Origin: Bifidobacterium breve
Lineage (GTDB): Bacteria; Actinomycetota; Actinomycetes; Nanopelagicales; Nanopelagicaceae
Length of the DNA: 64,000 nt
NCBI GenBank assembly: GCA_945885625.1
Contig: CAMCYS010000005.1
Coordinates: forward strand, 3,410 to 67,409
Reading direction: 5' to 3'
Shown: piece after piece, positions 1-64,000 of the stretch
How positions within the stretch are numbered: the first letter of the stretch is position 1
How the letters are laid out: the number at the start of each line of letters is the position of its first letter
Translations under genes and position numbers: made by a program
The notes under the pieces: model-generated
Databases searched by the model: none
The model's input: the letters and a program-made list of their open reading frames with translations, nothing else
What the model was told of the DNA's origin: nothing

Positions 1-296
1 ATTGACAATAGGCCCGGCCAAAAAGCACTAGTTAGCTTTTGTAGATCTTCACTTGAATCACGAATAATTCCGACTGCTCGGGCTTCATCTGAAATTAGGA
101 CTTGGGCCGCAACGCCTAGCGCATCTCCACGCATTACATGCATCGTGCGAACAGCGTCATGGCTAAACGCATCGCACAGGTATGCATAGCAATGTTCAAG
201 TGGCACTACGATTACATAACCATCACGGATCGCTTTGGCGCCTAACGCAACTTGAGCTGCAGATTCTGCGGGCGTTAATTTAACAATCTCGCTCAT
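1..296 (-). CDS. Sua5/TsaC (YrdC)-family protein, N-terminal part (runs off window); catalytic motifs divergent
   Basis: Hand translation from ATG at 296 (ATGA overlap with prmC stop): MSEIVKLT...VIVVPLEHCYAYLCDAFSHDAV...FWPGLLS. Position after prmC and the WPG motif are typical of actinobacterial tsaC/sua5. Confidence 0.75.
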   Translation of the reverse strand, partial: MSEIVKLTPAESAAQVALGAKAIRDGYVIVVPLEHCYAYLCDAFSHDAVRTMHVMRGDALGVAAQVLISDEARAVGIIRDSSEDLQKLTSAFWPGLLS

Positions 297-1147
297 GAGT
301 TACTCCTAATTGCACTCGTCCAACGTGGGCGTCCAGTTAGATCCTGATGTAGCGCTATTTGCACGAAGTCGCTACTAAGTAGTTTAGCGATTGCCTTACC
401 TTGCGTTTCAGTATGTTCTATAGCTAATAGCCCACCGGCTTTAAGTAGTCGGGCCGCAGCATCAATAAACCGCTTCGGAAGTTCAAGTCCGTCACTGCCA
501 CCAAATAGCGCGATGGCTGGTTCGAAATTAGCCACATCTTTTGGTAGCGGTTGGGAATCTGGCACATAAGGCGGATTTGCTACAACTACATCGCATTTTA
601 CGCCCGCTAGAACATCGGCCACGTCACCTTCAACAATTCGAATACTTTCATCGTAGAAAGCCACATTCTGCTTTAGCCATTCGATCGCAGCTAAGCTCTT
701 CTCGACCGCTATTACATGGGCATTTAGCGCCTCTGTCGCAATGGAAATTGCCATCGCCCCAGAGCCGGCACCTAAATCGATTACTGAAACTGGGCCAGGC
801 AAGTTAGCAATGTGCTTTAAAACTTCTTCAACTAGCCCTTCGGTCTCTGGGCGCGGAACTAATACCCCAGGGCCAACTACTAGATTTAAGTTACGAAAAC
901 CTGCCGTACCTGTTAAGTATTGAACTGGTTCGTGGTTACAACGACGCTTAATCAATTCGGTATAACTTTCAACAATCGCGCTTTCATCGCTGACCTCTGC
1001 CAATGCGCGTTCAAGTGCAATCGGATTATGTAACTCCATGCGAGTTAAACCTAGCAAGTGCGCGAAAAGTATTTCGGCATCAACGCTTGAGTAACCGGCT
1101 GCCTCGATCTTCGCTTTGCCCTCACTTATCAGCGCCTTGACCTGCAT
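293..1147 (-). CDS. prmC: Release factor glutamine methyltransferase (HemK)
   Basis: EPVQYLTG, VLVPRPETE, DLGAGSGA and NPPY motifs; directly after prfA. Confidence 0.95.
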   Translation of the reverse strand: MQVKALISEGKAKIEAAGYSSVDAEILFAHLLGLTRMELHNPIALERALAEVSDESAIVESYTELIKRRCNHEPVQYLTGTAGFRNLNLVVGPGVLVPRPETEGLVEEVLKHIANLPGPVSVIDLGAGSGAMAISIATEALNAHVIAVEKSLAAIEWLKQNVAFYDESIRIVEGDVADVLAGVKCDVVVANPPYVPDSQPLPKDVANFEPAIALFGGSDGLELPKRFIDAAARLLKAGGLLAIEHTETQGKAIAKLLSSDFVQIALHQDLTGRPRWTSAIRSNS

Positions 1148-1163
1148 CTTGATTCCTGCGAAC

Positions 1164-2249
1164 TTACTTTTCAGTGGAAGCTAATTTGGCGGCCTTATCA
1201 GCATCAAGCAAAGCTTGAATAACATCATCGAGTTCGCCATTTAATACCGCATCTAAATTGTTTGACTTGTAGTTAACGCGATGATCGCTTAGCCGATTTT
1301 CTGGATAGTTATAGGTACGAATACGTTCGGAGCGATCTACGGTGCGAACTTGGCTCTTACGTTCAGCTGAAGCAATTGCATCGGCTTTTTCTTGGGCATC
1401 TACCAATAAGCGCGCGCGCAAAATACGCAGCGCAGACTCTTTATTCTGTAACTGACTCTTCTCGTTCTGGCACGAAACCACGATGCCAGTTGGGACATGT
1501 GTTAAGCGAACTGCTGAGTCAGTTGTGTTAACTGACTGACCACCAGGGCCAGATGAACGATAAACATCTACGCGCACATCATTCATATTTAGCTCAACGT
1601 CAATTTCTTCAGCTTCAGGCAAGATCAATACACCGGCGGCAGATGTGTGAATTCGACCTTGTGATTCAGTCTCTGGCACACGCTGAACCCGGTGTACTCC
1701 GCCTTCAAACTTCAAGCGGGCATATGGTGATTCACCTGGGGCTGCGTTGCCTTTTGATTTAACACCTACTGAAATATCTTTATAGCCACCCATTTCGCTT
1801 TCAGTGGCATCAATAACTTCTACTTTCCAATTACGCTTTTCGGCATAACGCAAATACATGCGCAATAGATCACCCGCGAATAGTGCAGATTCATCGCCAC
1901 CCGCGCCAGCTTTTACTTCGAGGATTACATCGCGATCATCATTAGGGTCACGCGGCAATAGCAACTCTTCTAGTTTTTCGGCAGCTTCAGTTGCAGCCAA
2001 CTCAAGTGCTGGAATTTCGGCAGCAAAATCTGCATCCTCAGCTGCCATCTCGCGACCAGCGGCAAGATCATCTTCGGCCGCGCGCCAAACGCGATAACCC
2101 GAAACTACTGGGCCAAGTTGGGCATAGCGACGGCCAAGTTTGCGAGCATTATTGGCATCATCGTGAATCGATGGGTCTGCCATCTTTGCTTCGAGTTCGG
2201 CATACTCTTTAACCAGTTCATCAGCAGATGCGAAACGATCATTTGCCAT
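1164..2249 (-). CDS. prfA: Peptide chain release factor 1
   Basis: GGQ motif ([15 protein letters not shown]), VPETES..RIHTS anticodon-loop region, RTYNYPENR. Start moved to ATG at 2249 (MANDRF). Confidence 0.96.
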
Positions 2250-2291
2250 TTGGTTATCTGCCTTTCTTGTACTCGTTAAATAAATTATTGG

Positions 2292-2340
2292 AAAAATAAA
2301 AAGACCGCCTCGCAACCCATGACAGGTTGCGATGCGGTCT
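2292..2340 (-). terminator. Intrinsic terminator/attenuator hairpin after rpmE
   Basis: AGACCGC.TCGCAACC / GGTTGCGA.GCGGTCT stem; A-tract on the + strand gives a U-tract on the - strand. Confidence 0.7.
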
Positions 2341-2350
2341 ATTTAGAAAG

Positions 2351-2560
2351 CTACTTCTTCTTACCGAAACGCTCTTCGAACTTAGCAACGCGACCACCAG
2401 TATCGAGAATGCGCTGCTTGCCGGTGTAGAACGGGTGGCAAACTGAACAAACTTCAACATAGATTGAACCGCTGGCAACTGTTGAGCGAGTAACAAACTT
2501 CTCGCCGCAACCACAAGTTACTTGGGTCTCTTTATATTCTGGGTGGATCTCTGGCTTCAT
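2351..2560 (-). CDS. rpmE: 50S ribosomal protein L31, Zn-binding type
   Basis: [31 protein letters not shown]; start at ATG 2560. Confidence 0.96.
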
Positions 2561-2577
2561 TTCATACCTCATTTTTA

Positions 2578-2612
2578 GTGGCCTGGGTCGTGCGAACACG
2601 TGAACCAGAACC
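2578..2612 (-). promoter_or_regulatory. Structured 5' leader of rpmE (candidate L31 autoregulatory leader)
   Basis: Minus strand GGTTCTGGTTCA-CGTG-TTCG-CACG-ACCCAGGCCAC folds into an interrupted stem with a UUCG loop just upstream of the RBS. L31 leader motifs are known in Actinobacteria. Confidence 0.5.
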
Positions 2613-2725
2613 AGCGGTTTCTAGGGTCGTAATTGTCTAGGTGCTTAGGGTAACGCGGGGGGCTAGATATCGAGAAATCGGGCTGATTTCACGCGGTAAA
2701 TAGCGCTTAGTGGTTATCTGACTGG

Positions 2726-4321
2726 TTAGTTGTCCGGACCAGCGGTTGTCTTCTGGATCTGCATCAAGAATTCAACGTTGGACTTAGTGCCCTTCATCTT
2801 TTCTAGTAATAGTTCGAGCGCTGCTTGTGGTTCAAGTGCGTGTAGAACGCGACGAAGTTTCCAGACAATGTTTAGCTCTTCAGAACCCATCAGAATTTCT
2901 TCTTTACGAGTACCTGAGGCAACAACGTTTACTGCTGGGAAAATACGCTTATCCGCCATACGGCGATCAAGAATAAGTTCCATGTTTCCGGTGCCCTTGA
3001 ACTCTTCGAAGATAACTTCATCCATTCGAGAACCGGTATCAACAAGCGCGGTTGCCAGAATTGTTAGTGAGCCGCCATCTTCAATATTACGTGCGGCGCC
3101 GAAGAACTTCTTAGGTGGATATAGCGCTGCTGAATCAACACCACCAGACAAGATGCGACCTGAGGCAGGAGCTGCGATGTTATATGCGCGACCCAAACGA
3201 GTAATTGAATCGAGCAACACAACTACATCGTGACCTAGTTCAACTAACCGCTTTGCGCGCTCTATTGCTAATTCAGCAACAGTGGTGTGGTCATCGGCGG
3301 GACGATCGAAAGTCGAAGCAATAACTTCGCCCTTGACTGATCGCTGCATATCGGTAACTTCTTCAGGGCGCTCATCAACTAGAACTACCATTAAGTGACA
3401 CTCAGGGTTATTGGTTGTGATCGCGTTAGCAATTGCTTGCAGGACCATGGTCTTACCGGCTTTAGGTGGCGACACAATAAGTCCACGTTGGCCCTTACCA
3501 ATTGGAGAAATCAAGTCAATAACGCGAGTAGTTAAAACATTTGGTTCAGTTTCAAGACGCAAGCGCTCTTGCGGATAAAGTGGAACTAACTTTGAGAACT
3601 CAACGCGATTACGCGCCTCATCAGGGGTTACGCCATTAATGGTGTCTAAGCGAACTAGCGCGTTGAACTTCTCGCGACGCTCGCCTTCTTGTGGCTGACG
3701 TACTGCGCCAGTTACAACATCGCCTTTACGCAAACCAAAGCGGCGTACTTGTTGTAGCGAGATATAAACATCGTTCGGGCTAGGCAGGTAACCACCGGTG
3801 CGAATGAATGCATAACTTTCCATGATGTCTGCGATACCGCCGACTGGAAGTAAAACATCATCTTCAGAGATAACGATTTCGCGCTCTTCGCGGCCACCAC
3901 GATCTGAACGATCACGATTGTGGCGATCACGATTACGTCCTTGACGATCGCGACCACGGTCATTGCGATCGCGGTTTGGGCGATTTGAATTCGAGTTTGA
4001 ATCGTTCGATGAACTTGATGAATTGTCATCGCCCTCATCGTCGCCCTCGTCATCAGAATTGGCATTTGAGTTGCTGGAATTATCTTTATTGCCGCGCTTC
4101 TTGGCATTACGTGCTTCGCGACGGGCTTCGCGTTCAGCCTTTGCGGCTTCGCGGTTTGCTGCTTGTAGATCAGCGATTGCAGTTACGAGGGCATCCTTTT
4201 TTAGCTTTGCGGCGCCATCAATTCCCAGTTGGGTGGCAACTTCCTTTAATTTCGGAAGGGTCATCGCTGATAGCTCAGGACTGCTCGAACGAACTGGAGT
4301 TACTTCAGGTGTATCGGTCAT
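2726..4321 (-). CDS. rho: Transcription termination factor Rho with actinobacterial N-terminal insertion
   Basis: GKGQRGLIVSPPKAGKT, LIVLVDERPEEVTD-like and EEFKGTGNMEL motifs; low-complexity N/S/D/R insert. Confidence 0.97.
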   Translation of the reverse strand: MTDTPEVTPVRSSSPELSAMTLPKLKEVATQLGIDGAAKLKKDALVTAIADLQAANREAAKAEREARREARNAKKRGNKDNSSNSNANSDDEGDDEGDDNSSSSSNDSNSNSNRPNRDRNDRGRDRQGRNRDRHNRDRSDRGGREEREIVISEDDVLLPVGGIADIMESYAFIRTGGYLPSPNDVYISLQQVRRFGLRKGDVVTGAVRQPQEGERREKFNALVRLDTINGVTPDEARNRVEFSKLVPLYPQERLRLETEPNVLTTRVIDLISPIGKGQRGLIVSPPKAGKTMVLQAIANAITTNNPECHLMVVLVDERPEEVTDMQRSVKGEVIASTFDRPADDHTTVAELAIERAKRLVELGHDVVVLLDSITRLGRAYNIAAPASGRILSGGVDSAALYPPKKFFGAARNIEDGGSLTILATALVDTGSRMDEVIFEEFKGTGNMELILDRRMADKRIFPAVNVVASGTRKEEILMGSEELNIVWKLRRVLHALEPQAALELLLEKMKGTKSNVEFLMQIQKTTAGPDN

Positions 4322-4455
4322 TGTGATCTTTTCAGTTATGGCTGATGCGCGAAATATTGAAGATATTTACATATCTAGCTAGATATTTACGGCGAAAGCC
4401 GGTGGTATTTTTTAGATTACCTTCAAGTGTTACAGGCAGATCGCCTAAGAAGATG

Positions 4456-5382
4456 TCAGAACGGTAGCACTCCCGCAGCCGAAATCGCAACTTCTGCGGC
4501 ACGGAAATTAGCCCCAGCCGCATGAGTTAGCTCAGCTACTTCGGTAGCGCCACCAGTGTGTAATACCAGCACAGTTGGGCCTGCACCCGAGATGAAGGCG
4601 GCAACCCCAGCACTGCGGAATTTAGTTAAGAGGGCAAATGAGGCTGGCATGGCCTCTTTGCGATATGACTGATGAACGAAATCTTCAGTAGAGATAAACA
4701 ACAGATCTGGGCGAAGAGTTAATGCGTGAACCAGAAGTGCAGTATTGGTTGAGTTAGTTACCGCATCTCGATGAGGAACTGTCTCTGGTAACAACCTGCG
4801 AGCTTTCGCCGTTGAAACTGCGGTCTCTGGAATAAAAGCTATAGCTGAAATGCGATGATCGACCGAAAGTGAGATAGCTTGCGCAACTGTTTTGCCATGT
4901 TGGTTCTCTTGCCACGCCACAGTAGCACCACCATAAATCGCAGCTGCCACATTATCTGGGTGTCCTTCAAGATTGGTTGCTAGTTGCAACATAACTTCGT
5001 TACTTAACTTCTCTTCGCCGCCTAAAACAAGTGAGCGAGCAAGTGCTAAGCCACCGACAATGGCACTGGCCGATGAACCTAAGCCGCGACCATGAGGGAT
5101 TACATTCTTAGCGCGTATTGCTAGCCCGCGCGGGCGGCCGCCTAAGTGATCAAAACCAGCAAACATTGCTTTGACTAATAAATTCTTTTCATTGCGCGGC
5201 AAATTCTCAGCGCCCTCACCTATTACATCGATATCTAAACCAGGTTCATCAATTACTCGCGCTACATATTTATCGTTCATCTGTAACGCCAAACCAAGGC
5301 AATCAAAGCCTGGGCCCAAGTTGGCACTAGTTGCCGGAACTTGAATCTGACTTGGAGTTGCGCGGAAAGTTGGTTTTGCCAT
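4456..5382 (-). CDS. thrB: Homoserine kinase
   Basis: VPATSANLGPGFD, PHGRGLGSSASA, HPDNVAAA, ISGAGPT. Confidence 0.96.
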   Translation of the reverse strand: MAKPTFRATPSQIQVPATSANLGPGFDCLGLALQMNDKYVARVIDEPGLDIDVIGEGAENLPRNEKNLLVKAMFAGFDHLGGRPRGLAIRAKNVIPHGRGLGSSASAIVGGLALARSLVLGGEEKLSNEVMLQLATNLEGHPDNVAAAIYGGATVAWQENQHGKTVAQAISLSVDHRISAIAFIPETAVSTAKARRLLPETVPHRDAVTNSTNTALLVHALTLRPDLLFISTEDFVHQSYRKEAMPASFALLTKFRSAGVAAFISGAGPTVLVLHTGGATEVAELTHAAGANFRAAEVAISAAGVLPF

Positions 5383-5409
5383 TTTTTAGTTTCTCCTAGT
5401 TCTTACGAG

Positions 5410-6501
5410 CTAGAGACCTAACGCTTTCGCAGCAGCTTTAGCGTTAACCGGAACAATCTTTGGTTTGGCGGCGCCTTCAAGCGCCCACTGAACATCTTTT
5501 AAGCCATGGCCGGTAACTGTGATGACAATCTTTTTGCCAGTTGGCAGCTTCTTCTTCTTCTGGTACTTGATCAAACCCGCAAGACCAGCAGCGCTAGATG
5601 GCTCAACAAAGATGCCCTCTTTAGCTGCAATTAAGCGGTAAGCCGCCAATATCTCGCGATCGGTAACTGAATCTATTAGACCACCAGATGAATCGCGCGC
5701 TTCGATGGCTTGTGCCCAAGAAGCTGGATTGCCGATACGAATTGCAGTAGCAATAGTGTCGGGATTCGTAATAATTTTATTCTTAACAATCGGCGCTGAG
5801 CCCGCTGCTTGGAATCCCCACATCTGTGGCAACTTGGTCGAGATGCGATCTTGGTGGTATTCGCGATAGCCCTTCCAGTAAGCAGTGATGTTTCCGGCAT
5901 TGCCAACTGGCAATACATGCATATCTGGCGCATCACCTAAAAGATCTACTACCTCGAAAGCACCAGTCTTTTGACCTTCAATGCGGAATGGATTAACTGA
6001 GTTAACTAGTGCCACTGGGTAATCAGTTGCTAAATCGCGGGCCAGAGTTAAGCAATCATCAAAGTTTCCATTGACTTGCAGAATAGTTGAATCGTGCGCA
6101 ATTGCTTGCGCTAATTTGCCCATTGCGATTTTTCCATTAGGAATCAACACAACCGGGCGCATGCCAGCTTTAACTGCGTAAGCTGCAGCACTTGCTGAAG
6201 TGTTTCCGGTCGATGCGCAAATTACAGCTTTAGCACCATCTTCGGCGGCTTTAGAAATCGCCATTGTCATGCCGCGATCTTTGAAGGATCCAGTTGGGTT
6301 AGTGCCTTCAAACTTAATCCAGACATCGTTGCCAAGTAGTTCCGATAAGTAGCACGCGTAAATCAGCGGAGTGCCGCCTTCGCGTAGCGAAACAATTGGT
6401 GTCTTAGCCGAAACTGGTAAGCGATGGCGATATTCCTCTATGACTCCGCGCCATTGATGTGCGCCATCAGATTTAGCTGTTTTGTTTCCAAACAAACCCA
6501 T
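5410..6501 (-). CDS. thrC: Threonine synthase
   Basis: [10 protein letters not shown] (PLP lysine), [23 protein letters not shown]. Confidence 0.95.
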
Positions 6502-7796
6502 TACGCACCAACACCTTCGACTCGAATTACGCTTTCAACATTTTTAACAATATCCATTGCCTTCAAAGCTTCAACTGTGGCATCTAAGTCATCTTCGGTG
6601 GCTGCGTGGGTAACCACGATTAGTTCGGCATCAAGACCCATTCCGGATTGACGCACTCCTTGAATAGAAACGCCTTGCTTGGCAAAAACGGTGGCAATAC
6701 TTGCTAAAACACCAGATTTGTCAGCTACCCAGAGACGGATTAAGAACTGTGATTTCACATCACCAAGTGGGGCAATATCCAAATCTGCATAATCACTTTC
6801 GCCATAACCAACAGTGGAATATGCGCGATGACGAGTAACTGCAACTAAATCACCCAAGATGGCAGATGCGGTTGGGGCGCCACCTGCGCCACGACCATAG
6901 AACATAAGTTGGCCAGCAGCTTCGGATTCGACATAAACAGCATTGAACGCATCGCGCACGCTTGCCAGTGGGTGGGTAAGTGGCAACATAACTGGGTGCA
7001 CTCGAACTGAAATTTCATCTTTTACAGTTAGTTCAGCAATTGCTAATAACTTAATTACTGAGTTCATCACTTTGGCAGCAGCAATATCATCAGCACTGAT
7101 ATTTGAAATACCTTCGCAATAAACTTCATCAATTGTCACAGTGCTGTGGAAAGCCAAGCTAGCAAGTAGTGCTGCCTTAGCAGCTGCATCATGACCTTCA
7201 ATATCAGCAGTCGGATCTGCTTCGGCGTAACCAAGTTTTTGGGCTTCAGCTAAAACATCGGCAAAGTTGCGACCTTCTTCATGCATCTTGGTCAAAATGT
7301 AATTTGTAGTTCCGTTAACAATGCCCATAACGCGTGTGATTTGATCGCCCGCAAGTGATTCACGCATTGAACGAATAATCGGAATCGCACCCGCAACCGC
7401 TGCTTCGTAATAAAGATCTACGCCGGCAGCATCGGCGGCATTAAATAGTTCGTGACCATGAGTTGCTAGCAAAGCTTTGTTGGCAGTTATTACTGATTTC
7501 TTATTAGCGATCGCAGCCAAAATTAATTCGCGGGCTGGTTCGATGCCGCCCATAACTTCAATCACAATATTAATTTCTGGGTCATTTACAACTGAAAGCA
7601 GATCAGTTGTTAGTAACGCCGCTGGAATTCCTTCGCGCGCACCAGTTGTGCGTACGCCAATCTTTTTGAGAACAAGCTCTGCTCCTGAGCGCTTGGAAAG
7701 TTCTTCCTGGTCAGATTGGAGCAGGCGAGCGACTTGGCTGCCAACAACGCCGCAGCCGAGCATGCCAATCGAGATGGTCTTAAGTTCTCTGCTCAT
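6501..7796 (-). CDS. hom: Homoserine dehydrogenase with C-terminal ACT domain
   Basis: [46 protein letters not shown]. Confidence 0.96.
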
Positions 7797-7829
7797 TGGC
7801 CAATTCTTTCACAGATGGGGTGAAGCACG

Positions 7830-9176
7830 TTAAATATCAAGATTAAGCAGATCGGCTTCAGTCTCACGGCGCACAATTACGCGGGCTTTGCCATCTTTTA
7901 CCGCAATAACTGGTGGTTTTGGCACATGGTTGTAATTACTTGCCATAGAACGGCCATAAGCGCCAGTTGCTGGAACTGCAATCAAATCAGTTGGGGCGAT
8001 GTCGGCCGGCAATTCAATTTCGCTAATAACTATATCGCCAGTTTCACAATGTTTTCCGACTAAGCGAGAATTGCTATTTGTACTCGTTGAATTGCGATTA
8101 GCAAGTACTGCGAAATATTCAGCGTCATACAGAGCAGGGCGCGCGTTATCGCTCATGCCACCATCGATGGAAATGTATTTACGAATCTCGCCAGTCTCTA
8201 GTGTGACATCTTTAGTAGTGCCAACTTCATAGAGCGTGAACATGGCTGGACCGACAATTGCTCGACCTGGTTCAATTGAAATCTTAGGCACTGCTAAGTT
8301 CGCTGCAACGCAAGCCGCTTCAACGGTTTTTGCAAGTGCTGGAATTACATCTGCTGGAGCAACCGTTACTTCGCCAGGCAAATAAGCAATTGCATACCCG
8401 CCACCTAAATCTAATTCTGGTAACTCGCTTCCGAAAGCATCGCGATACTTAGCAAGAAGCCCAATTAAACGTTGTGCCGCTAATTCAAATGACTCAACCC
8501 CGAAGATTTGGGAACCAATGTGGGAATGGAAACCACGAAGTTCTAACGAAGAGAGTTTGCGAACTGCTTCGATCGCAGTCCAAGCCGCGCCGCTGGCAAT
8601 TGAAAACCCGAACTTCACATCTTCATGCGCAGTTGAAATAGATTCGTGGGTATGGGCTTGGATGCCAGGGGTTAAACGTAAGTAAACCCGTTGAACTTTT
8701 CCGAATTTAGAAGCAGCTGCCGCAACGCGCTCGATTTCGTGCATTGAATCCATCACGATAGTGCCAACGCCAACTTCTACTGCGCGCTCAATTTCGCTAA
8801 CAGATTTATTATTGCCGTGAACCTCAATTTTGGCTGGGTTTATGCCACCTGCCAGAGCTACCGCTAGTTCGCCAGATGTGCAGACATCAATACCGATTCC
8901 TAAATCGGTTATCCAGCGCGCGACTTCGGTACAAATAAAGGCTTTAGCAGCGTAATAAACCGTGCCTGCGTTATCGCCAAAATTTTCCTGTAGCGAATCA
9001 TTCCACGCTAGCGCACGAGTGCGAAAATCGGCTTCATCTAAAATAAAAGCTGGTGTACCAAAATCTCTTGCCAGAGTTGTTGCTGAGATTCCGCTAATGC
9101 TTAATTCGTTGGAACTGCGGTCAACGCTCTGCGACCACATATTCTCACTTGAAATTGCTGAGCCATTAATTGTCAT
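7830..9176 (-). CDS. lysA: Diaminopimelate decarboxylase
   Basis: YAAKAF (PLP lysine), HSHIGSQ, DLGGG, EPGRAI, GKHCETGD, TGAYG. Confidence 0.96.
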   Translation of the reverse strand: MTINGSAISSENMWSQSVDRSSNELSISGISATTLARDFGTPAFILDEADFRTRALAWNDSLQENFGDNAGTVYYAAKAFICTEVARWITDLGIGIDVCTSGELAVALAGGINPAKIEVHGNNKSVSEIERAVEVGVGTIVMDSMHEIERVAAAASKFGKVQRVYLRLTPGIQAHTHESISTAHEDVKFGFSIASGAAWTAIEAVRKLSSLELRGFHSHIGSQIFGVESFELAAQRLIGLLAKYRDAFGSELPELDLGGGYAIAYLPGEVTVAPADVIPALAKTVEAACVAANLAVPKISIEPGRAIVGPAMFTLYEVGTTKDVTLETGEIRKYISIDGGMSDNARPALYDAEYFAVLANRNSTSTNSNSRLVGKHCETGDIVISEIELPADIAPTDLIAVPATGAYGRSMASNYNHVPKPPVIAVKDGKARVIVRRETEADLLNLDI

Positions 9177-9178
9177 AG

Positions 9179-10876
9179 TTACATCCGCTCCGGTGCGCTT
9201 ACGCCAAGTAGTTGCAGACCATTATTCAAAGTTTGTTTTGTTGCCGCACATAAGGCCGCACGAGCAGAATGAACTGCGGCTGCTGCTTCGTCACCCAGTG
9301 GTAAGACGCGACAGTCGGCATAGAAGCCGTGGTAAACGCCAGCTAATTCTTCGAGGTAGCGTGCAACTCGATGTGGTTCGCGTAGCTCGGCAGCGCTAGC
9401 AACTATTCGCGGGAACTGTGCCAATGAACCAAGCAACTCATTTTCACGATCATGGGAAAGTTGAGCTGGGTCAAAATCAGCGAGTGCACTTGAAATATTT
9501 AACTCAGTGGCATTACGCAGAACGCCAGCAATTCGGGCATGCGCATATTGCACGTAATAAACTGGATTCTCATTGGTATTTGATTTCAAAATATCAACAT
9601 CAAGCACCATTGGGGTTTCAACTGGAAAACGAATCAAGGTGTAGCGCGCAGCATCGACGCCAACTTTTTCTACTAACTCTTCAAGGGTAATGATTGTGCC
9701 AGCGCGCTTGGAGAGTTTTACCTCTTCGCCACCCTCCATAATCTTTACTAGTTGACCAATTAAGATATGTACGTTGTATTCAGGGTCATCTCCGGCGCAA
9801 GCAGCAGTGGCCTTTAAGCGTCCTACATAGCCATGATGATCAGCGCCCAACATATAGATACAGATATCAAAACCGCGCTCACGCTTGTTGATGTAATACG
9901 CAGTATCTGATGAAAAATAGGTATACGAACCATCGCTCTTGATTAATACGCGATCCTTATCGTCGCCGTAATCGGTAGTTCGCAACCAAGTAGCGTCTTC
10001 GAGTTCGAAAACGTGGCCCTGCTTACGCAATTTATCCATGCCATGTTCGACTGCGCCACTTTCGTGCAGAGTTCGCTCAGAGAACCAAACATCAAAATGA
10101 GTATTGAAAGTTTCCAGTACGCCTTGTTGTTGGGCAAGTTGTAACTTATAGGCACGCTCACGGAATTCTGTTGTACGAGTTTCACCTGATAAATCTAAAA
10201 TACTTTTATCTTCGGCAACTAGAGTCTTAGCTAAGTCACCAATGTATTGGCCTTGGTATCCATTTTCCGGAATCGGCAAGCCAAGTGCTGCAGCTTCAAC
10301 GGATGCACCAAAGAGATCCATCTGGTTTCCACGATCATTGATATAAAACTCTTGCGTTACTTTCGCACCAGCGGCCGCAAGAACGCGACCAAGTGCATCA
10401 CCCACAGCGGCCCAACGAGTGTGACCTAAATGCAGGGGTCCAGTTGGATTTGCACTAATAAATTCGAGGTTGATACTTACGCCATTAAGTGAATTGCCAT
10501 GACCGTATTTTTCACCTGCAGTTAAAATGGTGCGAACTAGCTCTGCTTGGCTCGCGCGATTTAAAGTTATATTGATAAAACCGGGGCCAGCAATTTCAAC
10601 CGAAGTTACCGCATCGAGTGCGGTTAAATCTGCCGCAATTATTTTTGCTACTTCTTGCGGTGCGATGCCGGCGGATTTAGCTAATTGCAGCGCAATCGAA
10701 GTTGCATAATCACCATGGTCGCGATTTTTAGGCCGTTCGAGCCGAACACTGGCGGGAACCTCGCCAGCAAAAGCACCTCGTGCGATTGCCTGCGCGACTA
10801 CGCCCAAGATGTGCGCCTCAAGGGCGGTTTGCGCATCTTGCGCAGATTCAACGCTGGTGCTGATTTTTGGGCTCAC
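9179..10876 (-). CDS. argS: Arginine--tRNA ligase
   Basis: EFISANPTGPLHLGH (HIGH), GADHHGY, KLSKRAG, YYVQYAHARI; upstream of lysA as in other Actinobacteria. Confidence 0.97.
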   Translation of the reverse strand: MSPKISTSVESAQDAQTALEAHILGVVAQAIARGAFAGEVPASVRLERPKNRDHGDYATSIALQLAKSAGIAPQEVAKIIAADLTALDAVTSVEIAGPGFINITLNRASQAELVRTILTAGEKYGHGNSLNGVSINLEFISANPTGPLHLGHTRWAAVGDALGRVLAAAGAKVTQEFYINDRGNQMDLFGASVEAAALGLPIPENGYQGQYIGDLAKTLVAEDKSILDLSGETRTTEFRERAYKLQLAQQQGVLETFNTHFDVWFSERTLHESGAVEHGMDKLRKQGHVFELEDATWLRTTDYGDDKDRVLIKSDGSYTYFSSDTAYYINKRERGFDICIYMLGADHHGYVGRLKATAACAGDDPEYNVHILIGQLVKIMEGGEEVKLSKRAGTIITLEELVEKVGVDAARYTLIRFPVETPMVLDVDILKSNTNENPVYYVQYAHARIAGVLRNATELNISSALADFDPAQLSHDRENELLGSLAQFPRIVASAAELREPHRVARYLEELAGVYHGFYADCRVLPLGDEAAAAVHSARAALCAATKQTLNNGLQLLGVSAPERM

Positions 10877-10925
10877 TGCGCAAGGTTATCGTTACACCTA
10901 TCTATCCCGCGCTAAATGTCCGATT

Positions 10926-12080
10926 TTACTTGGCACCCATCAAGTGCTCAATTGCTAGCTGATCAAGTACTTCGTAGTGGTATCCGCGCTTGCCAGCAGT
11001 TTCAACATCGAGGAACTCGTTAGCGAGGTCACGCCATGTTTCACCTGGTGCAAAAGTTGATTCGGCTAAGCCTGGAATATTGGATTCGGCCATCGCATTA
11101 ATCACGCGTGGATCATTGCGGAAAGCTAATGCGCGCTCTTTTAGCAGCAAATAAGTGCGCATGTTTGCACTGGCTGATTCCCAAACGCCTTTATCGCTCT
11201 CAGTGCGAGCAGGCTTGTAATCGAAGTGCTTGGGACCGCTGTAGTTATAGCGTTCAAGAAGATCTACTAGGAAGAAGGCTGATTTCAAATCACCGTGACC
11301 GAAAACTAAATCTTGATCATACTTCGGGCCATGCTGACCATTTAGATCAATGTGGAATAACTTCTGATGCCAAAGTGCTTGCGCAATTCCGTGAACAAAG
11401 TTTAAGCCAGCCATTTGTTCGTGGCCAACTTCTGGATTAAGGCCAACCAGCTCTGGATGATCAAGCGAATTAATAAATGCTAAAGCGTGGCCAATCGTTG
11501 GCAAGAAAATATCGCCGCGTGGTTCATTAGGCTTTGGCTCAATGGCAAACTTAATGTTGTAGCCATTATCTAAAACGTATTGGCCAAGAATGTTAAATGC
11601 TTCGCGGAAACGATCAAGTGCCACATAAGCATCTTTAGCGCCATCTGATTCAGCGCCTTCGCGACCACCCCAAGCCACATAAATTTCAGCGCCGAGTTCG
11701 GCTGCTAGATCTATGTTGCGCATTGTCTTTTTAATTGAATAACGGCGAATATCACGATCATTCGAAGTAAATGCACCATCTTTAAATACTGGGTGGCTGA
11801 ACAAATTGGTGGTTGCCATCGGAACCTTCATGCCCGCCGAGGCAAGGGCAGCCTTGAAGCGATCAATATGTGACTGACGATCAGCATCGTTGCTTCCGAA
11901 AGGAATTAGATCGTCATCATGGAAAGTAACACCATAAGCGCCGCGTGCAGCGAGCTCATTAACTGTGCGAACCGGGTCGAGTGCATCGCGGGTTGCATCA
12001 CCAAATGGGTCACGGGCCTGCCAACCAACGGTCCAGAGACCGAAGGTGAATTTATCTGCGGGGCTTGGTGTTAAAGCCAT
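10926..12080 (-). CDS. xylA: Xylose isomerase (Streptomyces-like short type)
   Basis: [36 protein letters not shown] and HFDYKP metal/substrate motifs. Confidence 0.93.
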
Positions 12081-12237
12081 GGATTGACCCTTTCGTACGC
12101 GCTCGTTTGTAACTATGTCGAATTTACCTCTAATCTTGCCCAGTATCTAGCGGACAGTAATCGGACATGTTTGATGCATGGCTAATTGGAATTCAGGTAG
12201 ATGCGAAACAAAGGTTAGGCACGGTAAGCACTCTTAA

Positions 12238-12318
12238 GCGGGAGTGGTGAAATGGCAGACACGCAGGTCTTAGGAACCTGTGTCTTCGGACGTGCGGGTT
12301 CAAGTCCCGCCTCCCGCA
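12238..12318 (+). tRNA. tRNA-Leu (anticodon UAG)
   Basis: GCGGGAG/CTCCCGC acceptor stem, CAGGT-CTTAGGA-ACCTG anticodon arm, long variable arm, GGTTCAAGTCC T-arm; CCA not encoded. Confidence 0.96.
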
Positions 12319-12412
12319 CACAGTATTTGATTTATCAGTTAAATCAATTCATTAATCAGATGTTCACTTAAACCCAGATAATTCTTTGAACGATGGGTTT
12401 AGCATTTAATCC

Positions 12413-12820
12413 ATGAGCAATGAAACAAAGCAGCCAACTGTTCTCTTCGTATGTGTTCACAATGCCGGTCGATCACAGATGGCAGCAGGTTTTATGACTT
12501 CGCTATCTGGCGGAAAAGTGCGAGTACTTTCAGCGGGGTCAGCACCGAAAGAGACCATTAATCCAGTTGCCATTGAAGCAATGGCTGAACTTGGCATTGA
12601 TATTTCACATGAAGTTCCTAAAATTCTTACTACCGAATCAGTTCAAGAATCTGATGTAGTTATCACGATGGGATGCGGCGATACTTGTCCATTCTTCCCA
12701 GGTAAGCGATATGAAGATTGGGTTCTGGAAGATCCGGCTGGCCAAGGTATTGAGCCAGTGCGCATCATCCGTGATGAAATCAAGCGTCGCGTGACGCAGT
12801 TGTTAGCTGAAATTATCTGA
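12413..12820 (+). CDS. arsC: Arsenate reductase ArsC / low-molecular-weight phosphatase family
   Basis: P-loop VLFVCVHNAGRSQMA, ITMGCGDTCP, W.LEDP.GQ. Confidence 0.85.
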   Translation: MSNETKQPTVLFVCVHNAGRSQMAAGFMTSLSGGKVRVLSAGSAPKETINPVAIEAMAELGIDISHEVPKILTTESVQESDVVITMGCGDTCPFFPGKRYEDWVLEDPAGQGIEPVRIIRDEIKRRVTQLLAEII

Positions 12821-12879
12821 TTCAATCTATAGTTCAATCCTGATCAGTTATTTATTTTTAACAATGCGAGAAGGTTGAT

Positions 12880-13350
12880 ATGACAATTAAAGATATTGCC
12901 GCTGCTTACCGTAAAAGCACCGAAGAATTTGAAAAAGTAGTTGCCTCGATTCCGGACGATCAATTAGATACCAAACACCCTGAAGGTTGGTCATCACGCC
13001 AAGTTATTCACCATTTAGCTGATTCTGAAGCTCAGTCATATGCCAGATTGCGCCGCTTAATTGCTGAACCGGTCGGAACCATGATTCAAGGTTATGATGA
13101 AAATGCTTGGGCTTCATCAGCGGTATTAGGTTATTCCACCCTGCCAATAGATTTCTCGGTAAAAGTTTTTAGCGCTGTTCGAGCATCATCGTTAGTAATG
13201 CTTGAACGCTTAACTGAAACAGATTTAAGCAAAACTGGAGTTCACACTGAGAGTGGTGAATTCTCAATTGAAAAGTGGTGTCGCTATTACACTGCGCATC
13301 CAACTGATCACGTTGGCCAGATTGAGAAGGCGCTGCGCGGCGAAAACTAG
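12880..13350 (+). CDS. DinB/YfiT-family metal-dependent protein
   Basis: WSSRQVIHHLADSE and C-terminal H-x3-H (HPTDH) metal motif. Confidence 0.75.
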   Translation: MTIKDIAAAYRKSTEEFEKVVASIPDDQLDTKHPEGWSSRQVIHHLADSEAQSYARLRRLIAEPVGTMIQGYDENAWASSAVLGYSTLPIDFSVKVFSAVRASSLVMLERLTETDLSKTGVHTESGEFSIEKWCRYYTAHPTDHVGQIEKALRGEN

Positions 13351-13442
13351 TGGGTCAGTTCCATTCTTTGAGCAGAATTTGCCCATAAAGTGCCATGGTC
13401 ACCGTTAACAAGTTAGGCTCTGCTTAAGTTAACTAGCTGAGA

Positions 13443-14099
13443 GTGAGCGAACCAATGTCTAGTCCGGTAGCTCCACCAAAGTTACGTGGCTGGTTTCACT
13501 TAGGGGCAACTCCGGCGGTAATTATCGCTTCGCTCGTACTCTTTTTACTAAGCCGTAACTCAGTTAAGTTTGCAGTTGCGCTGTATTCGTTAACTGCGAT
13601 TTTGCTATTTAGCGTTTCGGCAATTTATCACCGAGTTCCCTGGTCACCGGCGAAGAAGAAAATTTGGCGGCGCTGGGATCACGCAAATATTAATTTGTTG
13701 ATCGCTGGTTCATATACGCCATTTGCCGTTACTTTGCTTGAAGGTCGCGATCGCACAATTCTGCTCTCCGTTATCTGGACTGGCGCATTAATTGGTGTTG
13801 CGGTTCGAGTCTTCTGGGTTGGTGCGCCACGTTGGTTATATGTAGCTAATTATTTAATTCTCGGTTGGGTCGCAATTATTTATACGCCACACCTTTATCG
13901 GGCTGGTGGCTGGTGGGTAATTTTGCCCATTATTTTAGGTGGCTTGCTCTATTCAATTGGGGCGATTTTCTATGCACTCAAGCGACCAGGACGCGAGGCA
14001 AAATATTTTGGTTTTCACGAGCTTTTTCATATCTTTGTACTAGCCGCATGGATCTCGCAGTATGTGGCAATCTGCGTTGCCATTTATCGATCCCGTTAA
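13443..14099 (+). CDS. Hemolysin III / PAQR-family membrane protein
   Basis: KLRGWFH, SAIYH, RWDH...IAGSYTP, GFHELFH; about 7 TM segments. Confidence 0.88.
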   Translation: MSEPMSSPVAPPKLRGWFHLGATPAVIIASLVLFLLSRNSVKFAVALYSLTAILLFSVSAIYHRVPWSPAKKKIWRRWDHANINLLIAGSYTPFAVTLLEGRDRTILLSVIWTGALIGVAVRVFWVGAPRWLYVANYLILGWVAIIYTPHLYRAGGWWVILPIILGGLLYSIGAIFYALKRPGREAKYFGFHELFHIFVLAAWISQYVAICVAIYRSR

Positions 14100-14211
14100 T
14101 TAAGCCCATTTTCACCCCGCATCAGCCCTGCGCTAACCCCACTTTTAGGTATGGCGCTTTTGCTCTAATCTAAGCCTTCCGTAAGTGTTTAAAGAGCATA
14201 AAGAGGTAGCG

Positions 14212-15042
14212 ATGGCCGAGAAGAACTCCTTCCTTAACTGGGTTGGATTTAAAGGCGAAGAGAGTAGTCAACCAAATTCGGTTGATCGTATTCGTGAGCT
14301 TGAAGCACAGCTAAACGACCTGCGCTCACGTCGCGACATCACCACGCTATCAAAAGAAGAATTTGAAATTCTGGCAACTGAAACTGCCATGACCATGATC
14401 AAGTCGGCGCAACTACGTGAAGCAAAAGCTCAGGCTGCTGCTGATCGCTTGGTAACTGAGACAAATCGTGCCGCGAAAGATGCACTAGAGAACGCTGAAC
14501 AGAAAGCTCGCTCAGTTCTATCTAGTGCCGAAACTCGTGGTCGTAAATATTTACAAGCAGCTGAATCTGAAGCTGAAGAAATGGTGGCTAAGGCTGAGGT
14601 TGAAGCCGAAACTCTCTTTGAAAATAAGAAGCGTGAGATTAGTACCTTGGCAACTGCTGCGCGTCGCGAAGGCGAGCGCATCATTACTGAGGCAACTGGT
14701 GAAGTTGGTAGTTATCGTCAGTGGCTTGCCAGTGTTATTTCGGAAGCTGAACGCCTCTACAAAATTCAGACTCAATCACTAGATCAAGCCGAGAATGCGA
14801 TTCAGCAATCACGTGCTCGGCTACAGAGTTCATTTGAACGGCTAGAACAATTACAAGAGCAAGTTCTTGCTAACTTAAATGCTGATGACACCGTTATTAA
14901 TCGTGGACCTATTCGTGTTGCCAGCGAACGCACCAAAGTTGCAATTGAGGCACCGAGGAAAACAAAGTCGGCCGCTCGCAAACCTGCCAAGAAAGCTGCC
15001 GCTAAGAAACCAGTGAAGAAAGCTGCTGCAAAACGTAAGTAG
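14212..15042 (+). CDS. Long coiled-coil protein (DivIVA-like repeats) with Lys/Ala-rich C-terminal tail
   Basis: Heptad-rich A/E/R/K sequence (AEQKARSVLSSAE.., AEAEAEEMVAKAE..); GAGG RBS before ATG 14212. Confidence 0.55.
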   Translation: MAEKNSFLNWVGFKGEESSQPNSVDRIRELEAQLNDLRSRRDITTLSKEEFEILATETAMTMIKSAQLREAKAQAAADRLVTETNRAAKDALENAEQKARSVLSSAETRGRKYLQAAESEAEEMVAKAEVEAETLFENKKREISTLATAARREGERIITEATGEVGSYRQWLASVISEAERLYKIQTQSLDQAENAIQQSRARLQSSFERLEQLQEQVLANLNADDTVINRGPIRVASERTKVAIEAPRKTKSAARKPAKKAAAKKPVKKAAAKRK

Positions 15043-15065
15043 TTTCTTACCGATTACCAAAAGTT

Positions 15066-16844
15066 ATGTCACCTAAAAAACCTGGGATCACCCATATCCC
15101 TGCGATCGATGGTTTGCGCGCTGTCGCAGTAATAGCAGTAATGCTTTATCACCTAGGTTTTTCTTGGATTCCAGGTGGATTTCTTGGCGTTGATCTATTC
15201 TTCGTAATTTCTGGGTATGTAATTACTCGTCTACTACTCGATTCAATTCAGCGAAGTGGTGGGTTAGATCTGCGAGCCTTCTATCTCGCGCGCGTGCGAC
15301 GATTGCTGCCGCCGCTGCTCTTCATGATTTTTGGTACCGCAATTTTTGTGGGGATCTGGGCGCCAGAAACCACCCGAAGATTATTAAGTGATGCCCCTTT
15401 CTCGATCTTCGGTGGCATGAATTGGTGGTTAGTTTTTCGCGAAACTGATTACTTTGAAGCCATTGGGCGGCCACCTCTGCTGCAGCACACTTGGTCACTA
15501 GCTGTTGAAGCTCAGTTCTATCTGATTTGGCCGCTCGTGCTGCTGCTGATTCTTAAATGGTTTGGCAAGAAGCGAATTCCTGGGGCTGCTCTATCAATCG
15601 CTGCAATCTCGGGCATTACGCTCTTTGTTGTCTCACTCTCATTAGATGCGGCAAACAGCTCGCAAGTTAGCCATATTTACTTCGGAACCGATACCCACAG
15701 CATTGGTTTATTCCTTGGTGCCGCTCTGGCAGTTAGCTGGATTCCGCAAAATCTAAAGAGCGAAGTTTCACAGCGCGCGCAAGATTTTGTTGATGGCATC
15801 GGCGTAATTGGGTTCATTGGAATCCTTGGAGCTTTCCTATTAATTAACGAGAGTGATCCCACGCTTTATCGCATAGCTTTCCCACTTGCCGGAATCTTTG
15901 GTTGTGCGATTCTTACTTCTATCGTGCACCCCGCATCTCGCTTTGCACCATTACTTCGCACTCGCACATTGGTTTGGATTGGCGAGCGATCTTATGCAAT
16001 TTACTTATGGCACTGGATTGTCTTTCAATTAACTCGCCCTAGCGTTGATATCGCTGGGCAAGATTGGGCGCTCTACACGGTGCGTTTCTTAATCGTTTTA
16101 GCGTTAGCTGATATTTCATTACGGTTAGTTGAACTACCAGTTCGAAGTGGTGCGGTTGAATCGTGGTTCCGCGGTATGAAGTATCGAACTAAGAGAGTTC
16201 GGATTCGGCAAAAGATTTCGGTCGCAGTTGGTATTATCGCTCTTCTCGCAGCAACCACAGCAATCAGTGCAAATGCAATCTCAGTTGCCGACCAAGAGGC
16301 TGCCGCCCTTGAAATAGAATTAACCCAAGAAGTTAAACCAGCAGCGCCCAAGCCGCTGGTTATTTCTAATGAAGGACTGCCTGATCTCTGGGTTACTGGT
16401 GATTCGGTAATTCTAGGCATCCGCTATGAGCTTGGCGATCTGCGCACTATCGGATTAATCAATGCGCGCGTTGGTCGTCAAGTGTCAGAGCTCTTAGAGG
16501 TAATAAAACGTGACAAGTTAGCTGTTGGTGATGCGCCAATTATTTTCAATTTAGGAAATAACAACGCACTAACTCGAACTCAAGTTGCTGAAGTTTTTGC
16601 TGAAGTGGCTAATCAAAGTCAGATAATTGTGGTGAACACCGCTGTGCCACGCCCATGGCGTGATGCGAACAATGCCTTAATAGCTGAATATGCAGCTGCG
16701 AATCCACGTGCGCAAGTAGTCGATTGGGCTGCAATCTCGCAGAATCGTCCGGATTATTTCGCACCTGATGGCGTGCACTTAAGGTTGGCTGGAATCAAGG
16801 TCTATGTGGCTGCAATTTTGGAAGCGCTAAATAAAACAACGTAG
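15066..16844 (+). CDS. OatA-like acyltransferase (AT3 membrane domain + SGNH domain)
   Basis: IDGLRAVAV, GGFLGVDLFFVISG, HTWSLAVEAQFY, SYAIYLWHW; C-terminal GDS..GNN..DGVH. Confidence 0.85.
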   Translation: MSPKKPGITHIPAIDGLRAVAVIAVMLYHLGFSWIPGGFLGVDLFFVISGYVITRLLLDSIQRSGGLDLRAFYLARVRRLLPPLLFMIFGTAIFVGIWAPETTRRLLSDAPFSIFGGMNWWLVFRETDYFEAIGRPPLLQHTWSLAVEAQFYLIWPLVLLLILKWFGKKRIPGAALSIAAISGITLFVVSLSLDAANSSQVSHIYFGTDTHSIGLFLGAALAVSWIPQNLKSEVSQRAQDFVDGIGVIGFIGILGAFLLINESDPTLYRIAFPLAGIFGCAILTSIVHPASRFAPLLRTRTLVWIGERSYAIYLWHWIVFQLTRPSVDIAGQDWALYTVRFLIVLALADISLRLVELPVRSGAVESWFRGMKYRTKRVRIRQKISVAVGIIALLAATTAISANAISVADQEAAALEIELTQEVKPAAPKPLVISNEGLPDLWVTGDSVILGIRYELGDLRTIGLINARVGRQVSELLEVIKRDKLAVGDAPIIFNLGNNNALTRTQVAEVFAEVANQSQIIVVNTAVPRPWRDANNALIAEYAAANPRAQVVDWAAISQNRPDYFAPDGVHLRLAGIKVYVAAILEALNKTT

Positions 16845-16871
16845 AAGAAAAGCTAAGTATTAGCTAGAAAT

Positions 16872-16907
16872 AAAAAAGACCCCGAGTTGTTACTCGAGGT
16901 CTTTCTT
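16872..16907. terminator. Bidirectional intrinsic terminator
   Basis: AAAAAAGACC.CGAG-TTGTTA-CTCG.GGTCTTTCTT between convergent genes. Confidence 0.75.
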
Positions 16908-16919
16908 ATTAATGGTTGC

Positions 16920-17795
16920 TTACTTATATTGACCAGGCAATCCGAAAATCTTGGCTGGTGCTACTTGACCATCTGAGTAAACGCTAGAAACTCGGAACTG
17001 GGTCCAGCCGCCTTCACTCTTTGCCATATCTAAAGTTGTTTGATCAACTGGAACTGTCGCAACGCTCTGCCACTCTTTTCCATCTGGTGCGATTTCAACT
17101 AAGTAGCCAGTTAAACCATCGGTTGCCGCTGGGGCAAGCCAACGTAACTTAACTCCATCAGCTGTACCGAGGGCAACAAATTTAGCTGGCGCTTCGATTG
17201 CTGAAACTGTTTCACCTGTTGATGCTGATTCAGTTGGTGTTGCAGATGCTTCAGCTGTGGCACTTGGTTCGGCAGATACTGAAGCCGTTGGCATTGGCGC
17301 TGCATCGTCATCATCAGAAGAAGATTGTGACCAAACCACAAAAGCTAATAGTGCGATACCAACAATTACCGCCATTACAACGCGGCTTGATGCGCCTTGT
17401 TGTGGCTTAGCCGCAGGTGTTGCTGGGCGTACAGGTGCTGCGGGTGCGGAAGGAGCAGCAGCACGAGGTGCAGTTGAAGTAACTGGAACTGCTGGAACTC
17501 TTACGGTTGCAGCGGTGGATTTTTTAGCAGCAGCTTTCTTGGCAACACGCTTTTTAGGTGCAGCTTTCTTGGCAACCGCTTTTTTGGCAACTCTCTTTTT
17601 CGCGACTGCTTTCTTCGCAACTTTCTTAGCTGGCTTCTTAGCAGCAGCTTTCTTAATAGTTTTTTTAGCAGCTGGCTTTTTTGCAGCGGCTTTCTTTTTG
17701 GCTACAGCTTTTTTTGCTGCTGGCTTCTTAGCCGCAGCTTTCTTCGCTGGTGCCTTCTTTGTTGCTTTCTTAGCAACTTTCTTCTTTACAGCCAC
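16920..17795 (-). CDS. Membrane protein with histone-H1-like AAKK/PAKK repeats, one TM helix and a C-terminal FN3-like domain
   Basis: About 95 aa of K/A repeats, P/A linker, VVMAVIVGIALLAFVVW, S/T/E linker, then VKLRWLAP..GYLVE..W..FRVSSV. Confidence 0.7.
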   Translation of the reverse strand: MAVKKKVAKKATKKAPAKKAAAKKPAAKKAVAKKKAAAKKPAAKKTIKKAAAKKPAKKVAKKAVAKKRVAKKAVAKKAAPKKRVAKKAAAKKSTAATVRVPAVPVTSTAPRAAAPSAPAAPVRPATPAAKPQQGASSRVVMAVIVGIALLAFVVWSQSSSDDDDAAPMPTASVSAEPSATAEASATPTESASTGETVSAIEAPAKFVALGTADGVKLRWLAPAATDGLTGYLVEIAPDGKEWQSVATVPVDQTTLDMAKSEGGWTQFRVSSVYSDGQVAPAKIFGLPGQYK

Positions 17796-17862
17796 GTTAA
17801 CTCCTTGGGTAGCGGTACGCGCGCAAGTAACGCACTCGGATAAGCCAAGGTTACCGTAGCTA

Positions 17863-18477
17863 TTAGAGCATTTCTAAGACAAACGGGGCTATTGCTCTTA
17901 GTGATTTTCCGCGATGACTAATGGCATCTTTCTCGGAAGCGCTCATTTGCGCGCTGGAAATAGTTAATCCATCGGGCCGAAAGAGCGGGTCATATCCAAA
18001 GCCATTCTTGCCGATCGGTTCATGGCCAATTGAGCCGTAAAATCGCCCTTCGCGGGTGACTTCGCGGCCATCGGGCATTACTAGCGCGGTCACGCAGATG
18101 AAGTAGGCGGTTCTTTTTCCATCGGGCACATGAATTAACTCCTGCAGAAGTTTCGCATTATTGGCAGCGTCATCACCATGAGTGCCCGCATATCGGGCCG
18201 AATAAATTCCAGGTTCGCCATAAAGCGCTTCGACACAGAGGCCACTGTCATCAGCGATTGCCGGCAAGCCAGTTTCAGCACAAATTGATCGTGCTTTAAG
18301 AAGTGCGTTCTCTTCGAAAGTTTCGCCAGTCTCGTCGACCTCGCTTGTTTCGGGGAATTTTTCAAGACCAAGCAACCGAATACTTCCGGGTGCTAACTCA
18401 TCGAGGATGCGTCGAAATTCTTCGATCTTGCCTTTATTGCGAGTAGCTAAAACCAAATCTTTCATCGTTACTCCCAT
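17863..18477 (-). CDS. rdgB: Non-canonical purine NTP pyrophosphatase (dITP/XTP)
   Basis: LATRNKGK, ADDSGL, PGIYSARYAG, GFGYDPLF, SHRG; follows rph. Confidence 0.93.
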   Translation of the reverse strand: MGVTMKDLVLATRNKGKIEEFRRILDELAPGSIRLLGLEKFPETSEVDETGETFEENALLKARSICAETGLPAIADDSGLCVEALYGEPGIYSARYAGTHGDDAANNAKLLQELIHVPDGKRTAYFICVTALVMPDGREVTREGRFYGSIGHEPIGKNGFGYDPLFRPDGLTISSAQMSASEKDAISHRGKSLRAIAPFVLEML

Positions 18478-18523
18478 AGCCGCAATCGTTAGATTTCTTC
18501 TTACTTTGTTCGTTCTGGAGATA

Positions 18524-19258
18524 TTACTTAGCTAGCGCTGCAGCTTGGTGTTTTCCTAATTCTTTACAACCAGCAACTGCTAGATCCAATAATTGATTTA
18601 GAAGTTCACGATCAAATGGCACACCTTCGGCAGTGCCCTGTACTTCAATAAATCTTCCGTCGCCACTGCAAACTACATTCATATCAGTATCTGCGCGGAC
18701 ATCTTCTTCATAACAAAGATCAAGCATTGGTACTCCGCCAACTATGCCCACACTTACGGCAGCAACTGAATCAGATAGCGGATTAGCAGTTGCTTTAATA
18801 TGACCTTGATTCTTTGCCCAAGTGATCGCATCAGCTAGCGCAACGTAGGCACCAGTGATTGCAGCGGTGCGAGTTCCGCCATCGGCCTGCAGAACATCGC
18901 AGTCAATTACAATCGTATTCTCGCCAAGTTCTTTAGTGTTAATGACAGCGCGCAAAGATCGACCTACTAAACGAGAAATCTCTTGCGTACGGCCACCCAA
19001 CTTACCTTTCACACTTTCACGATCAGAGCGGGTATGAGTTGCGCGAGGCAACATCGCATATTCCGAAGTAACCCAGCCAGTGCCACTGTCTTTTAGCCAA
19101 CGTGGTACCCCAGGTGAAAATGAGGCAACGCAGAGAACGCGAGTCTTACCAAACTCAACTAATACTGAGCCTTCAGCATGATCAAGCCACTTGCGAGTGA
19201 TCTTAATTTCACGCAGATCAGTTACTGCGCGGCCATCGTTTCGTGTGGTTGTCATCAT
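18524..19258 (-). CDS. rph: Ribonuclease PH
   Basis: [46 protein letters not shown]. Confidence 0.96.
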
Positions 19259-19319
19259 TTACTTAGTCGTCTCCGTTTTTAGTTGGTGAATATTTAGTTT
19301 TGTTAATTTCATTTGGAAC

Positions 19320-20120
19320 TTAAGTCAACGATTGATGTTCTACTCGACCAACTTCGGGGCCCAAGAATCTTCGCGCTAACGTCTCAAAAGCTACTGCATC
19401 ACCTGTTGCTAGGAAACGATGTGTTGCTGCGGTGCTGTTATCAGTGCGCAGCAAATCGCTTTCTACCAAGATGCGATAAAGATCTTTAGCAGTTTCTTCG
19501 GCGCTAGATACTAGAGACACGTTATTACCCATTACATATGAAATGACACCTGTCAACAGTGGATAATGCGTGCAGCCCAAAACTAAAGTATCAACGTCGG
19601 CTTTCATTACATCGGCTAAATATTCTTTCGCAATTCTTGTTATTTCAGTACCTGAAGTTTCACCTCGTTCGACAAATTCGACAAAGCGTGGGCAAGCAAT
19701 TGAGGTGATCGCTAAATGGGGAGCTGCGGCAAAAGCATCTAGATAAGCTGCGGAATCAATAGTTGCTTTAGTTCCGATCACTCCGATGCGACCTGAACGA
19801 CTTGCTGCAACTGCGCGACGTACTGCTGGTTGGATAACTTCAATTACCGGAATTGAATAACGCTCACGCGCATCGCGCAACATGGCAGCACTGGCGGTAT
19901 TACAAGCGATGACAATTGCTTTGACACCTTGGGCAACTAGAAAATCCATTAACTCAAGTGAAAATTCGCGTACTTCGGCAAGTGGACGGGGGCCGTATGG
20001 GCCACGCGCTGTATCGCCAATATAGAGAGTGGATTCATTTGGTAACTGATCAAGAATCGCGCGCGCCACGGTTAATCCGCCGACGCCAGAATCAAAGATT
20101 CCAATGGGCGCGTTACTCAT
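19320..20120 (-). CDS. murI: Glutamate racemase
   Basis: [23 protein letters not shown]; start at ATG 20120. Confidence 0.95.
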
Positions 20121-20170
20121 GTATTGAAGTCTAACGGGCGAGATGAAAAGAGCGGTAAATTCTGGAAGGC

Positions 20171-21402
<1,232 letters not shown>

Positions 21403-21479
21403 GACTTAATTCTCTCTGGTTATGGTTGTTGATACAAATTGAAAGCAGATTTAATAATTCTGTAAACGGTTCTCTCTCA

Positions 21480-21902
21480 TTATGGAATGAATTCAACAGG
21501 CTCTTCAGTAACTACGCCATCGATAATTCGATATGAACGAAATTCGGTTGCAGGTGCAATCTCTTCGCGGGTAGACACCAATACATAATGCGCACCAGGC
21601 TCGCCGGCATAAGAGATATCGGTGCGTGATGGATACGCTTCAGTTTCAGTGTGGGAATGATAAATAACAATAATTTCTTCGTCGTTATCATCGACTTCGC
21701 GATAGAGAGCTAATAAATCTTTCGGATCAAATTCGTAAAAAGTTGGCGATGCCGCTGCATTGAACATAGGCTTTAAACGTTCGACAGTTCCATTACGACC
21801 GATAATGACTCCGCAGGCCTCATTCGGATACTCGGCCCGGGATTGGGCCAAAATTGCATCGACCATTTCTTGTGGTAAACGTAATCCGCTTGCAGCATTC
21901 AT
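21480..21902 (-). CDS. mec: JAB/Mov34 metalloprotease (CysO-cysteine peptidase)
   Basis: PNEACG and IYHSHT..EAYPSRTD JAMM motif. Confidence 0.85.
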   Translation of the reverse strand: MNAASGLRLPQEMVDAILAQSRAEYPNEACGVIIGRNGTVERLKPMFNAAASPTFYEFDPKDLLALYREVDDNDEEIIVIYHSHTETEAYPSRTDISYAGEPGAHYVLVSTREEIAPATEFRSYRIIDGVVTEEPVEFIP

Positions 21903-22204
21903 GTGCCGTTTTTGTCCTTTTTTGATAGTAACTCAGGCAATCCAATACCTGGCGGTAACCCTGTGGGTTAGCCCTTAATCCCTACGAAAGTAGTCTACCT
22001 GCCGAGAAAAACTTAAAAAAGTTGCGAATCAGTCGCATATATTCTTGCGAAATCCCTAATTCAGGCGCACCATTTACCTTGGTTCGGATAAAAGTTCGGT
22101 AGCCAGACGAGACTTTCATATGACTTCTCGTACGGTGACCGGAAGTTATCAGAACGCCAACCTCGCCCGAGGCTGGTTTTACCAAGCCCCACGGAGGCTA
22201 ATAA

Positions 22205-22960
22205 ATGCAATTAGATAGCAACCAATGGAACTTGGTCTATAACGTATTCTCGTTTGGACTAATTTCAATGCTCGCTTGCACGGTTTACACACTAGTTTCT
22301 CAGCAACGTGTTCTACCTAAGTACCGCAACGCTCTCGTTATGTCATCAATGGTTACATTCATTGCTGGCTACCACTACCTACGCATCTTTGATTCATTCA
22401 AGCATGCATCAGAAAATGGAATGGTCAAGCTTGATCAATCTCAAGATGCATTCAATGAGGCATACCGTTATGTTGACTGGCTACTTACTGTGCCACTACT
22501 TCTAGTAGAGGTAATTGCTGTACTTGCTCTAACTCGCGAAGTTTCTCGCTCACTAATCACGCGTCTAGTCCCAGCTTCAGCTGCGATGATCGCTCTTGGT
22601 TACCCAGGTGAAATTTCAGATGTTCAGAACACCCAAGTTCTATACGGTGTTCTATCAACAATTCCATTCCTATACATCCTCTACATACTATTCGTAGAGC
22701 TTGGTAAGTCATTGGAACGCCAGCCAGCTGGTGTTGCAGAGACTGTAGGCCGTTTGCGTCTACTTCTTATCGCAACATGGGGCGTATACCCAATCGCTTA
22801 CATCTTCAACATCGTTGGTGACGCTTCAGCATCATCATTCGTAACCGTTCAAGTTGGTTACACAATCGCTGACGTTCTAGCTAAGTGCGTATTCGGTCTA
22901 ACAATTTTGAAGATCGCACGCATGAAGTCAATGGCAGAAGGAATGAAGGAAGATCACTAA
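22205..22960 (+). CDS. actR: Actinorhodopsin (xanthorhodopsin-clade proton pump)
   Basis: 7 TM segments; helix C RYVDWLLTVPLLLVE (DTE motif), GYHY His, helix G DVLAK retinal lysine. Confidence 0.95.
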   Translation: MQLDSNQWNLVYNVFSFGLISMLACTVYTLVSQQRVLPKYRNALVMSSMVTFIAGYHYLRIFDSFKHASENGMVKLDQSQDAFNEAYRYVDWLLTVPLLLVEVIAVLALTREVSRSLITRLVPASAAMIALGYPGEISDVQNTQVLYGVLSTIPFLYILYILFVELGKSLERQPAGVAETVGRLRLLLIATWGVYPIAYIFNIVGDASASSFVTVQVGYTIADVLAKCVFGLTILKIARMKSMAEGMKEDH

Positions 22961-22985
22961 GTTATAAAAGCAAGATAAACCTTGC

Positions 22986-23022
22986 AGGAGGGAAGGCGGG
23001 AAACCGTCTTCCCTCCTTTTTA
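22986..23022 (+). terminator. Strong intrinsic terminator of the rhodopsin gene
   Basis: AGGAGGGAAGGCGG-GAAA-CCGTCTTCCCTCCT followed by TTTTT. Confidence 0.9.
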
Positions 23023-23080
23023 TATAGCTAAGTTTTTGTAACAGAGATTATTTCTATAGATAGAGCAACTAGAATAAGAT

Positions 23081-23350
23081 TTGGAATCGATTGAAAGGAA
23101 TACCAAAAAAATTATTAATAACTATCGCATGTGGGCCTACGCCCTAATAGCTACTGGTTCGATTAACTGGAGCTATCAACGAAATGAGCCAAACGTGCTT
23201 ACCAATAGCGCATTAGTGATTGTTCCTGGGCTGGTGCTTTTTGCGATCACCTTTAACAAAACCCTTGCAGCTAAGTTAAATTCTAAAGCGGCGATGGCTT
23301 TCTGGGGTACTGTGGGCGGAATAGCTTTAATTTACGCTTTTATTAACTAA
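23081..23350 (+). CDS. Small hypothetical membrane protein (about 3 TM)
   Basis: 89-aa ORF with TTG start and three hydrophobic segments; fills the gap between actR and crtYd. Confidence 0.55.
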   Translation: MESIERNTKKIINNYRMWAYALIATGSINWSYQRNEPNVLTNSALVIVPGLVLFAITFNKTLAAKLNSKAAMAFWGTVGGIALIYAFIN

Positions 23351-23651
23351 CCTTTTTATTAAGGCGATCCTTGAAAAATTCCCAAGCTGAAATCGTCAAC
23401 AGAATCATAGAAAAACCAAATAGCAGATCTTCAATTGGCGCACCAGCTAGCCGCTGACCAATAATTTCGGTATCAGAGTACATAACTATCTTCTTTGAAG
23501 TCAGCCACCAATTAGTAAGTAATTGAAATGGCAAAATCAGAAGGTAAGTCAACCAGAAAATTCCTCTGGTCATCATTCTGGATTTAAGTAGAAACAGGTC
23601 GAGCACTACTGCTACACATACTGCGCTAAGTGCGACGTCAGAGTAGATCAT
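23343..23651 (-). CDS. crtYd: Heterodimeric lycopene cyclase subunit
   Basis: Hydrophobic, about 100 aa, GAPIEDLLFG motif; overlaps its partner gene. Confidence 0.8.
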   Translation of the reverse strand: MIYSDVALSAVCVAVVLDLFLLKSRMMTRGIFWLTYLLILPFQLLTNWWLTSKKIVMYSDTEIIGQRLAGAPIEDLLFGFSMILLTISAWEFFKDRLNKKVS

Positions 23652-23983
23652 TTGATCTCCTCTTTCTCTTTACCCCAACCAGATAATTTGGTTAGTGCTA
23701 AGTAAGTCAGCACGGTCATAAGGGGAACGATTATGAAAAAGAGAAATTCTTCAATTGGCAGCTTGCCTAAGAGCATGATTCCTAAGATCTGATCTGGGTC
23801 AAAGAACCAACTTCCTTTACTGATTGCCCAAAAATCCCAAATCAAATAAAGAACGAGAATAAGTGAGTCGGTCAAGAGGAACAATTTCAATCTTTTGGAA
23901 AACTGCAATCGAAATCCAAAATTAACGCCAACAGCGCAGGTCGCAATGAAAATCAGAACATATGAATAATGCAGATTCTCCAC
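23648..23983 (-). CDS. crtYc: Heterodimeric lycopene cyclase subunit
   Basis: WD..AI..GSW.F, KLPIEEFLFF motif. Confidence 0.8.
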   Translation of the reverse strand: MENLHYSYVLIFIATCAVGVNFGFRLQFSKRLKLFLLTDSLILVLYLIWDFWAISKGSWFFDPDQILGIMLLGKLPIEEFLFFIIVPLMTVLTYLALTKLSGWGKEKEEIK

Positions 23984-24029
23984 GCCTTATCCTCTCGCAA
24001 TCCAGCAAAATTGCGCCTAATCTATAGCC

Positions 24030-25001
24030 ATGAGCCAGACTCTTTTTAGAATTTATCAAGGGGCTGGCCAATTTTCTAGAGTAGCGGCCGCAATAGCTGT
24101 TTTGCTCTTTGCCGGTCTCCAGATTGCAAACATTGAGATCTCAATAAGTGCTCAAGTTGTACTTGCCGTTATCGCACTTGCTATTGGGATTCCACATGGG
24201 GCAATCGATCATCTGATTACTATCCCCCGTGACTCGACCCGAAGATTTACGGCATTTATAGCTATCTATACCTTAATTGCCATCATCGCCGCATTGGCTA
24301 TTGCGCAATGGAACCTAATTGGCTTCCAACTTGTAGTACTTATGAGTGCCCTTCACTTTGGCTTTGGAGATTCGGCCTACGCCAATGAAAGCCGAGCGGC
24401 GGCTGAAAAGAGTGGTTACTCGAACTTTGTTCTGGCTAGCTATGCGATTCCGGCGGGTTTCTTGCCGGTTGTCCTGCCGCTAACTGATAAACGAACCCTT
24501 GATGTGCTCCAGGAACTTAACCCAACTTTAATTAATTGGGCTGGTACTTTTACTGAGTTGCTTAGAAATTCAACTCTTACCATTGCGTTACTTGCTATTT
24601 TGCTATTGATCACAACCAGGAACAATTTACTTGCACTTGATTTAGTTTTACTGCTGGCTCTCTCATTCTTGGCCCCGCCATTGGTTGCTTTTGCGGTTTA
24701 TTTCGGCTTTTGGCATGCCATTCGACATACCGCTCGATTAGTGCCTAAATTACCGAGTGCTCTGCAAAAAGTTTCAACTGGTAATCCGCTCGCTAGTTTT
24801 TTCGCGGCTGTCGTACCTGGTCTTTATGCAATTTTAGGAATATTCATTTTGGGTATTTTCTTTGTTGCCAGAGGCACCACTAATCTCTCCAGTGATTTTC
24901 TCTGGGTAATTTTGGTAATTATCTGGGCCCTGACAGTTCCGCATATGGCAACTACGGCAAAATTTGATCTTCGCGCTTTTAAGAGCTCGCTTCGTCCATA
25001 A
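24030..25001 (+). CDS. blh: Beta-carotene 15,15'-dioxygenase (Brp/Blh family)
   Basis: GIPHGAIDH, SALHFG, YFGFWHAIRH and LTVPHM iron-binding His motifs; next to rhodopsin and crtY. Confidence 0.88.
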   Translation: MSQTLFRIYQGAGQFSRVAAAIAVLLFAGLQIANIEISISAQVVLAVIALAIGIPHGAIDHLITIPRDSTRRFTAFIAIYTLIAIIAALAIAQWNLIGFQLVVLMSALHFGFGDSAYANESRAAAEKSGYSNFVLASYAIPAGFLPVVLPLTDKRTLDVLQELNPTLINWAGTFTELLRNSTLTIALLAILLLITTRNNLLALDLVLLLALSFLAPPLVAFAVYFGFWHAIRHTARLVPKLPSALQKVSTGNPLASFFAAVVPGLYAILGIFILGIFFVARGTTNLSSDFLWVILVIIWALTVPHMATTAKFDLRAFKSSLRP

Positions 25002-25542
25002 GCGCTTCAACTAACGTTTCTTGTAACCAGCCCAGCCAGGTGTAAACCGCGTAAACAGCTCGCATTGGGTCATCTGGTGCCAGTAACTCAAGATCTTCGG
25101 GTGAATTTTGCTCAACTTTAAGTCGCACACCTAAGGCCAGTCGCACATCGTTGAGGCCACCTAACCAAGCTTGGGCGTTATCAAAATCAAGAACCACATC
25201 GCCATCGGTTGCACTTAGCAAAAGCATGCGAACCGACATGGCATGAGCGCGCTTTTTTTCGCGCAGTGTGCTTTCGGTATAGCGTCTAAATTCAGCCGCA
25301 TCTACCCCATCTTGATATGCATTTGGTAATAGGCGCAGTAAAACTTCATCATCGGGCGGTGAATCGTGAGTTGTGATACCGACCATGGCGGCGAGTGGAT
25401 CTTGACTTGCATGGTCATGTCGTTCGGCTAATATCTCAATAATTTGCTGAACTAAATTAACCAATACCTCGCGTTCGGTTTCGGCAAAGTTAGCGATGTA
25501 GGCATCACTTCCGTGACGGAGAAAACCTTCAGTAGGCGTCAT
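24979..25542 (-). CDS. DUF2017-family protein
   Basis: DEVLLRLLPNAY..AAEFRRYTE..AWLGGLNDVRLALG..WLGWLQE; downstream of clpS as in Mycobacterium/Streptomyces. Confidence 0.8.
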   Translation of the reverse strand: MTPTEGFLRHGSDAYIANFAETEREVLVNLVQQIIEILAERHDHASQDPLAAMVGITTHDSPPDDEVLLRLLPNAYQDGVDAAEFRRYTESTLREKKRAHAMSVRMLLLSATDGDVVLDFDNAQAWLGGLNDVRLALGVRLKVEQNSPEDLELLAPDDPMRAVYAVYTWLGWLQETLVEALMDEASS

Positions 25543-25853
25543 TAAATTTGATCTTCGCGTGCGAGTGTGGCCCAGAGCCCGTATTCATGAAGGCGTTGCA
25601 CGTATCTTTCCATTTCTTCACGGGCACCTTTGGCAACAATCGATTTACCTTCATTATGAACTTGCAACATTAGCTCAGTTGCTTTCTCTTTTGAGAAACC
25701 AAAAACTGTCATAAATACATAAGTTACATAGGTCATTAAGTTAATTGGGTCGTCCCAAACTACAACTACCCAAGGTCGATCAGAGCTAAAAATCGCACTG
25801 ATCTCGGCCGCTGTTTCTTCAGTAACAGTTGGCTGCGGTTTTAACTTACCCAT
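25542..25853 (-). CDS. clpS: ATP-dependent Clp protease adaptor
   Basis: VVVWDDPINLMTYV..FG...LMLQVHNEGKS...LHEYGLWAT. Confidence 0.92.
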   Translation of the reverse strand: MGKLKPQPTVTEETAAEISAIFSSDRPWVVVVWDDPINLMTYVTYVFMTVFGFSKEKATELMLQVHNEGKSIVAKGAREEMERYVQRLHEYGLWATLAREDQI

Positions 25854-25895
25854 GGCCCAATCATTTCACCTGGCAAGGTAATCCAGTGCATTGCT

Positions 25896-27737
25896 CTACC
25901 TAACTAGGACGACAAAAGGAGGAGAGGTCGATTCTGTCGAATCAGCGCTATCAAATACCAGTATTTGATAGGTATAAACGCCACGAATTAGCTCGGTTTG
26001 GCTTAGTTCAGTGCCTATCGCTAACAGTGGCGCTAAGACGACAGTTTTCCAAACCTTGCCATCAAAGCGCTGGAGCGCTACTTGCGTGCTCGCTGTTGTC
26101 GGCAACGCAGAGACGATTACCTTAAATGCGGTGCCTGCTTTTGCTGATGTTGGTGCTGTGATGCTAAGTCTTGGGTTTACCGTAATTGAAATTTCAGTGC
26201 TTAATCCTGCACCGCGATCCCAACTGCCTTCACTTGTTATACGCAGTTTTCCAGATTTAGCTAAGTAAATTGATGTTGTGAATGAGCCGGTTTCGGTGGT
26301 GATGGGTTTTCCAATTTGGCGCCAAGTACTTTCATCAAAGCCCTTGAATTCTAAGGTCACCGGAAATTCAGGCAGAACTGTCTTATCTTTTGAAGTTGCT
26401 AGACCAGTGAGATTTACCAGTGAGCCATATTTAATCGCCAACTGATCACTAGATAGTGATAGCAGAACCGCATCAGGTGCAATTGTTAAAGCAGTGGCCC
26501 GAATTCCATCGGTAGCGCTCTGCTCTTCCATACCAATCGTCCACTCAGCCAAGCCACCTATCCGATACTTTGCCACCAATTGCGCACGAGCTAAATAACT
26601 AGCTGGGTTTTGATACCAAGCGGTGCGAGTTGCGGTGCATGATGTTGCTTGGCCGCTGGCATTGTTACCGTTATAAGTTTTCTGATAAGTAAATGTGGCT
26701 TCTTGATATTGCTCGTTATATGTAGGTGTAACGCCATATGCTGATGCCAAAGTTGTCGCATTTCGCATTACGAAAGTTGCTGCTTTAGCACTGGTTGATA
26801 CAACTTTTGCGACATTCGCAGGGCAGATGCCATCTACCTTAGTAACCCAATCTCGACCATAGCCAGCTAAGCCGATATAAACTTTCGATGCTGGCATTAC
26901 TGAAATCGCATATTTAAGCGTGCGTTCGACCCAAGCAATTGGGCCGATTGGCCCAGGTTTACCAGTTGAATAGTCATAAGTCATGATTCGTAGGCGATTG
27001 ATGTATTGCGCAATTTCGGCCCAGGCATAGACGGTGTAGCCCTTTTGTCTCTCGGTAAGTGAGAAATGCACTGGGGCAGTAACTGAAAGGATTTTGCCTT
27101 TCGCCCGTAGCGCTTCGCTTAACTCTTTTACCAAAAGCACCCAATTTGGTTTAGTAGCTGGCCAAGATGCGGTGCCATCGACAAAAGCAAAGCCTTCGAA
27201 ATCTAAATCAATGCCATCAAAGTTCTTACTCATGACTAAATCCATTATTACCTTTATGACATCTGCTCTATCGCTACTTTTTTCTAGCAGCTTCGCAAGG
27301 ACTAGTTTTTCGGTGCCATCAGTAATGGTTGGAATTATTTTAAAACCGGCGTTACGCATCTTTGTCAGCGGAATATCAATTGCAACGCTGGGATTTCCAG
27401 GTGTATATAGATCCAAAATATATGGTTTTTTACTTTTGTTATTTAATTTTAAGGTGTACCAAAATGGCATAACTTCATTGATCAGATCGGCGTTGGCTAC
27501 GGCAGTTGGCAGCGAGGTGCTCATTCCGTAATAAGGAATCCAGCCAGTTAAGATCTTGCGTGGGCTCCCTAAATTAGTAGTCTCAGCGTTTGCGCTTGGC
27601 ACTAGTTGAACGGCCAGGGCCAAAGTGAGAATTAGGGCCAGCGCTCTGGAAACTGCGCGAGGGAATAATTGCGACGTTACGGAAGCGCAAAGTGAACGGC
27701 GAGTGAACGCCATTAGATTGCGCTGGTTTTTCATCAT
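25896..27737 (-). CDS. Secreted GH18 glycoside hydrolase (chitinase-like) with C-terminal beta-rich domains
   Basis: Signal-like N-terminus, intact DGIDLDFE (DxxDxDxE), IMTYDY, GGLAEW. Confidence 0.8.
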   Translation of the reverse strand: MMKNQRNLMAFTRRSLCASVTSQLFPRAVSRALALILTLALAVQLVPSANAETTNLGSPRKILTGWIPYYGMSTSLPTAVANADLINEVMPFWYTLKLNNKSKKPYILDLYTPGNPSVAIDIPLTKMRNAGFKIIPTITDGTEKLVLAKLLEKSSDRADVIKVIMDLVMSKNFDGIDLDFEGFAFVDGTASWPATKPNWVLLVKELSEALRAKGKILSVTAPVHFSLTERQKGYTVYAWAEIAQYINRLRIMTYDYSTGKPGPIGPIAWVERTLKYAISVMPASKVYIGLAGYGRDWVTKVDGICPANVAKVVSTSAKAATFVMRNATTLASAYGVTPTYNEQYQEATFTYQKTYNGNNASGQATSCTATRTAWYQNPASYLARAQLVAKYRIGGLAEWTIGMEEQSATDGIRATALTIAPDAVLLSLSSDQLAIKYGSLVNLTGLATSKDKTVLPEFPVTLEFKGFDESTWRQIGKPITTETGSFTTSIYLAKSGKLRITSEGSWDRGAGLSTEISITVNPRLSITAPTSAKAGTAFKVIVSALPTTASTQVALQRFDGKVWKTVVLAPLLAIGTELSQTELIRGVYTYQILVFDSADSTESTSPPFVVLVR

Positions 27738-27839
27738 AAGTCTTGTTCTCAGTTAGGGTTTAGCGTTAGCGTTTCAGATACAGTTCAGATCTTAACGAAA
27801 TATCGCAAATACCACCTGTAATGAGAGTGAGAAACCCTG

Positions 27840-28493
27840 ATGATGAAGAAATTAGCGGTCGAATTCTTCGGAACTTATCTATTGGTTATTGCAGCAACTG
27901 GCGTGATCATCTCTCAAGATGTGCCCTTTATTGGAATTGCCGCTTCGCCAGCTATTGCGGTGATGATTATGATTTTAGTTCTCGGACATTTCTCAGATGT
28001 ACACTTAAATCCGGCAGTATCACTAGCATTTTTTATTCTAAAGAAAATTTCCTTAAAGACATTTATTGCTTACGTAGGTTGGCAAGTTGTGGGCGGCGCA
28101 TTTGGTGCATTTACACTCCAGGCGATTTATACCCAGAAGGTTGCGGCAGAAGTTAAAAACGGCATTCCAGCGCTATCACCTCAAGCGACCTATTTAACTG
28201 GTTTCGCTCTTGAGTTCATCATGACCGCTATCTTGGTATTGGTAATTCTCTTAATGACGCAAGATAAAGCAAATAGGAACTCAGCTTCGGCACCGGTCGC
28301 AATTGCACTGACAATTTTTGTGCTCATCTTGATAGCCGGACCAATCGAAGGTACTGGAATCAACCCAGCTCGTTGGTTTGGCCCCGCAATTGCCGGTGGG
28401 TATTGGGATAACTGGACTATCTACGTAATCGGGCCACTTCTTGGCGGCGCACTAGGTGCATTTACTTTCCGTGCTCTAGCCGTTCACAAATAG
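27840..28493 (+). CDS. Aquaporin (MIP family)
   Basis: Two NPA motifs (HLNPAV, INPARW), 6 TM segments. Confidence 0.92.
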   Translation: MMKKLAVEFFGTYLLVIAATGVIISQDVPFIGIAASPAIAVMIMILVLGHFSDVHLNPAVSLAFFILKKISLKTFIAYVGWQVVGGAFGAFTLQAIYTQKVAAEVKNGIPALSPQATYLTGFALEFIMTAILVLVILLMTQDKANRNSASAPVAIALTIFVLILIAGPIEGTGINPARWFGPAIAGGYWDNWTIYVIGPLLGGALGAFTFRALAVHK

Positions 28494-28553
28494 AACGCAA
28501 CTCAGGTACTCTAGAAAAAACTTTCAGATTAAAACGTTCAGATTAGTGAAGAA

Positions 28554-28841
28554 TTATTTATTTTCAGGTGCTGGCCGCAGCCCGGCATGAATCTCTTTGC
28601 AAGTTGGGCAGATTGGATATTTCTCTGGATCGCGTGAAGGTATCCACTTCTTTCCGCAAAGCGCTTTAACTGCCTTGCCGGTAACTGCAGATTCAACAAT
28701 CTTCTCTTTCTTTACATAGTGCGAGAAGCGATCGTGGCCACCATCATCTTCTTCTAACTCTGGGCGAGTGAGTAAATCACCATCAATTTGTGCATCTTTG
28801 CCAGGGCGCGAGAAGAATCCCATTCGTTCTATCATGGTCAA
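28554..28841 (-). CDS. DUF3039-family small Cys-containing protein
   Basis: RFSHYVKKEKI.ESAV.G..V.ALCGKKW.P..DP.KYP.CP.CKEI. Confidence 0.8.
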   Translation of the reverse strand: MTMIERMGFFSRPGKDAQIDGDLLTRPELEEDDGGHDRFSHYVKKEKIVESAVTGKAVKALCGKKWIPSRDPEKYPICPTCKEIHAGLRPAPENK

Positions 28842-28924
28842 ATCTTACCCTGCTCAATAATTCGGCTAACTAAGGGGGTTTTAAGGGCAATCCGCGGATA
28901 GATATCTGCGGGTAGAATCTCCTA

Positions 28925-29863
28925 ATGAAAGACCTGTTGCGCACTGCTGATTTGAGTCGAGCCGATGTTGAGCTGCTGCTAACTACCGCTGCCGACTTTG
29001 CCGCGAACCCATTGCGTTCAAATACTGCGTTGGCAAATAAGGGCGTGGCTATTTATATGACTAAGCCATCAACACGTACTCGCTTAGCATCAGAGACAGC
29101 GGTTGCCCACTTGGGTGGAACTCCAATTTTTATTCGTGGCGATGAGCTGCAATTAGGACGCGGCGAGACAATTGCTGACACTGCGCGAATTATTAGTGGT
29201 TATTGCGATGCGCTGATCATTCGCACCTTCGCCCAATCTGATGTTGATGAACTAGGTGCCAACGCAACAGTTCCAGTAATTAATGGATTAACCGATGATG
29301 ATCACCCAACCCAATTACTGGCAGACTGGGTAACGATTCGCGAAAACTTTGGTGCAGATATTGCTAGTCGTAAATTTGTTTATCTTGGCGACGGAAACAA
29401 TATGGCACATGCTTGGTTGACGATGGGTGCCATCATGGGCGCTCACGTAGTTGCTGCGACACCAGCCGGAGCTTGGGTACCTGATGCAACAGTTGTTGCG
29501 CAAGCAAAAGCAATTGCTGCCACGACAGGTGCCACTATTGAAGTCACTAACGATCCTGAAACTGCCGCCAAAGATGCCAGCGTGTTATATACCGATGTCT
29601 GGATGTCGATGGGTGACCCTGAGGCTGAGCGAATTGAAAAAACTAAAGCACTTTCACCTTTTAAAGTCTCGCAGCAACTTATGGATCTGACTGCGAAAGA
29701 TTCTATTTTCATGCATTGCCTGCCGGCGCATCGCGAAGAAGAGGTTTCGACTTCCGTTATTGATGGCCCTAAATCTGTAATTTGGCGGCAGGCTTTCCAT
29801 CGCCGCACCACAATTCAGGCGCTGCTGTATCACTTAACTCGTGGCGAGCTGCAGGGGCGCTAG
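28925..29863 (+). CDS. argF: Ornithine carbamoyltransferase
   Basis: STRT, HPTQ, GDGNN, TDVWMSMG, HCLP. Confidence 0.85.
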   Translation: MKDLLRTADLSRADVELLLTTAADFAANPLRSNTALANKGVAIYMTKPSTRTRLASETAVAHLGGTPIFIRGDELQLGRGETIADTARIISGYCDALIIRTFAQSDVDELGANATVPVINGLTDDDHPTQLLADWVTIRENFGADIASRKFVYLGDGNNMAHAWLTMGAIMGAHVVAATPAGAWVPDATVVAQAKAIAATTGATIEVTNDPETAAKDASVLYTDVWMSMGDPEAERIEKTKALSPFKVSQQLMDLTAKDSIFMHCLPAHREEEVSTSVIDGPKSVIWRQAFHRRTTIQALLYHLTRGELQGR

Positions 29864-29998
29864 TTCGACTTGTTCGTTCCAAGAAGTGAGATATTTGAGG
29901 CTTAATAGAGGGTTAATTGAGGCGAAACTCATTAGATATAGCGGGTCAGAACTCAGCTTTCTCGCGACATACTCATAGGTAAGCGGTAGTTTTCACCC

Positions 29999-31126
29999 AT
30001 GTTAATTGCCGTTCCTAAGGAAATTCGTGAGGGCGAAAAGCGCGTAGCGCTCGTGCCCGATGTCATCAATAAATTAACTCGCCTTGGTCTCAATGTAGTT
30101 ATTGAGTCGGGTGCTGGGCTACATTCGCAAGCAAGTGATGCTGAATTCGTAGCGGCTGGTGCCAAGGTTGAAAGTGGTGATGTACTAAAGAACGCCGATG
30201 TAGTTCTCTCGGTTCAGCCACTGACTCCCGCACAAATGGCAACTTTGAAAAAAGGCGCCGTAACTATTTCATTTCTCTCAGTTGTAACCGCCGCAGATTC
30301 AATTGACGCCGCAGCAAGTGCTGGCGTAACTGCCTTTTCACTCGAACTAGTGCCACGTATTTCGCGCGCACAGTCAATGGATGCGCTAACTTCACAAGCG
30401 CTCTGTGCCGGCTACCGTGCCGCAATTGTTGGCGCTGAACTTTCACCACGCTTCTTCCCGTTGTTAATGACAGCTGCGGGCACCGTTACACCCGCGCAAG
30501 TTCTTGTACTTGGTGCTGGCGTTGCCGGCTTACAAGCTATTGCTACAACTCGTCGACTTGGCGCAGTTGTTTCGGCATATGACGTACGCCCATCTTCTGC
30601 TGATGAAGTTAAATCAATGGGTGCAACTTTTATTGAACTTGAATTGGAGTCACTCGCAGGTGCTGGCGGTTATGCGCGCGAGATGACTGAAGAACGTGCA
30701 GCTAAGCAACGTGAATTATTAACGCCATACATTGCTAAATCACATGTACTTATTACTACCGCAGCGGTTCCTGGTCGGACTGCGCCACGATTAGTAACTG
30801 CCGAAATGGTTAACTCAATGGCACCAGGCACTGTAATTGTTGATTTAGCTGCTGAAACCGGCGGCAATGTGGAAGGTTCTAAACCTGGCGAAATTGTGAC
30901 CACCGCAAATGGCGTTCACATCTGGGGCGGCAAGGATGTGCCTAGCCAGCTGCCATTCCACGCTTCTAGCCTCTATTCGCGCAACGTAGTTAATCTCTTA
31001 ACGCTCTTAACCGTGCCACCAGCCGAGGGTACGCAAGCAGCGCTAAACCTTAACTTTGAAGATGAAATCATCGATGGCTCCGCCGTCACTCATGCTGGAT
31101 CTCGACGTGGTGGAGGGGCTAAGTAA
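29999..31126 (+). CDS. pntA: NAD(P) transhydrogenase alpha subunit, domain I
   Basis: PRISRAQSMDALTSQA, LGAGVAGLQA, IVDLAAETGGN. Confidence 0.93.
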   Translation: MLIAVPKEIREGEKRVALVPDVINKLTRLGLNVVIESGAGLHSQASDAEFVAAGAKVESGDVLKNADVVLSVQPLTPAQMATLKKGAVTISFLSVVTAADSIDAAASAGVTAFSLELVPRISRAQSMDALTSQALCAGYRAAIVGAELSPRFFPLLMTAAGTVTPAQVLVLGAGVAGLQAIATTRRLGAVVSAYDVRPSSADEVKSMGATFIELELESLAGAGGYAREMTEERAAKQRELLTPYIAKSHVLITTAAVPGRTAPRLVTAEMVNSMAPGTVIVDLAAETGGNVEGSKPGEIVTTANGVHIWGGKDVPSQLPFHASSLYSRNVVNLLTLLTVPPAEGTQAALNLNFEDEIIDGSAVTHAGSRRGGGAK

Positions 31127-31426
31127 ATGGAACCGATTGCAATCATCTCGATTTTCGTACTAGCGGTATTCGTTGGTTTTGAAGTCGTATCTAAAGTTTC
31201 TTCAACGCTACATACTCCACTGATGTCAGGCGCTAACGCGATTCACGGTGTGATTCTTGTGGGCGCAATCATCGTTACCTCTCATAGCGAAACTAATCTG
31301 GAACTTGGACTTTCAGTTGCTGCGATTATCTTGGCGACTATAAATATGATCGGTGGCTTTGTTGTGACCGACCGAATGCTCGAAATGTTTAAAGGCAAGA
31401 AGAGCGAAAAGAAGGAGGCTAAATAA
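31127..31426 (+). CDS. pntA: NAD(P) transhydrogenase alpha subunit, membrane part
   Basis: LHTPLMSGANAIHG, NMIGGFVVTDRML.MF; split alpha subunit. Confidence 0.92.
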   Translation: MEPIAIISIFVLAVFVGFEVVSKVSSTLHTPLMSGANAIHGVILVGAIIVTSHSETNLELGLSVAAIILATINMIGGFVVTDRMLEMFKGKKSEKKEAK

Positions 31427-32832
31427 TGAGCACCTTCGTATATGACTTAATCGGGCTTGCTGCCGGTGTCTGTTTCGTCTTAGCACTTAAAGGTTTATCT
31501 TCACCAAAGAGCGCTCGTCGCGGTAACTTAATTGGTGCACTCGGTGCAACAATCGCAACCGTAGTTATCTTCTTCTACGCGGCTCCAGATAAAGATGGAA
31601 ACGCAACTTCACTGCCACTTGATAACTTAGGTTGGATTCTTGGCGCTATCGCAGTCGGTACTTTAATCGGTGTTCCTGCAGCTAGAAAAGTACAGATGAC
31701 CCAGATGCCACAACTCGTCGCACTTTTCAATGGTGTCGGTGGTGGCGCAGCTGCTCTCGTTGCCATCGTTGAGTACTTAAGCCTTGGCGATGGCGCAACA
31801 ACTGCGGTTGTTATCGCAACCGTGTTCACTGTTGTAGTTGGCTGTGTTTCATTTAGCGGTTCGATTGTTACCTTCTTAAAGCTGCAAGAGCTGATGACGA
31901 CTCGACCAGTAGTTTTCCCTGGTGGTCGCTTTGTAATCGCTGGCACTTTGGTAGCTGTTCTAGGCGTTTCCGGCTGGGTGGTAGTTGCTCTCGGAACTAC
32001 ACCACTACTGATTTTGGCTGCTTTATCGCTGCTCTTCGGAATTTTATTCGTGCTACCAGTTGGTGGCGCAGATGTGCCAATTGTTATCTCACTGCTAAAC
32101 GCATTTACTGGTTTAACAGTTGCTGCTAGTGGCTATGTTCTTGATTCAACTATGTTGATCATTGCCGGTACCTTGGTTGGCGCTTCCGGAACAATCCTTA
32201 CTCGCATGATGGCTGAAGCAATGGGCCGTTCGCTATTTGGAACTTTGTTTGGTGCTTTCACCGCCAAGCCACAAGAAGCTAGCGGTGCGGCTGAAGATCG
32301 CCCAGTTCGTTCGGGCTCACCTGATGATGTGGCAATCTTGCTTAACTATGCCCGTCGCGTAGTAATCGTGCCTGGTTTCGGATTAGCTGTTGCACAAGCA
32401 CAACATACAGTTCGCGAATTAGCAGACTTGTTAATTTCAAAGGGAATCGATGTTGCATACGGAATTCACCCAGTTGCCGGTCGCATGCCTGGACACATGA
32501 ACGTGTTACTTGCTGAAGCAAATGTTCCTTACGAACAACTTGCTGAGATGGATGAAGTTAACCCAACCTTTGGACAGACCGATGTGGCAATTGTGATCGG
32601 TGCAAACGATGTGGTTAACCCAGCTGCTGAGACCACGCCTGGTTGCCCAATTTATGGAATGCCAATTCTGCAAGTTTCAAATTCAGCCAATGTTATTTTC
32701 TTGAAGCGTTCAATGCGCCCAGGATTTGCTGGCATTGAAAACGAATTGCTTTATGACCCAAAGACTATGTTGTTGTTTGGCGATGCGAAGGCTTCGTTGA
32801 CCAAAGTCGTTAGCGCGCTTAAGGGGCTGTAA
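31426..32832 (+). CDS. pntB: NAD(P) transhydrogenase beta subunit
   Basis: MTQMPQLVA, GGADVPIVISLLN, HPVAGRMPGHMNVLLAEA, KRSM.PGFAG. Confidence 0.95.
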   Translation: MSTFVYDLIGLAAGVCFVLALKGLSSPKSARRGNLIGALGATIATVVIFFYAAPDKDGNATSLPLDNLGWILGAIAVGTLIGVPAARKVQMTQMPQLVALFNGVGGGAAALVAIVEYLSLGDGATTAVVIATVFTVVVGCVSFSGSIVTFLKLQELMTTRPVVFPGGRFVIAGTLVAVLGVSGWVVVALGTTPLLILAALSLLFGILFVLPVGGADVPIVISLLNAFTGLTVAASGYVLDSTMLIIAGTLVGASGTILTRMMAEAMGRSLFGTLFGAFTAKPQEASGAAEDRPVRSGSPDDVAILLNYARRVVIVPGFGLAVAQAQHTVRELADLLISKGIDVAYGIHPVAGRMPGHMNVLLAEANVPYEQLAEMDEVNPTFGQTDVAIVIGANDVVNPAAETTPGCPIYGMPILQVSNSANVIFLKRSMRPGFAGIENELLYDPKTMLLFGDAKASLTKVVSALKGL

Positions 32833-32984
32833 GACTTCTGCTTAATTGATACGCACCTGCCGCAAAGTTTGGATCTGGCTACGCCGAATTAAAAGAAGGA
32901 GTACAGTCTTTATCAGCCAAGCGTTCGCTCGAGTTATGGAAAGTACAGTCTCCATCAAGGCAAGAGTTTAAGGAAGGTGAGGTT

Positions 32985-33545
32985 ATGAAACCAGACACTT
33001 ATTTAAGTAGAATTCCGCGCGAAAAACTGAACGCATCAATGCAGTCCGCCTTTGATCGTTCAATAAGTATGCACGAAGACGCCACCTTTGTAGAAGTTAT
33101 GGGGCATGCTCCAGCTATCTACGAGTGGTACCAAAATGACTTTTACAAGAAATTATTCTATGGAAGCACTCTACCCATAACGCTGTTAGAGATAGTTCGA
33201 TTGCGTTTAGCCAATATACATGGGTGTGCTTTCTGTAACCGTAATAACACAGCGGCAGCCATACAAGCAGGAATCTCACAAACTCAAATTGATGCGCTGG
33301 CCGATTATGAGAGTGGCCCATTCACGGCTTCTGAAAAAGCGGCCTTAGCTTTGGCAGATGAAATGGCGCTCACTAATCCAAAAGGGCATATAAGCGCTTC
33401 TCTATACGCTCGATTGAAACCACATTTTACTGATGGTGAATTGGTAGAACTCGGCGTCCTAATGGCTGTGTTATGTGGAATGGCCAAGATGATATTCGCG
33501 TTTGACCTTGTGGAGAAAGAGGAAACTTGCCCATTTCTACCTTGA
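32985..33545 (+). CDS. Carboxymuconolactone decarboxylase / AhpD-like protein
   Basis: EIVRLRLA..HGCAFC motif; AALALADEM; HFTDGELVEL. Confidence 0.75.
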   Translation: MKPDTYLSRIPREKLNASMQSAFDRSISMHEDATFVEVMGHAPAIYEWYQNDFYKKLFYGSTLPITLLEIVRLRLANIHGCAFCNRNNTAAAIQAGISQTQIDALADYESGPFTASEKAALALADEMALTNPKGHISASLYARLKPHFTDGELVELGVLMAVLCGMAKMIFAFDLVEKEETCPFLP

Positions 33546-33712
33546 GTAGAAAAACTAAGAATTTAATTGTTTCTTAGAATTATCAAGAACGGCAATGAGC
33601 AAAGTCTCCTTTAGCCAATCCTGCTCTTTGCTTTAACCTTATTGGGAACTACTTAGCTATTTATTGGTTAAGGTCATCGGAAGTTCTAAGGTAACGGCCG
33701 GCACATTTTGGC

Positions 33713-33786
33713 GCTAACGATATTGTTCAAGCGGGCGTGGGTTATTTGATGCTGCTAACGATATTGTTCAAGCGGGCGTGGGTTAT
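33713..33786. repeat. Two exact 33-bp direct repeats, 41-bp period
   Basis: GCTAACGATATTGTTCAAGCGGGCGTGGGTTAT at 33713-33745 and 33754-33786. Confidence 0.9.
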
Positions 33787-33801
33787 AAGTTCAAGTTGCG
33801 A

Positions 33802-33823
33802 GATAGTTGAATCTTCAACTATC
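33802..33823. promoter_or_regulatory. Perfect palindromic operator candidate upstream of the pirin gene
   Basis: GATAGTTGAA-TC-TTCAACTATC: 10-bp arms, 2-nt spacer, no U-tract, about 60 bp before the ATG. Confidence 0.6.
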
Positions 33824-33884
33824 CTTGGTCAAGCCAAAACCCGTGCTCTAAAAGTGAGTCATAGGCGTCGATGAGGAGCATTAA

Positions 33885-34994
33885 ATGCCAGCAGTAACCG
33901 TTGCCGATATCACCGTACTTCCGCGCGTTAAAGCAAGCGTTGGTACTCGTGCGCGCGCGGTTCGTAGCATCACAACTGCTCCGCAAGGTTTTGAAGGCGA
34001 AGGTTTTCCGGTTCGTCGCGCATTTGCTGGCGTAGATATCGCACAATTAGATCCATTCATTCACTTAGATCAAATGGGCGAAGTTGAATACGCACCTGGT
34101 GAGCCAAAGGGAACTCCTTGGCATCCGCATCGTGGTTTTGAAACAGTTACTTACATTATTGATGGAATTTTTGATCACTTCGATAACAATGGTGGTGGTG
34201 GAACAATTTCCGATGGCGATACGCAATGGATGACCGCAGGTGCTGGAATTCTGCATATCGAAACTCCACCAGAATCTTTAGTAATGAGCGGTGGGTTGTT
34301 CCATGGTTTCCAACTATGGGTTAACTTGCCAGCTGCGAAAAAGTGGTCGCCTCCTGCTTATCAAGACTTACGTGCCAGTGAAGTTGCCCTCCTTGCATCT
34401 GAAGATGGCGGTGCGTTGCTTCGGGTAATCGCTGGCGAACTGGCCGGACATAAAGGCCCGGGTTCAACCCAAACACCAATCACTTTAATTCACGCGACTC
34501 TGCAGCCAGGTGCGGAAATTCGTTTGCCATGGCGCAAGGATTACAACGCACTTGTTTACACACTTGCTGGTCACGGTTTTGTCGGCGAAGAATCTCGCCC
34601 GGTACAGATGGGTCAGTTAACCGTTTTTGGCGAAGGCGACACAATTGTTGTGCGCGCTGCAAATGTGCAGGAATCACGATCTCCGGAAATGGAGCTTTTC
34701 ATTCTTGGTGGCGAACCAATTAAGGAACCAGTTGCCTGGATGGGGCCATTCGTTATGAACACCAAGCGCGAAGTACTTCAGGCTTTTGAGGACTTCCAAA
34801 AGGGCGTTTTAGGCTCGATTCCAGTGATCGAAAAAGGTCATCGCCCGAATGCCACTTTAAATCGTGGTGGTGAAGGTTCGAAACTTGGTGGTTCGAGTTC
34901 GCTGAATACAACGGGTGTGGCTGCCGCTGATTCTTTAAACGGTGGCGAAGTACTTGATGTTCACGGTGCGCCAACGACTCTGCAAGAGGGCTGA
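33885..34994 (+). CDS. Pirin-family bicupin protein
   Basis: DPFIHLDQMG, HPHRGFETVT, QWMTAGAGILHIE, FQLWVNLP, GPFVMNT. Confidence 0.9.
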   Translation: MPAVTVADITVLPRVKASVGTRARAVRSITTAPQGFEGEGFPVRRAFAGVDIAQLDPFIHLDQMGEVEYAPGEPKGTPWHPHRGFETVTYIIDGIFDHFDNNGGGGTISDGDTQWMTAGAGILHIETPPESLVMSGGLFHGFQLWVNLPAAKKWSPPAYQDLRASEVALLASEDGGALLRVIAGELAGHKGPGSTQTPITLIHATLQPGAEIRLPWRKDYNALVYTLAGHGFVGEESRPVQMGQLTVFGEGDTIVVRAANVQESRSPEMELFILGGEPIKEPVAWMGPFVMNTKREVLQAFEDFQKGVLGSIPVIEKGHRPNATLNRGGEGSKLGGSSSLNTTGVAAADSLNGGEVLDVHGAPTTLQEG

Positions 34995-35074
34995 TTCTTC
35001 AAACGGCGCCGAAGTACTTGATGTTCACGGTGTGCCAACAACTTTGCAAGGGGGCTAAAGCCTCAAACGGTGCG
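34926..35074. repeat. Imperfect tandem repeat, 64-bp period, about 2.3 copies, spanning the pirin stop codon
   Basis: Units begin GCTGATTCT at 34926 and 34990, and GCTAAAGCCT at 35054; core GAAGTACTTGATGTTCACGGTG is shared. Confidence 0.85.
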
Positions 35075-35176
35075 TGTAAGTGCATCGAGCAATGCGCAAT
35101 GTCCACAATTTCGGGGATTTGTCAAAACTGTGCACAACTAATTTCTTTTGTCGGTGGGTTAATTCAAGATCCACTC

Positions 35177-36859
35177 ATGAGCACAAACGCCGCCCGAATT
35201 ACAGAGACCTCTGCTGCTCATTCGAGCTCAGAATTCGATCCTGAAACTGGCGAGATTTTCACTACGGCTGATCGCTTTCAAAATGATGATCAATCTGGTG
35301 AAACTACGGTTTCAGTCGATCGCTTTGGGGCCAGCGATCTTTCTGATTCAGCTGATCGCTTTCAAAATACTCACCAGGACAGTGAAACTACGGGTTCGGT
35401 CGATCGTTTTCAAAATACTTTGGATTCTCGCGCGACAGAGCTACTGAATTCAGTTCCTGGAATCGAAACATTGACGGCTTTGGTGGCAATAGATCCCGAA
35501 GATTTAAGCCGTGGTGCTCGAGTCGATTACTTAAGTGCGGTTGAACGCCAAACTGGTTGGTTGCAAGCTTTGATTCAACGGGCAATTGTTGCGGTTGCGG
35601 GCGCCGAACCAAGTGAAGCCGATGGAATCTATGAGGGTGTTGATGATGCCGAGCGAGAAGATATCTCAGCCGCGCTACGCATGTCAGGCAACTCAGCGCA
35701 GTACAAGATCGATATTGCTCGTTCGTTGATTAATACTTTGCCCAATACCTGTTCAGCACTAGCTACTGGCGAGATATCGCCGGCACACGCAAATGTAATT
35801 GCGCGCGAAACTGCAGCCGCTATCCGCGAAGGTTTGCCACTAGAGGCAATCGAGCGCATAGAAGAGAGCGCTATTGCGCATGCTGAGTTCCATACGCCAG
35901 CCCAAGTTGGCAACAAAGTGCGCACAATGTTGGCTCAAATTGCGCCAAAGGAGTTTGAAGAGATCGTTGTTAGGGCGCGTGACACTCGCAAAGTTTCGAT
36001 GTATCGCGAGTCCGATGGAATCGCGACGATTGTGGCAATCCTTCCCGCCGAAGACGCCCAAACCGTGATGTCGGCAATCGAGAATTTCGTTATCCGTGCC
36101 AATCGTCGCGACGAAGAGGCACGTAGCCATGCCGCTAAAGCCGAGATAATCCGCACTGCCTTCTTTGGTCGCGCTCCAAGTACATATGAAAGCGCTAAAA
36201 AGAATAGTGGTGCTGGTATTGGTGACGAGCAAATCAAAATGACAGCCGAGGAAGAAGCTGCGTTCAACAATGAATATGTGCCCGATCTTCGAACCATGGA
36301 TATGAAACGTGCTGATGCATTAAGTGAAATTGCTGGTATCGCTGTTTCGCTCTCCGCAGATGAAGCGAAATCGCATCGCAGATCAGTTTCAGTCAACGTA
36401 ACCATTGATTTACCTACCCTTTTGGGGCTTAACGAAAATCCCGGGCAACTTGCTGGTTACGGAGTGTTACCCGCTCAAGTTGTTCGAGCACTCGCCAGTG
36501 AAGGAAAGTGGCGAAGGTTTATCACCGACCCAAATACTGGCACCCTCCTTGATTACGGGCGAGATAGTTACCAGCCACCACAAGAATTAGTTGATTATTT
36601 AATTGCGCGCGATCGTACGTGCCGGTTTCCTGGCTGTAGACAATCTGCCACTCGCGCCGATATTGACCATGCAGAGGCTTGGGAAGATGGTGGCCAGACA
36701 TCAGCTGCAAACCTAGGCGCTCTCTGCCGCCGGCACCACCGAATGAAGACTCACGGCGGCTGGAAACTCAGTAGCAATGAAGATGGCTCGTGCAGCTGGG
36801 AATCCCCCGATGGTCACCGCTATTTCGTTCCAGCCCGACCAGTACTCGATGCTGTTTAG
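35177..36859 (+). CDS. DUF222 / HNH endonuclease (13E12-repeat-like family)
   Basis: DUF222-like helical region and C-terminal CRFPGC..DIDH..W..GG.T...NL..LC.RHH..KT. Start at ATG 35177 is inferred because the longer ORF begins inside a repeat. Confidence 0.85.
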   Translation: MSTNAARITETSAAHSSSEFDPETGEIFTTADRFQNDDQSGETTVSVDRFGASDLSDSADRFQNTHQDSETTGSVDRFQNTLDSRATELLNSVPGIETLTALVAIDPEDLSRGARVDYLSAVERQTGWLQALIQRAIVAVAGAEPSEADGIYEGVDDAEREDISAALRMSGNSAQYKIDIARSLINTLPNTCSALATGEISPAHANVIARETAAAIREGLPLEAIERIEESAIAHAEFHTPAQVGNKVRTMLAQIAPKEFEEIVVRARDTRKVSMYRESDGIATIVAILPAEDAQTVMSAIENFVIRANRRDEEARSHAAKAEIIRTAFFGRAPSTYESAKKNSGAGIGDEQIKMTAEEEAAFNNEYVPDLRTMDMKRADALSEIAGIAVSLSADEAKSHRRSVSVNVTIDLPTLLGLNENPGQLAGYGVLPAQVVRALASEGKWRRFITDPNTGTLLDYGRDSYQPPQELVDYLIARDRTCRFPGCRQSATRADIDHAEAWEDGGQTSAANLGALCRRHHRMKTHGGWKLSSNEDGSCSWESPDGHRYFVPARPVLDAV

Positions 36860-36914
36860 CAGCTACGAGGGTAGAAATGCTTCTGCCCGACCAGTACTCG
36901 ATGCTGTTTAGCAG
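36833..36914. repeat. Exact 30-bp direct repeat, 52-bp period
   Basis: GCCCGACCAGTACTCGATGCTGTTTAGCAG at 36833-36862 and 36885-36914. Confidence 0.9.
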
Positions 36915-38566
36915 GTTCCGATTTTTACGAAATCGCGAATAGCAAATGTAGGCACTGTGGTTTTATTACCGATAGTCGAGTAACTGGTTGCTCCAGTTAC
37001 ATTTATCTTTGCCACAAATGCATCATCTTCTTTCAACTTGAGTAAGTTCTTTGCATTGCCAGTAAAGATTGAATTAACGCCACTTAACCACGATGCTGTT
37101 GGAGTTTTTGAAGCGTAAGCTCGGAACTTCGATCCACCGGTATTTGCGTCAAATTGTGAAACACAACCGAAAATAAGAAGGTTCTTACCTTTTACTTGAG
37201 CAGGAGCTCGAGTCAGCGTGTTCCATTGAATATCTGTTGGTTCACTGAATCTAACTGCCTTTGTACCCGCTGGGCATTTTCCGCTCTTTGCTACTGAAAA
37301 AGTAGAGCCTTTAGCACAAACAACTCCTTGCGCATTCAGGGCGGATAAGTGCTTTACAGCTGGATTCTCAATCTTTACTGGAATTACTGATTCAAGCGAG
37401 GGCTTTCCCGTTGATGTAGAGAACTTGATGGTCGCTTTTAGCGTAAATGGCCCTACAGCTTTGGCAATCGTGAAGTCACAGAGGGAAATCGAGCCAGTTT
37501 GAGTTGTTGCTTCTGAGGTAAAGTCAAAATCACTTGCCAGAGATTTACCTGATCCATCCAAAAGAGAGAAATCAAGGCTAGAAATTTCATCATATGGGTC
37601 ATTTATTGAGTATTGATACTCAAATGGAGTACAAGACTTTGGATACGGAATTTCAGTAGTTGCAAAGTCTGTCTTCATAGTTAGGTAGTCCGTAAAAGCT
37701 ACTGGGCGTTTTGGGAATTTTGAATTTAGAATTTTATAGTTTTTGGAAAGATTTGATTTTCCAGTCTCGTCATCGAAAGCAATGATTACATCAATTGAAA
37801 ATGGTGCAGTTGCATCTTTGACTGTGTAGTCACAAATATTGAAGTCACCTTTTTGCTCGCCTTTTTCACTTGAATATGCGGATTCAGAAGCTATCTCTTC
37901 GCCTTTGGCATCTTTAAGTGAGAAATCTATATCTGAGATTTCTGAAAAAGGATCATTAATTGTGTACTTAAACTCTAGATCTTCACAGTCTGTTGGAAAT
38001 GGCATCTCTAGAGAGGTTAAATCTGATGAGAAGTTAAGGTAATCCGCAAAAGTTACTGGACGCTTGGGAAACGATGTAGTTGGAACAGAGAAAGTTAAGT
38101 TCAAATCAGATAACTTCGAACTAAAGCCACGCTCAATTTCTGCTGTCGCTACAAAAGGTTTTGAGGTATCAACCTTTGAAAAACTAGAAGCGCTTACGTA
38201 GATATCAAACTCAAGGTTGGCTTTTCTGGCGGTAGATGTGAAGTCATATGAACTGCCAATGGAATTGCCTTTGGAATCTTTTAGCGTGAAATTCACCGAA
38301 TCACCAGCATCATAGAAATTAGGCGCATTAGGAGTTAATACGAAAACCCAGTCGCTAGAAGTGAAGTTCAAATCAGGCACGGTAAGAGTCCAGCCATTAC
38401 TGACAACATTTATTGGAGCGGCATTGGCAACACTGATGCCGACGTTTGTTGCGCTAATTGCGGTTATACCTAAGGCGCCAGCTGCGACAGCGACGACGCT
38501 TAGTGAAATAGACATCGCAAAAGCGATCGCACTGGAAACTATTTTTTTAGCCGTTGATTTGATCAT
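36908..38566 (-). CDS. Secreted protein with duplicated beta-rich (Ig-like) domains
   Basis: N-terminal hydrophobic signal; two about 118-aa repeats starting FPKRPV; C-x-K-G...C-P-A-G motif; C-terminal domain. Confidence 0.7.
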   Translation of the reverse strand: MIKSTAKKIVSSAIAFAMSISLSVVAVAAGALGITAISATNVGISVANAAPINVVSNGWTLTVPDLNFTSSDWVFVLTPNAPNFYDAGDSVNFTLKDSKGNSIGSSYDFTSTARKANLEFDIYVSASSFSKVDTSKPFVATAEIERGFSSKLSDLNLTFSVPTTSFPKRPVTFADYLNFSSDLTSLEMPFPTDCEDLEFKYTINDPFSEISDIDFSLKDAKGEEIASESAYSSEKGEQKGDFNICDYTVKDATAPFSIDVIIAFDDETGKSNLSKNYKILNSKFPKRPVAFTDYLTMKTDFATTEIPYPKSCTPFEYQYSINDPYDEISSLDFSLLDGSGKSLASDFDFTSEATTQTGSISLCDFTIAKAVGPFTLKATIKFSTSTGKPSLESVIPVKIENPAVKHLSALNAQGVVCAKGSTFSVAKSGKCPAGTKAVRFSEPTDIQWNTLTRAPAQVKGKNLLIFGCVSQFDANTGGSKFRAYASKTPTASWLSGVNSIFTGNAKNLLKLKEDDAFVAKINVTGATSYSTIGNKTTVPTFAIRDFVKIGTC

Positions 38567-38636
38567 GGGCAAATGTTACTTGGGCTATCCCCATATTGCT
38601 CATTGGGCTAGTGCAGTGTTCCACTACCTTAAGCAC

Positions 38637-39233
38637 ATGATCTGGTGGCCAAGTGAAGTTCCAACGATTCAGCATGGGCTTTTTACGTTGCGGCCTCTGT
38701 GTGAGGCAGATGCTGATGCCATCTATCAATCCTGCCAGGACCCGCTGATTCCAAAGTTCACAACGGTTCCTGCCAATTACACAATTGAATTGGCGCAAGA
38801 TTTTCTCCGTAGTAAGACTCCGCGCCTATTTGAAGAACGTAAAGCTATTCACTGGGCTCTGACAATCAATAAGGAGGTAAGTCCGGCTGCCATAAAGGTA
38901 AATGGAGAAACATTTCTGGGGCCTTTTTCAATTCACAGTATTGAGGAGCATAACCACATTGGCGAAATTGGTTACTGGCTCAATAATGCTGTACGGGGTC
39001 ATGGCTACGGTGCAATTGGCTGCCAGGTGATTACAAATTACGCGTTCGAAACTTTGGGTTTTCGTCGGCTAGCTGGCCTAGTTGATAGCGATAATCAGGC
39101 TTCGAAGAAAGTTTTGCTAACTGCTGGTTATACGCATGAAGGTTTAATGAAATCAAGAGTTACGAGCGCAGATGGTAGCCAAATTGATATGGATTTATTT
39201 GCTGCGACTGCAGATTCTTGGATAACTATTTGA
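38637..39233 (+). CDS. GNAT-family N-acetyltransferase (RimJ/RimL-like)
   Basis: TLRPLCEADA, GEIGYWL....RGHGYG, N.AS.KVL...GY..EG. Start at ATG 38637 avoids overlap with the divergent gene. Confidence 0.85.
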   Translation: MIWWPSEVPTIQHGLFTLRPLCEADADAIYQSCQDPLIPKFTTVPANYTIELAQDFLRSKTPRLFEERKAIHWALTINKEVSPAAIKVNGETFLGPFSIHSIEEHNHIGEIGYWLNNAVRGHGYGAIGCQVITNYAFETLGFRRLAGLVDSDNQASKKVLLTAGYTHEGLMKSRVTSADGSQIDMDLFAATADSWITI

Positions 39234-39263
39234 TGCACTTGGATATCTATTTGATGCACTTGG
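39217..39263. repeat. 21-bp tandem duplication over the GNAT stop codon
   Basis: CTTGGATA(A/T)CTATTTGATGCA twice, plus CTTGG. Confidence 0.8.
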
Positions 39264-39288
39264 CAACCTGTTGGGTTAACCTTTAACC

Positions 39289-39636
39289 ATGGAATCGCTA
39301 GTTATCTTGGTTACGATAATTCTGGCCGTCACACTCTTTAGCGGACCAATTGCCCTGTTTTTAACTTGGTTACCAGCATTGAATCGCGAAAGCACTAATT
39401 CCAGTATTCGCTTATTACGTCGCGTGCTCGTCACAGTATTTTCGTTAATTGGAAGCTTTACCTCATTTAATATATTTGTTGCCAGCCCAACTCTTGCCGT
39501 GATACTAATGGCGACTTTTGGTTCACTAACCGCGTTCTTTGCAGTAAAGCGTGAATATTTCCCAGAAGGATTAGGGTTTAGAAATATATTCCGAGGCGGA
39601 TCAGACCGCCGAAATGGACCAAGCGGACAGCACTAA
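39289..39636 (+). CDS. Hypothetical membrane protein (3 TM)
   Basis: 115-aa ORF with three hydrophobic segments and a basic/polar tail. Confidence 0.6.
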   Translation: MESLVILVTIILAVTLFSGPIALFLTWLPALNRESTNSSIRLLRRVLVTVFSLIGSFTSFNIFVASPTLAVILMATFGSLTAFFAVKREYFPEGLGFRNIFRGGSDRRNGPSGQH

Positions 39637-39663
39637 GTCTGTAAAGCACAAGTTAAATCTAAG

Positions 39664-40035
39664 TGGAGGTGCCGGGAATCGAACCCGGGTCCTTCGGTAC
39701 TGACATAAGGCTTCTACGGGCGTAGTGCGTTTATCGTTTTCTCAGTTCCGGATCTCTTACACACAAGTATCCGACAAACTCATTTGCGAAACTGTTCTCC
39801 GAAGTCGTTCGCAAAGCCAACTTCATGAAAAGCCTTCTGTCGGCGTTAGGTCCCAGGCCAAAGGCGGAGCTCTGGGCTAACGGATTAGAGAGCTAGCTTA
39901 GGCAGCTAGATCGTAATCAGCGGCAGTTGTACTGGCGCTTGATTTTTTGCACAGGTTTTTGGTTTACGAGATCATCCTGGCTTCCTCGGCCCGCTTCCCT
40001 TATCCCAACATCCAAAGTCGAGACCGTTCACCCCC
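39664..40035 (-). ncRNA. ssrA: tmRNA
   Basis: 5' GGGGGTG pairs with 3' CACCTCC-A including a G-U pair; GGTTCGATTCC T-arm; internal tag frame ending ...GAT CTA GCT GCC TAA; adjacent to smpB. Confidence 0.95.
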
Positions 40036-40196
40036 ATGGGTGTGGAAGCAATATTGCTTCACTATTTAGTTGTTTTATCAAGGGTCGATTATTAGCGGAA
40101 AATATTTCCGCCAACAAACCAACACTTGATTGACCAAGTGTAAGGCAGAGGTGCGACAGGAATCTAATCCAGCGAGTTTTACGCTTAGAAGTAAGG

Positions 40197-40351
40197 GAAC
40201 TCTGAAGTTAAGTGGATTTGGCTGGTTGAGCGAACTCTTGAGTTAAGCGGATTTGGCTGGTTGAACGAACTCTTGAGTTAAGCCGATTTGGCTGGACGAG
40301 CGAACTCTGAAGTCAAGCGGATTTGGCAGTTGAGCGAACTCCGATAAAGCG
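40197..40351. repeat. Tandem array of about 35-bp units (4 full + 1 partial) between smpB and ssrA
   Basis: Units start at 40197, 40232, 40267, 40302 and 40336; consensus GAACTCT(T/G)(G/A)AGTTAAGCGGATTTGGCTGGTTGAGC; no spacers. Confidence 0.92.
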
Positions 40352-40438
40352 TAGAAATTGTGCTTTATCTCGATCTTCGTAGCTTTGATCGGCGCGCAAT
40401 CTTGGAAACCATAGCGAACGATCTTAAATAAGTTGCGA

Positions 40439-40939
40439 CTAGTCGTCGTACTTGCCAGAACGCCCGCTCTTGCCACTATTGCGACGTGAAATTTCGCGCT
40501 CAATTTCGCGACCTGCCTGCTTTTCCATCAGCGCATCGCGTTTGTCGTGTGCTTTCTTGCCGCGCGCAACAGCTAATTCAACCTTGGCTTTTCCATCTTT
40601 AAAATAAAGTGAGAGCGGAACCAACGTAAGTCCGCCCGTCTTTACCTTTGCATGTAGACGTTTTATCTCATCTTTGTGAACTAGTAATTTACGATTCCGT
40701 CGTGGCGTGTGGTTAGTCCAAGTGCCTTCGGTGTACTCAGGAATATGAACTCCATGTAACCAAAGTTCACCATCTTCAATCATGGCAAATCCATCAATTA
40801 AGGAAGCCCGGCCAGCACGTAATGATTTAACTTCGGTACCGGTTAAAACCATGCCACATTCAAAAACATCCTCGATCGAATAATCGTGGCGCGCTTTCTT
40901 ATTCTGCGCGATTAACTTCTTGCCAACTTCTTTCACCAC
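40439..40939 (-). CDS. smpB: SsrA-binding protein
   Basis: [43 protein letters not shown] start is approximate. Confidence 0.96.
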
Positions 40940-41056
40940 GATGCACCACATAAATCTGCACTCGCTGCCTGGGGTATGAAAAGCGATACTTTAGAGTTGG
41001 CCGAAAAGAAACCTAGCTCTTTTGTATTCACCACGAAGCACCGCCGATATTTGGCG

Positions 41057-41959
41057 TTAGACCTTGAGATAGCGACGAAGTGTTATGAGTGAAGCAAGAG
41101 TTGAAACCACAATACCGGTTAGCAATAACCAACCTGAGGCGATCCAGACTTCATTCCAACTAAAGAATTTGGTAAACGTTAACAGCGGCGCGACTTGGCT
41201 ATCAACTACACTCTTTAAGCCGGCCAGTAATCCTGTAGCCAGGCCCCATCCCAAAATGGCCGAGAAGATTCCTTCGAGCAAGAATGGCAATTGAATTGAC
41301 CAAGAAGAAGCGCCAACAAGCTTCATAACGCCGGTTTCGCGGCGACGGTTAAAGGCTGCAATGCGTAAGGTATTGCTGATCAATAGCGCTGCAGTTAATA
41401 CCGAAGCCAAACCAACTAATAGCGCACCGTTTCGAAGTACCGACAATAGCTGGAAGAACTTCTCTAAAATCGAGCGTTGATCTTGAACTACATCAACTCC
41501 GGGGCGCCCCGAGAACGCGCTAACTACTACTGCAAACTCAGTTGGGTCCTTTAACTTCACGCGGAAAGACTCTGGCAACTGATCTGCTGAAACATTCTGA
41601 GCAATGGCAGATTCTTTAAATCGCTCTTGGAAACGCGTAAATGCCTCTGATTGTGACTCGTAGTAAACGCTGTCGACAACGCTTAACTCTTCGAGATCCT
41701 TCTGAATCTGTAAACGTTGATCATTAGTTACTACGCCACCTGAACATGAAGGAGTTTCGCTCAAAGGCCCGCAGAGAAATACCGAAACTTCGATCTTGTC
41801 ATACCAATAATCCTTCATAGCATTTACTTGAGCGTTAGAAAGAAGTCCGATTCCAAGTAACGATAGCGAAATCGCAACTGTCACAACTACGGCAAATGTC
41901 ATGGTCAGGTTTCGGCGCAAACCGATACCAACTTCGCTCATTAAAAACCTAGCGCGCAT
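41057..41959 (-). CDS. ftsX: Cell division ABC permease
   Basis: GLRRNLTM, extracellular loop with LPESFRVKL, RRRETGVMKLVGAS, PFLLEG. Confidence 0.93.
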   Translation of the reverse strand: MRARFLMSEVGIGLRRNLTMTFAVVVTVAISLSLLGIGLLSNAQVNAMKDYWYDKIEVSVFLCGPLSETPSCSGGVVTNDQRLQIQKDLEELSVVDSVYYESQSEAFTRFQERFKESAIAQNVSADQLPESFRVKLKDPTEFAVVVSAFSGRPGVDVVQDQRSILEKFFQLLSVLRNGALLVGLASVLTAALLISNTLRIAAFNRRRETGVMKLVGASSWSIQLPFLLEGIFSAILGWGLATGLLAGLKSVVDSQVAPLLTFTKFFSWNEVWIASGWLLLTGIVVSTLASLITLRRYLKV

Positions 41960-42001
41960 TGATCTGCCCCTATCCCTTTTGTCCGAAAGCTAAGTAATTG
42001 A

Positions 42002-42691
42002 TCATCCGGTGTATCCGTAAACGCCGCGAACCTGATCGCGAATAACGTGGCCACCTTCGAGTTCGATAACGCGCTTGCGCATCTGATCTACGATCCCCGA
42101 ATCGTGCGTTGCCATCAAAACAGTGGTGCCTTCGCGGTTAATGCGATCAAGCAATTTCATAATGCCCACGCTGGTATTTGGGTCAAGGTTTCCAGTTGGT
42201 TCATCGGCAATCAGAATCAATGGTCGGCTGACATAAGCGCGCGCAATTGCCACACGCTGTTGCTCACCACCTGAAATCTCATTTGGTTTACGATCAGCCT
42301 TATCTTCAAGGCCAACTAGTTCTAGAACTTCAGGAACTTCGCGGTTGATTTCTTTCTTCGAATAACCAAGTACGTGAAGTGTGAATGCCACGTTTTCGGC
42401 AATAGTTTTATTTGGCAGCAATCGGAAATCCTGGAAAACAGTTCCGACCTGGCGGCGGAGTTCAGGCACTTTGTGATTTGCCAACTTTTTTAAATCTTTG
42501 CCAGCCACATGAATCGTGCCACTTGTTGGGCGCTCTTCGCGCAGAATCAAACGCAAGAATGTTGATTTACCAGAACCAGAAAGACCGACCAAAAAAACAA
42601 ACTCGCCCTTGGTGATTTCCAAGTCCACATTTTCCAGCGCCGCTCGATCCATTCCTGGATAGGTCTTGCTGACCTTCTCTAAGCGAATCAA
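42002..42691 (-). CDS. ftsE: Cell division ABC ATPase
   Basis: [39 protein letters not shown]; TTG start at 42691. Confidence 0.94.
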
Positions 42692-42879
42692 TTTCAACTC
42701 CCTGCATTCGACGAGAACTTCACTTGAGCGGGCACACAATGAGCGTGCGCCTGCCTTAACTGTCTTAGTTTAGGTAAAAGCGGCACAAATCGGGCTCTCT
42801 AACGCGCTTTTTGGCTGTGAAATCATGCTGAGATTGGCGAATTAGCGAGAAATTCACTGCGCCGCCATGGTCAGCGAAA

Positions 42880-43980
42880 TTAACTGCTGCGCCGCCAGCG
42901 AATTCCCGCTTCGATAAATTCATCAATTTCGCCATTTAATACAGCGCTGGTGTTTCCGGTTTCATAGTCAGTTCGCAAGTCCTTAACCATTTGATAAGGC
43001 GCTAAGACATAGGAGCGCATCTGATTGCCCCAAGAGCCTGAGTTATCGCCCTTTAGCGCATTGATTTTCGCCTGCTCTTCTTGGCGGCGGCGCTCAAGTA
43101 ATTTCGACTGCAGAACTGCCATCGCAGTTGCCTTGTTCTGAATCTGCGAACGTTCATTCTGACAAGAGACCACAATGCCAGTTGGGATATGCGTTAATCG
43201 AACTGCTGAGTCAGTTGTGTTTACACCTTGTCCGCCAGGCCCGGATGAACGATAAACATCTACTCGAATTTCTTTTTCATCAATTTCAATTGCATCACTT
43301 TGTTCAACTACCGGCACAATTTCCACGCCCGCAAATGAAGTATGGCGACGCGACTGGCTATCAAATGGTGAAATACGAACTAATCGATGTGTGCCTTGTT
43401 CAACTGACAACGTGCCATATGCATAGGGCGAAGAAACTCGAAAGGTAGTTGATTTGATTCCAGCTTCTTCGGCATATGAAGTTTCGAGCACATCAACCTT
43501 TAAATTATGGCGCTCGCAATAGCGCAAATACATACGCATCAACATTTCAGCCCAGTCGGCCGCTTCAACACCGCCAGCCTCTGATCTAATTGTCACCAAC
43601 GCATCGCGCTCGTCATACTCACCATTTAATAGTGTCTGAACTTCAAGTTCGCCAATTGCTTTCTTTACCGAATCTAATTCAGTTCCGGCGTCAGCGAGTG
43701 CGGCCTCATCGCCTTCGGCATTAGCTAGTTCTAGCAAAATTGGCATATCTTCAACGCGACGACGCAGCCCCTCTAAGCGGCTAATCGTTGATTGAACCCG
43801 CGACAAGCGACTAGTTACCTTCTGCGCATTCTCTGGATCATCCCAAAGATCAGGAACTCCAGCAGCAGCCTCAAGTTCAATTGCAGATGCGCGCAATTTC
43901 GGAAGGTCTAATACCTTCTCAATCGAGACCAGAGTTGCATCAATTGCAGCAATCTCGAGATCGTATTCACGCGCGGCCAT
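42880..43980 (-). CDS. prfB: Peptide chain release factor 2 (no programmed frameshift)
   Basis: RLVRISPFD (SPF), [24 protein letters not shown]; continuous ORF. Confidence 0.96.
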
Positions 43981-44118
43981 AGTGATGAGTCTACTGGACG
44001 CCTAAACCCACTCGATCCATTAGTAAATATGGCGGATCCATTAGCAATATTGAGAAAGCAGAAGTTATGGCCCACTCGATCCATTTCTATCCATTCTCAT
44101 TTTCGAAGAAGCGGGAAT

Positions 44119-44796
44119 CTACAAAATCCCGAAGAGCGATAGCACGCGTTTCTTAACACTTGTAGTACCCGCAGAGGCCGAAAGTTCAACACTCTCAAAG
44201 GAGAAGAGTGAAAATGATATTGGCAGCCAAGCTTTTGCTGATGTAGTTATTAGTACTTCAGTTCCATTGCATTGAAAATTGCTAATTTGAATATCTGTTA
44301 ATTCACGGCGCACTAGCTCTTTATCAGAACCACTAAACCAATTACCAGAACCACCAAGTTGATCACCGGAACCACCGTAACTACGGTTCGCAGTACTTGC
44401 TATATCCGCCAGCGTTTCGCTTGCTCGATTGCTCGCAGCCTGGCAATCAATCGGAATCACTGGGCTGGCATTACTGACTAAAAACGATAGAGCAGAATGC
44501 TTACCCTGATAGTAAACATCTAGATCCAGCGCATGTGCTGCGCTCTGTGCTGCCGATTCAGTTGCCTGCACTAAAGAACGCTGAGCAACAATTACCGCTG
44601 AGATATCAGTAAGTACAACCCCAGATAGAAGCACCACTGAGAATAGACCGAAGACTAAAATCGAGATTGAGCCATCTTCATTCAGCAAGCGAGCACGCAA
44701 CCCTGCCAGGAATCTAAAATGCTTGGCGTCACTTACAGATCTTTTCCAGAGACGCCCGCTAAGTCTTTTTCTCTGCTTCACCTGGATCAAACCCAA
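44119..44796 (-). CDS. TadG/TadE-like pilus assembly protein
   Basis: Prepilin-like EDG|SISILVFGL hydrophobic helix, D..AV...QR.L..A.E.AA..AA; last gene of the tad cluster. Confidence 0.7.
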   Translation of the reverse strand: MGLIQVKQRKRLSGRLWKRSVSDAKHFRFLAGLRARLLNEDGSISILVFGLFSVVLLSGVVLTDISAVIVAQRSLVQATESAAQSAAHALDLDVYYQGKHSALSFLVSNASPVIPIDCQAASNRASETLADIASTANRSYGGSGDQLGGSGNWFSGSDKELVRRELTDIQISNFQCNGTEVLITTSAKAWLPISFSLFSFESVELSASAGTTSVKKRVLSLFGIL

Positions 44797-45242
44797 GGCG
44801 AGACGCTTTCCCGCGCGGTTGCTGTGCTTATGCGCCTACCGTCTTGGCTGCGCAATGTAATAGTAATTTCGACTTTATTATCTGGAGTTATACAGAGTAG
44901 CCCGGCGCAATCAACTGTGAAATTTAAATCCTTGATTCGCTCCTCTTTCAACCCCAGCTCACGAGCTCCGGTGTGCATAGTATTTCTGGCGTTAATCGTG
45001 GCTGATAACTCATTGTTGCTAAGAATGTATGCCCGCACTGTCTCGCGAGCCAATGTGCGCACCATAAATTCATCATTGCTTAACCCTGCAAACTGTGAGA
45101 GAAAAATTATTACTGGCACGAATAACGGCAACGCCAAAGCCACAAACTCAACTACTGCGCTACCACTTTCATTCTTTAGTTTTCGCAACAGCCCAGCATG
45201 ACGACTTTGGAAAGTTGAATTCTCGTAATTCTTTAGCACCAC
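44787..45242 (-). CDS. TadE-like minor pilin
   Basis: ESG|SAVVEFVALALPL prepilin motif with E+5. Confidence 0.75.
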   Translation of the reverse strand: MVLKNYENSTFQSRHAGLLRKLKNESGSAVVEFVALALPLFVPVIIFLSQFAGLSNDEFMVRTLARETVRAYILSNNELSATINARNTMHTGARELGLKEERIKDLNFTVDCAGLLCITPDNKVEITITLRSQDGRRISTATARESVSPWV

Positions 45243-45610
45243 TAGCCCTGGTTTTCTAGGATTGAGAAGCCATGAACTTCTATGAATCGATCTTTACTTC
45301 CCAAAAAAGGAATTAGGTTAGGCAACTTTTGATTGCGGGAGGAAACAACTGCTCTTAAATCATTAAAGGCATCTGCTGAGTTCAAATCGATGACCCGATC
45401 TCCTGAATTCAAGCGGCCAGTTATAGAACTATGAGTCGCTGCACTTTGCGCATAGGCGGTTTCAATATTGCGGCTGCTTATTGTTAAGACCAATTGAGTC
45501 GAAATCAGAAAGAGGGTCATCAATGGAATTACAACTAGGGCGCTTTCGACGCTACCCCGTTCGCTACGAAGTTTTTTTGCGAAATCAGATAAATCACGCT
45601 TGCGTCGCAT
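45242..45610 (-). CDS. TadE-like minor pilin
   Basis: SERG|SVESALVVIPL hydrophobic helix; start placed at ATG 45610 (uncertain). Confidence 0.65.
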   Translation of the reverse strand: MRRKRDLSDFAKKLRSERGSVESALVVIPLMTLFLISTQLVLTISSRNIETAYAQSAATHSSITGRLNSGDRVIDLNSADAFNDLRAVVSSRNQKLPNLIPFLGSKDRFIEVHGFSILENQG

Positions 45611-45720
45611 CTTTAATAGGTGTCTTTTCCGCTTCTCTAAGAAGCGTCGTCGCCACGAGCTGCGCAGCCAACGTTTACCCCGCTGCCTACGGGGTAACCC
45701 CGAAAGTAGCGAAATAACCA

Positions 45721-46107
45721 TTACCGAATACCGTTCATAGCATCGAGTGAATTTTTCAAGATAGTAGTTAGGCGAGGTGCTGCGATTGTCCAGATGGCGG
45801 TAACGAGCCCTGTTGTCATCAGCACTACCAGCACCCAACCCGGCACATCTCCGCGCTCATCTTTCATTTTTGCTACTAGATCAAAGCTGCGCAAACGATT
45901 GATCCTACGACCCGCATCTATAGCTGCCTTTGTCATTGCTGATTCAGCGCTACTTAAGATTCTCATAGCCACAAATTTCTTTTGGGTGTTCTCTACTTCA
46001 CGGTTTTGGTCGTTCTCTACTTCGTTCTTTACTTCGTTCTTTACTTCGTTCTTTACTTCGAGCATTTTATCTTTGGTAGTTTCAACTACCCCTGTCATAC
46101 TTTTCAT
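45721..46107 (-). CDS. Flp-type major pilin with long leader
   Basis: C-terminal DERG|DVPGWVLVVLMTTGLV..IW pilin-like segment; GAGGA RBS before ATG 46107. Confidence 0.6.
   Translation of the reverse strand: MKSMTGVVETTKDKMLEVKNEVKNEVKNEVENDQNREVENTQKKFVAMRILSSAESAMTKAAIDAGRRINRLRSFDLVAKMKDERGDVPGWVLVVLMTTGLVTAIWTIAAPRLTTILKNSLDAMNGIR
45988..46059. repeat. 12-bp in-frame tandem repeat in the pilin leader
   Basis: GTTCT(C/T)TACTTC four times at 46012-46059 plus one at 45988-45999; encodes EVKN/EVEN. Confidence 0.9.
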
Positions 46108-46196
46108 ATTTCCTCATTCCGTTAGTTGCTCTGTTTGGTGCACTTTGTTACTTTGGTGACGGATTAACTGATTTAACTTTGTCAGGAGTGACATAA

Positions 46197-47012
46197 CTAC
46201 ATAAAGCCATTTAGATTTGAAAGTGATGGCCAAAGCGCAAAGAGCATTGAGACCGGCAGAATCAGAAAGACCACTGGAATCATCATGGAAATTTCGGCTT
46301 TACCAGCCGCCGTCATAATCTGATTGCGATGTCCGGTTCGTGATTCCTGCGCATGACGTTGTAACACTTCAACAATTGGTGCTCCCCGCAACATCGCAGT
46401 AATCATGGCATCGATAAATCTGCGAATAGTCACCGATTTAATTCGTCTACCCATCGCATCAAGTGCAATATGAAATGGCGCTCCCGCAATGACATCTTTC
46501 GTGACTACCGCAAATTCGGTTGCTAACTCACAATCTGAGCGAGCCGCAATCGCAGCCATAGCATTTAAAGGGGTCTGCCCTGCCGATATCGATAAGGTCA
46601 ACATCTCAATTAGCGCAGGAAATTCAGCATCCATTTGCGCTCGCCGCTTTACAACCGCCTTAGTTAAGTTGCGATCAATCAACTGAAAGGCGAAGTAACC
46701 TGAAATTACCCCCAAAGTTAAAGCCCCCGCCATGGCCGAGGTTTTGGCCCAAATCAAGAGTGTAAACACGGCAAAGGTAAGAAAGGCGGTAGCGATCTGA
46801 CTGCTACGAAACTCTAAATATTCATGCTCATCTATACGATTTAGCTCGAGTAGGCGGTCACGCAATTTGCTGCGATCAACTATATTTCCAGCGAACCTAC
46901 GGAATTTAATTTTGCTTAACTTAACTGCTTTAGCTTCTACGCCTTGATCTGAAGCCACAATTAAATAGGCGGCCACTACAGCGAGTGCACTCGATAGAAA
47001 TAGCGCGCTCAC
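46197..47012 (-). CDS. tadC: TadC-like (T2SS F-family) membrane protein
   Basis: EFPALIEMLTLSISAG, RFIDAM..AMLRGAPI..VL, KAEISMMIPVVFLILP. Confidence 0.85.
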   Translation of the reverse strand: MSALFLSSALAVVAAYLIVASDQGVEAKAVKLSKIKFRRFAGNIVDRSKLRDRLLELNRIDEHEYLEFRSSQIATAFLTFAVFTLLIWAKTSAMAGALTLGVISGYFAFQLIDRNLTKAVVKRRAQMDAEFPALIEMLTLSISAGQTPLNAMAAIAARSDCELATEFAVVTKDVIAGAPFHIALDAMGRRIKSVTIRRFIDAMITAMLRGAPIVEVLQRHAQESRTGHRNQIMTAAGKAEISMMIPVVFLILPVSMLFALWPSLSNLNGFM

Positions 47013-47827
47013 CGAGAAACTCCAAAAACCCGAGGTGGTTTGGGTAGAGCGCCTAACTTATTCATCCAGAGATAGGCAATTGCGGTCATGAAGATTCCGG
47101 CAATCAAAATAACCACTCCGGTATTTGTCGCATATGCAGTCGCTGTGGCAGGTTGAGTAGAAAGCAATAGTAGAAGTAACCAAGGTGCGGCAGCCGAGAG
47201 ATGAGCAGAGTTCTTGATCCAGCCGTGTTTAACTTCAATCTCTTTGCGTAGCGCTAAATCTTGCCGAATGAAATCGCCAACCATGCGCAGAATTTGTAAC
47301 AGGTGTGTTCCGCCAAGTGAGCGCGAGAGTATTATCGCTTCAAAGATTTGGTCACTGGCATAGTGTGAAAACTGTTTCTGTAACCAAGTGATAGCGGCTG
47401 TGAAATCTCCATCTTTGCGAAGCTGCCGATTGAACTCAGCGAAATAAGGCGCTAATTCACGCGGTCCGCGGTCGGCCAACTGCGACAAAGCCTCAACTAA
47501 GGAGATTCCAGATTGAATTCCTGTGATCAGGTGATCAACCACATCTGGCCACAGTAATTCAAATTTTGTTTCGCGTCGTTTTTCAGAAGAAAACAGAAAA
47601 GTAAAGGTGATCACAGCAGCCATCACCGCAAAAGCCAGAGCTATAGAGGTCGATGAACTCATCACCGTAATCGCAAAGCCAACTGCGAGCCCAGCGGCCG
47701 CTGAAATGGCTATAAGACGCCACTTTGACGAGACTATGGCCAAGTGCTTCGGTGATTGTGAAGCTGGCCTATCTGGTGAGCTTATAACCTCTCTATTCAG
47801 CGATGCCATGGTCAGTCTCGAGCTCAT
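47009..47827 (-). CDS. tadB: TadB-like membrane protein
   Basis: WPDVVDHLITGIQSG.SL..AL, LGG..L...L; ATGA overlap with tadA. Confidence 0.82.
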   Translation of the reverse strand: MSSRLTMASLNREVISSPDRPASQSPKHLAIVSSKWRLIAISAAAGLAVGFAITVMSSSTSIALAFAVMAAVITFTFLFSSEKRRETKFELLWPDVVDHLITGIQSGISLVEALSQLADRGPRELAPYFAEFNRQLRKDGDFTAAITWLQKQFSHYASDQIFEAIILSRSLGGTHLLQILRMVGDFIRQDLALRKEIEVKHGWIKNSAHLSAAAPWLLLLLLSTQPATATAYATNTGVVILIAGIFMTAIAYLWMNKLGALPKPPRVFGVSR

Positions 47828-48912
47828 CGGCGTACCAATTTCTTCTCTGGTACAACAAAGTCCCTTTTTGGGGTGGCTAATCCATTTTCCAAGGCTGCAA
47901 ACTTTTCCGGGTGAGGCAATGAACCGAGGCCGCGCACATAACTCGCAGTTTCGCAATTCCAAGTGAAGAGCGAATCGATTTCCGGATTTAAATTCTCAAC
48001 GCGACCGGTCACCGCGGCTATTTCACTAACTCGACGAACTCCGTAACGATCTAGCGTGACATGCACAATTAGATCGATTGAGGTGGCAATCGTGGGAGCG
48101 ATAAAACGATGCGAGATATTTTCACCAGCTAGCAATGGCAAGATCTGTAACTTTGCTACCGCATCACGCGCCGAATTCGCGTGCAACGTACCCATCCCAG
48201 GTAGCCCAGAATTAAGGGCGATTAATAGATCTAGCGCTTCGGATTCACGAACTTCGCCAACCACAATACGCGAAGGCCGCATACGTAAAGATTCCTTAAT
48301 CAATCTCCGCAGTGAAATCTCGCCCTCACCCTGCAGATTTGCACTACGTGTCTGCATCGCAATCACATCAGGTAATTGCGGTGCTAATTCAAAAACTTCT
48401 TCAATCGTGATAACTCGCTCTGCAACAGGGATTGCCGAAACCAGCGCATTCAACATCGTGGTCTTACCAGCTTGGGTTCCACCACTGACTAAAATATTGA
48501 TTCCGGCAGAGACACTTTGCCGCAGCATTTCAGCCATCTCAAAAGTCATCACATCGCGTTCGGCTAATTGCGCAAGTGAGATTTTCTGCAGTAAATGTTT
48601 GCGGATATTGACTGCCCAATGTTGTGGAGTTATCTCAGGAATTGCAACATGTAGACGCGAACCATCGGGCAATCGGGCATCAACAAATGGCACGGAAAGG
48701 TCTAGCCGACGCCCACTCCAGAGCAATAGCCGCTCAACCAAATTGCGCACTTGCTCAGCGCTAAGTAGCAACATAGTTAACTCAGAGCGACCATTTCGCG
48801 CTATAAAAATGCGCTCAGGTGAATTAATCCAGATCTCTTCAACTGTTGGATCTTCTATGAAATCACTTAGAGGCCCAAAAACATTGGTGGCATCGATCTC
48901 AGTCTCAGACAT
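47824..48912 (-). CDS. tadA: TadA/CpaF pilus assembly ATPase
   Basis: VDARLPDGSR, GGTQAGKTT, TIEEVFEL, LRMRPSRIVVGEVR, TLHANS. Confidence 0.92.
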   Translation of the reverse strand: MSETEIDATNVFGPLSDFIEDPTVEEIWINSPERIFIARNGRSELTMLLLSAEQVRNLVERLLLWSGRRLDLSVPFVDARLPDGSRLHVAIPEITPQHWAVNIRKHLLQKISLAQLAERDVMTFEMAEMLRQSVSAGINILVSGGTQAGKTTMLNALVSAIPVAERVITIEEVFELAPQLPDVIAMQTRSANLQGEGEISLRRLIKESLRMRPSRIVVGEVRESEALDLLIALNSGLPGMGTLHANSARDAVAKLQILPLLAGENISHRFIAPTIATSIDLIVHVTLDRYGVRRVSEIAAVTGRVENLNPEIDSLFTWNCETASYVRGLGSLPHPEKFAALENGLATPKRDFVVPEKKLVRR

Positions 48913-49079
48913 GAAGCGAAGGTAGTTACCAGATCACTTCTTTCTCACGTAGATCCAATTCTCTGTGGACTCTGAGCTAATGTGCAGGAGATTGCTTAGA
49001 TATTGACTTAAACTCCTTGGGGTATCCCCCCAATAGATGAACCAGCTTTAACTGTGAACACCATGACTGCGAGGCCGCT

Positions 49080-49859
49080 ATGTCCAAAAGCTACAAGCGA
49101 AAGGTAGCCGCAATATGTGCCACCCTTCTATCTACCTTTCTTCTTACCGGTTGTATAAAGCTGGACATGGATTTGACGGTCAATCGTGACAGGACTATCA
49201 GCGGCACTGTTATCGGCGCTGTTAGTGATTATCTAGCAGAGATGGCCGAAGAGTCTGGCGATACCAGTTCGAACTCGCTAACTTCAGAACTTGATTCACT
49301 TTTTGATGAAAATACCCCGGGCGTCACCGTTAAGGAATATAACTCGGGTGGATTTACTGGTCAGCAATACATTTTGGATCGCGTTGCTCTCTCAGAGTTA
49401 AATGGCGATGGCACAGACGCAGAGGGTTTTAAGATAAAAATTGAGGGTAACAAAGTAAATGTTTCAGGAGTCCTAGATTTATCAATGGATGAAGATACAA
49501 CTTCGAGCTTAGAATTATTTGGTGCTGATTTAGCAAAAGGTTTATTCTCAAGTGCTCAGATGAGGATTGCGGTTCGTTTTCCTGGCAAAGTTATTTCTTC
49601 CTCTGGCGAAATTAGTGCTGATGGAAAGCAAGTTGTTTGGACCCCAGTAATCGGTGAACGAAACGAGTTGAGTGCAACCGTAGAACTTCCAAATGCCAAA
49701 AAGATACTGCTCTACGCTGGCATCGGAATAGGTGTTTTGGCGCTGCTTTTGATCGCTTTTTTCCTCGGGCGCAGGGGTAAGAAAACCGCAGAGGCGACTA
49801 CCGCAAAGGATCCCGCAGAGGAGAATCGGGCAATCGATTCCCGCGATGAGAATTCCTAA
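49080..49859 (+). CDS. LppM/DUF3153-like lipoprotein with C-terminal membrane anchor
   Basis: Lipobox LLTGC, IKLDMDLTVN, V.FPGKV.SS.G.I, C-terminal TM helix. Confidence 0.7.
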   Translation: MSKSYKRKVAAICATLLSTFLLTGCIKLDMDLTVNRDRTISGTVIGAVSDYLAEMAEESGDTSSNSLTSELDSLFDENTPGVTVKEYNSGGFTGQQYILDRVALSELNGDGTDAEGFKIKIEGNKVNVSGVLDLSMDEDTTSSLELFGADLAKGLFSSAQMRIAVRFPGKVISSSGEISADGKQVVWTPVIGERNELSATVELPNAKKILLYAGIGIGVLALLLIAFFLGRRGKKTAEATTAKDPAEENRAIDSRDENS

Positions 49860-49920
49860 ACTAAGTAAGTAACCAGAATTCTTAAAAACTAAACCAGTTA
49901 CCCAACTTGGTCAATTGAAC

Positions 49921-50760
49921 TTATTTGCTCCATCGCAAAAAGTCACTGCCGCTTGTACATGAGATTAGTGCTCTGCAGAAGACACCGGGCTTTTTAAATC
50001 CAATGCTTATAAAGTCACCATTCTTATCAACAATCGGTGCCCAAGAATCTCGAGAGTTTCCACCGATCCAAATATTTGCGATTTCTTCATCGAAATCTGG
50101 ATTTATATTCGCCAGAGTTCCGGTTCCGACTGAGCCTTCAGGCAATGAATTTTGTACGCCCCTGGTGTAAGTCATTAAGAAAGAGCCACGCTCAGGAGCA
50201 GTTAGAGTCGGACGTAGATAATTTACAGTTGAGATGGTCATTATCATTGCTAGATTGTTTTCTCTATCAATATCCCAAACATATCCGCCAAAATTTTTGC
50301 CATTTTGAGTTACAGGCACTGACTCATTTAAACAATTACCGAGACCGTAAGAGGCGGTCACAACCACGCCTTTATATCCTTTTTTCTTAGCGTCTGCACT
50401 CAAGGTCACATCAATTCCTGTCGCAGTGACACTATTTCCATCACACTCAACTGCATACGTTGCAGCTTCCACTTTTGGCAAAACTGCTGCGACAAGAGAT
50501 TCAACTGATGAAGCTGACCCCGAAGCGCCCGAAGAACTTTGCTTTTGTCCACCAATTAAAAGTTTTGTCTCGGTCGAAGCACACTTAAGTGAGGCTGGGT
50601 AGGTAACGACTTTTGTCTTTTTATTTACACAGAGTACGTAACCAGTTTCCGGCGTATTGGAGGCATCTAAAGCTATCGCCGTTGTTGAAACAAGCATGAT
50701 GCTTAAGACCAGAGTTGCCACTGCGGACTTAACTGTTATGCGCTGATTTCCAAGGTTCAT
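49921..50760 (-). CDS. Secreted trypsin-like-fold protein, apparently catalytically inactive
   Basis: Signal peptide; spacing resembles S1 proteases, but VTASY / NNLA / RDSWAP replace TxxH / xDLA / GxSGGP. Confidence 0.55.
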   Translation of the reverse strand: MNLGNQRITVKSAVATLVLSIMLVSTTAIALDASNTPETGYVLCVNKKTKVVTYPASLKCASTETKLLIGGQKQSSSGASGSASSVESLVAAVLPKVEAATYAVECDGNSVTATGIDVTLSADAKKKGYKGVVVTASYGLGNCLNESVPVTQNGKNFGGYVWDIDRENNLAMIMTISTVNYLRPTLTAPERGSFLMTYTRGVQNSLPEGSVGTGTLANINPDFDEEIANIWIGGNSRDSWAPIVDKNGDFISIGFKKPGVFCRALISCTSGSDFLRWSK

Positions 50761-50815
50761 GGTGGAAATTTACACCGCACATTGAGGTGTGACAAATATT
50801 GTCTCCTCGTAAGAC

Positions 50816-51751
50816 GTGACAAATAGTCGGATATTCGTAATTCTTATCCGCGTGCGAGCAACTTTATTTGGAGCCTACTCACCTTGGTTGCTGCCTATCG
50901 CTTTTTACCTGCTTGCTCGCTGGAAACCAAGCCGCCAATACATCAGTTACTTCGTGTCGGCAGTTGCCGCATTGCTTTTTGTAGATCTCGTTGTAAACCC
51001 ACAAATATTCAAAGATACCTTCCTTCAAGAGAGCCTTTTTCATGGCTCTTGGTTTAATCCCAATGTCGCATCAGTTGCATTAGCTATCTTTACTTTCTTG
51101 ATTCCCGCGACATTAACACTTGAGTTATCAGCACAACAGTCAGTAACTATTTCATCGCGCTATCTAGATCTTCTAGTTCTAGTAGCCATAATTCTGTCAG
51201 CCTCAATTATCGGACTCTTTGTTTTCTTACTCTCTTTGTCTTCGCGATATCGGCAAATTCTGCTCAGTAATAGGGCCTACGGCGTGACGGCATTGTTAGT
51301 GACTACAACTTTTGTTTACTTAAATTTAGACCACATATCTAAGTCAATAGAGGTGCGGCTAAGCATTTGGCGTAGTGCGATTAGAATGTTGGAGAGTAAC
51401 TTTCTTTTTGGGATTGGCCCGGGAAACTTCAAGCACTTCTTTCTTGAGTACCGCGAGAATAAGCTGACAATTTTGAAGAATAAGGACTTAATTCAAGTAG
51501 ACCCTCATAACCTTATTCTAAACTCACTCTTAAGTTTTGGTTTTCTTGCGACACTTTCTTTGACTCTCTTAGTTATCTACTTCTTGGCGCGTCAGCTTAA
51601 AACTTATCGAAGTGATTTTTCATTAGCAATATTACTTTTCACATTCTTTGCCCAAGCTATGATCAATGTAAATAGCGTATTTGTGAATTCTATTTTCGCA
51701 TTCACATATGTTCTTTTGAAATATAGAAGCGATCAACCAACATCTATCTAA
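50816..51751 (+). CDS. O-antigen ligase / Wzy_C-family membrane protein
   Basis: Multi-TM; RLSIWRSAIRM...FLFGIGPGNF and DPHNLIL..L..FG motifs; start uncertain. Confidence 0.7.
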   Translation: MTNSRIFVILIRVRATLFGAYSPWLLPIAFYLLARWKPSRQYISYFVSAVAALLFVDLVVNPQIFKDTFLQESLFHGSWFNPNVASVALAIFTFLIPATLTLELSAQQSVTISSRYLDLLVLVAIILSASIIGLFVFLLSLSSRYRQILLSNRAYGVTALLVTTTFVYLNLDHISKSIEVRLSIWRSAIRMLESNFLFGIGPGNFKHFFLEYRENKLTILKNKDLIQVDPHNLILNSLLSFGFLATLSLTLLVIYFLARQLKTYRSDFSLAILLFTFFAQAMINVNSVFVNSIFAFTYVLLKYRSDQPTSI

Positions 51752-51795
51752 CAGGAAAAAGCCAAAATAGCCGCGATAACGGCGACTCTGGGTAA
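51727..51795 (+). pseudogene. 5'-truncated relic of the small peptide gene at 56442-56552
   Basis: Frame KRSTNIYLTGKSQNSRDNGDSG* has no start codon; aligns with YLAKKRQSRRSNGDSG* including synonymous differences. Confidence 0.6.
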
Positions 51796-51915
51796 AACTG
51801 GAGCCCAACACAAGAACCCCTCAGGAATTTCTTCTTGAGGGGTTCTTTTCATTACGAATAAGAACGATCACACAATAGTTTGTAAAGATGGTTGTGCGTT
51901 TCGTAGAACTACTTT
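51770..51915 (-). repeat. Copy A of a dispersed element (inverted relative to copy B)
   Basis: Reverse complement aligns with 56321-56467; about 80 bp nearly identical, plus four spaced conserved boxes. Confidence 0.9.
51812..51849. terminator. Bidirectional intrinsic terminator (part of copy A)
   Basis: AAGAACCCCTCAGGAA / TTCTTGAGGGGTTCTTTT. Confidence 0.85.
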
Positions 51916-51944
51916 CTGAATAATGAAATTACTTTAAGCAACTT

Positions 51945-53561
51945 TTACTTAGCGTGCCTCTTGAAGACAAAATCCTTGATCATCGTCACTGGGGCATTTG
52001 AGGCACCTGTGACTGTGTAGGAAATTGTGCAAGTGCCAGCTGCGATTGAGCGAACAGTTAGAAGCCCTTCAACTGCGCAAACAGCAGGAGTTGATGAAGT
52101 AGCTGAAGCAGAGAGAACAGCTGAGTTAGGTAGCTTCAAATAAGCACTTTTCGTTGGAACTTTCACGGCCTCAAGCTTATTTAACAAAGCCTTCATGCGA
52201 TCACCTTCGCCATCGACAAATACGTTCTCGTTGATCCAAGCGAATAAATCAGGCATTTGGGTTGCCATTTGGCTAACCCGTGAAATCGTGGCACTTGCCG
52301 AACCTGGTTCAGTAGGCAAAGTGGCACTTGTTTTAAAGGTAATTGACTTTGATTCGCCAACTCCATCTGCGCTAATTGCATATATCGAAACCGTATAAGA
52401 AGTATCAGGTGTTAAATTACGAATACGACCATTCCAGCCACTTGTAAATGCGCCATAGTTATATGGGCCTGGGTAAGCCGAAGCAGGGCCTGTAAATAGA
52501 ACCGCACCAATATTCTGGCCAGCCCATACAATCTTGCCGCCGGTGCCAGTTTCATCATCTACGAATGAAAGTGCTGAAAGCGATGCCACAACTAGCGGTG
52601 TAGTTGTAACCGAATTAGAAGTTGCCACAGCTGAAGTGCCAATTGCATTAGTTGCAGTCACTGCGAATGTATAGGCAGTTCCTGGTAGCAGGCCGTCGAA
52701 AGTAAATGTGCCACCAGTTGCTTGCGTAAGAGTTTTAATTATCCCGCCCGGAGTTGAGGTGGCGGTGTATGAGGTAACGGCAGAGCCACCATTTGAAGCA
52801 GGAGCCCCAAAGCTAACTGTGGCACTTCGTTTACCAGTAGCGGTAGCCACGACACTTGTTGGTGCCGAAGGTGCGCCCACTGTTGTTATTGAATTAGAAG
52901 CACTCGAAGCGGAACCCGTACCAGCTGAGTTAGTAGCTGTCACGGTAAATGTGTAAGAAGTACCAGCAGTTAAACCAGTCATCGCAATAGTGCCACTGCC
53001 AGCCTGCGAGATTGATCCAGTAATTCCGCCAGGAGAAGAAGTTGCGGTGTATGAAGTAATTGTTGCGCCACCGTCAGATGCTGGTGCGGTGAATGCAACA
53101 TTGGCAGTTGTCGCACCTGTTGCAGTTGCACTTACTGATGTTGGTGCACCTGGGGCGGATGCTCCACTCGACGTTGTAATGGAATTAGATGCACTAGAAA
53201 GAGTTGTACCTGCCCAACCACCACCGTAATCCCAAGAAATTGTAACTGTAAACGTATACGAGGTTCCTGGAGTTAAACCAGAAACGCTTATTGTGCCGGT
53301 ACGAGAGGCAGAGATTCCTGCTTGAGTAATGCTCGCTTGAACACCACCTGGAGTGGAAGTTGCCGTGAATGAACTATATGTCGCACCCCAATCCAGATAA
53401 TCAGCCTGCATTACAAATACAACATCGGCAGTTGTAGAACCTGTTGCAGTTGCAGTCACTGAAGTCGGAGGGATTTCGTGACTAGCAATAGCCGACGGAA
53501 CAAAAAGAATTGAGCTAGCAACGACGGATAGGACAGTCAGAATTCGTAGTGACTTTTTCAT
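51945..53561 (-). CDS. Secreted fibronectin type III repeat surface protein
   Basis: Signal peptide; three FN3 repeats (P.APTSV.ATATG..A.V.F.AP...GG..TSYTATS.PGG...GL..GT.YTF.VTATN); S/T/A/G-rich. Confidence 0.85.
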   Translation of the reverse strand: MKKSLRILTVLSVVASSILFVPSAIASHEIPPTSVTATATGSTTADVVFVMQADYLDWGATYSSFTATSTPGGVQASITQAGISASRTGTISVSGLTPGTSYTFTVTISWDYGGGWAGTTLSSASNSITTSSGASAPGAPTSVSATATGATTANVAFTAPASDGGATITSYTATSSPGGITGSISQAGSGTIAMTGLTAGTSYTFTVTATNSAGTGSASSASNSITTVGAPSAPTSVVATATGKRSATVSFGAPASNGGSAVTSYTATSTPGGIIKTLTQATGGTFTFDGLLPGTAYTFAVTATNAIGTSAVATSNSVTTTPLVVASLSALSFVDDETGTGGKIVWAGQNIGAVLFTGPASAYPGPYNYGAFTSGWNGRIRNLTPDTSYTVSIYAISADGVGESKSITFKTSATLPTEPGSASATISRVSQMATQMPDLFAWINENVFVDGEGDRMKALLNKLEAVKVPTKSAYLKLPNSAVLSASATSSTPAVCAVEGLLTVRSIAAGTCTISYTVTGASNAPVTMIKDFVFKRHAK

Positions 53562-53901
53562 AGTTAAATCTCTCCAGTACTACATTTAAAGTTTTCTGCT
53601 ACTCGGACATTGGCGGTCTGCAAATGCAAAACAGGACTTCCCAACTGAGTGGTGTCACTCAGCGAATATTCTTGAAGCCTAAGGGGTTAACCCCGAGATC
53701 TCACCCCGAAAACCCCCATAACGCCTTGATTGAGGGTGATGCCCCACCGCCCGTCGCAACTCAACCCAACCCAAGCCACACCACGACCCATTCCCCCGCC
53801 TGCAACCCCGCACACCCAATCGTTAACTTCTCGTTACCCACACCCGCCCTTTCAGCCTCGCTTACATATCTATTGCGCGCGCTGCTGGCTATTTTTGCCC
53901 C

Positions 53902-56310
53902 ATGAGAAATTCAACGCTTGCCCGCCCATCCGCCCCTACCCGCCAAAGCGCATCGCGCCGCGCACTCGCACTCGTTGCCATCGCTGTAATGGCCGCCGTT
54001 GGGCTGCCTGCAATTGCCACCGCAGCTAACCCAGCCGTCATCACGTTAACCGTTCACTACCAACGCCCTGCTGCTGACTATGAGAATTGGAACTTATGGT
54101 TATGGCGAAACTTAGGCACCGGTACTGATTCTGACGTTAACAAAGACGGCGTTAAGTTCACCGGCGAAGATGATTTCGGAAAAGTTGTTACCGTTGAAAT
54201 CAACAACATGGATAAATATGAAAACGTCGGAATCATTGTTCGTAAAGGTGAATGGGCAGCAAAAGATGTAACTGCCGATCGTTTCATCACGAAGTTTGGC
54301 GCAGATGGCAAAACTGAAATTTGGTTACGCCAAGCTGACCCAGTTATTTACTACGAGAAGCCAACTGGCGAAGTAGTTATTCCGGTTGCAAATAAGCTAG
54401 CAAAACTTTATGACTCACCAGAATTCGCCGCAAAGTACACCTACACCGGCAACGATCTTGGTAACACATACACAAAGACTGAAACCAAGATGCGCGTATG
54501 GGCACCTACTGCCACTGCGGTAAAAGTTGTTACCTACGCAAAAGCCGATAGCGCAAGTGCAGCTGGTGTTGAAACTGCGATGACCCAAGATGTCAACGGA
54601 ACTTGGGTTGCCAGCATTAGTGGTGATCAAGACGGTTTGATTTACAACTACCGAGTCACAGTCGATGGCGTAACCAACGAAGCAGTTGACCCTTATGTTC
54701 GCGCCACCACAATTAATGGTGCGCGCGGAGTTGTGGTAGATCTTGATAAAACCGACCCAGCCAACTGGAAGAAAACTAAGCCAGCATTTAGCGGCAAGAC
54801 TGTCGATGCCGTTATCTATGAACTACATGTGCGCGATTTTTCAATGGATGCCTCCAGCGGAATTCCAGCTGCGCACAAAGGCAAGTTCTTAGCCTTTACT
54901 AACCTAAATACCTCATATAACGGCCAAAAGACCGGCCTTTCAGCGATTAAAGACCTTGGCGTTACTCACGTTGAGTTGCTACCGTTCTTTGATTTCGCAT
55001 CTGTCGATGAAGCTAGCCCAGGCTTTAACTGGGGCTATGACCCACAGAACTACAACGTTCCGGAAGGTTCATATAGCACCGACCCAACCAAGCCAACAGT
55101 GCGCATAACAGAGCTAAAGCAAGCGATTCAAGCGATGCACGATCAGAAGCTGCGCGTGAACATGGACGTTGTTTACAACCACGTTTATAACGCAGGTGCA
55201 TTTAGTCAGGAGTCAATCGTGCCAGGCTACTGGTTCCGCACTGATGAATCTGGCAACTTAACTAATGGCACCGGCGTCGGAAATGACACCGCTTCAGAGC
55301 GCCCAATGGTTCGCAAATTTATTGTTGACTCAGTTAAGTACTGGGCCACTGAATATAACCTCGATGGTTTCCGTTTCGACTTAATGGGTATTCATGATAT
55401 TCAAACCGTTAACGAAGTTACTGCCGCCCTTAAGGCAATTGATCCAACTATCATCGTAATTGCTGAAGGTTGGAACATGGGAACTCTGCCAGATGATCAG
55501 AAAGCAAATCAGCTAAACATTTCAAAGTTAAATAACGTAGCAATGTTTAATGATCAAATTCGCGATGGCTTAAAGGGTTCAGTATTTAACGCAACTGATA
55601 CCGGATGGGCAACTGGCAAGTTAAGCGCAGCTGCTGATATCTATGCCGGCATCGTTGGCAATACTGATTACAGCGCATCATTTTTAACCAAGTGGACAAC
55701 GACAGCCCCTGGGCAATCGGTTAACTATGTTGAGTCCCATGACAACTTGTCATTGGCCGACAAGCTAACTGCCAGCGTTAAGGGAATCAGCCCAGCAGGC
55801 GTTGCGCAGTTGAGCCAGTTCGCAACCTCAGTAGCTTTCTTAGCGCAAGGCGTGCCATTTATGCAGGCCGGCCAAGAGTTCCTACGCTCTAAAAATGGCA
55901 ACGAGAACAGCTACAACGCCGATGATGCAACGAACTCGTTGAAGTGGTCAACCAAAGCTAAATTTGCGGCCACCACCAAGTATTACCAAGGGTTAATCGC
56001 CCTTCGCGCCGCTCACCCAGCTTTCCGCATGAGCACAACGGCTGAAGTTAAGGCGAACCTCAAGTTCCTTAAGACCACTAACGATGTAATCGCATACACG
56101 CTAAACGGCAAAGCTGTTAAAGATAAGGCGAACACAATCGTGGTTATCCATAATCCAAATCCAGGTGCCGCTGTTGTGACACTGCCAAATAAAAAGAAGT
56201 GGTCGGTCGTAGTTAAGGGCGGCGTCGCTGGCACCAAGACACTCGAATCATTCTCGAAAAACAAGGTAAGTGTTGCTGGTCAAACCACCATGGTGCTGAC
56301 TCAGAAATAA
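53902..56310 (+). CDS. pulA: Secreted type I pullulanase (CBM41 + CBM48 + GH13)
   Basis: N-terminal VHYQRP...WNLWLW module; YELHVRDFS, NWGYDPQNY, DVVYNH, GFRFDLMG, AEGW, YVESHD; possible Tat signal SRRAL. Confidence 0.9.
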   Translation: MRNSTLARPSAPTRQSASRRALALVAIAVMAAVGLPAIATAANPAVITLTVHYQRPAADYENWNLWLWRNLGTGTDSDVNKDGVKFTGEDDFGKVVTVEINNMDKYENVGIIVRKGEWAAKDVTADRFITKFGADGKTEIWLRQADPVIYYEKPTGEVVIPVANKLAKLYDSPEFAAKYTYTGNDLGNTYTKTETKMRVWAPTATAVKVVTYAKADSASAAGVETAMTQDVNGTWVASISGDQDGLIYNYRVTVDGVTNEAVDPYVRATTINGARGVVVDLDKTDPANWKKTKPAFSGKTVDAVIYELHVRDFSMDASSGIPAAHKGKFLAFTNLNTSYNGQKTGLSAIKDLGVTHVELLPFFDFASVDEASPGFNWGYDPQNYNVPEGSYSTDPTKPTVRITELKQAIQAMHDQKLRVNMDVVYNHVYNAGAFSQESIVPGYWFRTDESGNLTNGTGVGNDTASERPMVRKFIVDSVKYWATEYNLDGFRFDLMGIHDIQTVNEVTAALKAIDPTIIVIAEGWNMGTLPDDQKANQLNISKLNNVAMFNDQIRDGLKGSVFNATDTGWATGKLSAAADIYAGIVGNTDYSASFLTKWTTTAPGQSVNYVESHDNLSLADKLTASVKGISPAGVAQLSQFATSVAFLAQGVPFMQAGQEFLRSKNGNENSYNADDATNSLKWSTKAKFAATTKYYQGLIALRAAHPAFRMSTTAEVKANLKFLKTTNDVIAYTLNGKAVKDKANTIVVIHNPNPGAAVVTLPNKKKWSVVVKGGVAGTKTLESFSKNKVSVAGQTTMVLTQK

Positions 56311-56320
56311 GTAATTACGC

Positions 56321-56467
56321 AAAGTAGTTTTTCAAAACGCACATCAAATAGTGCAAACCATTGCGCAGTAATACTGATTCGTGATAGAAAGAACCCCTCA
56401 AGAAGTAATTCCTGAGGGGTTCTTTATGTGGGGCTCCAGTTTTACCCAGAGTCGCCGTTACTGCGGC
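56321..56467 (+). repeat. Copy B of the dispersed element
   Basis: Aligns with the reverse complement of 51770-51915. Confidence 0.9.
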
Positions 56468-56483
56468 GACTCTGTCTTTTCTT
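56388..56483 (+). ncRNA. Candidate antisense sRNA (antitoxin-like) overlapping the 3' end of the small ORF
   Basis: Begins with the AGAACCCCTCA hairpin and ends in an 11-bp hairpin CAGAGTCGCCG/CGGCGACTCTG plus TCTTTTCTT. Transcription is not shown. Confidence 0.4.
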
Positions 56484-56552
56484 CGCTAAGTAATCGAAGA
56501 TTGAACGGATTAACGTCACCACAATCTGGGTCCAGTTTGCACTTGGATCCAT
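56442..56552 (-). CDS. 36-aa small peptide (amphipathic helix + basic tail), type I toxin-like
   Basis: GGAGGTG SD 6 nt before ATG; MDPSANWTQIVVTLIRSIFDYLAKKRQSRRSNGDSG*; followed by a terminator; partial paralog at 51727-51795. Confidence 0.65.
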   Translation of the reverse strand: MDPSANWTQIVVTLIRSIFDYLAKKRQSRRSNGDSG

Positions 56553-56828
56553 TGGCATCACCTCCTCTCTATATCGGTTGGGGAACTACCGATATAGAGT
56601 TCGCAACCGCGTTAACGCACTTGCGACAAAGAAGGATCACAACACGTTGGGCAACTTACGCGCGCGACTACAGCGCCCCACCAAAGCCCGATTTACCTGT
56701 GCACTAACCAGTGCCCGCCCCAAACCCGCACGCTCTTCGCAAAGTCATCACAGAGATTCCTAAAGGTCTGCGCCCACTATTTGCCTGTAAGCAAAGGCAC
56801 CAAGCCCGAGCACATAGAAAGGCTGATC

Positions 56829-57215
56829 ATGAAAAACACTCGCACCGCAGTAGCCGCCCTACTAATTGCCGGCTTCGCACTAACTTCAACGACTGCCTCA
56901 TTCGCAGTCGAGACCACTAAGGCCGAACGAGTCGCAGCCCGCGCCGCATTCAAGGCCCAGATGGATGCCTTCAAAGCCGCAGCAGCTGCCCGCCACACAG
57001 CAGCCGATGCTGCACACGCCACCATTGATGCCGCTCGCGCAACCGCTAAGGCTGCCAAAGCTGCTGCCACCACAGCTGATCAGAAAGCAGCCGCCAAGGC
57101 CGCCTTCGAAGCAGCCCGCACCGCAGCAAAGGCAACTGTGCCTGCTAAGCCAGCAAAGCCTGCTAAGCCAGCCATCTTGGTCAAGGCAAAGCCACCTGTA
57201 ACTCCAGGTTCATAA
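56829..57215 (+). CDS. Small secreted Ala/Lys-rich helical protein
   Basis: AGAAAGG RBS, signal peptide ending ASFA, AAKA repeats, PAKPAKPAKP tail; terminator downstream. Confidence 0.75.
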   Translation: MKNTRTAVAALLIAGFALTSTTASFAVETTKAERVAARAAFKAQMDAFKAAAAARHTAADAAHATIDAARATAKAAKAAATTADQKAAAKAAFEAARTAAKATVPAKPAKPAKPAILVKAKPPVTPGS

Positions 57216-57268
57216 TCAATTGCTGAGCGCATAACAGCGCCAGCTACTTTCAATCCTCCTCTAGGGAT

Positions 57269-57309
57269 ACAAAACACCCGCCGTTGATTATCGGCGGGTG
57301 TTTTGTTTT
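57269..57309. terminator. Bidirectional intrinsic terminator
   Basis: ACAAAACACCCGCCG / CGGCGGGTGTTTTGT 15-bp stem between convergent genes. Confidence 0.88.
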
Positions 57310-57340
57310 GCGTAAATAAAAAAGACTTGCAGGATGGGAA

Positions 57341-59185
57341 TTAAAGTCCCATCAATTTAGCTTGACGATCAAAATCAGGAACCGCATTACGAACTTCTTC
57401 AAAGGTGCCTCGAGCAACGATCTCGCCTTTGTCCATGTAAAGAACCAAATCAGCATCACGTACAGTTGATAGACGGTGTGCGATTAGAACTACGGTGGTT
57501 GAGCCCTTTAACTTCTGTATATCTGAAGAAATACTATCTTCAGTATCACCATCGAGCGCACTTGTCGCTTCATCTAAAACTAGAAGCTTAGGCTTAGTAA
57601 ATAGCGCCCGTGCAATCCCAATACGTTGACGCTGGCCGCCACTAATCTTTGCCCCACGTTCTCCTAGGTGTGTGTCTAGACCTTCGGGTAGAGATGAAAC
57701 AAATTCCGCAAGAGAAGCAATGCTGATTGCGTCACTAACTAACTCGTCCGTGGCAGCTTCTAATGGATAACCTAATGCTACGTTTTCGCGGATAGTTCCA
57801 TTGACAACTAAAACATCTTGAGGCACGTATGCAATTGCGCCTGGCCATCTTGAAATTGCTTCGAGTGGAGTAACGCCCGATATTTGGACTGAGCCAATAT
57901 CAGGCTCTAACACTCCAAGTAAGACGTCTACAAGAGTTGTCTTTCCTGCCCCTGAAGGGCCAACAACCGCAATAACAGTTCCTGGCTGTGCCTTAATGGA
58001 AATGTTTGATAGTGCTTTATCGACCTTCTGCGGATAAGTTACTGAGACATTTATAATATCTAACGCAGGCTCGAATCCGTAATGTTCGGTTTTAACTTGA
58101 TCATCAAGATTAACTTTGATCGGTGCATGCCCAAGAAATGCAACTAGATCTAAAGTTGGCTTGGCAACACCTAAGCCACTTTTAATCATCACCGTGCCTT
58201 GCTGTATTCGCAAAACTGCAGGTGCAATACGTGTGCCGGCAGCTACAAAAATCGCCAAAGTTGCAACCGCATGAGAGGCATCTTTCATCACAAATTGAAC
58301 AGCGCCGATTATAACAGCGCCGACGATGACAGTGGTTTCAATTACATACTTACTAATGTAAGGCATGAAACTCATCTCAGCACTTAAGTCTGAGAATTCA
58401 TACCTGGTCTTCGCAATTTCTCGAGCGTAATAATCTCGTCGATTTCGCACGACAGATTCTCGATAGGAAGAAAATACCTCGATAATTTTCTCGTTTCCTT
58501 TAATTGCAAGTTGCGCATTTTGCATACCTATGCGGCCAGCTCGCTCATGCATTAATTTATAAAGTATCAGTGCGATTGCACCAAATATCAGGACAGTGCC
58601 TATTGAAGTAACTGGATCCACAATGAACAAGCCAATCACTAATATAATTAGTAGGGAAACATCGGCGATCATAACTACAGACAATGCCAAAATTTGAAGT
58701 GCGATAACCTCAACACCACGAGTAACCGCATATAAGGCCTCTTGGGATGACCATCTTTGTATAACAAGAAATGGTTGAGCCAAGAACCTTGAAATCAAGT
58801 TTGCTGAAATTGATGCACCGCGGCGACTCATAAAGTAAAGAATTCGCCTTGTAAATATTATTGAGAAAATCGTGCGGCCAACTAGCAGCAGTAATGCTGC
58901 CCCACCTATTGCAGTAGCCTGAGCTTGAAATGTAGAATTTCCTAGGCCTAGGAACGAAAGAACGGCATTTACTCGATTACCAGGTTCTCTGGATTGAATT
59001 CCTGTTATTGATAAGGTGCCAAGCAGACCAATTGCAAGCACCCCAAATAAATCAAGAATCCCAAGAAATACTTGAATTACTGTAACAATTCCTAATTTAC
59101 GTCTGTCGCTTTTGGAGAGTATTCCGATTGCTTGCCGAAAGGTAGCATTTGAAGATTCAGATTTAGAACTGTTTAGTAGTTTCAC
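57341..59185 (-). CDS. ABC transporter, fused permease/ATPase (glycan-export-associated, MsbA-like)
   Basis: N-terminal TM domain; GPSGAGKTT, ISGGQRQRIGIARA, LDEATSALD, IAHRLST. Confidence 0.88.
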   Translation of the reverse strand: MKLLNSSKSESSNATFRQAIGILSKSDRRKLGIVTVIQVFLGILDLFGVLAIGLLGTLSITGIQSREPGNRVNAVLSFLGLGNSTFQAQATAIGGAALLLLVGRTIFSIIFTRRILYFMSRRGASISANLISRFLAQPFLVIQRWSSQEALYAVTRGVEVIALQILALSVVMIADVSLLIILVIGLFIVDPVTSIGTVLIFGAIALILYKLMHERAGRIGMQNAQLAIKGNEKIIEVFSSYRESVVRNRRDYYAREIAKTRYEFSDLSAEMSFMPYISKYVIETTVIVGAVIIGAVQFVMKDASHAVATLAIFVAAGTRIAPAVLRIQQGTVMIKSGLGVAKPTLDLVAFLGHAPIKVNLDDQVKTEHYGFEPALDIINVSVTYPQKVDKALSNISIKAQPGTVIAVVGPSGAGKTTLVDVLLGVLEPDIGSVQISGVTPLEAISRWPGAIAYVPQDVLVVNGTIRENVALGYPLEAATDELVSDAISIASLAEFVSSLPEGLDTHLGERGAKISGGQRQRIGIARALFTKPKLLVLDEATSALDGDTEDSISSDIQKLKGSTTVVLIAHRLSTVRDADLVLYMDKGEIVARGTFEEVRNAVPDFDRQAKLMGL

Positions 59186-59739
59186 AAATCTTGACCTTTG
59201 TTAATTCGGATGAAGTTGGCAGATGCGCGATCTTTTTCTGAGATGTGAAAATCCAAAATGGGCCACTTAATGCTCAAATTTGGATCAACAGGATTTATAC
59301 TAAATTCGTTTTCTGGTGAATATTCTTTATCTAGAAGATAAGTAACAACCGAGTCCTCTTCTAGAGCTTGGAATCCGTGCCCCAGCCCACTAGATATATA
59401 AACGCACTTACCAACGCTTTCAGATAGTTCTACTTCTGCATGATCGCCATAAGTGTTAGAATCTGGGCGCAAGTCGAAAATTACATCCAAAACTGAACCT
59501 GATGTGCAAGTAACTAATTTGCTTTGCCCATTTATCTCTGGACTGTAGTGAATCCCCCTAATAACGCCTTTTTTGGAAATTGAAGTATTTGCTTGTCTTA
59601 CTTCAAATGCTGGAACTCCATTTTCTTTTAATACTTCTAACTTGAACCATTCACGAAATATGCCACGGTCATCTGGGAATACAGGTGACTCAATTATCCA
59701 GGCACCAGAAATTGCGAGAGGCATAACTTTCATGGTCAT
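59182..59739 (-). CDS. rmlC: dTDP-4-dehydrorhamnose 3,5-epimerase
   Basis: DDRG.FRE, RGIHY, KLV.C..G.V.DV..D.R, GHGFQAL. Confidence 0.93.
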   Translation of the reverse strand: MTMKVMPLAISGAWIIESPVFPDDRGIFREWFKLEVLKENGVPAFEVRQANTSISKKGVIRGIHYSPEINGQSKLVTCTSGSVLDVIFDLRPDSNTYGDHAEVELSESVGKCVYISSGLGHGFQALEEDSVVTYLLDKEYSPENEFSINPVDPNLSIKWPILDFHISEKDRASANFIRINKGQDL

Positions 59740-59742
59740 ATC

Positions 59743-60612
59743 CTACTTAGCCAAAGACAACATTATGTCAGGCAGCACTTTCTGAACTGAATCTTTCCAA
59801 GGGCCAAGAGGTAAAATGCCAATTTCTGACCATTTTTGATTATCCAATACAGAATATTTCGGCCTTTCTACCTTAGTTGTTAGTTCAGAAGATCGGACAG
59901 GGATAACTCTGGCTGCATCTTCGCCTGCTATTTCAAATATATATTTTGCAAATTCAAACCAACTGCAAGTTCCAGAATTTGTTCCGTGATAAATGCCTGG
60001 CAAAGCTTTCTTGGAAATGGCCCTCACTGTTAGCTCTGCTAAGTCATTAGCGTTTGTTGGTTGGCCAATCTGATCATTTACAACTCGCACTATTTCTTGA
60101 CTATTTACAGCTTTGGTTAACATGGTTTTATAAAAGTTTTTTCCAAATGGGCTATATAGCCAAGCGGTTCGAATAACAAGCGAATTACTTGGATAAATTC
60201 TTGCAACCTCTAACTCTCCAGCTAATTTACTCTCACCATATTTGGATACTGGATTTGTTGCATCGCTTACTTGCCAAGGCTTGGTACTTTCCCCAGAAAA
60301 GACATAGTCTGTTGAAAAATGTATAAATCTTGCATTTATGAGCTTACTCGCATTCGCAAGATTTGCTACTCCTGTATGATTAATTGCATTTGCTGCACTT
60401 TGATCGATCTCTGCTTGGTCAACATTTGTATAAGCTGCGGCATTTACTACGATGTCAGGTTTTACTCTATGTATAACATCGTTTACTCGAGAATAATCAG
60501 TGATATCAATTTCTTCTTTTGAGTACGCAGCGTACTCAATGGAGTTTGATTCTAAAGTCTGTTGCAAGCAGCGCCCAAGCTGACCATTTGCACCCGTGAT
60601 AAACCATTTCAT
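59743..60612 (-). CDS. rmlD: dTDP-4-dehydrorhamnose reductase
   Basis: TGANGQLG, NAAAYT.VD.AE, STDYVF.G, YGESKL.GE, VNDQ.GQPT. Confidence 0.93.
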   Translation of the reverse strand: MKWFITGANGQLGRCLQQTLESNSIEYAAYSKEEIDITDYSRVNDVIHRVKPDIVVNAAAYTNVDQAEIDQSAANAINHTGVANLANASKLINARFIHFSTDYVFSGESTKPWQVSDATNPVSKYGESKLAGELEVARIYPSNSLVIRTAWLYSPFGKNFYKTMLTKAVNSQEIVRVVNDQIGQPTNANDLAELTVRAISKKALPGIYHGTNSGTCSWFEFAKYIFEIAGEDAARVIPVRSSELTTKVERPKYSVLDNQKWSEIGILPLGPWKDSVQKVLPDIMLSLAK

Positions 60613-61574
60613 TTGCTTAGAAGCGGCCGCCACCAGGCCTCATTCTCGCGATACCACTCAACTGTTTCTTCTAAGCCTGTCTCCCAATTAACCATTGGTT
60701 TATAGCCAAGCTGATTTGAAATCTTTGAGATATCGACAGAGTACCTACGGTCGTGTCCTTTTCGGTCCTCAACAAACTCGATCGAATCTTCATTTTTACC
60801 CATTTTTTGAAGAATCTGATTCGTGAGTTCCAAATTACTTAACTCGGTTCCGCCGCCAATATTGTAAATTTCGCCAGCCACTCCTTTAGTAAGGGCTAAA
60901 TGAATTCCTCGACAATGATCGTCAACATGAAGCCAGTCGCGAACATTCATTCCGGTTCCGTAAACTGGAACTTTTTTTCCTTCAATTAAATTTGTGATGA
61001 ACAAGGGAATGACCTTTTCAGGGTATTGATTACGGCCGTAATTATTACTGCACCTGGTAATTCGTATATCCAATTCATGAGTCTTGAAGTAGGCTCTACA
61101 AATCAAATCTGCCGAAGCTTTTGATGCCGCATAAGGAGAGTTCGGAAGAAGTGGGTCGGTTTCTGGCCAAGATCCAGTTTCAATTGACCCGTAAACCTCA
61201 TCGGTTGACACCTGTAGATAAGTCTCAACTTGACTATTTCTTACAGCATCAAGAAGTGTCTGAGTGCCTAATACATTGGTAACTACAAAATCTTTAGCGC
61301 CGTTAATGGATCTATCTACATGTGATTCCGCCGCAAAATTCACAACAATGTCATGCTCTTGAACGAGTCTCCCGACTAGTTCAGCATCGCAAATGTCACC
61401 TTTTATAAATTTAAAACTATCCGCAGGCAACTCCATTAGGTTTGTTAGAGTGCCTGCATAAGTAAGTTTGTCTAGAACTGTGACTGCGCTAAATCCACTG
61501 AAAGTACCGTCGATTATTCGGCGAACAAAGTTTGAGCCTATGAACCCAGCCCCGCCTGTTACAAGTATCCGCAC
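60609..61574 (-). CDS. rmlB: dTDP-glucose 4,6-dehydratase
   Basis: TGGAGFIGS, DKLTYAG, AAESHVDRS, STDEVYG, YAASKA, RCSNNYG. Confidence 0.95.
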   Translation of the reverse strand: MRILVTGGAGFIGSNFVRRIIDGTFSGFSAVTVLDKLTYAGTLTNLMELPADSFKFIKGDICDAELVGRLVQEHDIVVNFAAESHVDRSINGAKDFVVTNVLGTQTLLDAVRNSQVETYLQVSTDEVYGSIETGSWPETDPLLPNSPYAASKASADLICRAYFKTHELDIRITRCSNNYGRNQYPEKVIPLFITNLIEGKKVPVYGTGMNVRDWLHVDDHCRGIHLALTKGVAGEIYNIGGGTELSNLELTNQILQKMGKNEDSIEFVEDRKGHDRRYSVDISKISNQLGYKPMVNWETGLEETVEWYRENEAWWRPLLSK

Positions 61575-61633
61575 TTAACTTGCCCCTTATCAATGTGATT
61601 GACCAAACCTACAGGTCAAGTACGCTTAATCAA

Positions 61634-62515
61634 GTGAAAGGCATAATTCTGGCAGGCGGTACGGGCTCGCGTCTTTGGCCTCTGACTAAGCGGACCAGCA
61701 AGCAGCTTTTACCTGTCTATGACAAACCACTAATTTACTACCCGCTATCTACTTTAATGCTTGCTGGAATTCGGGAGATACTGATAATTACAACCCCTCA
61801 GGATTCTGATGACTTTAAGAGCCTGCTAGGTGACGGCAAATCTTTAGGAATCTCCATCAAATACGCTGTACAGCCAAAACCCGAGGGTTTGGCTCAAGCT
61901 TTTATAATTGGGGAAGATTTTATTGGAAACAATCCTGTAGCACTAATTCTTGGCGATAATATTTTTTATGGATCCGGTCTAGGAAGACGACTTTCAGAAG
62001 TCATAAATCTTGACGGTGCCACAATATTCGGAGTTAAAGTCGAAGATCCCAATCGCTACGGTGTCGTAGAAACATCTGAATCCGGGAAAGTCATTTCAAT
62101 TGAAGAAAAACCATCTAATCCAAAATCGAATAAAGCAGTTCCCGGACTTTACTTTTTCGATGAAACGGTTTCTTCTCGCGCAAAGTTAGTAAAAAAGAGC
62201 TCGAGAGGCGAATTAGAGATAACTTCAGTCATTGAAACTTACTTGATTGATGACAAATTGAAATGTCTTAATCTTGAAGTCAATACAGTTTGGATGGATT
62301 GCGGGACTGTTGACAGTTTAATCGATGCTGCAAATTTTATTAAATCTGTAGAACATAAAATTCATTTTAAGATTGGCTGTATTGAAGAAGTGGCATTCCG
62401 CCAGGGCTGGATTGACCGAATTCAATTAAAAAACTTGGCAGATTCACTTGGGAACAATGAGTATGCAATTTACTTGATTAGTCTCCTGGAAAATAACTCA
62501 ACACATGTTCGATGA
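61634..62515 (+). CDS. rmlA: Glucose-1-phosphate thymidylyltransferase
   Basis: KGIILAGG.GSRL.P.T...SKQLLPVYDKP, P.GLAQAF, EEKP, RGELEIT; GTG start at 61634. Confidence 0.95.
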   Translation: MKGIILAGGTGSRLWPLTKRTSKQLLPVYDKPLIYYPLSTLMLAGIREILIITTPQDSDDFKSLLGDGKSLGISIKYAVQPKPEGLAQAFIIGEDFIGNNPVALILGDNIFYGSGLGRRLSEVINLDGATIFGVKVEDPNRYGVVETSESGKVISIEEKPSNPKSNKAVPGLYFFDETVSSRAKLVKKSSRGELEITSVIETYLIDDKLKCLNLEVNTVWMDCGTVDSLIDAANFIKSVEHKIHFKIGCIEEVAFRQGWIDRIQLKNLADSLGNNEYAIYLISLLENNSTHVR

Positions 62516-63572
62516 TTTTAAGGTCGGATATGTACCTTACTCGCCTGACTTAAGTCACCCAGGTGACAGGCGACGAATTGGAACATGGTCGAAATCAAAA
62601 GGATTTAAACTAGAGTTGGATTCACCTACAGATTCTGATCTGTTAGTCCTTTCAGCCTCTGCAAATTTGAATTACTGGATAAGACGGTCAAAACAGCCTG
62701 TTATTCTTGACTTAGTTGATGGCTATTTAGGCGAACATCCTGGTCTCTTCAAAAATTTTGGAAGAAATATGATCAGATCTTTCAATGGGCAAAGTAATTA
62801 CTCATCAATAACTTTCACTAGAGCCCTCAAAAAAGCCTGTGCCGATGCGGATGCCGTAATCGTTGCAAGTCCTGAACAAGCCGAGCAAGTACATCCATTT
62901 AATTCTAAAGTCTACATAATTTTAGACGATCATTCAGAACTTGATAGCGCTCGCTATATCAGAAAAAGCAATTTAAATTCGGAAGATGTAAAGAGATACA
63001 TTTTTTGGGAAGGTTTCGGATACACAATAAAACATTTTAAATTTGTGGCTCCTTATCTCGATAAATTTATGGCTGAAAGCGGATACAAGCTTTTGATTCT
63101 AACTAATCCGATTTTCGCTCGGTGGGGTGGCTACCTTGGGCGCGTAAATGCTGAAAAACTCATCAAGAAATGGTTCCCGTTGTCTTCTGACCAAATCGAA
63201 ATTATTCCCTGGTCCGTTGATGAAGTTATTCGTCGTGCCTCTATAAGTGATTTTGCGATAATACCAGTCGAAACAAAAGATAAATTTGCCAATTTGAAAC
63301 CTGAAAATAAGCTAATATCTATGTGGCATCTAGGATTGCCAACTATTTTTTCGAACACTCAAGCGTACAAGCGAGTTTCTGCCGAAATAGGATTGTCAGA
63401 ACTTTGCCTAGATCAAAATGAATGGGGCGAATTTCTCTCAGATTTAGACGTAGACTTATTAACTAAGACTTTAATAGTAACTCAGAAATACATAGAGAAG
63501 ACCCACACAAGAGAAATGCTTGTCAAAAAGTGGCAATTAGTATTTGAATCAGTACTGGCTAATCATGACTAA
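62505..63572 (+). CDS. Hypothetical protein, probable glycosyltransferase-like
   Basis: In the rml cluster; C-terminal K..NKLI..W.LGLP.I.S segment resembles GT-B donor-binding regions. Confidence 0.5.
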   Translation: MFDDFKVGYVPYSPDLSHPGDRRRIGTWSKSKGFKLELDSPTDSDLLVLSASANLNYWIRRSKQPVILDLVDGYLGEHPGLFKNFGRNMIRSFNGQSNYSSITFTRALKKACADADAVIVASPEQAEQVHPFNSKVYIILDDHSELDSARYIRKSNLNSEDVKRYIFWEGFGYTIKHFKFVAPYLDKFMAESGYKLLILTNPIFARWGGYLGRVNAEKLIKKWFPLSSDQIEIIPWSVDEVIRRASISDFAIIPVETKDKFANLKPENKLISMWHLGLPTIFSNTQAYKRVSAEIGLSELCLDQNEWGEFLSDLDVDLLTKTLIVTQKYIEKTHTREMLVKKWQLVFESVLANHD

Positions 63573-64000
63573 ATTCGACTTAACTTATGCAACAGTTGAT
63601 TCTCTTTCTGAAGGAGTTGGCTCGAGTCAAATAGCACCTTTAATGGAGAGGCTGGCAGGTCATGGTATGAAAATCAATTTGATGACTTTTGAAAAAGAAG
63701 CCCCTTCAATTGCCCTAAGGGATCGAATGGCAAATTCGGGAATAGCATGGACTCAAATTCCATTCGGAAATCCAGGTCTTTTAGGAGGCATGGCAAGAAC
63801 AATTCAACTCGCAAGACTTATGCCAGATTCTGAGATTACACATGCGAGAAGTGACTTTCCATCTGTTGCAGCCCGATTTAGCGGACAGAAACGCGTTCTC
63901 TGGGATGTTCGAAGTCTTTGGGCTGATCAAAGAAAGTTCATTGAAGAGAGCCCGATTAAACGTGGCGTTTTGTCGCTCTATGCGCCATTCGAAAAAATGG
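63565..64000 (+). CDS. Glycosyltransferase (probably GT4), N-terminal part
   Basis: Hand translation from ATG 63565: MTKFDLTYATVDSLSEGVGSSQIAPLMERLAGHGMKINLMTFEK...HARSDFP...WDVRSLWAD; open to the window end. Confidence 0.65.
   Translation, partial: MTKFDLTYATVDSLSEGVGSSQIAPLMERLAGHGMKINLMTFEKEAPSIALRDRMANSGIAWTQIPFGNPGLLGGMARTIQLARLMPDSEITHARSDFPSVAARFSGQKRVLWDVRSLWADQRKFIEESPIKRGVLSLYAPFEKM

What the first reader, a model, noticed from the sequence alone, without database searches (positions are those of the whole stretch)
56388..56626. Unannotated type I toxin-antitoxin-like locus: 36-aa peptide with 5' hairpins and a convergent antisense unit
Seen in sequence: a minus-strand ORF 56552-56442 (MDPSANWTQIVVTLIRSIFDYLAKKRQSRRSNGDSG), too short for the ORF track, with a GGAGGTG SD. 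A perfect 12-bp hairpin (56567-56599) ends 1 nt before the SD, and a second hairpin lies at 56601-56626. A terminator follows the stop. On the opposite strand, 56388-56483 covers the terminator, the 3' UTR and the last about 14 codons, and ends in its own 11-bp hairpin plus U-rich tract. Established knowledge: a short hydrophobic/amphipathic helix plus charged tail, structured 5' UTR and 3'-overlapping convergent antisense RNA is the layout of TxpA/RatA-, BsrG/SR4- and SprA-type type I systems. Inference: this is such a module, or a related sRNA-controlled membrane peptide. I do not recognise the peptide family.
Basis: partly seen in the sequence, partly recalled or inferred. Interest (0 to 1): 0.8.

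Follow-up and report, generated by a model that had tools for sequence, protein, structure and literature searches.

The report
Candidate type I toxin–antitoxin cassette, Nanopelagicaceae

Summary

The peptide gene is real:
- It is intact in 34 of 34 related modules; pN/pS is 0.28.
- The family has at least 73 clusters at 90% identity, all unnamed, mostly freshwater metagenomes and Nanopelagicaceae MAGs.

It sits in a roughly 385-nt cassette found in many genomic contexts, often in tandem.

The 5' UTR folds into a three-way junction whose closing helix pairs the SD (P(unpaired) 0.01-0.03). The architecture holds across three UTR sequence types; a fourth only half-occludes the SD.

Several features point to a convergent antisense unit:
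- The hairpin in the last codons is conserved at synonymous sites.
- Rare AGR arginine codons (40 of 41, against 11% background) keep a pyrimidine tract after it on the other strand.
- Promoter-like boxes are conserved.
- One related contig keeps this 3' unit while the toxin half is deleted.

Metatranscriptome contigs cover the module, but they are unstranded. The peptide is amphipathic, not a classic transmembrane helix, and matches no known toxin family.

Verdict: probably a new type I TA-like family in Actinomycetota (confidence about 0.5); toxicity and the antisense RNA are unproven.

The parts
56321..56706 (-). Whole conserved cassette (about 385 nt). Sequence outside these limits is unrelated between loci.
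   Evidence: Alignments of 33 modules from different contexts.
56653..56658 (-). Candidate toxin-mRNA promoter -10 (TAAGTT, fits TANNNT), followed by a conserved AACG start at about 56648. The transcription start is not determined.
   Evidence: Conserved in UTR types A and B; type C has TAATCT/TAACCT at the equivalent place. Most RNA contigs start 12-35 nt downstream of the equivalent start in L021, but two reach further upstream. Inference.
56553..56648 (-). 5' UTR forming a three-way junction. P1: 56643-56640 and 56637-56629 pair with 56566-56561, 56559-56557 and 56554-56551, which cover the SD and part of the AUG. P2: 56626-56601. P3: 56599-56567.
   Evidence: MFE and centroid; consensus P1 in 30 sequences; same architecture in 42 unique UTRs of four sequence types; P(unpaired) of the SD 0.01-0.03 in the window, mean 0.03-0.09 for types A and B.
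56561..56565 (-). Shine-Dalgarno GGAGG, within AGAGAGGAGGTGAT, with long complementarity to the 16S rRNA 3' end.
   Evidence: Sequence; GG[AG]GGTGA[TA]GCC[AC]ATG present in all 34 type A/B modules and GGAGGTGA in type C.
56442..56552 (-). ORF of 36 codons plus stop, encoding an amphipathic helix with a basic tail.
   Evidence: Open in 34/34 modules, other frames closed; pN/pS 0.28, median dN/dS 0.2. At least 73 protein clusters. AlphaFold2 gives one helix, residues 3-33, pLDDT 82.
56447..56474 (.). hp3: 11-12-bp GC-rich hairpin inside the last 10 codons (QSRRSNGDS). On the plus strand it is an intrinsic-terminator stem.
   Evidence: 7 of 10 pairs invariant across 32 sequences, 2 pairs with compensatory changes, one of which costs an Asp-to-Gly change. 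pS is 0.16 here against 0.43 in codons 1-26. Only terminator-like hit of the scan.
56475..56487 (+). Pyrimidine/T tract after hp3 on the plus strand (TCTTTTCTTCGCT). On the minus strand it encodes AKKRQ.
   Evidence: 40 of 41 Arg codons in the six codons 5' of hp3 are AGA/AGG, against 11% AGR in the window's long ORFs. The deletion boundary of the orphan unit lies exactly here.
56388..56425 (.). Bidirectional terminator hairpin (17 bp) shared by the peptide mRNA and any convergent RNA.
   Evidence: 99.6% of cells paired, 7 pairs with compensatory changes, 0 of 500 shuffles reach the covariation score. mRNA-side RNA contigs end here.
56361..56390 (+). Candidate antisense promoter P_as2: TTGCGC (56361-56366), 18-nt spacer ending in TGA, then TAGAAA (56385-56390). 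The predicted start at about 56397 lies inside the 5' arm of the terminator hairpin, giving an RNA of about 88 nt that ends after hp3.
   Evidence: TGATAGAAA invariant in 34/34 unique modules; TTG at the same 18-nt spacing in 27/34, including the divergent type C. Caveat: the hexamer lacks the usual final T and the consensus scan did not call it. Inference.
56321..56339 (+). Candidate antisense promoter P_as1: AAAGTAGTTT (TAGTTT at 56325-56330) with a conserved AACGCACA start at about 56336. The RNA would be about 95 nt to the bidirectional terminator or about 149 nt to hp3.
   Evidence: Sharp conservation boundary and invariant box. Same build as the toxin promoter (TA..TT, 4-5 nt, AACG). One RNA-run contig covers this region plus the terminator but not the ORF (X9). 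The same box ends a second cassette family. Inference.
56659..56706 (-). Conserved upstream segment beginning with a CACAGG box. Function unknown: promoter-upstream or regulator site, or part of a longer 5' UTR.
   Evidence: Conserved across contexts; RNA contigs reach it in two runs.

Best explanation
This is a self-contained cassette of about 385 nt, specific so far to Nanopelagicaceae-type freshwater Actinomycetota and built like a type I toxin-antitoxin locus of the 3'-overlap class.

Shown here:
- The minus strand encodes a conserved 36-41-residue peptide: one long amphipathic helix followed by a basic KKRQSRR tail.
- It is preceded by an unusually strong SD.
- The roughly 95-nt 5' UTR is predicted to fold into a three-way junction whose closing helix pairs a 5'-terminal anti-SD stretch with the SD and part of the AUG.
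- The mRNA ends at a covarying bidirectional terminator.

Inferred:
- The primary transcript is translationally inert until it is refolded or processed.
- A convergent small RNA is made from the plus strand, starting at one or both conserved promoter-like boxes (about 56336 and/or about 56397). It ends either at the shared terminator or at the hairpin and U-tract embedded in the last codons (about 56484).
- It is therefore perfectly complementary to the 3' UTR and up to the last 14 codons of the peptide mRNA.
- As in TxpA/RatA or BsrG/SR4, duplex formation would trigger mRNA decay, and possibly refolding, which keeps the peptide off.
- The peptide would act on the membrane as an amphipathic, cationic helix and arrest growth when it is expressed.
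For: Peptide gene is real:
- The ORF is open in 34/34 modules while other frames are closed.
- pN/pS is 0.28, and a compensated frameshift separates subtypes.
- At least 73 clusters carry the motif NWT..TxIKSxF..SRRxNGD.
- A single helix is predicted, pLDDT 82.

SD sequestration:
- Folding z = -8.1.
- P1 appears in the consensus of 30 UTRs.
- Three UTR sequence types (A, B1, B2) keep anti-SD:SD pairing plus two hairpins; in type C only the GGUGA flank of the SD is paired.
- P(unpaired) of the SD is 0.03-0.09 for types A and B.

Antisense unit:
- hp3 is conserved at synonymous sites (pS 0.16 against 0.43) and carries compensatory changes, one altering the protein.
- AGR codon bias is 40/41 against 11%, which maintains the opposite-strand U/C tract.
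- hp3 plus its T-tract is the only canonical terminator hit, and it is on the plus strand.
- TGATAGAAA is invariant in 34/34 modules, with TTG 18 nt upstream in 27/34.
- The AAAGTAGTTT/AACGCACA box marks a sharp conservation boundary.
- An orphan copy retains exactly the segment from the T-tract to the end box, with the toxin promoter, UTR and the first 21 or so codons deleted. This is seen in one DNA contig, and the same junction appears in an RNA-run contig.

Expression: the module is present in contigs of at least 10 metatranscriptome runs. mRNA-side contigs end at the terminator, and one contig covers only the antisense side.

Genomic behaviour typical of type I loci:
- Tandem copies occur in L001, L023, L034, L035 and L037.
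- There are at least 8 different contexts, some beside YoeB/Phd and Fic genes.
- Frameshifted alleles occur.
- A second peptide family with a Leu/Lys-rich amphipathic helix sits in a cassette of the same build.

The layout matches what T1TAdb describes for Gram-positive families, where the asRNA lies on the 3' side and overlaps the ORF (PMC8594479).
Against: - No strand-resolved RNA evidence. All runs were unstranded assembler contigs.
- No consensus sigma-70 promoter was found by the scan. The best-conserved antisense -10 (TAGAAA) lacks the near-universal final T.
- The peptide is not hydrophobic enough for a transmembrane helix: mean Kyte-Doolittle 0.82 over 18 residues, with Arg/Lys16 and Asp/Glu20 in mid-helix.
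- No homology to any Pfam, NCBIfam or PADLOC family, nor to any Rfam antitoxin RNA.
- Toxicity is untested.
- In type C UTRs the SD core is only about half occluded in prediction, with an uncertain 5' end.
- P1 shows only one-sided (G-U to G-C) changes, not full compensatory pairs.
- One adapter-flanked fragment hints at plus-strand RNA across the 5' UTR, which the model does not predict (n = 1).
Confidence: 0.5

Rival explanations
1. A small regulatory or membrane-associated protein gene under purely cis translational control, with no antitoxin. The SD-sequestering 5' UTR acts as an RNA switch or thermometer, or as a processing-dependent gate. hp3 and the bidirectional terminator are mRNA-stability or insulator elements that stop convergent read-through from neighbours. 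The peptide has a non-toxic role, for example as a stress-induced modulator of a membrane or ribosomal partner.
For: - The peptide is amphipathic and basic rather than a transmembrane helix.
- SD occlusion alone suffices for regulation.
- Candidate antisense promoters are non-canonical.
- In several contexts a neighbouring gene converges on the module, so tandem terminators could be insulators.
- RNA contigs mostly cover the mRNA side.
Against: - It does not explain the invariant TGATAGAAA and AAAGTAGTTT/AACGCACA boxes downstream of the mRNA terminator.
- It does not explain why an orphan copy keeps precisely the 3' unit.
- It does not explain why the AGR-encoded pyrimidine tract sits on the opposite strand right after hp3.
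- It does not account for the tandem multiplication in 1.2-1.5-Mb streamlined genomes (PMC12817590).
Confidence: 0.3
2. A dual-function or mainly RNA-level element. The conserved hairpins, namely the P3 loop UUCCCC, hp3 and the terminator, are the functional parts of a small RNA that acts in trans. The peptide is secondary.
For: - There is nucleotide-level conservation beyond coding needs in hp3.
- The P3 loop motif is kept while the stems change.
- Folding z-scores are very strong on both strands.
Against: - There is clear purifying selection on the amino-acid sequence in codons 1-26, where pS is high at 0.43.
- Distant members keep the protein motif while the UTR sequence is replaced.
- No Rfam family matches.
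Confidence: 0.1
3. A miniature mobile or repeat element, MITE-like, that happens to carry an ORF. Conservation would reflect recent spread rather than function.
For: - There are sharp boundaries, many contexts and tandem copies.
- There is weak similarity between the two ends: ACACAGGTA and TACTTTGTGT in reverse.
Against: - Copies differ by up to 30-50% in protein and have entirely different UTR sequences while keeping structure and frame, so they are old and under selection.
- No clear terminal inverted repeats or target-site duplications were seen, although no systematic search was made.
Confidence: 0.07
4. The ORF and hairpins are incidental: simply the 3' UTR and terminator region of the pullulanase gene.
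For: The module lies 11 nt to about 400 nt downstream of the pullulanase stop codon (56310), and the first hairpin can terminate that gene.
Against: The same cassette occurs beside unrelated genes (rhomboid, CPBP protease, TspO, cytochrome b5, YoeB/Phd and others), with the frame intact in 34/34 copies.
Confidence: 0.02

Closest known systems
TxpA/RatA, BsrG/SR4, BsrE/SR5 and YonT/SR6 type I TA systems of Bacillus subtilis
   Same: - A short mRNA encodes a peptide of fewer than 60 residues with a helical N-part and a charged C-tail.
- The antitoxin gene lies on the 3' side, is convergent and overlaps the 3' UTR and the end of the ORF (layout as summarised in T1TAdb, PMC8594479; PMC5848175 for SR6).
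- The toxin mRNA has a structured 5' region.
   Different: - No sequence similarity in peptide or RNA.
- The host phylum is Actinomycetota, not Bacillota.
- The peptide is amphipathic, not a transmembrane helix.
- The putative antisense terminator is embedded in codons and co-evolves with the protein.
- The antisense RNA and toxicity are unverified here.
Fst/RNAII (par of pAD1) and SprA1/SprA1as
   Same: Convergent toxin mRNA and small RNA would share a bidirectional intrinsic terminator. The SD is sequestered by a 5' stem-loop in the toxin mRNA.
   Different: In those systems the functional pairing is between 5' regions outside the overlap. Here no complementarity above shuffled controls was found between the antisense 5' part and the 5' UTR (duplex z about 0). 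No homology to the Fst or PepA1 families.
hok/Sok, AapA1/IsoA1, TisB/IstR-1 and DinQ/AgrB mRNAs (Gram-negative type I toxins)
   Same: The primary transcript is predicted to be translationally inert because a 5'-terminal sequence pairs with the SD. This mirrors the mutually exclusive or metastable structures described for DinQ (PMC5066626) and AapA1 (PMC6733600).
   Different: In those systems the antisense RNA targets the 5' UTR or RBS and activation is by defined 5' or 3' processing. Neither is known here, and the candidate antisense unit lies at the 3' end.

Membership tests
Type I toxin-antitoxin systems (class) | Small (usually under 60 aa) protein-coding gene that is really translated or under selection | tested here: met
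   36-41 codons, open in 34/34 modules, pN/pS 0.28, at least 73 clusters. Translation itself was not measured.
Type I toxin-antitoxin systems (class) | Protein is toxic or growth-arresting when overexpressed | not testable with these tools
   Needs inducible expression. The only indirect hints are frameshifted alleles and an orphan unit lacking the ORF's 5' part.
Type I toxin-antitoxin systems (class) | Hydrophobic, membrane-spanning helix (typical of most families; SymE and RalR are exceptions) | tested here: not met
   Best 18-residue window has mean Kyte-Doolittle 0.82. The helix is amphipathic (hydrophobic moment 0.53-0.56) with charged residues at positions 16 and 20. Helix 3-33 predicted.
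Type I toxin-antitoxin systems (class) | A small antisense RNA is transcribed from the locus and base-pairs with the toxin mRNA | tested here: inconclusive
   Conserved promoter-like boxes, a plus-strand terminator with a T-tract enforced by codon bias, an orphan 3' unit, and one RNA contig limited to the antisense side. All RNA data are unstranded.
Type I toxin-antitoxin systems (class) | Toxin mRNA folded so that the SD is occluded (translationally inert primary transcript) | tested here: met
   Prediction only. P1 pairs the SD; P(unpaired) 0.01-0.03 in the window and 0.03-0.09 for types A and B. The architecture is kept in UTR types A, B1 and B2; in type C only the GGUGA flank is paired and the SD core is about half unpaired.
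Type I toxin-antitoxin systems (class) | Frequent duplication or tandem arrays and patchy distribution | tested here: met
   Tandem or paired copies in L001, L023, L034, L035 and L037. At least 8 contexts. Only one copy in this 64-kb window.
TxpA/RatA, BsrG/SR4, Fst, Hok, Ldr, TisB, Ibs, ShoB and other described toxin or antitoxin families | Sequence or profile similarity of the peptide (Pfam/NCBIfam) or of the RNA (Rfam) | tested here: not met
   0 Pfam, 0 NCBIfam and 0 PADLOC families at E up to 10. Only sub-threshold terminator-like Rfam hits.
Fst/RNAII-type | Complementarity between the antisense 5' region and the toxin 5' UTR outside the overlap | tested here: not met
   RNAduplex energies do not differ from shuffled controls (z between -2.5 and +1.5, mostly about 0) and no conserved site was found.

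The most novel reading that the evidence does not exclude
This is the first type I toxin-antitoxin superfamily of Actinomycetota, comprising at least two peptide families in one cassette design. It is multi-copy in the streamlined genomes of the most abundant freshwater bacterioplankton.

The antitoxin RNA's terminator would be written into the toxin's last ten codons, so protein and RNA hairpin co-evolve: an Asp-to-Gly change accompanies a U-A to C-G pair swap, and rare AGR codons are kept for the U-tract.

Orphan antitoxin units would be retained to neutralise paralogous toxins through the nearly invariant hp3 region.
Probability: 0.4. Interest if true: 0.75.

Novelty: new variant of a known kind. 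Interest (0 to 1): 0.62.

Why it matters
- **Phylum gap.** Type I TA systems are described almost only in Bacillota and Proteobacteria. PMC5367252 reports a narrow, phylum-specific distribution. T1TAdb (PMC8594479) lists 24 families, and a term search of both papers found no mention of Actinobacteria. A validated family in Nanopelagicaceae would extend the class to Actinomycetota.
- **Unexpected in streamlined genomes.** These genomes are under 1.5 Mb and dominate lake bacterioplankton (PMC12817590). Multi-copy accessory cassettes are unexpected there, so a selective role would need explaining; phage defence, dormancy and island stabilisation are possibilities, none tested here.
- **Overlapping constraints.** The cassette shows coding sequence, an mRNA hairpin and an opposite-strand terminator sharing the same 40 nt.
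- **Testable.** Cultured isolates carrying the family exist, for example the MKE-14 chromosome OZ254153.1 (locus L009), so the hypothesis can be tested directly.

Tried and rejected
- **Rfam scan** of 56200-56900 at E up to 10: only terminator-shaped sub-threshold hits such as His_leader and mir-1271. Rejected as spurious.
- **Profile searches** of the peptide in Pfam, NCBIfam and PADLOC: nothing.
- **Consensus promoter scan:** 0 sites, so promoter assignments rest on family conservation only.
- **Plus-strand 108-aa ORF** 56381-56707 spanning the module: rejected. Opposite-strand frames are open in only 4-23 of 34 modules, and the spacer has indels.
- **Trans pairing** between the antisense 5' part and the 5' UTR (Fst/RNAII model): no signal.
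- **P3-loop UUCCCC as an anti-SD** that covaries with GGAGG or GGGGG: no correlation across types. The motif stays unexplained.
- **Programmed frameshifting** at the A-run before hp3: no canonical slippery heptamer and the spacer is too short. The frameshifted proteins are explained by 1-nt indels in the DNA (sequence reading).
- **Strand inference from adapter remnants** in Logan contigs: only two informative contigs, so inconclusive.
- **Other copies in the window:** none.
- This was solved by padding with in-frame upstream residues or putting a 41-aa member first.
- **MITE hypothesis:** only weak end similarity. Not pursued systematically.
Full report
**1. What is there**

The region lies in a 520-nt gap between two plus-strand genes. 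Upstream is a pullulanase-type glycosidase (53902-56310). Downstream is an Ala-rich secreted protein (56830-57215).

- The minus-strand ORF is at 56552-56442 and encodes MDPSANWTQIVVTLIRSIFDYLAKKRQSRRSNGDSG.
- GGAGG sits at 56565-56561, 8 nt before the ATG.
- A perfect 12-bp hairpin occupies 56599-56567 and a second hairpin 56626-56601.
- A terminator hairpin occupies 56425-56388.
- An 11-12-bp hairpin at 56447-56474 is followed on the plus strand by TCTTTTCTTC.

The consensus scan found no sigma-70-type promoter. It found exactly one terminator-like site, this last hairpin, on the plus strand.

Both strands fold far better than shuffled controls, with z = -8.1 for the 264-nt minus-strand RNA and z = -7.6 for the 151-nt plus-strand RNA. 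Rfam, Pfam, NCBIfam and PADLOC recognise nothing.

**2. The ORF is a real gene and defines a family**

A padded query found seven 36-38-aa proteins of 89-94% identity in metagenome assemblies. Pattern scans found further loci:
- Six loci in species-representative genomes. Two are titled Candidatus Planktophila MAGs, one is the Nanopelagicaceae chromosome MKE-14 (OZ254153.1), two are titled only Actinomycetota or Actinobacteria, and one carries a Bifidobacterium breve title that is probably wrong.
- Twenty-two loci in metagenomes.

Planktophila belongs to Nanopelagicaceae, Nanopelagicales, Actinomycetota.

In all 34 type A/B modules recovered at that stage the frame is open, while the other two sense frames are closed in 33-34 of them. 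Pooled pN/pS is 0.28 and median pairwise dN/dS is 0.2. In codons 1-26 pS reaches 0.43, so the protein, not just the RNA, is constrained.

Two subtypes (…YLSRKGQSRR… and …YFSEKRQSRR…) differ by an insertion and a deletion five codons apart. This is a compensated frameshift that restores the C-terminal frame.

A full-library profile search and a profile word-search extended the family to at least 73 clusters at 90% identity. All are unnamed or annotated as hypothetical protein. They share the motif (N/D)WT-x-(I/V)-x-x-T-(L/F)-I-(K/R)-S-x-F-…-SRR-x-NG(D/G).

AlphaFold2 predicts a single helix covering residues 3-33, with mean pLDDT 82. The helix is amphipathic, with hydrophobic moment 0.53-0.56. 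It is not hydrophobic enough for a membrane span: the best 18-residue Kyte-Doolittle mean is 0.82. The tail carries a net charge of +4.

**3. It is a cassette, not a local oddity**

Alignment of the loci shows that conservation starts abruptly at a CACAGG box (window about 56706). It ends abruptly at AAAACTACTTT on the mRNA strand, which reads AAAGTAGTTTT on the plus strand at 56321-56331. Outside these limits the sequences are unrelated.

The cassette sits beside many different genes: pullulanase, rhomboid, a CPBP/Rce1-like protease (flanked by two copies), TspO, SOUL, cytochrome b5, glycosyltransferases, an HTH gene, and a PhdYeFM/YoeB pair with Fic nearby. Tandem or paired copies occur in L001, L023, L034, L035 and L037. 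The 64-kb window holds one copy.

**4. The 5' UTR**

Four UTR sequence types exist: A (as in the window), B1, B2 and the distant type C. In types A, B1 and B2 the minimum-free-energy fold is the same three-way junction:
- A closing helix P1 pairs a 5'-terminal pyrimidine stretch with the SD and its flanks. That stretch is AUCCUUCUU in type A and AUCCCU or ACC(C/U)CU in type B.
- Two hairpins, P2 and P3, sit inside the junction.

In type C the upstream stretch (UCACC…CCACUCU) pairs the GGUGA flank and the bases 5' of the SD, and P3 is kept in most folds.

The SD core has P(unpaired) of 0.01-0.03 in the window's RNA and a mean of 0.03-0.09 for types A and B. In type C it is only about half occluded, and the 5' end there is uncertain.

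The support is architectural conservation with replaced sequence, plus one-sided G-U to G-C changes in P1. P2 and P3 show compensatory changes, but P1 does not show clean double changes.

The P3 loop keeps a UUCCCC motif although the stems differ. I have no explanation for this.

A TANNNT hexamer (TAAGTT, 56658-56653; TAATCT or TAACCT in type C), followed by a conserved AACG, is a plausible promoter and start at about 56648. However, 50 nt further upstream are also conserved, and two RNA contigs reach them. The 5' end is therefore not settled.

**5. The 3' end and the case for a convergent RNA**

The terminator hairpin (56425-56388) is strongly supported. Of 544 cells, 99.6% are paired, and seven pairs carry compensatory changes. 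No shuffle reaches the observed covariation, and slid controls drop to about 50% paired.

The hairpin in the last codons (hp3) behaves differently:
- Seven of ten pairs never vary, even at synonymous positions. pS is 0.16 here against 0.43 upstream.
- Two pairs show compensatory changes. In L034b and L037a a U-A pair became C-G, through a synonymous AGT-to-AGC change on one arm and a GAC-to-GGC change (Asp to Gly) on the other. The protein was altered to keep the stem.

Immediately 5' of hp3 on the mRNA strand, 40 of 41 arginine codons across unique family members are AGA or AGG. In the window's long ORFs AGR makes up 11% of arginine codons. Inside hp3 arginine is CGC. This holds in at least five different codon arrangements. 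It keeps a pyrimidine-rich tract directly after hp3 on the opposite strand, which is what an intrinsic terminator for a plus-strand RNA needs.

Two promoter-like elements are conserved on the plus strand:
- **P_as2.** TGATAGAAA (56382-56390) is invariant in 34 of 34 unique modules. TTG lies exactly 18 nt upstream of TAGAAA in 27 of 34, including type C, although the spacer sequences are unrelated. A start about 7 nt downstream falls inside the 5' arm of the terminator hairpin. The weakness is that TAGAAA lacks the usual final T.
- **P_as1.** AAAGTAGTTT (TAGTTT 56325-56330) plus AACGCACA has the same build as the toxin promoter and marks the cassette boundary. It would give an RNA of about 95 nt ending at the shared terminator, or about 149 nt ending at hp3.

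An independent argument comes from contig L003. It carries, in the window's own genomic context, a copy in which everything from the cassette's 5' boundary to codon 21 or so is deleted. The stretch from the AAGAAAAGACA tract through hp3, the terminator and both boxes is retained, with its stems intact. The same junction appears in a contig of an RNA run (X1). The retained piece is precisely the predicted antisense transcription unit.

**6. Expression**

Words of the module occur in many lake and river metatranscriptomes. For the L021-type copy, contigs from six runs cover 1920-2178 (one from 1842). This corresponds to the predicted start through to the terminator, while the upstream flank is not covered.

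A seventh run has a contig at higher depth covering only 2117-2465. That is the antisense-side boxes plus the terminator, contiguous with a convergent neighbour gene, and it excludes the ORF.

Type A copies are covered in four further runs, at depths up to about 40. One contig shows an A-rich tail about 10 nt after the terminator on the plus strand.

All of these are unstranded assembler contigs, and DNA carry-over cannot be excluded. An attempt to read strand from adapter remnants gave two informative fragments only. One of them, at 56519-56653, has the same orientation as a fragment of the plus-strand neighbour gene. If that library is stranded, this would mean plus-strand RNA over the toxin 5' UTR. 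I treat this as unresolved.

**7. Mechanism proposed**

Shown or strongly supported:
- a translated small gene;
- a folded leader that occludes the SD;
- a shared, covarying terminator;
- an RNA-level constraint on hp3 and its flanking tract;
- a cassette that multiplies.

Inferred:
- The primary mRNA is inert.
- A convergent RNA of about 90-150 nt overlaps the 3' UTR and up to 14 codons and destabilises or silences the mRNA.
- The peptide is a membrane-active growth inhibitor.

I found no support for 5'-5' pairing of the Fst/RNAII kind.

**8. Comparison with known systems**

The layout is that of the Gram-positive 3'-overlap families TxpA/RatA, BsrE/G/H, YonT/SR6 and SprG/SprF, as summarised in T1TAdb (PMC8594479). 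The SD-occluding leader recalls hok, AapA1 and DinQ (PMC6733600, PMC5066626).

Membership in any described family fails on sequence. At the class level two defining features remain open: toxicity cannot be tested with these tools, and the antisense RNA test was inconclusive. One typical feature, a transmembrane helix, is not met.

The literature searched gives no type I family for Actinomycetota and no mention of this cassette in Nanopelagicales genomics. That is absence in the held library, not proof of absence.

**9. Verdict**

- The most likely reading (about 0.5) is a new type I TA-like cassette family.
- The main rival (about 0.3) is a small protein under cis translational control without an antitoxin.
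- Interest is moderately high. The phylum and host ecology are new for this class, the overlapping coding and terminator constraint is unusual, and cultured carriers make it testable.

Noticed in passing
L005:2300-2690 (peptide 2445-2558); also L026:2465-2578, L029:3-71, remnant L004:2654-2702: A second 38-aa peptide, MSELALWLKFILEALKALLKHFEKRKSRPQDGRDNHIS, lies directly downstream of a family-1 module in a cassette of the same build. It has an SD, a purine tract plus hairpin in the last codons, a strong terminator, and the same TGTGCGTTTTGCAAAACTACTTTG end box. It has a Leu/Lys-rich amphipathic helix and looks like a distant homologue. Only 2-3 protein clusters were found. It is not present in the window.
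   Followed up: partly
L003:60-290; RNA-run contig X1 joining window 56487 to 56718: An orphan 3' unit. The window-type flank is joined directly to the AAGAAAAGACA tract, hp3, the terminator and the end box. The toxin promoter, UTR and about 21 codons are deleted, while the stems in the retained part are intact.
   Followed up: yes
Proteins P0009, P0015, P0073, P0074, P0076, P0077: Frameshifted alleles that switch frame just before or inside hp3 (…KVAAITATL…). About 8% of clusters are affected. They could be inactivated copies.
   Followed up: partly
window 56579-56587 (P3 loop) and equivalents in L032-L042: The loop motif UUCCCC is kept in UTR types A and C although the stem sequences are unrelated. 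In type C an upstream GGGG(A) could pair with it as an alternative to P3, which suggests a possible conformational switch. Unexplained.
   Followed up: partly
window 56659-56706: A conserved segment lies upstream of the candidate -10 and begins with a CACAGG box that also occurs in type C. Its function is unknown. RNA contigs reach it in runs X29 and X3.
   Followed up: partly
window 56519-56653 (run X28) and 56810: An adapter-flanked RNA-run fragment over the toxin 5' UTR has the same adapter orientation as a fragment of the plus-strand neighbour gene. If the library is stranded, plus-strand RNA crosses the 5' UTR. There is one fragment of each.
   Followed up: partly
window 56391-56423 plus 10 nt (run X27): A contig ends about 10 nt after the terminator's 3' arm on the plus strand and continues as an A-rich tail (GCAAAAAGAAAAAAAAAAAA). 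This could be a tailed 3' end of a plus-strand RNA, or an artefact.
   Followed up: no
window 56830-57215: The downstream plus-strand gene encodes an Ala-rich secreted protein with PAKPAKPA repeats. It has the highest contig depths in the region in several metatranscriptomes (24-90).
   Followed up: no
L032:878-1512; L034:607-981; L037:1-3: Type C cassettes lie in accessory-looking neighbourhoods with a PhdYeFM/YoeB type II TA pair and Fic-domain genes. Two cassettes flank a CPBP (Rce1-like) protease gene in L034, L035 and L037.
   Followed up: no
L006 (CAMCXZ010000028.1): The record is titled as a Bifidobacterium breve MAG but carries a Nanopelagicaceae-type cassette next to a pullulanase-like flank. 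The taxonomic label is probably wrong.
   Followed up: no
window 56381-56707, plus strand: A 108-aa GTG-started ORF spans the whole cassette on the plus strand. It is not conserved in related modules, so it is spurious.
   Followed up: yes
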